The notes under the pieces: model-generated | Told to the model about the DNA's origin: nothing | Databases searched by the model: none | What the model saw: the letters and a program-made list of their open reading frames with translations, nothing else | Position numbers and translations under genes: made by a program | Assembly: GCA_035718265.1 (NCBI GenBank) | Contig: DASTHJ010000156.1 | Span: 1-35,796 of the forward strand | Length of the DNA stretch: 35,796 nucleotides | Direction: 5' to 3' | Origin: Steroidobacteraceae bacterium | GTDB taxonomy: Bacteria > Pseudomonadota > Gammaproteobacteria > Steroidobacterales > Steroidobacteraceae | Part shown: piece by piece, positions 1 to 35,796 of the stretch | How the letters are laid out: each line of letters opens with the position of its first letter | How positions within the stretch are numbered: position 1 is the stretch's first letter

Positions 1-419
1 ACCAGGCGTATTTCCGTACGGAGATCGAGCCGCTGCTGGCGCAACCGCACGTGGAGTTCGTAGGAGAAATCGGCGAGCGCGACAAGTGCGCTTTCCTCGG
101 CGGCGCGCGGGCGCTACTGTTCCCCATCGACTGGCCGGAACCCTTCGGACTGGTCATGATCGAATCGATGTCCTGCGGCACGCCGGTCGTGGCCTGGCGC
201 GCCGGTTCGGTGCCGGAGATCGTCAGCGAGGGCGTCAATGGCTTCATCGTCGACTCCATCCCCGACGCCGTGGCCGCGGTGCGGCGCGCCACGCAACTGG
301 ATCGCGCGCGCGTGCGCGCGTCCTTCGAAGAACGCTTCACGGTGGAACGCATGACCCACGACTACCTCGACATCTATCGCAGGCTCGCCACGCGGCGGCC
401 CGGCAGGGTGGCGGCCTGA
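1..419 (+). CDS. GT4-family (GT-B fold) glycosyltransferase, C-terminal fragment; 5' end lies outside the window
   Basis: The frame is open from nt 3 to the TGA at 417-419. The translation ...FPIDWPEPFGLVMIESMSCGTPVVAWRAGSVPEIVSEGVNGFIV... carries the E-x7-E sugar-nucleotide binding signature of group 1 glycosyltransferases. Confidence 0.8.
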   Translation, partial: QAYFRTEIEPLLAQPHVEFVGEIGERDKCAFLGGARALLFPIDWPEPFGLVMIESMSCGTPVVAWRAGSVPEIVSEGVNGFIVDSIPDAVAAVRRATQLDRARVRASFEERFTVERMTHDYLDIYRRLATRRPGRVAA

Positions 420-424
420 GGGCG

Positions 425-2608
425 ATGTCCGCGGATCCGAAACTGCAGGAACCGGAGGAGCCGCAGCAGCCGTTCTACATCGCGGCGCACGATTCGCTGG
501 TCGACGAACCGCCGCGCACGCTCAAGCACGGCGACACGTTTGCGCTGTTCGACCACTACGGCGATTTCGCCAGCCGGCGCGGCAATTCGCTCGGGCTGTA
601 CCACTGCGACACGCGGCACCTGTCGCGCCTGAAACTCACCATCGCGAAGCGCAGTCCGCTGCTGCTGTCCTCGACGGTGCGCACCAACAACGCCGTACTC
701 GACGTGGATCTGACCAACCCGGACGTCAAGGACGAGGACACGCTGGTGCTCGCCAAGGACACCGTGCATCTCACGCGCACCAAGTTCCTGTGGAACGGCG
801 GCTGCTACGAGACCCTGAAGTGCCGCAACTTCGGCGAGCAGCATCTGCGGCTGCGCATCGAATTCGACTTCGACGCGGATTTCGCCGACCTGTTCGAAGT
901 GCGCGGCTTCGAGCGCCGCACGCGCGGCCGGGTCACGGCGAGCCGGCGCGGCGACGACGCCGTGCGCTTCAGCTACGACTCGCTCGATGGCGTGCCGCGC
1001 GGCACCGACATCTGTTTCACGCCCGCCCCGCATGAGCTGCAGGCGCGGCATGCCGCCTTCGAGCTCGACCTCGCCCCGAAGGCGCAGGAGTCGCTGGTCA
1101 TGTCGCTGCATTGCACCTCCGGCGACGACTGGACGCAGCGCCAGGTGTTCCGCGCCATGCGTGCCGCGCGGCGCGAACTGCGGGATGCCACGCGGCGCGT
1201 CGCGCGCGTCGAGACATCCAGCGGACTCGTGAACGAGGTGCTGACCCGCTCGATGGCCGACCTCAGCATGCTGGTGACCGACAAGGAGCACGGGCCATAT
1301 CCGTATGCCGGCGTGCCTTGGTTCTCCACGGCGTTCGGCCGCGACGGCCTGATCACCGCCATGCAGATGCTGTGGGTGTATCCCTCGCTCGGCCGCGGCG
1401 TGTTGCGCTTCCTCGCGGACTCGCAGGCGCACGAGCTGAACGCGGCGCGCGATGCAGAGCCGGGCAAGATCCTGCACGAGACTCGCAGCGGCGAGCTGGC
1501 CAACCTCGGCGAGGTGCCGTTCGGCTGCTACTACGGTTCCATCGATTCGACGCCGCTGTTCATCGCGCTCGCGGGGCAGTACTGGCAGCACACCGGCGAC
1601 CAGCAGACCATCGACGCCATCTGGCCGAACATCCTGGCCGCGCTCGAGTGGATGCATCGCTACGGCGATGCCGACGGCGACGGCTTCCTCGAATACCGCC
1701 GCCGCAAGGACAGCGGGCTCGTGAACCAGGGCTGGAAGGACTCGAGCGACGCGGTGTTCCATGCGGACGGCCGGCTCGCCGAGGCGCCGATCGCCCTGTG
1801 CGAAGTCCAGGGTTATGCCTATCTGGCGCTGAGCTCCGCCTCGCGCATGGCGAATGCGCGCGGCGAATCGGTGCTGGCGGCGCGCCTTTCGGTGGAGGCG
1901 CACGCCCTGCGCGAGAAGTTCGAGGCGGAGTTCTGGGACGACGAGCTCGGCATGTATGTGCTGGCGCTCGATGGCGAGAAGCGGCCCTGCCGCGTGCGCA
2001 CCTCGAACGCCGGGCAGGTGCTGTTCACCGGCATCGCCACGCCGGAGCGTGCGGCGCGCATGGCAGAGGAGCTGTCGTCCAGCCATTTCCTGACCGGCTG
2101 GGGCATCCGCACGGTCTGCGAACGCGAACCGCGTTTCAATCCGACCTCGTACCACAACGGCTCGATCTGGCCGCACGACAACTCGCTGATCGCGCTGGGC
2201 CTGGCGCGCTACGGGCATTCCGAGCTCGCGGCGAAGCTGACCACCGCCATCCTCGATGCCGCGATCCACATGGATCTGCGACGGCTGCCGGAGTTGTACT
2301 GCGGCATGCGCCGCCGCCGCGACAAGGGGCCAATTCTCTATCCGGTCGCCTGCTCGCCGCAGGCCTGGGCGGCCGCCGCACCGTTCGCGATGCTGCAGGC
2401 CTGTCTAGGGCTCGAGGTGGATGCCTCGCAGCGCGTCGCGCGACTGCGCTATCCGCGGCTGCCCGAAAGGCTGCACGCGCTGGAAGTGCACGGCCTGCCG
2501 ATCGGCGAGGCCACGGTCGACCTGCTGTTGCGCCGGCACGGCGACGGCGTCGCCGTCAACATCGTGCGTCGGCACGGTGACGCGGAGCTCGTCACGCTGC
2601 AGCGCTGA
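425..2608 (+). CDS. Amylo-alpha-1,6-glucosidase / glycogen-debranching-like protein (GDE_C six-hairpin glycosidase with N-terminal GDE_N-like domain)
   Basis: ATG at 425 lies 5 nt after the GT4 stop; 727 aa. Motifs GVPWFSTAFGRDGLITA, NQGWKDSSDA and YHNGSIWPHDNS are typical of the bacterial GDE_C family. The part of the ORF upstream (86-424) overlaps the GT4 gene and is Arg-rich junk. Confidence 0.85.
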   Translation: MSADPKLQEPEEPQQPFYIAAHDSLVDEPPRTLKHGDTFALFDHYGDFASRRGNSLGLYHCDTRHLSRLKLTIAKRSPLLLSSTVRTNNAVLDVDLTNPDVKDEDTLVLAKDTVHLTRTKFLWNGGCYETLKCRNFGEQHLRLRIEFDFDADFADLFEVRGFERRTRGRVTASRRGDDAVRFSYDSLDGVPRGTDICFTPAPHELQARHAAFELDLAPKAQESLVMSLHCTSGDDWTQRQVFRAMRAARRELRDATRRVARVETSSGLVNEVLTRSMADLSMLVTDKEHGPYPYAGVPWFSTAFGRDGLITAMQMLWVYPSLGRGVLRFLADSQAHELNAARDAEPGKILHETRSGELANLGEVPFGCYYGSIDSTPLFIALAGQYWQHTGDQQTIDAIWPNILAALEWMHRYGDADGDGFLEYRRRKDSGLVNQGWKDSSDAVFHADGRLAEAPIALCEVQGYAYLALSSASRMANARGESVLAARLSVEAHALREKFEAEFWDDELGMYVLALDGEKRPCRVRTSNAGQVLFTGIATPERAARMAEELSSSHFLTGWGIRTVCEREPRFNPTSYHNGSIWPHDNSLIALGLARYGHSELAAKLTTAILDAAIHMDLRRLPELYCGMRRRRDKGPILYPVACSPQAWAAAAPFAMLQACLGLEVDASQRVARLRYPRLPERLHALEVHGLPIGEATVDLLLRRHGDGVAVNIVRRHGDAELVTLQR

Positions 2609-2627
2609 GTCGGTTCGCTCCCGCGCC

Positions 2628-3137
2628 TCACTGACCCGGCAGCTTGCTGGCCATTTCCTTGTGTTCCTTGAGCGTCGGCAGCGTCTTCTTCGCGAAGCCG
2701 GCCAGGTCGGCGTCCGACGATTCGGAGGCGGCCTCGAACAACGCAATCGCCTTGTCGTGATCCATGTTCATGTGGCTGGAATATTCGCGGTCGAACTCCG
2801 TGCCGTCGGCGCTCTCCAGCTTCTTGACCATGTCCTTGTGCTTGGAGTCGAGCATCTTCGGCGCCTCGATGCCCTTGGTCCTGGCGATCGCGGCCAGCTC
2901 GTTGTTCGCCTTGCCGTGATCCGTGACCATGCGCTGCGCGAACTGGCGCACTTCGGCGTTCTTCGACTTGCGCAGTGCGATCTTGCCCAGTTCGACCTCG
3001 GTCATGCCGTCCTGCGCGGCCTTCTGCACGAATACCGTGGGAGCGGGCGGGGAGTCCTCGGCCTCGGCGGCCATCGCCGCACCCGACACGCCGGCGATCG
3101 CCAGGAACAGGAGGGTCTTGGATGTGCTCAAGTGCAT
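2628..3137 (-). CDS. DUF4142 domain protein (secreted, ferritin-like four-helix family)
   Basis: 169 aa with an N-terminal signal peptide (LLFLAIAGVSGAAMA). Two repeats of the pattern Q.A..DG..EV.LG..A..K..N..V..FA..MV.DH, as in DUF4142. Confidence 0.8.
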   Translation of the reverse strand: MHLSTSKTLLFLAIAGVSGAAMAAEAEDSPPAPTVFVQKAAQDGMTEVELGKIALRKSKNAEVRQFAQRMVTDHGKANNELAAIARTKGIEAPKMLDSKHKDMVKKLESADGTEFDREYSSHMNMDHDKAIALFEAASESSDADLAGFAKKTLPTLKEHKEMASKLPGQ

Positions 3138-3251
3138 GTTCGGTCTCCCGATCAGTTGCGGATGTGCCCCAAGCCTGCGGGCCCGGGCGCGGGAATGCAG
3201 TCGGCGCGCGACGCCGGTGCGTGCTGCGCCACGCCTACAGCCGGGCGGAAG

Positions 3252-3848
3252 TTAGGCGAGTTTGCCGGAGTCGAACCGCAGCGAGCGTGCATGGCGCGGC
3301 ACGCGGGCGCCGAGCACCTCGCCGAGGCCGGTCAGCGTGGCGCGCACGGCGCGTTGCAAGGCGCCGGCCATGGTGTCCTGCGGCACGATGAGCTGGAAGC
3401 CGCGCGTGTGCGCGTCGCAGGCCGTCATCCACACGCAGCTCTCGGCGGAAATGCCCGCGATCAGCAGCGTGTCCACGCGGCGGTCGGCCAGCAGCATCTC
3501 GAGCGGCGAGCCGTAAAAGGCGGAGTGGCGCGGCTTGAGCACGATGGAATCGCGCGGCTCGGGCAGCAGGCTCCCGACCAGCTCGGCGCCCGGCCCGGCG
3601 TGGCGCATGCAGTAGGCGATCAATCCGGCCGAGTCGCTGCGCCACGGCCCGAGGTTGTCGTTGGCATAGATGACCGGCACGCGTTGCGTGCGCGCGTGCG
3701 CGAGCAACGCGCGGATCGCCGGCGCCTGGCGCGCCAGCGCCCGACGCACGGCCGGTCCGTCCGGAAAATCGAAGTCGGTGATCAGGTCCAGGGCGAGTAC
3801 GGCCACTCGCCCCGACCGGCGCGGTCGCGGCTGCAATCCACGACGCAT
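3252..3848 (-). CDS. Isochorismatase-family cysteine hydrolase
   Basis: 198 aa. Contains VLALDLITDFDFP, KPRHSAFYGSPLEMLL and DTLLIAGISAESCVWMTACDA (catalytic Cys context), which are typical of isochorismatase-like hydrolases. Confidence 0.8.
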   Translation of the reverse strand: MRRGLQPRPRRSGRVAVLALDLITDFDFPDGPAVRRALARQAPAIRALLAHARTQRVPVIYANDNLGPWRSDSAGLIAYCMRHAGPGAELVGSLLPEPRDSIVLKPRHSAFYGSPLEMLLADRRVDTLLIAGISAESCVWMTACDAHTRGFQLIVPQDTMAGALQRAVRATLTGLGEVLGARVPRHARSLRFDSGKLA

Positions 3849-3857
3849 CGCCCCTGG

Positions 3858-4070
3858 CTACTTCTTCTTTCTCCGCGAGCCGCCGCTGCTCGAGCGCTTC
3901 TTCGGCACCTTGGCGCCGGAGCGCCGCGCCTCGGACAGCCCAATGGCGATGGCCTGCTTGCGGCTCTTCACCTTCTTGCCGGACCGGCCGCTCTTCAGCG
4001 TGCCGCGCTTGCGCTCGTGCATGGCCCGCTTGACCTTGCTCTGCGCCTTCTTGCCGTATTTCCTGGCCAT
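3858..4070 (-). CDS. Small highly basic protein, DUF6496-like
   Basis: 70 aa. The core KVKRAMHERKRGTLKSGRSGKKVKSRKQAIAIGLSEARRSGAKVP matches, from my recollection, the conserved core of small stress-associated DUF6496 proteins. Assignment made from memory only. Confidence 0.65.
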   Translation of the reverse strand: MARKYGKKAQSKVKRAMHERKRGTLKSGRSGKKVKSRKQAIAIGLSEARRSGAKVPKKRSSSGGSRRKKK

Positions 4071-4083
4071 GTTCGCTCCTCGT

Positions 4084-4632
4084 TCAGCGAGCCCGCGCCA
4101 TGCGGCCGGTCTGCGAGCGCTCCTTCTGGCCAGTCGGCGGCGGCATGTCGCTGTCCTCGATTTCGCTTTCGAGCTCGGCCTTGCGGGTGGCGAGCTGCTC
4201 GCCGAGCGCCTGCAGGTCCATGTCAGAGTCGCGCGACTTGCTGAACATGCCGCCCGGCTTCTCCTCTTCCTTGACGTGGTGCTTGATCATCTCGGAGAGC
4301 ACCGTCACCTTCGCGTCGAAGTAGTCGTCGTCGGGCGAGGATGCCTCGATCTCGGCGATCAGCTTCTCGGCACCGGCGTGCTCGACTTCGGCCTCGTGGT
4401 GGATGTCGGTCTCGTCGGTGGCCTCGAGGAAGGCGGGATAGAAGATCTCCTCCTCGATCTTGGTGTGGATCTTGAGCGCATTGCAGACCTGGGTCGCCAG
4501 CCGCTGCTTGCGATCCGCGTCGCGCGCCTTCTCGAATTGTTCGAACAGGTCTTCGACCGTGCGATGGTCCGCCTTCAGCAGCGCGATCGCGTCGGGGTTC
4601 TTGCCTGCTTTCGCCGGCTTTGCTCGTGCCAT
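4084..4632 (-). CDS. Hemerythrin (HHE cation-binding) domain protein
   Basis: 182 aa. Contains LLKADHRTVEDLFEQFE, H.KIEEEIFYPA and the HH.E...H/E ligand pattern, followed by an acidic C-terminal tail. Confidence 0.8.
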   Translation of the reverse strand: MARAKPAKAGKNPDAIALLKADHRTVEDLFEQFEKARDADRKQRLATQVCNALKIHTKIEEEIFYPAFLEATDETDIHHEAEVEHAGAEKLIAEIEASSPDDDYFDAKVTVLSEMIKHHVKEEEKPGGMFSKSRDSDMDLQALGEQLATRKAELESEIEDSDMPPPTGQKERSQTGRMARAR

Positions 4633-4852
4633 GGTGGGTCCTCCGTATGTGGCCTCGCCATGCTGAAGTGACCCGCGCGCTTGCGATATCGACGTTCATG
4701 CGTCCTCGACGTCAGGCGACACTCACAAGCAATGCGAGCGTTTCGCATTTCCGATCAAGCTGCGGAGCGCGCATCGCTTGCCGCCTCCTACATCGGCGGA
4801 CCCGCCACCGGTTCCTAATGTGTCCGACAGCTTCGCGTCGAAGGAGGAGGCC

Positions 4853-5395
4853 ATGGCAACGCAAAATCCACGCGAGGGCATGCTCGCCCTGCAACAGGCT
4901 GGCGCCGAGGCCGGCAATCGCATCTCGGTCACTTCGCCGGCGATCCACGGCAGCATCGCCCGGGTGCAATCCGAATACGGCGAGGGCGTCTCGCCGGAGA
5001 TCTGGTGGGAACGCGTCGAGGGCGCCAAGTCCTATGCGCTGATCCTCGAGGACCCGGATGCGCCGTCGCCCGCGCCGTTCGTGCACTGGGTGGCCTACAA
5101 CATTCCGGCGGACCGGACTTCGCTGCCCGAAGGCCTGCAGGAGCAGGAACAGCTCACCGAGCCCGCGCCGCTGCTGCAGGGCAAGACCAGCAAGGGCAAC
5201 GTCGGGTATTTCGGGCCGCGGCCTCCGGTCGGCGATCCGCCGCATCACTACCATTTCCAGGTGTTCGCGCTGGACCGCACGCTGGACGTGCGGCCCGGCG
5301 CCGATCGTGACGAGGTGCTGAGCGCCATGTCGGGCCACGTGATCGCGGCCGGCGAACTGGTGGGCACGTACCAGCAGACCGAGCAGCCGGGGTAG
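4853..5395 (+). CDS. YbhB/YbcL-family phosphatidylethanolamine-binding (Raf kinase inhibitor-like) protein
   Basis: ATG at 4853 is preceded by AAGGAGG (4841-4847). Motifs LEDPDAPSP..FVHWV and GPRPPVGDPPHHYHFQVFALD are PEBP hallmarks. The ORF track's upstream start (4778) lacks an RBS. Confidence 0.85.
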   Translation: MATQNPREGMLALQQAGAEAGNRISVTSPAIHGSIARVQSEYGEGVSPEIWWERVEGAKSYALILEDPDAPSPAPFVHWVAYNIPADRTSLPEGLQEQEQLTEPAPLLQGKTSKGNVGYFGPRPPVGDPPHHYHFQVFALDRTLDVRPGADRDEVLSAMSGHVIAAGELVGTYQQTEQPG

Positions 5396-5402
5396 CCGGC
5401 GC

Positions 5403-7349
5403 ATGGACGCTCCCGCCAGACGCAATGGCTCGGACATCCTGATCGACTGCCTGGTGGCCTGGGGCGTCGACACGATCTTTGGACTGCCCGGCGACGGCAT
5501 CAACGGCGTCATGGAGGCGATCCGCAAGCGCGACGACATCCGCTTCATCCAGGTGCGGCATGAGGAGTCCGCGGCACTCATGGCCTGCGCGCACTCGAAG
5601 TGGACCGGCCGCATCGGCTGCTGCCTCGCGACCACGGGACCGGGCGGCGTGCACCTGTTGAACGGGCTGTACGACGCCAGGTTCGACAAGGCATCGGTCA
5701 TCGCCATTACGGGTCTGCCTTACCACGATCTCATCGACACGTTCACGCAGCAGGACGTCGACCTGCCGAAGCTGTTCGCCGACGTGGCGGCCTACAGCAC
5801 GCGTATCATGAGCGCCGCGCACGTCGAGAACGCGGTGTCGCTGGCCTGCCGCATCGCCTGTTCGCAGCACGCGGTGGCGCACGTGGCGATTCCCACGGAC
5901 GTGCAGGAGGAGACGGTCGAGGACTCGCAACCCTCGATGCGCAACGTCGCGCACCACGTCTCGTTCGCGCACCAGGAGAGCGAGCGCGTGCCGGAGGAGC
6001 CGGAGATCGCGCGTGCCATCGACATCCTGAATCGTGGCAAGCGCGTCGCGATACTGGCGGGCCATGGGGCGCAGCAGGCGGGCGGTGAGCTGCTCGAAGT
6101 CGCCGAGCTGCTCGGCGCGCCCATCGTCAAGGCGCTGCTCGGCAAGGCGGTGGTGCCCGACGATCATCCGCTGTGCCTGGGCGGCATCGGCCTGCTGGGC
6201 ACGCGACCCTCGCAGGAAGCCTTCGAGGAATGCGACACGCTGCTGATCGTCGGCTCGACGTTTCCGTACGTCGAGTACTACCCGAAGCCCGGACAGGCAC
6301 GCGGCGTGCAGATCGATCGCGACGCCTCGCGCATCGGCTTGCGGTTTCCGGTCGAGGTGGGCCTGGTCGGCGACGCGCGCAAGACGCTCGCCATCCTCGC
6401 CGCGCGCCTCAAGGCACACGGCGACCGGCAATTCCTCGAGTGCTGCCAGCGCCGCATGCGCGAGTGGCGGGCGCTGCTCGAGACATCCGCGGACAACGGC
6501 AACGGGCAGTTGGCGCCCGGCAAGCTCGCCTGCGAGCTGGACCGCCGGCTCGCGGACGATGCGCTGGTCGCCTGGGACTCCGGGCACAACACCGGCGTGC
6601 TGGCGCGCTACGTGCAGGCGCGCGGCACGCAGCGGTTCGCCGGCTCGGGAATGCTCGCCACCATGGCCTGCTCGATTCCGTACGCCATCGCCGCGGCGCT
6701 CGCGTTTCCCGGCCGCCAGGTGGTCGCGTTCACCGGCGACGGCGGACTCTCGATGTTGTTGGGTGAGCTCGCGACCCTCGTGCGCTACCGTCTGCCCATC
6801 AAGATCGTGGTCATGAAGAACAATTCGCTCGGCCAGATCAAGTGGGAGCAGCTCATGTTCCTCGGCAACCCCGAGTTCGAGTGCGACCTGACGCCCATCG
6901 ACTTCGCGCGCGTCGCGGAAGGTTTCGGCATCGCGGGCTTCCGCAGCGATTCGCCGGACACGGTCGGCGAAGCGCTGGACGCCTTGCTGGCGCACGACGG
7001 TCCCGCGCTGCTCGAGGCGAGCGTCGATCCGTACGAACCGCTGCTGCCCGCCAAGCGCATCGAGAAGTACGCGCAGAACCTGCAGAAGGCGCTGGATGCC
7101 GGTACGCGCGACGCCGAGCAGATCCGCGCCGCGCTGGCGCGCGAGCCGTCGCGCTCGCAGCTCGCCGACGGCGACTCCGGCGCGCTGATCGGTGCCGAGG
7201 GCACGGAGCCCATCGGCGCGCCGCGTCGCAGCGGCGAGGCGCAGCAACGGCCGATCGACGAGGAAGTGGATGCGGCGGTGGCCGGGACTTTTCCGGCCAG
7301 CGATCCATACAGCCATTCGACGGTCGAGGGGCACCGCGCGGGCCGCTGA
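5403..7349 (+). CDS. Thiamine-pyrophosphate-requiring enzyme, pyruvate oxidase/dehydrogenase (PoxB)-like, with about 60-aa C-terminal extension
   Basis: 648 aa. The N-terminal TPP_enzyme_N region reads GVDTIFGLPGDGINGVMEAI...VRHEESAALMACAHSKWTG...TTGPGGVHLLNGLYDA. The C-terminal TPP-binding motif is GDGGLSMLLGELATL...NNSLGQI. The extra tail carries TFPASDP. Confidence 0.85.
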   Translation: MDAPARRNGSDILIDCLVAWGVDTIFGLPGDGINGVMEAIRKRDDIRFIQVRHEESAALMACAHSKWTGRIGCCLATTGPGGVHLLNGLYDARFDKASVIAITGLPYHDLIDTFTQQDVDLPKLFADVAAYSTRIMSAAHVENAVSLACRIACSQHAVAHVAIPTDVQEETVEDSQPSMRNVAHHVSFAHQESERVPEEPEIARAIDILNRGKRVAILAGHGAQQAGGELLEVAELLGAPIVKALLGKAVVPDDHPLCLGGIGLLGTRPSQEAFEECDTLLIVGSTFPYVEYYPKPGQARGVQIDRDASRIGLRFPVEVGLVGDARKTLAILAARLKAHGDRQFLECCQRRMREWRALLETSADNGNGQLAPGKLACELDRRLADDALVAWDSGHNTGVLARYVQARGTQRFAGSGMLATMACSIPYAIAAALAFPGRQVVAFTGDGGLSMLLGELATLVRYRLPIKIVVMKNNSLGQIKWEQLMFLGNPEFECDLTPIDFARVAEGFGIAGFRSDSPDTVGEALDALLAHDGPALLEASVDPYEPLLPAKRIEKYAQNLQKALDAGTRDAEQIRAALAREPSRSQLADGDSGALIGAEGTEPIGAPRRSGEAQQRPIDEEVDAAVAGTFPASDPYSHSTVEGHRAGR

Positions 7350-7359
7350 GCGCCGCGGC

Positions 7360-8958
7360 TCAGGCGCGCGTCAGGCGCGAGATCGTGCGCGCCAGCATCT
7401 CCGGATCCGCGGGCTTGGTGAGGTGCGCATCGAAACCGGCATCCGTGGCGAGCTGCTTGTCGGTGTCCTGGCCCCAGCCGCTGACCGCGATGACCGTGAT
7501 GCGTGCGCCGAATTTGGCGCGGATGCGCCGGCAGGTTTCGTAGCCGTTCAGACCCGGCATGCCGATGTCGAGCAGCACGACGTGTGGCGGGTCCTCGTCG
7601 ATGGCCGCCAGGGCCTGCTGCGCCGCATAGGCGACGCGCACCTGCGCGCCCTCGAGCTCGGCGAGCAATGCCATCGAATCCGCCGCGTCTGGATTGTCGT
7701 CGACGATCAGCAGGCGCAGTCCGTCGAGCGCCGGCCGCGATGCGCTCGACCCCGGCTCGGAAGGTGCCGCCGGCAGGCGCGTCGGCAGCGTGACGACGAA
7801 CTCGCTGCCGGCGTTTTCGCCGGCGCTGCGCGCCACCAGGCTGCCGCCATGCAGTTCCACCAGCCGGCGCGCGATCGCCAGCCCGATGCCGAGCCCGCCG
7901 TGGTGCTCGCGCATGCGCGTGGCGGCCTGCGCGAACAGGTCGAACACGCGCGGCAATTGTTCGGCTGGAATGCCGATACCGGTGTCCGCGACACGGATCA
8001 CGAGCTGTTCCTCGCCGTCGGCCAGGTCCAGTTGCGCGGCGACGCGCACGCGGCCGCCGGCCGGCGTGAACTTGCTGGCGTTCTGCAGCAGGTTGGCGAT
8101 CACCTGGGAAATTCGCGTCGCGTCGACGTGCAGCGTCAGCTCCGGAAGTGGCTCGACGGTCAGCTCGAGCCGCGCCGCCTCGATGGCCGTGCGCGTGGCC
8201 TCGACGGCGCTCTCGATCAGCGTCGACAATGATACCGGCGCGCGTTTCAGCTCGATCTTGCCCGCGGAGATGCGCGCCACGTCGAGCAGGTCGTCGATGA
8301 GGCGCACCATGTGCGCGATCTGCCGCTCCATCATGGGCCGCACGGATTCGAGCAGGTCCGGGCGCGTGCGCACGTTCTTCAGGAGCTCGATGCCGTTGCG
8401 GATCGGTACCAGCGGATTGCGCAGCTCGTGCGCCAGCACGGCGATGAATTCGTTCTTGTGCCGGTCGGCCTCGCGCAGCCGGCGCTCGCTCTCACGCAGC
8501 GCCGCCTCGCCGCGCGTGCGCTCGGTGATGTCGCGCACCACCGAGACCGAGCCGATGATGCGGCCGCTGGCATCGCGCACCGGCGCGGCGCTGACCTGGC
8601 GATGGCGCAGCTCGCCGCTGCGCGGCGTGCGCACCAGGTGCTCCTCGTCGCGGATGATCTCGCCCTGCAGCGCGCGCAGCGGCGGCGCCTCCTCGGGCGG
8701 CCGCGGCGTGCCGTCCGGCCGCAGCACCTCGAGCCTGGAGACGACCTCGGCGACCGGTACGCCGCTCACGGTGTCGTGGCCGAACTCACGCATCGCGGCC
8801 GGATTCGCATAGGTGTAGCGCCGCTGCGCGTCGGTGAAATAAACCTCCTCGGTCATGCTGTTGAGCAGCGCGGCCAGCCATTCTTTTTCGGCGCGCTCGG
8901 CTTCGAGCACGCGCGCCAGATCCGGTGCGGACTTCGGTTCGTTCTCGGGCTTGCTCAT
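7360..8958 (-). CDS. Soluble PAS-domain hybrid sensor histidine kinase / response regulator
   Basis: PAS-like N-terminal half, H-box FIAVLAHELRNPL, and ATPase G-boxes DTGIGI and GGLGIGLAIARRLVELHGG. The C-terminal REC domain reads LLIVDDNPDAAD...VLLDIGMPGLNGYE...TKP. No TM segment is seen. Start chosen at MSKPENEP (ATG 8958) rather than the ORF-track 9018. Confidence 0.85.
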   Translation of the reverse strand: MSKPENEPKSAPDLARVLEAERAEKEWLAALLNSMTEEVYFTDAQRRYTYANPAAMREFGHDTVSGVPVAEVVSRLEVLRPDGTPRPPEEAPPLRALQGEIIRDEEHLVRTPRSGELRHRQVSAAPVRDASGRIIGSVSVVRDITERTRGEAALRESERRLREADRHKNEFIAVLAHELRNPLVPIRNGIELLKNVRTRPDLLESVRPMMERQIAHMVRLIDDLLDVARISAGKIELKRAPVSLSTLIESAVEATRTAIEAARLELTVEPLPELTLHVDATRISQVIANLLQNASKFTPAGGRVRVAAQLDLADGEEQLVIRVADTGIGIPAEQLPRVFDLFAQAATRMREHHGGLGIGLAIARRLVELHGGSLVARSAGENAGSEFVVTLPTRLPAAPSEPGSSASRPALDGLRLLIVDDNPDAADSMALLAELEGAQVRVAYAAQQALAAIDEDPPHVVLLDIGMPGLNGYETCRRIRAKFGARITVIAVSGWGQDTDKQLATDAGFDAHLTKPADPEMLARTISRLTRA

Positions 8959-8962
8959 GCGG

Positions 8963-11935
<2,973 letters not shown>

Positions 11936-11939
<4 letters not shown>

Positions 11940-12268
11940 TTGCGTTCGCCCGCGGGCTGCTTGAGTTCGGCGCGGATCTCGTCAATTGAACGCTGCGTGC
12001 GGGTGATGCCCTTGACGTCATAACCGGCGTCCGTCAGCGCTTTCGTGAGATCGGCATCCGTGATGTCCTGACCGTCGCGCGTCGACACCGCCACCAGTTT
12101 GTGCTCCAGGCTCACCACCACGTCGGTGGTCGCCGGATTCCTGCGCAGCGTCTTTTCGATGCCTTGCGCGCAGAACCCGCAGACCAGTCCATAGACCTTC
12201 ATTTCGATGGTGCCCGCGTGCGCCATGCCGGTGAGCAGCGCGAACGTGCAGAAAATCAGCTTTCTCAT
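11936..12268 (-). CDS. Periplasmic heavy-metal-associated (HMA) domain protein, MerP/CopZ-like (paralog 1)
   Basis: 110 aa with signal peptide MRKLIFCTFALLTGMAHA. The ferredoxin-like HMA fold carries the metal-binding loop GLVCGFCAQGIEK (CxxC). Confidence 0.8.
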
Positions 12269-12282
12269 GAGTTTGCTCCAAT

Positions 12283-12936
12283 TCAGAAGTTGACCATGGC
12301 CATGGCCTGCAGCTTGCCGCCGTCGGTGACGCCGGCTTCCACCCAGGCGCCGCGCTTGAACAGGCGCAAGAGCAGCGCCCATTCCGTGCCCTCGTGGATG
12401 CCGCCGGTGTAGCTGCGACCCTGCACGACGAACCACGTGGCCAGCGTGTCGAAGTCGTGCTTGTAAGGCGCCAGGCCGAGCTGCAGCGTGTCCACGCGAT
12501 GCGCGAACACCGCCGAGTGCTGCAGGTCGGTCTTGAGCGAGGCGTAGATGCGGCGCGTTTCGTAGTCGACCTGAGCGCCGGCATTCCACGTGAACTCGTG
12601 CGAGTTCAGCTCGCTGACATAGGCCTGGCCGGCGCCGCCCCAGACGAACACATTGGCCTGCGCCGCTTCCCGGTTCCAGCGCCGCGCCAGGAAGTTGACG
12701 CGCGCGTAGGTGATTTCGCGGCGCCGATGATCGATGTCGCTCTCGAGCTCGAGATACCCGCCGCCGAGCGACAGGAAGTATTTCGGTGCGTAGAACACCT
12801 GCGCCTCCGTCATCGTGCCCGCGCCGTATTCGGCCATCACCGTCGTTCCATGCGAGAACGCGATGGGCTTGGCCATGGCCTGCCCGACCATGCCCACGAG
12901 CATTGCGCCCGTGAGCGTTCTTCCAACCAGGTTCAT
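12283..12936 (-). CDS. Small outer-membrane beta-barrel protein (family not recognised)
   Basis: Start at MNLVGRTL (12936). Signal peptide ends ...GQAMA|KP. Alternating hydrophobic/aromatic beta-strand pattern and a C-terminal ...AMAMVNF ending in Phe, the classical OMP insertion signal. Confidence 0.55.
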   Translation of the reverse strand: MNLVGRTLTGAMLVGMVGQAMAKPIAFSHGTTVMAEYGAGTMTEAQVFYAPKYFLSLGGGYLELESDIDHRRREITYARVNFLARRWNREAAQANVFVWGGAGQAYVSELNSHEFTWNAGAQVDYETRRIYASLKTDLQHSAVFAHRVDTLQLGLAPYKHDFDTLATWFVVQGRSYTGGIHEGTEWALLLRLFKRGAWVEAGVTDGGKLQAMAMVNF

Positions 12937-12999
12937 GGGAACCCTCCAAAGACTGGATCCGTATGCGCGGCGCGCTGGCGCCACGTCCTCGAGACCTGG

Positions 13000-13314
13000 T
13001 CAGGCGATCGGTGGAGGATTCAGCGGCGGGTCGAAACGGGTGTCGAACGAAGAATCGGGATCGACGAATTCCGGGTGCGAGGTCGCGAGGATTCTCATGG
13101 GCGAAGCCGAAGGCATGATGGCGCTCGCCAACGTGCAACCGACCAGGCAGTCGGTCATCGAGCTCACGTCCCCTGCCGGGCAGCAGGGACAGCCGGATTC
13201 CTGGCCGGACATTCCGTGGCCGGCCGCCGCCTGCGCGAGGCCGACTGCTGGTATCGCCAGCAGCAGCTGCATCGCGATCAGCAGAGGCACCAGGATGGGC
13301 GCGATTCGCCGCAT
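13000..13314 (-). CDS. Small exported Cys-rich protein (HGM...CPCCP...C...C), putative thiophilic-metal binding
   Basis: 104 aa from MRRIAPILVPLLIAMQLLLAIPAVGLAQA (signal peptide or anchor). The mature part carries H, M and five Cys within 30 residues (GHGMSGQESGCPCCPAGDVSSMTDCLVGC). GC3-rich codons. No family recognised with certainty. Confidence 0.45.
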   Translation of the reverse strand: MRRIAPILVPLLIAMQLLLAIPAVGLAQAAAGHGMSGQESGCPCCPAGDVSSMTDCLVGCTLASAIMPSASPMRILATSHPEFVDPDSSFDTRFDPPLNPPPIA

Positions 13315-13429
13315 GGCCCGAAGCGTAGGCCCGGACGCACGCCGGCGCCAGCGAATCTGCAAAAAACGCGCGGTGCCTCGCAGAGGAATGGTGCTCATCG
13401 TCGACAGGCAGACCGGGCGGACCCGCCCT

Positions 13430-13744
13430 TTATTGCTTCAGCCCGGCGCGGATCGAATCCAGCGAACGCTGTGTGCGCGTGATGCCCTTGACCTCGAAGC
13501 CCGCTGCGGTGATCGCCCTGGTGAGCTCGGCATCGGCGATGTCCTCGCCGTCTCGCGTCCTCACCGCGACCACCTTCTTTTCCAGGTCCACGATCACGTC
13601 CGCGGTCGCCGGATTGCTGCGCAGGCGCTTCTCGATGCCCTGCGCGCACAACTCGCAGACCATGCCGTTGACGTTCATTTCGATGGTGTCGGCGAAGGCC
13701 GTGCCGCCGGTCGCCGCCAGTAGGAACAGGATGATTTTCTTCAT
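13430..13744 (-). CDS. Periplasmic heavy-metal-associated (HMA) domain protein, MerP/CopZ-like (paralog 2)
   Basis: 104 aa with signal peptide MKKIILFLLAATGGTAFA and metal loop GMVCELCAQGIEK. About 70 percent identical by eye over the mature region to the protein at 11936-12268, including the tail GITRTQRS.D.IRA.LKQ. Confidence 0.8.
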   Translation of the reverse strand: MKKIILFLLAATGGTAFADTIEMNVNGMVCELCAQGIEKRLRSNPATADVIVDLEKKVVAVRTRDGEDIADAELTRAITAAGFEVKGITRTQRSLDSIRAGLKQ

Positions 13745-13808
13745 ATGAGGACGGACGCAATGCCGGCCCGCTTGCGGCCATGCCCCGTGTAGGTGGATAG
13801 GCCGACCT

Positions 13809-13830
13809 GCGCACGCCGGATTGCGTGCGC
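13809..13830. promoter_or_regulatory. Perfect 8-6-8 inverted repeat (GCGCACGC-CGGATT-GCGTGCGC) in the divergent intergenic region; candidate operator
   Basis: Read directly. It lies between the metal-module operon (minus strand, ATG 13744) and the DUF2165-like gene (plus strand, ATG 13871). It overlaps a possible -35 TTGCGT (13821-13826). Confidence 0.3.
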
Positions 13831-13850
13831 CTGCGGGAAACCACTAATTT
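13821..13850 (+). promoter_or_regulatory. Candidate sigma-70 promoter for the DUF2165-like gene
   Basis: -35 TTGCGT (13821-13826), an 18-nt spacer and -10 TAATTT (13845-13850), followed by AGGAGG (13859-13864) and the ATG at 13871. Pattern match only. Confidence 0.3.
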
Positions 13851-13870
13851 TTCGCGCCAGGAGGTGAGCC

Positions 13871-14371
13871 ATGGGCGCCATGTCGGTCGCATCGTCGCTG
13901 GGACTGGTCGAATTCCTCGTGCTGGGCGGCTTGGCGTTCTGGATGACGCTGGCCGTCGTCAACAACGTGATCGGCTTTCGTGGTGCGGTGATCGCGATCG
14001 GGCACCTCATGAACATGGAGTCTCTGCGCCAGCCGCCGACCGGCGAGAGCCCGTTGCTGTCGCGCGCGGTGGGCGGCGCCGGCTGGCATCGCTTCGTCAT
14101 GGCGCTGACGCTGCTGTTCGAGATCGTCAGCGGGTTGCTGCTGTGGTGGGCGACGCTGATGATCGCCGGGAACACCTGGGGCAAGGTCGATCGCGCGGAA
14201 GCCCTGGTGGTGGTGAACCTGGCGCTGGCTGCGCTGATCGCGCTGCTGTTCTTCTTCCTGCTCGGCGGCACCTGGTTCGTGTACTACGTCAAGCAGGAGA
14301 GCCTGCAGATCAGCCACGTGGCGATGATCGCGCTCGCGATCGGCGCCGTGATCCTCTGCAATGCGGTCTAG
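13871..14371 (+). CDS. Small integral membrane protein, DUF2165-like
   Basis: 166 aa with four hydrophobic segments. AGGAGG lies at 13859-13864, upstream of the ATG at 13871. The DUF2165 assignment is from memory of the size and topology of that family only. Confidence 0.6.
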   Translation: MGAMSVASSLGLVEFLVLGGLAFWMTLAVVNNVIGFRGAVIAIGHLMNMESLRQPPTGESPLLSRAVGGAGWHRFVMALTLLFEIVSGLLLWWATLMIAGNTWGKVDRAEALVVVNLALAALIALLFFFLLGGTWFVYYVKQESLQISHVAMIALAIGAVILCNAV

Positions 14372-15381
14372 ACCAGTCCCTTGGCGCGCAGCTCTTCCTT
14401 GAAATACGCGTAGAAGATCGGCGCGGCGACCAGGCCGGGGATGCCGAAGGCCGCTTCCATCGCCAGCATCGCGATCAGCAGCTCCCAGGCGCGCGCGTTG
14501 ATGTGCGAGCCGATGATGCGCGCGTTGAGGAAGTACTCGAGCTTGTGGATGCCGATCAGGTAGACCAGCGAGGCGAGGGCCACTGGCACGCCCTGGCTGA
14601 GGCACACCACGACGATCGCAGTGTTGGAGATCAGGTTGCCGACGATGGGCAGCAGGCCGACCACGAAGGTGAGCGCCACCAGCGTCTTGACCAGCGGCAG
14701 GTCCACGCCGAACAGCCGCAGCACCACGTCGAGATACAGCCAGGTGAAGCCGGTGTTGATCAGCGAGATCCAGAACTGCGCGAACACCACGCGCTGGAAC
14801 GAGGTCGCCATGCGCGCGGCGTGGCGCGAGATCTCCTCGGTGAGCGGCCGGCGCTCGTGCGGGCTGGTGGCCTTCTGCATCGACAGCAGCGCGCCGATGA
14901 TCATGCCCATGAGCACGTGCACCAGCGTGCGGCCGACGCCGCGCCCGGCGAGCTGCAGTGAATCCGAATTCGAGCGCAGCCACTCCGCGATCGTGCGCTG
15001 CAGGGAGTCCGCGTTGTCCGGCACGTAGGCGCGCAGGCCCGCGGGCAGGATGGCGCGCGCGTCCTCGATGATCTGCGCCATCTTCTGCATGAGCAGCGGC
15101 ACGCTCTCGCCGCTGTGGCGCATCAGCGCCACCAGCCCGATGCCGAGCCCGACGAGCGCGGCGATGACGGCGCCGGCGATCAGCGTGACCGCCAGCACGC
15201 GCGGCCCGTCGCGCCCCAGCGCGCGCAGCCGCAGCCACGGCGTCAGCACGTCGACCAGCTTGAAGACCAGCAGCCCCGCGAGCAGCGAGGACAGCAGTTT
15301 CAGCTTGATGACCAGGATCAGCGCGGCCGCGGCGATCAGCCACGCCGCGATGTCACCGCGTGAAACGGGCCGGTCGTTCAA
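14368..15381 (-). CDS. AI-2E family transporter (PerM/UPF0118 permease)
   Basis: Multi-TM protein with the C-terminal motif LPIVGNLISNTAIVVV...IGIHKLEYFLNARIIG...LIAMLAMEAAFGIPGLVAAPIFYAY typical of AI-2E. No in-frame ATG lies near the first TM. The proposed TTG start (15381-15379) overlaps the aminotransferase stop (TTGA). The start is uncertain. Confidence 0.75.
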   Translation of the reverse strand: MNDRPVSRGDIAAWLIAAAALILVIKLKLLSSLLAGLLVFKLVDVLTPWLRLRALGRDGPRVLAVTLIAGAVIAALVGLGIGLVALMRHSGESVPLLMQKMAQIIEDARAILPAGLRAYVPDNADSLQRTIAEWLRSNSDSLQLAGRGVGRTLVHVLMGMIIGALLSMQKATSPHERRPLTEEISRHAARMATSFQRVVFAQFWISLINTGFTWLYLDVVLRLFGVDLPLVKTLVALTFVVGLLPIVGNLISNTAIVVVCLSQGVPVALASLVYLIGIHKLEYFLNARIIGSHINARAWELLIAMLAMEAAFGIPGLVAAPIFYAYFKEELRAKGLV

Positions 15382-16583
15382 GCAGTCTTCTTGACCGGAC
15401 CGGCTTCGAGCACCTTCTTCAGGCGCTCGATGCTCTTCTCGAGCACGGCCATGCTGGTGGCGAACGAGGCGCGGAAGTGGCCGGGCGCGCCGAATCCTGA
15501 TCCCGGCACGACCGCGACGCCGGCCTCGTTGATCAGCATCTCGGCGAACGCGTTGTCGTCCTTGCAGCCGAAGGTCAGCATCGCCGCCGAGCAATCCGCC
15601 CAGGCATAGAACGCGCCGCTCGCGGGCAGCGAGACGATGCCGGGCAGCGAGTTCAGCGCCTTCACGAAGTAGTCGTGGCGCTTCTTGAACTCGGCGTTCA
15701 TCTCGACGACGCACTGCTGGTCGCCGTTCAGCGCCGCCACCGCCGCCTTCTGCGTGATCGAGGAGGCGTTGCTGGTGCTCTGGCCCTGCAGCGTCGACAT
15801 GGCGTTGATGATCTCCTTCGGGCCGCCGCAGTAGCCCAGGCGCCAGCCGGTCATCGCATACGCCTTCGAGACGCCGTTGATGGTCACGGTGCGGTCGTAG
15901 AGCTCAGGAGCCACGGTGAGCAGCGAGCAGAACGGCTCGCTGCCCCACCAGATCTTCTCGTACATGTCGTCGGTGCCGATCAGCACGCGCGGGTGCTTGA
16001 GCAGCACGTCGGCGAGCGCGCGCCACTCGGCGCGCGTGTAGGCCGCGCCCGTCGGGTTGCAGGGCGAGTTGATCAGCAGCAGCTTGGTCTTGGGCGTGAT
16101 CGCCGCTTCGAGCTGGCGCGGCGTGAGCTTGTAGCCGGCGCTCGCCGGGCAGTTCGGCGTGACCGGCAGGCCGTCGGCGAGCAGCACCATGTCCGGGTAG
16201 CTGACCCAGTACGGCGCCGGGATCACCACTTCATCGCCCGGATCGAGCACGGCCATGCAGAGGTTGTAGATAGTCTGCTTGGCTCCGGAGCTGACGAGAA
16301 TCTGGTTGCGCTCGTAGCTGATCTGGTTGTCGCGCTTGAACTTCTCGATGATGGCGTCCTTGAGCTCGACGATGCCGTCGACGTTCGTGTAACGCGTGAA
16401 GCCCTTGTTGATCGCGTCGATGCCTGCCTGCGCGATGTGCTTCGGGGTGTCGAAATCCGGCTCGCCGGCGCCGAGGCCGATGATGTCCTTGCCCTCCGCC
16501 TTCAGTTTCGCGGCGCGCGCGGTGACGGCGAGAGTGGGCGAAGGCTTGACGCGCTGGACGCGTCGGCTGAGCGGGTTGGGCAC
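15378..16583 (-). CDS. Pyridoxal-phosphate-dependent class I aminotransferase (aspartate/aromatic type)
   Basis: Reads LSRRVQRVKPSPTLAV..AKLKAEGKDIIGLGAGEPDFDTP, NSPCNPTGA, and SKAYAMTGWRLGY (PLP lysine). The GTG start at 16583 gives 401 aa, typical for the family. The ORF-track ATG at 16658 adds 25 basic residues. Confidence 0.9.
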   Translation of the reverse strand: MPNPLSRRVQRVKPSPTLAVTARAAKLKAEGKDIIGLGAGEPDFDTPKHIAQAGIDAINKGFTRYTNVDGIVELKDAIIEKFKRDNQISYERNQILVSSGAKQTIYNLCMAVLDPGDEVVIPAPYWVSYPDMVLLADGLPVTPNCPASAGYKLTPRQLEAAITPKTKLLLINSPCNPTGAAYTRAEWRALADVLLKHPRVLIGTDDMYEKIWWGSEPFCSLLTVAPELYDRTVTINGVSKAYAMTGWRLGYCGGPKEIINAMSTLQGQSTSNASSITQKAAVAALNGDQQCVVEMNAEFKKRHDYFVKALNSLPGIVSLPASGAFYAWADCSAAMLTFGCKDDNAFAEMLINEAGVAVVPGSGFGAPGHFRASFATSMAVLEKSIERLKKVLEAGPVKKTA

Positions 16584-16797
16584 GGCTATGGACTCTTGTT
16601 GATGTGTGGGTGGGTTCGAACGGGCGCGTATCTTACTTGATCTGCTCGCCCGGGCCACAGGCCAGATGCGCCAATAAATCCAGGAATTTCAATGGGCTGC
16701 ACTGGTTCGCGGCGGCCGCCCGAACGGTACTGCGGTCGGCGGCCGGTCGGCTATGCTCGCCGATCGCGAACGCTGCGCAGCGGGGGGACTGATACCG

Positions 16798-17565
16798 ATG
16801 ACTCGACGATTCTTTTGTGTTGCCGTTGGCCTGGCGGGATTCGCCATGAGCCACGCCCATGGCGAAACGCTGGCGCCCGCCAGCACCGCGGGCCTCGACA
16901 TCGTGCTCACCATCGAGCACACCGAGTCCTCGTTGCCCGGGGGTTATCCGACCATGGGCGCCGTGCGCCAGACGTATGCGGCCGACGGCAGCTACACGTA
17001 TTCCGGATTCGGCGGGCCGAACCATTTCACGGACCGCGGCACCTTCGTCTATGCACGCACCGGCGACGCGACCGCCAAAGAGGACGCCATGCAGACGCTC
17101 GGCGACCGCACCCTGCCGTATCACATGGAATACGTGTTCGCGACGCCGACCAGCGGGCGCTGGAAGCAGGACTTCGCGGGCGGCATCGTCGTGTTCCAGG
17201 GAAGTTTCGCGCTCAGCCGCGCGGATGAGCGCGAGCCGTGGGCGCCGGAGACGCTGGCCGGCGCCACGGTCACGCTCATGGAATGCGACCGCCCGCAGCC
17301 TTGCCGCCTCGAGACCGTCCAGCACGGCGACGACACCTGGATGGCGTCCGTCGCCGGCCGGCAGGGCCGCCGCAGCGGCACCTGGCGTGCGAAGCGGTTG
17401 TCGGCGCGCAGTCTCGTGGAGGAGGCGACGCGCGCCGACGGCGCGCTGGTCGTGCGCAGTTTCACCTTCACGCATCGCGCGGGCGGTGTCTGGAAGGCCA
17501 CGGACGCCTCCGATGGCTCGCGACATGAAGGATGGTTCCGGCTTTCGCGCGACGTGCCCCGCTGA
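16798..17565 (+). CDS. Secreted hypothetical protein
   Basis: 255 aa from [22 protein letters not shown] (signal peptide). Balanced, non-repetitive composition unlike the antisense artefacts. Ends 26 nt before uvrB. No family recognised. Confidence 0.55.
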
Positions 17566-17591
17566 GCCCACCGATCAACGATACTTGCCGC

Positions 17592-19655
17592 ATGGAATCC
17601 AGACCCTTCATCCTCAAAGCCGACTACGAGCCCTCGGGCGATCAGCCGCAGGCCATCGCGCGGCTGGTGGAAGGCCTCCGCGACGGCTTCAGGCACCAGA
17701 CGCTGCTCGGCACCACCGGCTCGGGCAAGACCTTCTCCGTGGCCTCCGTGATCCAGCAAGTGCAGCGTCCCACGCTGGTCCTGGCGCACAACAAGACGTT
17801 GGCCGCGCAGCTGTACGGCGAGTTCAAGGAGTTCTTTCCCGACAACGCGGTGGAGTACTTCGTCTCGTACTACGACTACTACCAGCCGGAGGCCTACGTG
17901 CCTTCGAGCGACACCTACATCGAGAAGGACGCGTCGATCAACGAGCACATCGAGCAGATGCGCCTGTCGGCCACCAAGGCGCTGCTCGAACGCAGCGACT
18001 CGATCATCGTCGCCACGGTGTCGGCGATCTACGGCCTCGGCGACCCGGAGTCGTACCACCAGATGATCCTGCACCTGAACCGCGGCGAGATCATGGACCA
18101 GCGGCGGTTGCTGCGGCGCCTGGCGGACATGCAGTACACGCGCAACGAGCTCGACCTGCAGGCGGGCACGTACCGCGTGCGCGGCGACGTGATCGACGTG
18201 TTCCCGGCCGAGTCGGCGCGCGAAGCGGTGCGCATCGAGCTGTTCGACGACACCGTGGACTCGATCGCGCTGTTCGACCCGCTGACCGGCGAGGTGCTGC
18301 GCAAGGTGCCGCGCTACACCGTGTATCCCGGCTCGCACTACGTGACGCCCAAGGAGCGGCTGATCGGCGCCATCGACCACATCCGCGAGGAACTGCGCGA
18401 CCGACTCAAGGTGCTGCGCGAGCAGAACAAGCTGGTCGAGGCGCAGCGGCTCGAGCAGCGCACGCTGTTCGACATGGAGATGATGAAGGAAGTCGGCTAC
18501 TGCGCCGGCATCGAGAACTACTCGCGCTACCTGTCGGGGCGGCAGGCCGGCGAGCCGCCGCCTTGCCTGTTCGACTACCTGCCGGGCAACGCGCTGCTGA
18601 TCATCGACGAGTCGCACCAGACCATCCCGCAGCTCGGCGCCATGTACCGCGGCGACCGCTCGCGCAAGGAGACGCTGGTCGAGTACGGCTTCCGGCTGCC
18701 GAGCGCGCTCGACAACCGGCCGCTGAAGTTCGAGGAGTGGGAGCAGCTCGCGCCGCAGATGATCTTCGTCAGCGCCACGCCCGGGCAGTACGAGGCGCGG
18801 CACGCGGCGCAGACCGTCGAACAGCTGCTGCGGCCCACGCACCTGGTGGATCCCGAGGTGGAAGTGCGGCCCGTGGCCACGCAGGTGGACGACGTGCTCT
18901 CGGAGATCAACCTGCGCGTGGCGAACGACGAGCGCGTGCTGATCACCACGCTCACCAAGCGCATGGCCGAGGACCTCACCGAGTACCTGCACGAGCACGG
19001 CGTCAAGGTGCGCTATCTGCACTCGGACGTCGAGACCGTGGAGCGCGTCGAGATCATCCGCGACTTGAGGCTCGGCAAGTTCGACGTGATCGTCGGCATC
19101 AACCTGCTGCGCGAAGGACTCGACATGCCCGAGGTGTCGCTGGTGGCCATCCTCGATGCGGACAAGGAAGGCTTCCTGCGCAGCGACAACTCGCTGATCC
19201 AGACCATCGGCCGCGCGGCGCGCAACGTGAATGGCAAGGCCATCCTGTACGCCGACACCATCACCGGATCGATGAAGCGCGCGATGGAGGAGACCCAGCG
19301 CCGGCGCGACATCCAGCTCGCCTACAACCAGAAGCACGGCATCACGCCGCAGACCATCCGCAAGAACGTGCGCGACATCATGGAAGGGGCGCGCGCCGAC
19401 ACCACCGACTTCGGCTACAAGATGGGCCGCCGCAAGCGCGGCGCCGAGGAGGCCGCGCCGAACCTCGCGCTGCTCAAGCCCGAGCAGATCGTGCGCGAGA
19501 TCAAGCGCATGGAGGCCGAGATGTACAAGCGCGCGCGCAACCTCGAGTTCGAGGAGGCCGCCCGGCTGCGCGACGCCATCGAGAAGATGAAGCAGATGGA
19601 GCTGGGGCTGGCGGTGTCAGGCGGGGAAAGCCCGGGCAAGGCGCGCGCCGGATGA
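17592..19655 (+). CDS. uvrB: Excinuclease ABC subunit B
   Basis: 687 aa. Reads [19 protein letters not shown]......[33 protein letters not shown], the helicase motifs, and the C-terminal UVR motif [11 protein letters not shown]. Confidence 0.97.
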
Positions 19656-20668
19656 GCTCGCTGCCCGCGGACATCGGGCTGCCGATGCGCGCGCGCTGGC
19701 AGCGCGAGCTGGCCGACGCCATCACCGATCCGGCCGAGCTGCTCGAGGTGCTGGACCTGCCCGGCCACCTGCGCGAGCCGGCGGAGCGCTCCGCGCGCAC
19801 ATTTGGACTGCGCGTGCCGCGCAGCTTCGTGGCGCGCATGCGGCGCGGCGATGCAGCCGATCCGCTGCTGCGCCAGGTGCTGCCGCTCGGGGCGGAGCTC
19901 GTCGAAACTCCTGGCTACATTGCCGATCCGTTGGAAGAGCACGCGGCGCGCCGTGCGCCGCAGCTGCTGCAGAAGTACGCGGGCCGCGCGCTGCTGGTCA
20001 CCACCGAGGCCTGCGCGGTGCATTGCCGCTACTGCTTCCGTCGCGAGTACCCGTACAGCGAGAACTCGCAGGAGGGCGGCGCCCGCTGGAGCGCGGCGCT
20101 GGCCGCCATCGCCGCCGATGCAAGCCTGGAAGAAATCATCCTGAGCGGCGGCGATCCGCTGTCGCTGAGCGATGCGCGCCTGGCGCAGCTCACCGATGCG
20201 CTGGCGCGCATGCCGCACGTGAAGCGGCTGCGGATACACACGCGCCAACCGGTGGTGCTGCCGTCGCGTGTCGATCAAGGCCTGCTCGCCTGGCTGCGCG
20301 GGATTCGCCTGCCCGTGGTCGTCGTGCTGCACGTCAATCATCCGCACGAGATCGACGGCGACGTGCGTGCGGCGTGCGCGGCGCTGCGCTCGACCGGCGT
20401 GACGCTGCTCAACCAGTCGGTGCTGCTGCGGGGTGTCAACGACGACGTCGAGACATTGCGCCGTCTGTCCGCAGCGCTGATCGATGCGGGCGTGCTGCCT
20501 TACTACCTGCACCTGCCGGATCGCGTGCGCGGCACGGCGCACTTCGACGTCCCGGAGGAAGTGGCGCGCGCGCTGGTCGACGAGCTCACGCGGCGCCTTT
20601 CGGGTTATCTCGTGCCCAGGCTGGTGCGGGAGATTCCCGGCGAGGCGTCGAAGGTCGCGGTGAACTGA
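19652..20668 (+). CDS. epmB: EF-P beta-lysylation protein EpmB (lysine 2,3-aminomutase-like radical SAM enzyme)
   Basis: 338 aa. Radical-SAM cluster motif [15 protein letters not shown], then ILSGGDPL and [13 protein letters not shown] typical of KamA/YjeK. The ATG (19652) overlaps the uvrB TGA (ATGA). Confidence 0.88.
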
Positions 20669-20705
20669 TCCCCACCCAGGTGCCCGGCACCCATCCCCAC
20701 CCCGA

Positions 20706-21533
20706 CTACTTGGTGGACTGGTCTTTGGGTAGTCCCAGCTTCTTGTAGAGATCGCGCCGCGCGTTCTTGTCGCCGTCGATGACCTTGTGCGCGTAGGCGG
20801 CGACTTCGAGCGCGACCGCGCGCGGCACCACGATGACGCCGTCGCCGTCGGCGACCACCACGTCGCCCGGCATCACCAGTACGCCCCCGAGCACGATCGG
20901 CCGGTTCACCGACTCCACTTCATTGCGCCCGGGGCGGATGCCGCGGCCCACCTGCTTGAGATACAGCGGCACCTTCTCGGCGATGATCTCGTCCGTGTCG
21001 CGGCAGGTGTTGCTGGTGATGACGCCCACCGCGCCGTGCAGCTTCCAGTTCATGATGTTGTTGGAGCCGATCGAGCCGACGTCGGTCTCGGGCGCCTCCT
21101 CGATCACGACCACGCTGCCTTCGCGCAGCAGCGGCACGAACGGTTCGGGCGAGCGCTGGTTGTAGAAGTCGCCCACCCACTGGTCGAACTCGGCCTCGGA
21201 ACGGCGTCCGGCCGGCGGCTGCTGCGTCGGCACGTAACGCACGGTCACCGCGATGCCGATGATGCGATGCGAGTAGTTGGTCGTGTCCTTCCACAGCGGG
21301 TGGATTTCCGGATTCACCAGCCCGATGTCCTGCAGCCCGACGAAGTCCATGCCGTCGGAGACGTCGGCGACGCGCAGGCCCTCGAAGGCCTTCAGCACTT
21401 TGCGGTCGTCTTCGAGCGAGTACACCTTGACGGGCATCAGCGTGGCGCCGCCACGCAGGGCCGCGGCGTCGTCGGCGGCGAACGTGGAGACGGTGGCGCC
21501 GAGCGCGAGCGCGGCGATCGCGATGGAACGCAT
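20706..21533 (-). CDS. RraA/HMG-aldolase-family protein with N-terminal signal peptide
   Basis: Start at MRSIAIAALALGATVSTFA|AD (21533). The C-terminal two thirds match the RraA-like pattern: VVVIEEAP..DVGSIGSNNIMNWKLHGAVGVITSNTCRDTDEI....PLY......RPGR......N.PIVLGGVLVMPGDVVVADGDGVIVVP. Confidence 0.75.
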   Translation of the reverse strand: MRSIAIAALALGATVSTFAADDAAALRGGATLMPVKVYSLEDDRKVLKAFEGLRVADVSDGMDFVGLQDIGLVNPEIHPLWKDTTNYSHRIIGIAVTVRYVPTQQPPAGRRSEAEFDQWVGDFYNQRSPEPFVPLLREGSVVVIEEAPETDVGSIGSNNIMNWKLHGAVGVITSNTCRDTDEIIAEKVPLYLKQVGRGIRPGRNEVESVNRPIVLGGVLVMPGDVVVADGDGVIVVPRAVALEVAAYAHKVIDGDKNARRDLYKKLGLPKDQSTK

Positions 21534-21603
21534 GTGCAACCCCCTGTGTGTGCGCCCGAAGATAGTCGTCGGCGCGCCGAGCGACAAGCTGCGCCCTGCC
21601 AGA

Positions 21604-24600
21604 TCAGCGCGTCGAGATCACGAATCCGGCCCAGAAGTACGGATGCTCGTACGGCCGGGCGCCGCCGATGCGCGTGCCGCGCAGCCGCAGCTGCGAGCGG
21701 CGCAGCGCGGCCGCGGCGTCGCCGTGATGTGCGGGCAGGGCGGCGTACAACTCGTGCATGAGCCGCGCGGTGCTGCGGTCCTCGACGCGCCACAGGCTCG
21801 CGACCACGCTCGCGGCGCCGCGCCGTTGCACGATGGCGCTGAGTCCTTCGATTTCACGTCCGTCGTCGGTGACCGCGCCGCCGAGGCCGCTCTGGCATGC
21901 GGACAGCGTCACCAGCCGCAGATCCTGGAAATCGAGCGCGGCGATGGCATCCAGCGTCAGCTTCGAGCCGTCGCCGAGCAGCAGGAAGGAGCGGCGCGCG
22001 TTGCCGGGCCGCAGGTTGAAATGCGTGCCGAGGTGCAATACCGAGAAATCGCGCTCCGCGCCGAGCAGGGCCTGCAGGCGTGCGGCGGTGAATTCCGCGT
22101 CGGCGTAGCCCGCGCCGTCGAGCGCGCCGCCGCCAACGCCGGCGCGCGGGCAGGCCTTGCCGGGTATCGTCAGGCCCTCGATGGGTCCGCGCACCACGTC
22201 GCAGAGCTCGTCGGCCATGGCCGGCAGCGCCTCGTAGCCGCCCACCGCGCGCGTCAGTCCCAGTCCGCGCACCGTGAGCGCGGCGTCCTGCGCGGGCGTC
22301 GAAATCTCGCCGGCCGCCTCACCGGCTGGCGTGTACGACTCGATGACGTAGCGGTCCACCAGGTAGTGCCGGCCGTCGTGCAGCGCGGTGAACGGGATGT
22401 AGCGCAGCGCGCCGTCGAGCCACAGCACCAGCCGGTGCGCGCCGGCACGACGCGCCTCCTCGTCGAGCGGACGCGCGACCGTCGCATAGAGGCGGCGCGA
22501 CGCCTCCGTGACGTCTTCGCGCCGGCCGACAGCGTCGAGGAAGCGGCCGATGTCGCGGCGCAGGGCCGGGCCATCGACGGGCTGCTCGTATTCGAACTGG
22601 CCGCGGCTGGTCGCGATCAGCAGGCGCAGCCGCGAGTCCGTCAGCAGATAGAAGCCGAGCGCCGTGTCCGGGCCGAACGCGGCCAGCTCGTGCGCCAGCG
22701 ACTGCGCCTGGACGGCGCGCACCGCGGGCGCCGCCGGCGTCGCGCTGCCGGCCAGGAACTCGCGGATGCGCGCGTCGCGCACAGTCTCGCGCTGGCGTTG
22801 TCCGGCGAGCAGCGCCTCGAGCGCGGCGCGTTCCTCGGCGCTGATGCGATCTGAATCCCGCAGCCGGCCGAGGCGATCGATCTCGGAGCCGGCACCTTCG
22901 TCGGTGCTCATGAGCTGCAGCAGGCGCTCGCGCAGTGCGGCCTCCTGTGGCGTGAGCTCGATGCCGTCACCGCGTGTCCAGCGCGCGTCGCGCAGCACGA
23001 AGTCGTAGAGCTCCTGCGCCTTGAGCAGTCGCAGCACGTCGAGGCCCTCGTCGATGCGGCCCGCGGACATCAGCCAGTCCGCCACCGCACGGTACACGCC
23101 GACCTTGTCGGCGAGGAAGGCCTGCTCGAGACGCCGCTCGTCGCCGACCAGCCGGTCGCGCAGCCGCTCGATCTGGGCGATGGACTCCTTGCCGAAGAAG
23201 ATCGCGAGCGCGGTGTCCTGGCGCTGCCGCAGCTGGCGCGCGAGCGCGAAGTCCGCACGCCACAGGGGATCGGGCGTGCCCAGCGTGCTGGCGGCGGACA
23301 ACGCGCGGATCGCGAACGCGTAGGAAGCTTCCGCGTCGCCGCGCGCCGCCTGCAGCTCGCTCGACAGCGCGTACACGTCGTGGCGCAGCAACGGATCGGC
23401 GTCGGCCGAGGAATCGATGCGACGTGCGGCGTCGTCGCAGCTCGCGGCGACCGCCGCTTGCGCACGGATCTCGACGCCGCAGGTCTCGGCAATGGCACGC
23501 AGGATGGCCGGATGCGTGTCCGGCAGTCGTGCGCGGTACAGCGCCAGCGCCTGCGCGAGCAGCGCGGTGCCCTGGCGCGGATCGTCCGGTGCCACCAGCG
23601 TGGCGCGCGTCAGCAAGGTGGCGGCGCGCTCGATCAGCAGCTTCGGATCGTCGCCGGCGGCCTGCGAGGCGGCCTCGAGCGTGGCGCGGGCCTGCGCACG
23701 ATCGCCGAGCGCGAGCTGCAGCCGCGCGAGGCCCCGATGGTGCTCGACGATCCACGGCCGCTCCACGTCATCCGGATGTGCCTGGATGATGGCGCCGGCC
23801 CGCTCGTAGTCGTCGAGCGCGCCGGGCAGGTCGCCGAGCAGCAGTCGGGCGCCGGCCAGGTAAGTCAGCGGGCGCACCAGCACGGGCGCATCAGCGCCGC
23901 GCGTGGCCTCGCCGATGGCGACGGCGCGCGCCGCGAAGTCACGCGCCTCGACGGGCTTGCCGCGCACCAGCAGCAGACCGCCGAGGTGCGTGAGGGCGCT
24001 CAGCTGGTGGCGCTGCAGCGGCGCGCCGTCCTTGCTCTGCGCGATCTCCACCGCCTTGCGCAGCGCAGTCTCGGCGGCTTCGAACTCGTCGAGACGTTCC
24101 AGGCCCTGCCCGAGCCAGATGTAGGCGGGCACGCGCTGCGCGGCGGGGCCCGCCATGCGCTCTTCGATGCCGATCTGCTTTTCCGCATGGGCGCGCACCG
24201 CGGCGTAGTCCTCTTCGCGCCACGCGATGTTGACGTAGGTGTTCTCGATGGCCGCGGCCGCTTCGCTCACCGTCTCGCCATTCTCGACGAGGATGGCCTC
24301 GGCACGCGCCAGCGACCGCTTCGCGCCCGCGAAGTCCCGCTGGAAGGACTGGTTCTGCGCGAGGCCGACCAGCACTTTCTGCAGCTCGATCCTGCGCGGG
24401 CCTGGATTGTGCTCGCGGATGCGCAGCGCCGCCTGCCAGGCCGCGACCGCGTCGGCGTTGCGACCCTGGCGCGTGGCGATCCAGGCGTATGCGACGTGGA
24501 TTTCCGCGACTTCGGCGGCGTACGGTCCGAGTCGCCGTTCGAAGATCGGCCGCGCGAAGGCGAGCAATGGCATCGCCTCCGACATGCGGTCCATGAACGC

Positions 24601-24906
24601 GATCAGCGGCGTGCCCAGGGATCCCACCCACCAGGCCATCTCCACCGAGTCGGCGCCGCGCTCGCGCTCGACGCGCGGAATGGTCTTGCAGATCAGGGAC
24701 ACGGCCGCGTCTGGCTCGGTCTCGATGAGCTTCTCCGCGCGTGCGCGCAGCTCGGCGAACGGGGCGGTGTCGGCTCCCGGCGCGGCGACCGAGGCGAATT
24801 CGGCGCACACCGGCGGCAGGTCGAAGGCCTGCGCGTGCGGCACGCAGGCCAGCAGCGCGAGGCAGGCCCAGCCACCGGCGAACCGCCTTCGCCTGGTCCC
24901 GGTCAT
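21604..24906 (-). CDS. Exported TPR-repeat / CHAT-domain (caspase-like) protease
   Basis: 1100 aa. The N-terminus MTGTRRRRFAGGWACLALLACVPHAQA has a twin-arginine-like RRxF, a hydrophobic core and possible LLAC lipobox or AQA cleavage. It is followed by a long array of TPR-like helices. The C-terminal CHAT domain has His in VLHLGTHF (codon 22021-22023) and Cys in VTLSACQSG (codon 21895-21897), and ends HPYFWAGFVISTR. The ATG overlaps the anti-sigma stop (ATGA, 24903-24906). Confidence 0.85.
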   Translation of the reverse strand: MTGTRRRRFAGGWACLALLACVPHAQAFDLPPVCAEFASVAAPGADTAPFAELRARAEKLIETEPDAAVSLICKTIPRVERERGADSVEMAWWVGSLGTPLIAFMDRMSEAMPLLAFARPIFERRLGPYAAEVAEIHVAYAWIATRQGRNADAVAAWQAALRIREHNPGPRRIELQKVLVGLAQNQSFQRDFAGAKRSLARAEAILVENGETVSEAAAAIENTYVNIAWREEDYAAVRAHAEKQIGIEERMAGPAAQRVPAYIWLGQGLERLDEFEAAETALRKAVEIAQSKDGAPLQRHQLSALTHLGGLLLVRGKPVEARDFAARAVAIGEATRGADAPVLVRPLTYLAGARLLLGDLPGALDDYERAGAIIQAHPDDVERPWIVEHHRGLARLQLALGDRAQARATLEAASQAAGDDPKLLIERAATLLTRATLVAPDDPRQGTALLAQALALYRARLPDTHPAILRAIAETCGVEIRAQAAVAASCDDAARRIDSSADADPLLRHDVYALSSELQAARGDAEASYAFAIRALSAASTLGTPDPLWRADFALARQLRQRQDTALAIFFGKESIAQIERLRDRLVGDERRLEQAFLADKVGVYRAVADWLMSAGRIDEGLDVLRLLKAQELYDFVLRDARWTRGDGIELTPQEAALRERLLQLMSTDEGAGSEIDRLGRLRDSDRISAEERAALEALLAGQRQRETVRDARIREFLAGSATPAAPAVRAVQAQSLAHELAAFGPDTALGFYLLTDSRLRLLIATSRGQFEYEQPVDGPALRRDIGRFLDAVGRREDVTEASRRLYATVARPLDEEARRAGAHRLVLWLDGALRYIPFTALHDGRHYLVDRYVIESYTPAGEAAGEISTPAQDAALTVRGLGLTRAVGGYEALPAMADELCDVVRGPIEGLTIPGKACPRAGVGGGALDGAGYADAEFTAARLQALLGAERDFSVLHLGTHFNLRPGNARRSFLLLGDGSKLTLDAIAALDFQDLRLVTLSACQSGLGGAVTDDGREIEGLSAIVQRRGAASVVASLWRVEDRSTARLMHELYAALPAHHGDAAAALRRSQLRLRGTRIGGARPYEHPYFWAGFVISTR

Positions 24907-25451
24907 TCGCGGCTCCGGATCTCGATGCGCAGCACGCCGTCGGCCGGCTCGGGAATGGCGTGCGCCGCGAGCACCCGCCGCACTTCGGCCGACAGTGGCA
25001 GCGGCAGGTCGGCGTCGATGCCGTACACGCCGAGCGCTTCGTAGCCCGTGGCTTCGACGCCGGCGGTGTGCAGCTCGGCGAGCAGCCGGCGCTCGAGCGC
25101 CGCGGGATCATCGGCCGCGATGCGCACGATGCCGTCTTCGGCACCGCGCACGACCGGCACGGTAGATTGGCGCTGCCACTGCACGAGCAGGCCGGCGCCG
25201 AGCAACAGCACGATGCCCGCGGCCATCGGCCACTGCCAGCGCGTGCTTCCCGACCGTCGCCGCGGCAGCAGGCCCTCGTCGATCGCACGTGCGACCAGCC
25301 GCGCCTCGCGATTCGGGTCGGCGGATGCGGCGCCGGCGTGTGGGGTGGTCGCGAGCAGCGCGGCGCGCAGCGCCCGGGCTTCGTGCCGCGTGGCCGAGGT
25401 CGGCGTGTCACGTCCGGCGAGCGCGTCCAGCCATTCCTGATCGTCGTTCAT
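24903..25451 (-). CDS. Single-pass membrane protein, putative anti-sigma factor
   Basis: 182 aa. About 75-aa cytoplasmic N-terminus, one TM (WPMAAGIVLLLGAGLLV) and about 90-aa periplasmic C-terminal domain. Its position immediately after the ECF sigma gene, with an ATGA overlap (25448-25451), is the classical anti-sigma arrangement. No HxxxCxxC zinc motif. Confidence 0.55.
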   Translation of the reverse strand: MNDDQEWLDALAGRDTPTSATRHEARALRAALLATTPHAGAASADPNREARLVARAIDEGLLPRRRSGSTRWQWPMAAGIVLLLGAGLLVQWQRQSTVPVVRGAEDGIVRIAADDPAALERRLLAELHTAGVEATGYEALGVYGIDADLPLPLSAEVRRVLAAHAIPEPADGVLRIEIRSRE

Positions 25452-26041
25452 GGGGATTCCTTTCCGAAGGCGAGCTCGTACCACGGCGCGAGGTGCAGGC
25501 GCGCGCGCTTGCGGCACTGGGAAATGAATTCACGCGTGGCGCCCGGCGAGCGGTCGAGCAACGCCGCGATCTCCTCGTGCGAGAGCCCATCGGCGGCGAT
25601 CCAGGAAATCACGGCCGCATGACTCGGCGCCGCGTCTTCGAACTTTCTCCAGCATTCCTGGAAGCATTGCGCGAGCTGCGCGCGACGCAGCTCGTCGGGC
25701 GGCGTCGCGACTTCGTGCCGCGACAGCTCCGCGATGCGCGCGGCCAGCTCGCCGTTCATCGGATCGCCATCGTCGAAGGGTTGCTCGCGGCGCTGGCGGC
25801 GCAGTGCATCGAGCACGGTGTGGCGCAGCACGGCCTCGATCCACGGCAGCAGCTCGGAGTCACCGTGGAAGGTCGCACAGCGCTGCCAGACCTTGATGAA
25901 GGTCTCCTGCACGAGATCGCGCGCCGCGTCGGCGCTGCGCACGGCGCGCAGCGCGCGTGCCTGCAGCACGCCGAAGAACTCGCGATCGAGACGGCGCAGG
26001 GCCTGCTCGAGGGCGGCGCCACCTTCGCGGCAGGCCCGCAT
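25448..26041 (-). CDS. ECF-type RNA polymerase sigma-70 family factor
   Basis: 197 aa from MRACREGG (26041). Region 2 reads ARDLVQETFIKVWQR...F.G.S.LLPWI..VLRHTVLDALRRQ. Region 4 HTH reads ISWIAADGLSHEEIAALLDRSPGATREFISQCRKRARLHL. The start is uncertain by a few codons. Confidence 0.85.
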   Translation of the reverse strand: MRACREGGAALEQALRRLDREFFGVLQARALRAVRSADAARDLVQETFIKVWQRCATFHGDSELLPWIEAVLRHTVLDALRRQRREQPFDDGDPMNGELAARIAELSRHEVATPPDELRRAQLAQCFQECWRKFEDAAPSHAAVISWIAADGLSHEEIAALLDRSPGATREFISQCRKRARLHLAPWYELAFGKESP

Positions 26042-26255
26042 GAAGACGTTCTTGTCCAGAAACACCCCGATGGCGCGGTGGACCGCGCTCGTTCTGCGGC
26101 AAGCGTACCGTACGCCGACTGATGTGCAACCGGAGCATCCATGTGCAAGAGACGCGCCGCCCGCCCGTACGTCAGGCCGGGGCCGCAACCCTGACGTTTT
26201 CCGGCGGGCGGCGTCTTTAGGCGAAACAACCAGAACCGACCGAGGGGAGAGACCG

Positions 26256-26537
26256 ATGAACCTGCGAAACGTCCTGTACTTCGACGCGATGCTGACCCCG
26301 AAGGTCATCACCGTGGTCTATTGGCTGTTGCTGCTGGCCTGCGTGATCGCCGGCCTCGGCACCTTGTTCTATACGGGCTTCCAGTACATGTCCTTCGGCA
26401 CCTTCGTGCGCGCCATCGGCATCACGCTGGGCGGCGCGATCGCCGCGCGCATCTGGTGCGAGCTGATGATCGTGCTGTTCAAGCTCAATGAAAACGTGCA
26501 GCGCCTGGCCGCCGTGCCCGCGCAGGAGCGGAGGTGA
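26256..26537 (+). CDS. Small two-TM membrane protein, DUF4282-like
   Basis: 93 aa. Reads LYFDAMLTPKVITVVYWLLLL....G......G..........G.....R...E..IV.F....N, the DUF4282 pattern. The RBS-like GGGGAGAG lies upstream of the ATG at 26256. Confidence 0.65.
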   Translation: MNLRNVLYFDAMLTPKVITVVYWLLLLACVIAGLGTLFYTGFQYMSFGTFVRAIGITLGGAIAARIWCELMIVLFKLNENVQRLAAVPAQERR

Positions 26538-26540
26538 GTC

Positions 26541-27512
26541 ATGCGTTGCCATGCATGGATCCCGGCGATCGTCGCAGCGGCTGCGGTCGCCGCCTGCGGG
26601 GGCCCGCCCGCGGGCAACCCGGCCGCGAAGACTGGCAGTGAGCGCCAGCCGCGAAAAGGCGAAGCCACCGCCGAGCAGGTGGCCGAGGAGGCGCGCGGCG
26701 ATGTCGCTTGCCCGGCCGACGTCGATACCCCGCCGCGTGCCGCGAACGCGCCGGTCGACGACGTGGTCGGCGTGCGCCCCGGACTCACGTTCGAGGAGGC
26801 CGCGAACGTCGTGATGTGCACCGGCGACCTTCTGGTGGTCGTGCCGGACACTTCGGCGCGCTTCAACATCCAGACCTACGGCGCGACGCTGCGGCAGGGA
26901 TTCAGCGCGCGTTTTGCCGAGCCGCGCGTCGTCAAGGACTCGCGCGACTACATGCGCGAGATGTCGGAGGACTTCGCGGCGCGCTCCGGCAACGCCGTGC
27001 GCGAGGACATGAAGCCGGGCCAGGCGAAGTGGTACGTCTCGACCATGGGAATGCCGGGCGCCGAGCGCGTCATCGCCGCGGCGCGCGAGGAGTGGTTTGC
27101 CGAGGGCCGCAATCCCACCATGCAGGGCGTGGCCGATGCGCTCGTCAAGAAGTACGGCGAGCCTACGCGCCGGCACGTCATGCCGCAGCAGATCATGCTG
27201 ACCTGGGTACACGATCCCCAGGGAAGGTTCGTACCCGAGACCTCGCCGATGGCCATGCGCTGCACGCCGATGTCGGATCCGGATGGCGGTACGAACTTCT
27301 CGCCCGACTGCGGCATCGTGGTCGCGGCGCGCGTGGATCCGACGCGTGAGAATCCTGCGCTGGCGCGCTCGATGTCCGTGGGCGTGGTCGACCAGGCCGG
27401 CGGCTACGAGCTCATCACCCAGACCGAGCAGACGCTGCAAAGCGGCGAAATGCAACGGCGCCAGCAGGAAGTGGAGCACGCCGCCCGGAACGCGGACCAG
27501 CCGCAGCTGTAG
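26541..27512 (+). CDS. Lipoprotein, function unknown
   Basis: 323 aa. Signal peptide with lipobox ...AAAVAAC|GG. Starts 3 nt after the DUF4282 stop. Globular, non-repetitive composition. No family recognised. Confidence 0.6.
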   Translation: MRCHAWIPAIVAAAAVAACGGPPAGNPAAKTGSERQPRKGEATAEQVAEEARGDVACPADVDTPPRAANAPVDDVVGVRPGLTFEEAANVVMCTGDLLVVVPDTSARFNIQTYGATLRQGFSARFAEPRVVKDSRDYMREMSEDFAARSGNAVREDMKPGQAKWYVSTMGMPGAERVIAAAREEWFAEGRNPTMQGVADALVKKYGEPTRRHVMPQQIMLTWVHDPQGRFVPETSPMAMRCTPMSDPDGGTNFSPDCGIVVAARVDPTRENPALARSMSVGVVDQAGGYELITQTEQTLQSGEMQRRQQEVEHAARNADQPQL

Positions 27513-27521
27513 GAGCACCAC

Positions 27522-28226
27522 ATGCGCGCCCTGTATCCATGCCTCGTCGCGATGCTCGCTGCCGGATGCGGTGAGTCGCCATTGCCGGTTGCCGACGCCA
27601 ATGCGTCGGCTGCCGCGCCGGGCTCCGCAGCTCGCCCGATGCAAGCGGCGAGCTCGGTCTTCGCCGGACGCACGGCCGAGCTCGTGAATCCGGACGACAC
27701 CACGATGGTGTTGTTGTACTTCGACCTCGCGGGACTGCCGGCGCCGATCGAGCCGTCCCTGGAAGACGACATGCGCGTGCGCATGGCACTGCCCGCCGAC
27801 AAGCCCGCGCAGCGCGAAGCCGTGCGCCGGCAGCTCGAGGCCGGACTCGCGGGCGTGCGCGAGGTGGGCGCGATCCGCCTGTCGATGCGCGCGGACCTCG
27901 GCGAGTACGACCCGACGTATGGTGAGTTCACGGTGCGTGCGCTGGCGCCGAGCTCCATGGTCGAGTACCGCGCGCTTGGCCAGAAGGTGGCGCTGAAATT
28001 CGGCAATGCGCGCAGCGCGCAGGTGTGGCGCGTGCCCGCGCAGGAGGCACAGGCCGTGCGCGACCGCCTCGGATACTCGCGCGATGTCTCGCTGGATGCG
28101 CTGCTGGCCATCCGTGACGTCCATGCCGCGCCCGAGGGCGGCACCATCACCGTCAACGTCGTCGAATACGAACTGCGCGAGACGCGCGGCGGCAGCCTGC
28201 TGGGCCGCGTGCATCTGGCGCCATGA
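27522..28226 (+). CDS. Lipoprotein, function unknown
   Basis: 234 aa. MRALYPCLVAMLAAGC|GE lipobox. Starts 9 nt after the preceding stop. Its stop overlaps a possible start of the next gene (ATGA at 28223-28226). Confidence 0.6.
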   Translation: MRALYPCLVAMLAAGCGESPLPVADANASAAAPGSAARPMQAASSVFAGRTAELVNPDDTTMVLLYFDLAGLPAPIEPSLEDDMRVRMALPADKPAQREAVRRQLEAGLAGVREVGAIRLSMRADLGEYDPTYGEFTVRALAPSSMVEYRALGQKVALKFGNARSAQVWRVPAQEAQAVRDRLGYSRDVSLDALLAIRDVHAAPEGGTITVNVVEYELRETRGGSLLGRVHLAP

Positions 28227-28240
28227 CCCAGGGGATCCTC

Positions 28241-29419
28241 ATGCGTTTTCAAAACTTCATCGTCAGCTCCGCCCTCGGCTTCGCGTTGCTCATCACCCAG
28301 GCACATGCCGCCGCTCCGAAGTGCGCACAGTCCGCCTGCGTGGACACGCGCAGCTTCGTCGCCAGCGTCACGGGCTTTCGCGCCAGCAAGCAGGGTTCGC
28401 GCCGCGTGCTCACCGCGACGGTGCGCTTCGAGAACAAGACCGCGAAGCCGCTGACCCTGGGCTACGTCAGCGCCTCCGGCGTCGCGCTCGATGAACTCGG
28501 CAACCGCTACGAGGTGCCCGGCGCGAATGGCGTGCGCGCCATCGGCGAGATCAACGGGCAGAACTTCGATCCGAAATTCACGCTGGCGCCGGGCGAGGGC
28601 GCCGATGCACGCTTCGAATTGAGCTGGGAGCCCGGCAAGGCCAAGGCGGGCTCGAGCTACGAGCTGGATCTCGCGATCCGCGAGATCACGCCGAGCGGCG
28701 CGGAGCAATTCAAGCTCGGCGCGGAGCACGCGTTGCATTTTGCCTCGCTCGGGCAGAGCACGGCCGCGACTCCTGCCGCTGCGGCCACCGCGACGGCGCC
28801 GGCAGCGCCGGCCGATCCCTGCGGTGGCTCCGCTCGCTGCTTCAACGCGGGCACTTTCGTCGCCGAGGTCATGCAGGTGCAATCGAGTGCCATGACGGCC
28901 GGCGCGCGCCACCAGTCCGTCAGCATCAACATCCGCTTCCGCAACATCAGCGACAAGCCGCTGATCCTGGGGTACCGCTCGGCCTCGAGCGCGGCGCTGG
29001 ACAATTTCGGCAATGGCTTCACCTGGGGACGGCCCGGCACGCACGACACCAGCGTCAAGGGCATCGGCATGGTCACGGCGCGCAGCGCGGACACGCAGTT
29101 CGCGCTGTCGCCCGGGCAGTCCCGCAACGCCACGTTCGGCATCATCCGTTTCAATGCCACGCCACCCATCGGCGATCGCTGGAATTACGACGTGGTCATC
29201 GAGGAGGTCGAGATCCAGCCGGGGCAGGTCGTCAAGTCCGTGCGGCAGAACAGCCTGAGCTTCCCGAACCTGTCCGCCGGCACGTTCGCGGCCGCCTCGG
29301 GCGGAGCGGCCGCCGCGGTGGGCGCGGCGCTGGGCTCGGAGACGCCGCCCGACGCCAACGCCGTGGCGAGCAAGCTCATCGATCTGTTCGAACGGAAGAC
29401 CAGCAAGAAAAAGAAGTAG
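28241..29419 (+). CDS. Secreted protein with two tandem DUF4352-like beta-sandwich domains and Lys-rich tail
   Basis: 392 aa from MRFQNFIVSSALGFALLITQAHA (alternative ATG at 28223). Clear internal duplication: CAQSACVDTRSFVASV...VRFENKTAKPLTLGYVSASGVALDELGNRYE versus CGGSARCFNAGTFVAEV...IRFRNISDKPLILGYRSASSAALDNFGNGFT. The two copies are separated by an Ala/Pro/Thr linker. The tail ends KTSKKKK. Confidence 0.65.
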   Translation: MRFQNFIVSSALGFALLITQAHAAAPKCAQSACVDTRSFVASVTGFRASKQGSRRVLTATVRFENKTAKPLTLGYVSASGVALDELGNRYEVPGANGVRAIGEINGQNFDPKFTLAPGEGADARFELSWEPGKAKAGSSYELDLAIREITPSGAEQFKLGAEHALHFASLGQSTAATPAAAATATAPAAPADPCGGSARCFNAGTFVAEVMQVQSSAMTAGARHQSVSINIRFRNISDKPLILGYRSASSAALDNFGNGFTWGRPGTHDTSVKGIGMVTARSADTQFALSPGQSRNATFGIIRFNATPPIGDRWNYDVVIEEVEIQPGQVVKSVRQNSLSFPNLSAGTFAAASGGAAAAVGAALGSETPPDANAVASKLIDLFERKTSKKKK

Positions 29420-29475
29420 GAGAGTCGCGAAAACCCGCGAAAACAGCCCGCAGCTGCGGTGGTTGCGGCGCTTTA

Positions 29476-29504
29476 TTGCCGCGAAAATGCGCCTGCTGTA
29501 TCTT
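29476..29504 (+). promoter_or_regulatory. Candidate sigma-70 promoter of tRNA-Val
   Basis: -35 TTGCCG (29476-29481), a 17-nt spacer and -10 TATCTT (29499-29504), followed by a GC-rich discriminator (TCGCGCCC). The predicted TSS lies about 10 nt before the mature tRNA 5' end. Upstream A-tract repeats CGCGAAAA(C) occur three times. Confidence 0.4.
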
Positions 29505-29521
29505 TCGCGCCCTCCTACGGT

Positions 29522-29596
29522 AGTCGCGTAGCTCAGTGGTAGAGCACCTCCTTGACATGGAGGTGGTCGGTGGTTCGATCCCACTCGCGACTACCA
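29522..29596 (+). tRNA. tRNA-Val (anticodon GAC), CCA encoded
   Basis: Cloverleaf folded by hand. Acceptor AGTCGCG/CGCGACT; D arm GCTC-AGTGGTA-GAGC. Anticodon arm CCTCC-TTGACAT-GGAGG, with GAC at 29554-29556. Variable loop TGGTC; T arm GGTGG-TTCGATC-CCACT; discriminator A; CCA at 29594-29596. Confidence 0.93.
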
Positions 29597-29640
29597 ATTC
29601 CCTGACAGACCGGTTTCCGCGCGGCGGCGATTCTCGCCGC

Positions 29641-29727
29641 ATGTTCAAGTTCCTCGGAAGCGCCGTCGGCATCATTTTCCTGATCGGCCTGGTCGTGGTC
29701 ATCCTGCTGCTGAAAGCCATTTTCTAG
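29641..29727 (+). CDS. Candidate 28-aa single-TM membrane peptide immediately upstream of tamA
   Basis: MFKFLGSAVGIIFLIGLVVVILLLKAIF. 23 of 27 sense codons after the ATG end in G/C, as in genuine genes here. TAG (29725-29727) lies 2 nt before the tamA GTG. No clear SD. The longer ORF-track version (29536) runs through the tRNA and is rejected. Confidence 0.4.
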   Translation: MFKFLGSAVGIIFLIGLVVVILLLKAIF

Positions 29728-29729
29728 AT

Positions 29730-31490
29730 GTGCGGTCCCGGACAAGTGCACTGACATGGAGTGTCGCGCTGTGGCTGGCCCTGGCGGCCGGCGTGCACGC
29801 GGCATCGGTGGACGTGCAGATCGAGGGACTCGACGAGGAGATGCGTGACGCCGCGCTCGGCACGCTGAAGCTCGCCGGCTATGAAAAGCGCGACATCTCG
29901 CCCGCGGAGCTGCGCGCGGCCTACCGCGACGCGGAAGAGGAAATCCGCAAGTCGCTCGAGCCCTTCGGTTTCTACGACGTGCAGGTCGAGAAGAACCTGA
30001 GCGGCGATGCGCAGAACGGCTGGAAGGCGCATTTCAAGGTGACGCCCGGCAAGCCGGCGGTGGTGCGCAACGCGCAGGTGGAGGTGCGCGGCGCGGGCCG
30101 GCAGCAGCGGCGCGTCGCGGAGGCCGTGGCCGGGTTCGTTCCGAAAGTCGGCGACCGGCTCGATCACGCCACCTACGAAGCCAGCAAGCAGGTCATCGAC
30201 AGCAGCCTGCGCGGCGCGGGGTATCTCGACGCGAAATACGCGCAGCGGCGCGTCACCGTGAAGCCGGACCAGGAATCCGCGGACATCGACCTGGTCTGGG
30301 ACAGCGGACCACGCTACCGCTTCGGCGACGTGCGCTTCTCGGGCAATGCGCCGTTCCCGGACAAGTTCCTGCAGGAGTTCGTGCCGTGGCGGCCGGGTGC
30401 GTACTTCAATTCCGAGCAGGTGCTGAACCTGCAGCAGCGTCTCGTCGACGCGGATTACTTCGAGGTCGTCTCCGTGCAGCCGGCGCTGCAGGAAAAGCAG
30501 GACGGCACCGTACCGATCGACGTGCTGCTGAACCGCGACGAGCGCACCGTGTACTCGGGCGAGGTCTACTACAGCACGGATTTCGGCGCCGGCGTGCGCG
30601 TCGGCGCCGCCCGTCGCTGGCTCAACAAGAAGGGCCACAAGGCCGACGCACAGGTCGAATACTCGCAGCGCCTCGAGGAATACGCGCTGCACTACCAGAT
30701 TCCGCGACCGAGCCGTAACGATCGATCGTACGACTACGGCGTGGCCTATCGCGACGAGACCACGGACACCAGCCGCTCGCGCAACTTCCAGCTCGCCGCC
30801 TCGCGCTCGGAGAAGCGCTGGCACGGCTTCACGCGCACGATCGGCCTCAAGTTCCTGCGCGGTGACTTCGAGATCGGCCAGGACGAGGACAACCTGGAGT
30901 TCGGTCATTCCAAGCTGCTGTTCGCCGAAGGCACGCTGAGTCGCCGCCGGCTCAACGATCGCCTCGCGCCGCGCCGCGGTTACGTCCTCGACTTCGGCGT
31001 GCGCCTGGCGAGCGATGCGATCATTTCCGACACGGACATCGCGCAGACCTGGGGCCGACTCACCTGGCTGGTGCCGCAGGGTGAAACCAGCCGGTTCAAG
31101 TTCCGCGCCGAGGCCGGCGCGATGGCCGTAGGCGACTTCGACGCGCTGCCGCCGGACCTGCGCTTCTATGCCGGCGGCGACCGCTCGATCCGCGGCTTCG
31201 ACTACCAGGCCATCGGCGAGACCAGCGCGCAGGGCAACATCATCGGCGGCAAGTACCTCGCGCTGGCGAGCGCGGAGTACGAGCACTACTTCACCGAGAA
31301 GTGGGGCGCGGCGGTGTTCACCGATGCCGGCGATGCGTTCAGCGAGGACTTCGACCTGAACGTCTCGGTGGGCGTCGGCGCGCGCTGGCGTTCGCCGCTC
31401 GGGCCGATCCGCGTGGATTTCGCGGTGCCGGTGAAGACCGAGCTGGAGAAATCCTGGCGCGTGCACGTGTTGTTGGGGCCGGATCTGTGA
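29730..31490 (+). CDS. tamA: Translocation and assembly module outer-membrane subunit TamA (Omp85/BamA family)
   Basis: 586 aa with a GTG start. Signal peptide ...LAAGVHA|AS, POTRA-like N-terminal repeats, and a C-terminal bacterial surface antigen (D15) barrel with YAGGDRSIRGFDYQAIG and ...GVGARWRSPLGPIRVDFAVP. Followed by tamB. Confidence 0.88.
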   Translation: MRSRTSALTWSVALWLALAAGVHAASVDVQIEGLDEEMRDAALGTLKLAGYEKRDISPAELRAAYRDAEEEIRKSLEPFGFYDVQVEKNLSGDAQNGWKAHFKVTPGKPAVVRNAQVEVRGAGRQQRRVAEAVAGFVPKVGDRLDHATYEASKQVIDSSLRGAGYLDAKYAQRRVTVKPDQESADIDLVWDSGPRYRFGDVRFSGNAPFPDKFLQEFVPWRPGAYFNSEQVLNLQQRLVDADYFEVVSVQPALQEKQDGTVPIDVLLNRDERTVYSGEVYYSTDFGAGVRVGAARRWLNKKGHKADAQVEYSQRLEEYALHYQIPRPSRNDRSYDYGVAYRDETTDTSRSRNFQLAASRSEKRWHGFTRTIGLKFLRGDFEIGQDEDNLEFGHSKLLFAEGTLSRRRLNDRLAPRRGYVLDFGVRLASDAIISDTDIAQTWGRLTWLVPQGETSRFKFRAEAGAMAVGDFDALPPDLRFYAGGDRSIRGFDYQAIGETSAQGNIIGGKYLALASAEYEHYFTEKWGAAVFTDAGDAFSEDFDLNVSVGVGARWRSPLGPIRVDFAVPVKTELEKSWRVHVLLGPDL

Positions 31491-31503
31491 GGCCAATCCA
31501 TGC

Positions 31504-31531
31504 GAGCAGATCCATGAGAGCAGATCCATGA
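31504..31531 (+). repeat. Perfect tandem duplication of a 14-nt unit (GAGCAGATCCATGA x2) spanning the tamB start codon
   Basis: Units at 31504-31517 and 31518-31531 are identical. A degenerate third copy (ATCCATGC) lies at 31496-31503. The ATG of the second unit (31528) is the tamB start. Confidence 0.9.
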
Positions 31532-34500
31532 GAAAAGGCGCGCGCATCGCCCTGTGGAGCGGCGGCACGCTGCTGTTCCTGCTGCTGCTGGCGTTCGCGG
31601 CCGTGGCGTGGGTGCTGTTCACGACCTCCGGTGCGCGCTGGGTGGCGCGCACCGCGACGCAGCGCTTCGCGCCGCAGGTGCAGTACGCGCAACTCGACGG
31701 CACCATCGCCGGCAAGCTCGAGGTGCGCGATTTCCGCTTCGCGCGTGATGAAACCACGGCCAAGATCCGCATCGCGCACATGACCGTGGATCCGACGCTG
31801 TCCATGCTGTTCTCGCGCGTGCTGCGCATCGACCGCGCCACGGTCCAGGGTCTCGTGGTCGAACTGCCGTTGAAGGAGAAGCCGCCGGAGGAGCCGGAAA
31901 AGCCGCTGTGGGTGGAGCCGCCGCTGGAAGTCGTGCTGCAGGACTTCGCGCTTTCCGACGGGCGGGTGCTCAAGGGCGGCGAGAGCCTGGTGAGCGTCAG
32001 GCAGCTCGGCATTTCGGCGCGCTGGAGCCGCGACGTGCTGGTCATCGACCGGCTCGAACTGCTGCCGGGCGACGTCGCGGGCCAGTTGTCGGTTCACGGC
32101 CGCGTGTCGCCCCACGGGCAGACGCTGCGTGGCGTGCTCGAGGCCCAGTGGAAAGACGTCGTCGTCCCCGAAGAACTCGCCGGCCGTGTGCTCGCCAGTC
32201 ATGGCGAGCTGCACTTCCGCGGCACGCCGCAGCGTTACTACCTGGCGAGCGAGCTGGCGGTGGGTCCGCCGGGCGATCTCACCGACGTGATGCTGCAACT
32301 CGACGGCACGGACCGGCACGCGACGTTGCGCAACCTGATCCTGAAGCAGCGCGCCGGCCGGCTGGCGCTGCAGGGCCTGGTCGACTTCGCGCCGGAGCTG
32401 GGCTGGAACCTGCACGCACGCGCGGATCAGTTCAACCCGGGCGTTCTGCTCGCGGGCTGGGACGGCCGGCTCGACATCGATCTCCTCACCACCGGCCTGA
32501 TGGCCGAAGCGGGGCCGCGTGGCACGCTCGACCTGCGAGCACTTTCGGGAAACCTGCGCGGACGACCGGTCCGCGGCCAGGGCAACATCGACTTCGCGGC
32601 GCCGGCGAAGCTGGCGGGCGATCTGGCGCTCAGTTCCGGACGCAGCCGCGTGTCGGTGAAGGGCACGAGCGGCGAGGGTCAGCGCATCCACGCGACCGTG
32701 GACCTGGGCGTGGAGTCGCTCAACGACTGGTTGCCGGACACCACGGGTAGTTTGACCGGCCGGTTCCTGGTGCGCGGCGTCTGGCCGAAGCTCACCATCG
32801 ATGGCTCCGCCGACGGCAGGGCGCTGGGATTCACGCCGAAGGATGCCGGCGAAGGCGAGGGCCCGCACGTGGCGCGCGTGCACGTGCAGGCAAACGTCGC
32901 ATCGCCGCTCGATCCGGAGGGCAAAGTCGAAATCGACGCGCAGGGAATCCGCGCCAGTGGCGTTTCCTTCGAGTCGGTGCGCCTGACGGGATCCGGCAAC
33001 CAGGCCAGGCACCGCGTGACGCTCGACGCCCGTGGCGATCCGCTCGATGTCGAGCTCACGGCCGCGGGCGGCATCACGAAGACGGGCTGGAGCGGCGAGC
33101 TGTCGCAGCTCGCGCTCGAGACGCCGGACTTTCCGCGCCTCACCCTGCGCGACCCGGCGCGCGTGGTCTACGACGCGGGCGCCTTCAGCATTTCGCAGAG
33201 CTGCCTGGTCGACACGGACAGCTCGCTGTGCCTCGCAGGCAAGGGCAACGTCAACACCGGCGCGCTCGACGCCAGCTACTCATTTGAAAAGGTGCCGCTG
33301 TCGCTGGCCAATGCGCTGGCGCCGGAGGCCTTGCCCGGCCAGCTGCGTGGCGAAGCGCGCGGCGCGGGCCAGATCCGTCGCGCGGAAGACGGTCAATGGT
33401 TCGGCGATGCGCGGATCGATTCGCCATCCGCGCACCTCGCGCTGGAAGAGCCGGACGACCCCCCGGCGGGTGAGCAGAACTTCCTGCTCTACGAGAATCT
33501 CGCCATCCAGGCCAGGCTCGAAGGCACGCGCGCCGAGGTCAGCCTGAACGCCGCGCTGGATCATGGTGGAAAGCTGGCGGGGAATGTCGCGCTCAGCGAG
33601 CTCACCGCCGAAGCACCGGGACTGCGCGGCGAAGTCACGGCCACGATGCCGACGCTGGCGCCATTCGCCGCGTTCGTGCCGACGGTTGCCAATCTCGATG
33701 GGGCCGTCGATGCCCGCCTGCAGCTCGGCGGCACGGTGGCCGCACCCGAGATCACGGGCAATGCCACGGCCTCGAAACTGCAGGCCGACCTGGGCGCGCT
33801 CGGCATCGAGCTGCGCGAGGGCGAGGCGCGCGCCGAGGCGCTGCGCGACGGCGGATTCAGGCTCGACGGCGGCGTGCGCTCCGGCAAGGGACAGGTGCAG
33901 TTCCAGGGTTCCATGAGCGCGCGTGGCGCGCTCGACGTGCGCATCGACGGCAAGAATTTCCAGGCCGCGGACATTCCCGCGGCGAACGTCGTGATCTCGC
34001 CGGATCTCGCGCTGACCGGCGATCCCAAGGGCTACCTGCTCAAGGGCGATGTCACCATCCCGAGCGCCACCGTGAACCTGCAGAAGATGCCCAAGGAGCA
34101 GCCGCCGGGGATCTCACCCGACGTCGTGGTGGTGCGCGACGGCCAGGTGGTCGAGAGCACGGCCGAGGCGTCGTCCTTGCCGCTGACCGCCGAGATCAAC
34201 GTCAAGCTCGGCGAAAAGATCTCGATCACCGGCTACGGGCTCGATGCCACGGTCGGCGGCCAGCTGCTGGTGCGCGAGGAGCCGGGCTCGCCGACCACCG
34301 GCTCGGGACAGTTGAGCGTCGCCGGCAAGTACAAGGCCTACGGCCAGGACCTCACGATCAAGGACGGGCGGTTGCTGTTCGCCGGCACGCCGCTCGACAA
34401 CCCGCGCCTGTCGATCACGGCCATGCGCGAGATCAACGACGATCTGTCCACCGGGCTGCGCATCGCGGGCTCGGCGCAGCGGCCCGTGGTCACCGTGATT

Positions 34501-34896
34501 TCCGATCCGAACGTCGGCGAGGCCGATGCGCTCTCGTACCTGGTGACCGGACGGTCGCTGAGCGAAGTCGGTACCGCGAGCAGCAGCTCGCAGGACAGGC
34601 TGGCCTCGGCCACGCAATCACTCGAGGGCGCGGCCGGCGGCCTCGTGGCCAAGCGCATCGGCAAGCGGCTCGGACTCGACGAAGCTGGCGTCGAGGAGAA
34701 CGAGATGATCGGTGGCTCGGCGCTGACCGTCGGTGAATATCTCTCGCCGCGGCTGTACCTGAGCTACGGCGTCGGCCTGTTCCAGCCGGGCGAGGTCATC
34801 GCGCTGCGCTACAAGGTGTCGAACGACGTGGGTGTCAGAATCCAGCGCGGTACCGAGGAGACGCGCGCCGGCATCGAGTACCGTATCGAGCGGTGA
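31528..34896 (+). CDS. tamB: Translocation and assembly module inner-membrane subunit TamB (DUF490/AsmA-like)
   Basis: 1122 aa. N-terminal anchor ALWSGGTLLFLLLLAFAAVAWVLF, a long beta-rich repetitive body, and a C-terminal DUF490-type end ...LTVGEYLSPRLYLSYGVGLFQPGEVIALRYKVSNDVGVRIQRGTEETRAGIEYRIER. Confidence 0.88.
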   Translation: MRKGARIALWSGGTLLFLLLLAFAAVAWVLFTTSGARWVARTATQRFAPQVQYAQLDGTIAGKLEVRDFRFARDETTAKIRIAHMTVDPTLSMLFSRVLRIDRATVQGLVVELPLKEKPPEEPEKPLWVEPPLEVVLQDFALSDGRVLKGGESLVSVRQLGISARWSRDVLVIDRLELLPGDVAGQLSVHGRVSPHGQTLRGVLEAQWKDVVVPEELAGRVLASHGELHFRGTPQRYYLASELAVGPPGDLTDVMLQLDGTDRHATLRNLILKQRAGRLALQGLVDFAPELGWNLHARADQFNPGVLLAGWDGRLDIDLLTTGLMAEAGPRGTLDLRALSGNLRGRPVRGQGNIDFAAPAKLAGDLALSSGRSRVSVKGTSGEGQRIHATVDLGVESLNDWLPDTTGSLTGRFLVRGVWPKLTIDGSADGRALGFTPKDAGEGEGPHVARVHVQANVASPLDPEGKVEIDAQGIRASGVSFESVRLTGSGNQARHRVTLDARGDPLDVELTAAGGITKTGWSGELSQLALETPDFPRLTLRDPARVVYDAGAFSISQSCLVDTDSSLCLAGKGNVNTGALDASYSFEKVPLSLANALAPEALPGQLRGEARGAGQIRRAEDGQWFGDARIDSPSAHLALEEPDDPPAGEQNFLLYENLAIQARLEGTRAEVSLNAALDHGGKLAGNVALSELTAEAPGLRGEVTATMPTLAPFAAFVPTVANLDGAVDARLQLGGTVAAPEITGNATASKLQADLGALGIELREGEARAEALRDGGFRLDGGVRSGKGQVQFQGSMSARGALDVRIDGKNFQAADIPAANVVISPDLALTGDPKGYLLKGDVTIPSATVNLQKMPKEQPPGISPDVVVVRDGQVVESTAEASSLPLTAEINVKLGEKISITGYGLDATVGGQLLVREEPGSPTTGSGQLSVAGKYKAYGQDLTIKDGRLLFAGTPLDNPRLSITAMREINDDLSTGLRIAGSAQRPVVTVISDPNVGEADALSYLVTGRSLSEVGTASSSSQDRLASATQSLEGAAGGLVAKRIGKRLGLDEAGVEENEMIGGSALTVGEYLSPRLYLSYGVGLFQPGEVIALRYKVSNDVGVRIQRGTEETRAGIEYRIER

Positions 34897-34898
34897 GG

Positions 34899-35796
34899 CT
34901 ACTTGTCGGCCATCTCGCGGATCATCGCCTTGGTCAACGCCTGCTGCGCCTTCCAGTAGCCGGCCCATGGATCCTTGCGCAGCTTCGCCACGCGATCCGG
35001 CACGTTGTGGATGTTGAAATGCGTGCCGCGGATGTCCGCGTCGAGCTCGTCCCAGGCGACGGGCGTCGACACGCCCACGCCCGGTCGCCAGCGCGGCGAG
35101 TAGGCGGCCACGGCGCTGGCACCGAAGCCGTTGCGCAGGTAGTCGACGAAGATCTTCTGCTTGCGGTTGCGCTCGCCGGTCTTGGACGTGAATTTCGTGG
35201 GCGCAATGCGTTCCATGAAACGCGTGATGCTGAAGGCGAAGTCCTTGGCCGTGTCCCAGTCGGGCAGCGGTCGCGTCAGCGGCACGACCACGTGCAGGCC
35301 CTTGCCGCCCGTGGTTTTCACCCAGCTTTCCAGGCCGAGATCCTGCAACAGCTTGCGGATGGCGAGCGCCGCCTCGCGCAGCGGGGCATAGGGCAGGTCG
35401 GCGCCGGGATCCAGATCCAGGGTGAGGCGGTCGGCGAGTGTGGGCTTCGGCATCACCGCGCCCCAGCTGTGCAGCTCGACCGCACCCACCTGCGCGAGGT
35501 GCAGCAGCCCCTCGGGCTTGTCGCAGATCACGTAGTCCGGATCCTTGTCCGCGTTCGGGATCTTCACGACGCGCAAGCCGCCGCCGCTGTGCTCGAGGAA
35601 GTGCTTCTGGAAGAAGGGCCGCGAGCCGTGCGTGTTGCGCAGGATGGCGAGCGGACGGTTCAGGTAGTGAGGCATGGCGGCATCCGCCACGGCGGCGAAG
35701 TACTCCGCGAGCTCGAGCTTGGTGATGCCGTCGTGCGGGAACAGCACGCGGTCCGGATGCGTGAGGCGTACCGGGCCCACCTGCGCGGCATCGTCG
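34899..35796 (-). CDS. ligD: DNA ligase D, C-terminal polymerase/primase (LigD-Pol) domain; 5' part of the gene lies outside the window
   Basis: The frame is open to the right window edge. Reads VRLTHPDRVLFP..GITKLELAEYF..V...MPHYL.NRPL...R...G..FFQKH, then ...VELH.W.., TTGGKGLHVVVPL and IFVDYLRN..GASAVAAYSPR. AEP-primase signatures of the NHEJ LigD polymerase. Confidence 0.85.
   Translation of the reverse strand, partial: DDAAQVGPVRLTHPDRVLFPHDGITKLELAEYFAAVADAAMPHYLNRPLAILRNTHGSRPFFQKHFLEHSGGGLRVVKIPNADKDPDYVICDKPEGLLHLAQVGAVELHSWGAVMPKPTLADRLTLDLDPGADLPYAPLREAALAIRKLLQDLGLESWVKTTGGKGLHVVVPLTRPLPDWDTAKDFAFSITRFMERIAPTKFTSKTGERNRKQKIFVDYLRNGFGASAVAAYSPRWRPGVGVSTPVAWDELDADIRGTHFNIHNVPDRVAKLRKDPWAGYWKAQQALTKAMIREMADK

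Follow-up and report, generated by a model that had tools for sequence, protein, structure and literature searches.

In the window, i.e. the whole 35,796-nucleotide stretch of Steroidobacteraceae DNA that was analysed, three minus-strand genes code for an ECF sigma factor (25448-26041), a 182 amino acid long single-pass membrane protein (24903-25451) and a 1100 amino acid TPR-CHAT protein (21604-24906). This triad faces a divergent plus-strand operon of four genes, which encode envelope proteins. The features of the locus are listed below, with the evidence in brackets.

21604-24906, minus strand: exported TPR-CHAT caspase-fold protease, 1100 aa (Pfam, orthologues, AlphaFold (AF2) model)
24903-25451, minus strand: candidate anti-sigma of an undescribed family, 182 aa (overlaps, topology, AF2 model)
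25448-26041, minus strand: ECF (group IV) sigma factor, 197 aa (Pfam and NCBIfam)
26102-26129, minus strand: second conserved element TTGCAC-N16-TACGCT, downstream of the sigma-facing ECF promoter and ahead of the sigma start
26150-26176, minus strand: ECF-type promoter CCTGAC-N16-CGTCT towards the sigma operon (exact match)
26190-26216, plus strand: ECF-type promoter CCTGAC-N16-CGTCT towards the DUF4282/lipoprotein operon (exact match)
26256-26537, plus strand: DUF4282 small membrane protein with two transmembrane helices, first gene of the operon (Pfam E 2e-15)
26541-27512, plus strand: lipoprotein LP1, 323 aa, lipobox AVAAC (open reading frame, N-terminus)
27522-28226, plus strand: lipoprotein LP2, 234 aa, lipobox LAAGC (open reading frame, N-terminus)
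28223-29419, plus strand: secreted tandem-repeat protein, 398 aa (alignment A3)
29448-29468, plus strand: terminator-like hairpin at the end of the divergent operon

The minus-strand triad

The three minus-strand genes are chained by ATGA overlaps, at 25448-25451 between sigma factor and membrane protein and at 24903-24906 between membrane protein and CHAT protein; both overlaps and the gene coordinates, as described in an earlier note on this DNA, were verified in the sequence. The triad is adjacent on one strand in 28/28 genome loci, with the contig of locus L031 stopping before the sigma gene; these loci were picked via the membrane protein, and the co-occurrence is thus conditional on its presence. 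The same adjacency is found in three metagenome contigs and in all three loci that were retrieved through the CHAT protein. The stop codon of the membrane protein gene overlaps the CHAT start codon as (A/G)TGA in 28/28 loci, and a codon overlap between the sigma and membrane protein genes is present in most of them, including the window. The triad is a conserved feature of uncultured Steroidobacteraceae-like bacteria, and the synteny test suggested by the earlier note finds the order of sigma factor, anti-sigma candidate and CHAT protein complete in related genomes. The genes that flank the triad vary from locus to locus.

The sigma factor matches the Pfam families Sigma70_r2 (E 2e-11), Sigma70_ECF (E 2e-5) and r4_2 (E 3e-4) and scores 59.4 bits against NCBIfam TIGR02937 (sigma70-ECF superfamily; cut-off 42.9), which supports its earlier identification as an ECF sigma; none of the NCBIfam equivalog models is matched. 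RpoE-type ECFs are the closest solved structures, and sequence identity across the 28 loci ranges from 59 to 91%. The domain content, together with an autoregulatory promoter pattern read from the sequence, is that of an ECF (group IV) sigma factor. A conserved NTG-GAC-AAG is located 24 nt upstream of ATG 26041, with CTG at 26063-26065 in the window, and may represent the true start rather than this ATG.

The 1100 aa protein contains a Pfam CHAT domain (PF12770) at residues 801-1098 (21613-22506; E 4e-53) and several Pfam TPR families at residues 146-430, within a solenoid of about 34 helices that extends from about residue 32 to 720. These matches support the TPR-CHAT identity assigned in the earlier note. 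The signal peptide, residues 1-27 (24826-24906), is kept in orthologues and is followed by a conserved mature N-terminus, (F/Y/V)(D/E)LPPxC; because of this conservation the protein is, as far as sequence can tell, exported rather than cytoplasmic, as had been suggested before. A Tat-like RRRRF motif of the window protein is not conserved in orthologues and export via Sec is therefore likelier than via Tat. Six further cysteines are invariant and form three pairs adjacent in sequence, an arrangement suited to an oxidising periplasm. The catalytic residues are part of the motifs LHLGTHF (H958 and H962; H962 codon 22021-22023) and TLSACQS (C1004; codon 21895-21897). H958, H962 and C1004 are invariant in 28 CHAT sequences, as are the orthologue motif forms LHxGTHF and TLSxC(Q/E)(S/T), and with its dyad intact the protease is predicted to be catalytically competent. 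Foldseek searches with the AF2 model (mean pLDDT 79) retrieved separase (E 4e-10), the periplasmic part of DdvA (8rw5; E 4e-7) and Csx29 of craspase (E 5e-7), with low global TM-scores (0.2-0.45) and a contribution of the TPR solenoid to the matches.

The AF2 model of the 182 aa protein comprises three short N-terminal helices, one transmembrane helix and a small C-terminal α/β domain. The N-terminal helices contain a DDxxWLDALAGR motif and are predicted to be cytoplasmic; the transmembrane helix covers residues 74-94 (about 25170-25232) and is preceded by an RRR cluster. The C-terminal domain (residues about 100-182; 24906-25154), modelled with a pLDDT of 97, is predicted to be periplasmic with a β-α-β-β-α-β order, and Arg102 is invariant in the family alignment (A1). 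Sequence and fold comparisons with Pfam, NCBIfam and the PDB gave no match for this protein. It contains no recognisable anti-sigma domain (zf-HC2, RskA, RseA_N and similar), alignment A1 has no HxxxCxxC zinc motif or other Cys or His motif, and hhalign finds no similarity to RseA (probability 0.4%). Clustering at 50% identity divides the family into 759 clusters; the 150 relatives listed share one architecture, and no long fusions are present among the 150 best. Its gene position directly after an ECF sigma, the single membrane passage and the predicted inside location of the N-terminus fit the anti-sigma pattern, and by gene context and topology the protein is a candidate anti-sigma. An unannotated yet sizeable anti-sigma-like family, for which no Pfam model exists, is defined here.

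Alternatively, the 182 aa protein could be an anchor, a chaperone or a securin-like inhibitor of the caspase-fold protease, and the sigma factor could be controlled otherwise, e.g. by transcription only. The missing similarity to any anti-sigma domain would agree with this, and so would a distant branch of the family, in which the homologue adjoins protease genes and is separated by several genes from the ECF sigma upstream; a different small gene overlaps the sigma start there. The neighbours in this branch are Peptidase_C14 caspase-type, CHAT and HtrA protease genes; since caspase-type neighbours are kept, the link between the membrane protein family and caspase-fold proteases outlasts changes in gene order. 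However, in 28/28 close loci the gene directly follows the sigma gene, mostly with overlapping codons, and three cytoplasmic helices combined with one transmembrane helix are the layout of short anti-sigmas, such as the three-helix bundle of DdvA. We therefore consider a function other than that of an anti-sigma very unlikely.

Paired promoters and the divergent operon

The intergenic region between the two units comprises 214 bp (26042-26255), a length that was already given in the earlier note and that holds for a sigma start at ATG 26041. The plus-strand ECF-type promoter in this region ends 39 nt before the DUF4282 ATG. Upstream DNA is available for 28 sequences, namely for 27 loci and the window. 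In 23 of these, the sigma-facing motif with its 16-nt spacer precedes the sigma ATG by 74-123 nt; a reverse copy is also present in 23 and always faces genes for lipoproteins or secreted proteins. CCTGAC-N16-CGTC, with its spacer fixed at 16, matches 46 times in the short sigma-upstream regions versus 13 times in the remaining ~500 kb, and the promoter motif is likewise present in the loci retrieved through the CHAT protein and in L032, a distant locus. The paired promoters, which are arranged back to back, support autoregulation of the sigma factor and suggest that the divergent operon is a direct target; its earlier reading as the regulon output gains from the identical ECF-type motif upstream of both units. 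A small regulon of uncharacterised envelope proteins is defined, and the promoter motif provides a usable reporter and possibly an orthogonal ECF part. The second element, TTGCAC-N16-TACGCT, occurs only once in the window, 100 shuffles gave no match, and its pattern occupies the same position in 8 non-redundant loci. It does not pass a strict sigma-70 consensus scan and might serve as a weak basal promoter of the sigma-70 type.

The four genes of the divergent operon are spaced by gaps of 3 nt and 9 nt and by an ATGA overlap at 28223-28226, in agreement with the earlier note. Lipoboxes and signal peptides of their products were judged by eye. LP1 and LP2 have no match in Pfam or NCBIfam. The 398 aa protein, which according to its orthologues is likely to start at ATG 28241, consists of two β-rich repeats in tandem, each opened by a conserved cysteine pair (in alignment A3, C34 is conserved to 90%, and C39, C200 and C206 are invariant); it matches no Pfam family and no PDB sequence. 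The DUF4282 assignment and the tandem two-repeat secreted protein of the earlier note are retained, and its DUF4352 assignment was rejected, as none of 17 orthologues matches this family at E values up to 1. Of the operon members, the 398 aa protein is retained most widely, with a homologue in 19/28 loci; an LP1 homologue is divergent from the sigma gene in 11/28 loci, the DUF4282 gene is present in 6/28, and about a third of the loci lack the divergent operon. As the counts for the 398 aa homologue and DUF4282 indicate, the operon is clade-specific and not universal.

The CHAT gene is located downstream of the autoregulated ECF promoter and would therefore itself belong to the regulon, and the remaining targets are all envelope proteins. 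Both observations are compatible with a protease that is an output of the switch, i.e. a periplasmic effector that acts on foreign proteins or on envelope substrates, such as the lipoproteins and the tandem-repeat protein encoded by the divergent operon, while sigma and anti-sigma sense something else. This reading is further favoured in that the contact between CHAT protein and anti-sigma is one that we infer. Nevertheless, the CHAT protein is the sole invariant partner of sigma and anti-sigma, whereas the other targets differ by clade; the universal start-stop overlap between the CHAT and anti-sigma genes favours a regulatory role, and two regulatory precedents for TPR-CHAT proteins with ECF sigmas are published. 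A pure effector function thus appears unlikely.

A possible gating mechanism

Gene order, conservation, the export signal, the intact dyad, the shared promoter motif and the fold class are directly established, and for the interpretation that this cassette is a self-contained ECF signalling module, in which an exported CHAT protease gates the anti-sigma, we see an even chance. The sigma factor would recognise CCTGAC-N16-CGTCT in front of its own operon, resulting in positive autoregulation, and in front of the divergent envelope operon. The three cytoplasmic helices of the anti-sigma would hold the sigma factor, while its 80-residue periplasmic domain would be the regulated end. Translational coupling would provide the CHAT protease in a fixed proportion to the anti-sigma, and a ligand bound to the long TPR solenoid would activate the His/Cys site of the CHAT domain. 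This site would then cut the periplasmic part of the anti-sigma, perhaps near Arg102, an invariant residue just beyond the membrane, and the trimmed anti-sigma would be passed to the general site-2 protease RseP and to cytoplasmic proteases, so that the sigma factor is freed. In such a design, the parts that Myxococcus DdvA unites in one polypeptide would be divided between two, and the output would be envelope lipoproteins where DdvA controls defence genes.

The CHAT protease may plausibly cleave the anti-sigma. More specifically, the exported TPR-CHAT protein may be a dedicated, trans-acting site-1 protease for the new anti-sigma family, which cuts near Arg102 when a ligand from the envelope or of foreign origin is bound by the TPR solenoid; this is a tentative proposal. 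If true, it would represent the first separable pair of protease and substrate of such kind in ECF signalling, and a wider link would exist between the membrane protein family and caspase-type proteases of the periplasm, CHAT as well as Peptidase_C14.

A different task for the TPR-CHAT protein would be that of a co-anti-sigma or shield, which binds the periplasmic domain of the anti-sigma and renders it too bulky for RseP until a signal causes its release or self-cleavage, with an HtrA/DegS-type protease performing the site-1 cut. In the DdvA-DdvS pair of Myxococcus, the anti-sigma DdvA is fused to a periplasmic TPR-CHAT part that blocks RseP, and self-cleavage has been proposed as a hypothesis only (PMC11506125). 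Removal of the TPR-CHAT domain from DdvA suffices for exposure to RseP, and translational coupling also suits a stoichiometric complex. Moreover, an HtrA-type (Trypsin_2-PDZ) protease gene directly follows the CHAT gene in L002/L008 and directly precedes the membrane protein gene in the distant branch. Because HtrA genes adjoin one close locus and the distant branch, a conventional DegS-like site-1 protease is a live alternative. However, such a gene adjoins the triad in only 1/28 close loci, and the invariant catalytic dyad shows that proteolysis matters, although the CHAT protein itself could be the target. We consider the shielding function rather improbable and retain cleavage by the CHAT protease as the preferred reading.

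Comparison with known systems

The earlier note was aware of no CHAT-gated ECF pathway; this statement is out of date, as DdvA-DdvS (PMC11506125) and the craspase pathway Csx29-Csx30-CASP-sigma (PMC10028731) have been published. The sigma/anti-sigma/periplasmic-regulator operon, the autoregulated ECF promoter and the regulon of envelope proteins resemble RpoE-RseA-RseB of E. coli, and RseA is likewise a single-pass anti-sigma whose periplasmic part must go first, as would apply to the cassette. Different from this system, the third gene encodes a caspase-fold protease and not RseB, the anti-sigma is unlike RseA, and the window contains no DegS or RseP gene. For ECF54, CHAT, subtilase and carboxypeptidase genes in a conserved neighbourhood have been reported and proteolytic control was proposed, but the group is described without an anti-sigma (PMC8999054). 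The genomic link between an ECF sigma and a CHAT-domain protein is shared, whereas a candidate anti-sigma is always present in the cassette.

In the craspase system, Csx29 cleaves Csx30, which relieves the inhibition of the ECF-like CASP-sigma (PMC10028731). Its TPR-CHAT protease is of the same fold class, a sigma inhibitor is the substrate, as it would be here, and the sigma factor activates promoters of its own locus. However, the type III-E craspase works in the cytoplasm under RNA guidance and bound to Cas7-11, and Csx30 is soluble and unrelated to the membrane protein described here. No Cas7-11, Csx30, Csx31 or other CRISPR genes are present in the window or in related loci.

The closest parallel in design is DdvA, with an ECF sigma, a single-pass anti-sigma with a three-helix cytoplasmic domain, a periplasmic TPR-CHAT part of the separase/craspase type and a His/Cys dyad. 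The proposed logic is also the same, with CHAT as the gate or site-1 step before RseP. In contrast to the single polypeptide of DdvA, proteins of 182 aa and 1100 aa are encoded by two genes in all loci, and the CHAT protein has its own signal peptide. The anti-sigma lacks the zinc (CHCC) motif and possesses a small periplasmic domain in addition; in sequence, the cassette proteins do not detectably resemble DdvA or DdvS. The DdvA study searched exclusively for fused forms, which it recovered from Myxococcota and from a single Comamonas (PMC11506125), while the cassette belongs to Steroidobacteraceae-like Gammaproteobacteria. DdvA targets are CBASS or CRISPR-Cas systems, whereas those of the cassette are lipoproteins and secreted proteins, and PADLOC gave no defence match for any of the seven products.

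So far, DdvA is the single system from which a periplasmic opening of ECF switches by TPR-CHAT proteases has been proposed; its protease and presumed substrate are one polypeptide, and its catalytic mutants were uninformative in unperturbed cells (PMC11506125). A natural two-protein version would permit trans-cleavage experiments with the purified proteins, would allow the cleavage site to be mapped and would separate shielding from cutting. TPR-CHAT proteins occur together with ECF sigmas in three unrelated settings, namely in craspase, in DdvA and in the cassette described here, which points to a general pairing between caspase-fold proteases and the release of sigma factors. Within this pairing, the cassette appears to be a split three-gene variant of the DdvA design, with an undescribed anti-sigma family and without defence genes.

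The sigma factor-membrane protein-CHAT cassette

The minus strand of the window, which has a G+C content of ~69%, carries three consecutive genes:

25448-26041, minus: ECF sigma factor (197 aa); Pfam Sigma70_r2, Sigma70_ECF and r4_2
24903-25451, minus: 182-aa single-pass membrane protein; no match in Pfam or NCBIfam
21604-24906, minus: 1100-aa TPR-CHAT protein; Pfam CHAT at residues 801-1098 (E 4e-53) and several TPR families

Both ATGA start-stop overlaps reported within this triad by the earlier note are present in the sequence. NCBIfam places the sigma factor in the ECF superfamily, where it met no named equivalog; its ECF group was sought in the ECF classification paper, the main text of which does not mention CHAT. 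Searching one genome per species yielded 28 related loci (L-numbers), all from uncultured metagenome-assembled genomes (MAGs), and the nearest relatives of the window are MAGs labelled Steroidobacteraceae. The synteny presupposed by the earlier note is conserved: the three genes are adjacent and on one strand in every scanned locus whose DNA covers them, and the same arrangement was seen in three long contigs from metagenomes as well as in three loci identified independently via the CHAT protein. In 28 of 28 loci, the end of the membrane protein gene and the start of the CHAT gene share an ATGA or GTGA, and the junction between the sigma factor and membrane protein genes is overlapping in most of them. 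The genes flanking the triad vary between loci, and thus it behaves as an autonomous cassette.

For the sigma factor, a non-ATG start codon is probable, which would lengthen the protein by 8 residues. At 24 nt 5' of the ATG there is a conserved NTG-GAC-AAG accompanied by a GGGG ribosome-binding site, at 26042-26065 (minus) in the window and in the same place in all loci; the window has CTG as its first codon, the other loci TTG or GTG. The window also encodes an RraA-like/aldolase family protein (20706-21533, minus; Pfam E 3e-20) whose N-terminus looks like a signal peptide (MRSIAIAALALGATVSTFAADD), an uncommon feature in this family; homologues are found near the cassette in L005 and L007 at differing positions.

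Predicted promoters and the divergent operon

When the sigma-upstream regions of all loci were lined up, one motif stood out, CCTGAC-N16-CGTCT, of which the window contains exactly two perfect copies, placed back to back. They lie in the 214-bp gap between the triad and a plus-strand operon. The features of this gap and of the operon are:

26102-26129: conserved element TTGCAC-N16-TACGCT
26150-26176, minus: predicted ECF promoter, exact match, facing the sigma factor gene
26190-26216, plus: predicted ECF promoter, exact match, facing the DUF4282 gene and ending 39 nt before its start codon
26256-26537, plus: DUF4282 protein (E 2e-15)
26541-27512, plus: first lipoprotein
27522-28226, plus: second lipoprotein
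28223-29419, plus: 398-aa secreted protein
29448-29468: terminator-like hairpin after the operon, where a tRNA-Val is also found

Upstream DNA was available for 27 loci and the window; of these 28 sequences, 23 contain the exact forward motif 74-123 nt upstream of the sigma ATG and 23 an exact reverse copy. In most of the remaining loci, the motif is nearly matched, has a spacer of 17 nt or occurs as a displaced pair. The short sigma-upstream regions account for 46 matches, as compared to 13 in the other ~500 kb, and the motif is present too in the CHAT-derived loci and in one distant locus. Its geometry is as expected of ECF promoters and supports autoregulation of the sigma factor. Reverse copies are without exception oriented towards lipoprotein or secreted protein genes, including ones unrelated to the operon of the window. 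The earlier proposal that the divergent operon is the output of the sigma factor gains support from the operon's own motif copy, which points to direct control. An inverted repeat, ACGTCAGG...CCTGACGT, was considered as the operator of a dimeric regulator and rejected: its halves are as little as 1 nt apart in L011 and over 100 nt apart in L001, whereas the spacing of either half to its own CGTC(T) is always exactly 16 nt. This favours a pair of promoters over a single palindromic operator. The element at 26102-26129 may be a housekeeping promoter, but only a weak candidate, because a strict sigma-70 consensus scan of the region found nothing.

Further motif copies were observed elsewhere. CCTGAC-N16-CGTCG, with one mismatch in the -10 element, occurs at 4690-4716 (minus), 58 nt upstream of a hemerythrin-domain gene (4084-4632, minus; Pfam E 3e-12), and L007 has the orthologous site, with an identical flank (TTGTGAGT), at 4406-4431; this gene, ~21 kb away, may be a further regulon member. 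Extra motifs in L010 (~3200-3521, minus) and L028 (13918-13943, plus) precede a small secreted protein family (FRGDWVPAxAxCxSPLRFRV...) unrelated to the operon of the window, the L028 member being encoded just downstream of CHAT, and four N16 copies surround the sigma locus of L032, a distant locus. In L001, an insertion of ~110 bp (9163-9273) is placed exactly between the two back-to-back -35 boxes; its 40-bp arms form a perfect inverted repeat (GGAAAGCGGGATGGGAAAAAGGGGACAGATCTATTTTTCG and its complement), it resembles a miniature mobile element, and a Y1_Tnp transposase gene adjoins the operon.

The gene spacings of the operon agree with their earlier description. The 398-aa protein, for which ATG 28241 is the more likely start, contains the tandem repeats attributed to it, two in number and each opening with a conserved cysteine pair; the suspected DUF4352 was not detected. 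The divergent operon is less constant than the triad: of 28 loci, 19 have a homologue of the 398-aa protein, about 11-13 keep the two lipoproteins and 6 keep DUF4282. A reading of the cassette as a defence island was discarded, as PADLOC gave no matches.

The candidate anti-sigma factor and the exported protease

The 182-aa membrane protein has 171 relatives in a collection of 5.8 billion proteins, all unnamed and devoid of Pfam domains. A 23-member profile retrieved 759 clusters at 50% identity from 1.84 billion representatives, and the best 150 of these 759 are 90-254 aa long and share a single architecture; a Rosetta-stone fusion to a protease was found in none of these 150. The structural model contains short helices at residues 2-12, 20-35 and 46-58, an arginine cluster preceding the transmembrane helix (74-94), and a beta-alpha-beta-beta-alpha-beta domain (108-180) with a pLDDT of ~97. 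Conserved features are an N-terminal DDxxWLDALAGR motif and Arg102; in the stretch that links the membrane to the folded domain, no other residue is invariant.

Identification of this protein as an anti-sigma factor by homology failed: with Pfam thresholds relaxed to E 10, merely 2 of the 23 family members touched DUF3379 (E 0.027), and a PDB profile search, Foldseek and an hhalign comparison with the Escherichia coli RseA profile were all negative. The case for this member of an unannotated family as a candidate anti-sigma factor is thus built on its gene position, its co-translation with the sigma factor and its topology. That the protein is no anti-sigma factor at all is improbable. In a distant branch of the family, on JGI contigs carrying the members P0380 and P0382, the gene has an HtrA-type Trypsin-PDZ gene as its upstream neighbour and a gene for a 700-aa caspase-type protease (Peptidase_C14) as its downstream neighbour; further upstream, the P0382 contig encodes a CHAT protein and the P0380 contig an ECF sigma factor and a 1007-aa TPR protein. 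This neighbourhood strengthens the link of the family to caspase-fold proteases.

Export of the CHAT protein, as claimed earlier, is predicted from a signal peptide at the start of all orthologues, after which the mature protein opens with a conserved (F/Y/V)(D/E)LPPxC. The RRRRF motif of the window protein is not kept in the orthologues, so Tat export was rejected and Sec export is the preferred reading. Across 28 CHAT sequences (51-88% identity to the window protein), LHxGTHF and TLSxC(Q/E)(S/T) are invariant, corresponding to H958, H962 and C1004. Six further cysteines are invariant as three sequence-adjacent pairs, which would suit periplasmic disulfides. The AlphaFold model (mean pLDDT 79, pTM 0.64) shows ~34 helices followed by an alpha/beta domain, and Foldseek against the PDB matched separase best (E 4e-10), then DdvA (8rw5, E 4e-7) and the craspase protease Csx29 (E 5e-7). 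At the sequence level, phmmer and the 28-sequence profile missed DdvA, its sigma factor DdvS and craspase in the PDB and matched only TPR proteins (kinesin light chain); thus, the kinship to DdvA and craspase is architectural rather than one of close homology. Residues 961-982 (21961-22026, minus), directly after the catalytic histidine, contain a nearly invariant HFxLRPGNAxRSFLxLGDGS yet have a pLDDT below 50. Loops 926-939 and 1010-1017 near the active site are likewise conserved with low pLDDT, and these segments may be mobile regulatory or substrate loops.

Proposed sigma factor release and relation to known TPR-CHAT systems

In the proposed mechanism, the exported TPR-CHAT protease would gate sigma factor release by directly cleaving the periplasmic part of the anti-sigma factor. 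Judged from sequence conservation and analogy, direct cleavage is favoured because the catalytic dyad is under strict selection, because the anti-sigma and CHAT genes are translationally coupled everywhere, and because both published TPR-CHAT/ECF systems cleave, or supposedly cleave, the inhibitor of the sigma factor. A site-1 step performed by a DegS-like protease is in play: HtrA genes stand beside the distant family branch, and an HtrA-like gene follows CHAT in one close locus. The latter, L002/L008, is the only close locus with such a gene (13908-14882), which encodes a 324-aa Trypsin_2-PDZ protein of the DegS/HtrA type. We consider it unlikely that the CHAT protease is a pure effector.

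The belief that no CHAT-gated ECF pathway was known is outdated. In Myxococcus xanthus, the anti-sigma factor DdvA has a TPR-CHAT module as its periplasmic part; loss of this module exposes DdvA to RseP, and signal-induced self-cleavage was proposed by the authors as the site-1 step (PMC11506125). A role of the TPR-CHAT protein as shield or co-anti-sigma factor in the cassette is a doubtful alternative to direct cleavage. The authors of the DdvA study called it the sole characterised anti-sigma factor of the TPR-CHAT type, and the fused relatives they found were confined to Myxococcota and a single Comamonas (PMC11506125). Type III-E CRISPR systems have an ECF-like CASP-sigma that is inhibited by Csx30, and Csx30 is cleaved by the TPR-CHAT protease Csx29 (PMC10028731). 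CHAT genes are located near ECF54 sigma factors, which are without anti-sigma factors (reviewed in PMC8999054).

The observation of a gene cassette facing an operon is confirmed, and its interpretation partly supported. The cassette is of value mainly for experiments: with the protease and its presumed substrate encoded as two proteins, the caspase-fold site-1 hypothesis becomes directly testable, and tests would need heterologous reconstitution since all genome matches are uncultured MAGs. The cassette is undescribed in its present form, though not categorically new, and it combines a defined promoter motif with a family of anti-sigma-like proteins that lacks annotation and with a putative regulon of uncharacterised envelope proteins; it has no defence genes. 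It is best read as a split version of the DdvA design, in which, different from DdvA itself, a sigma factor is accompanied by a small anti-sigma factor and a separately exported TPR-CHAT protease.
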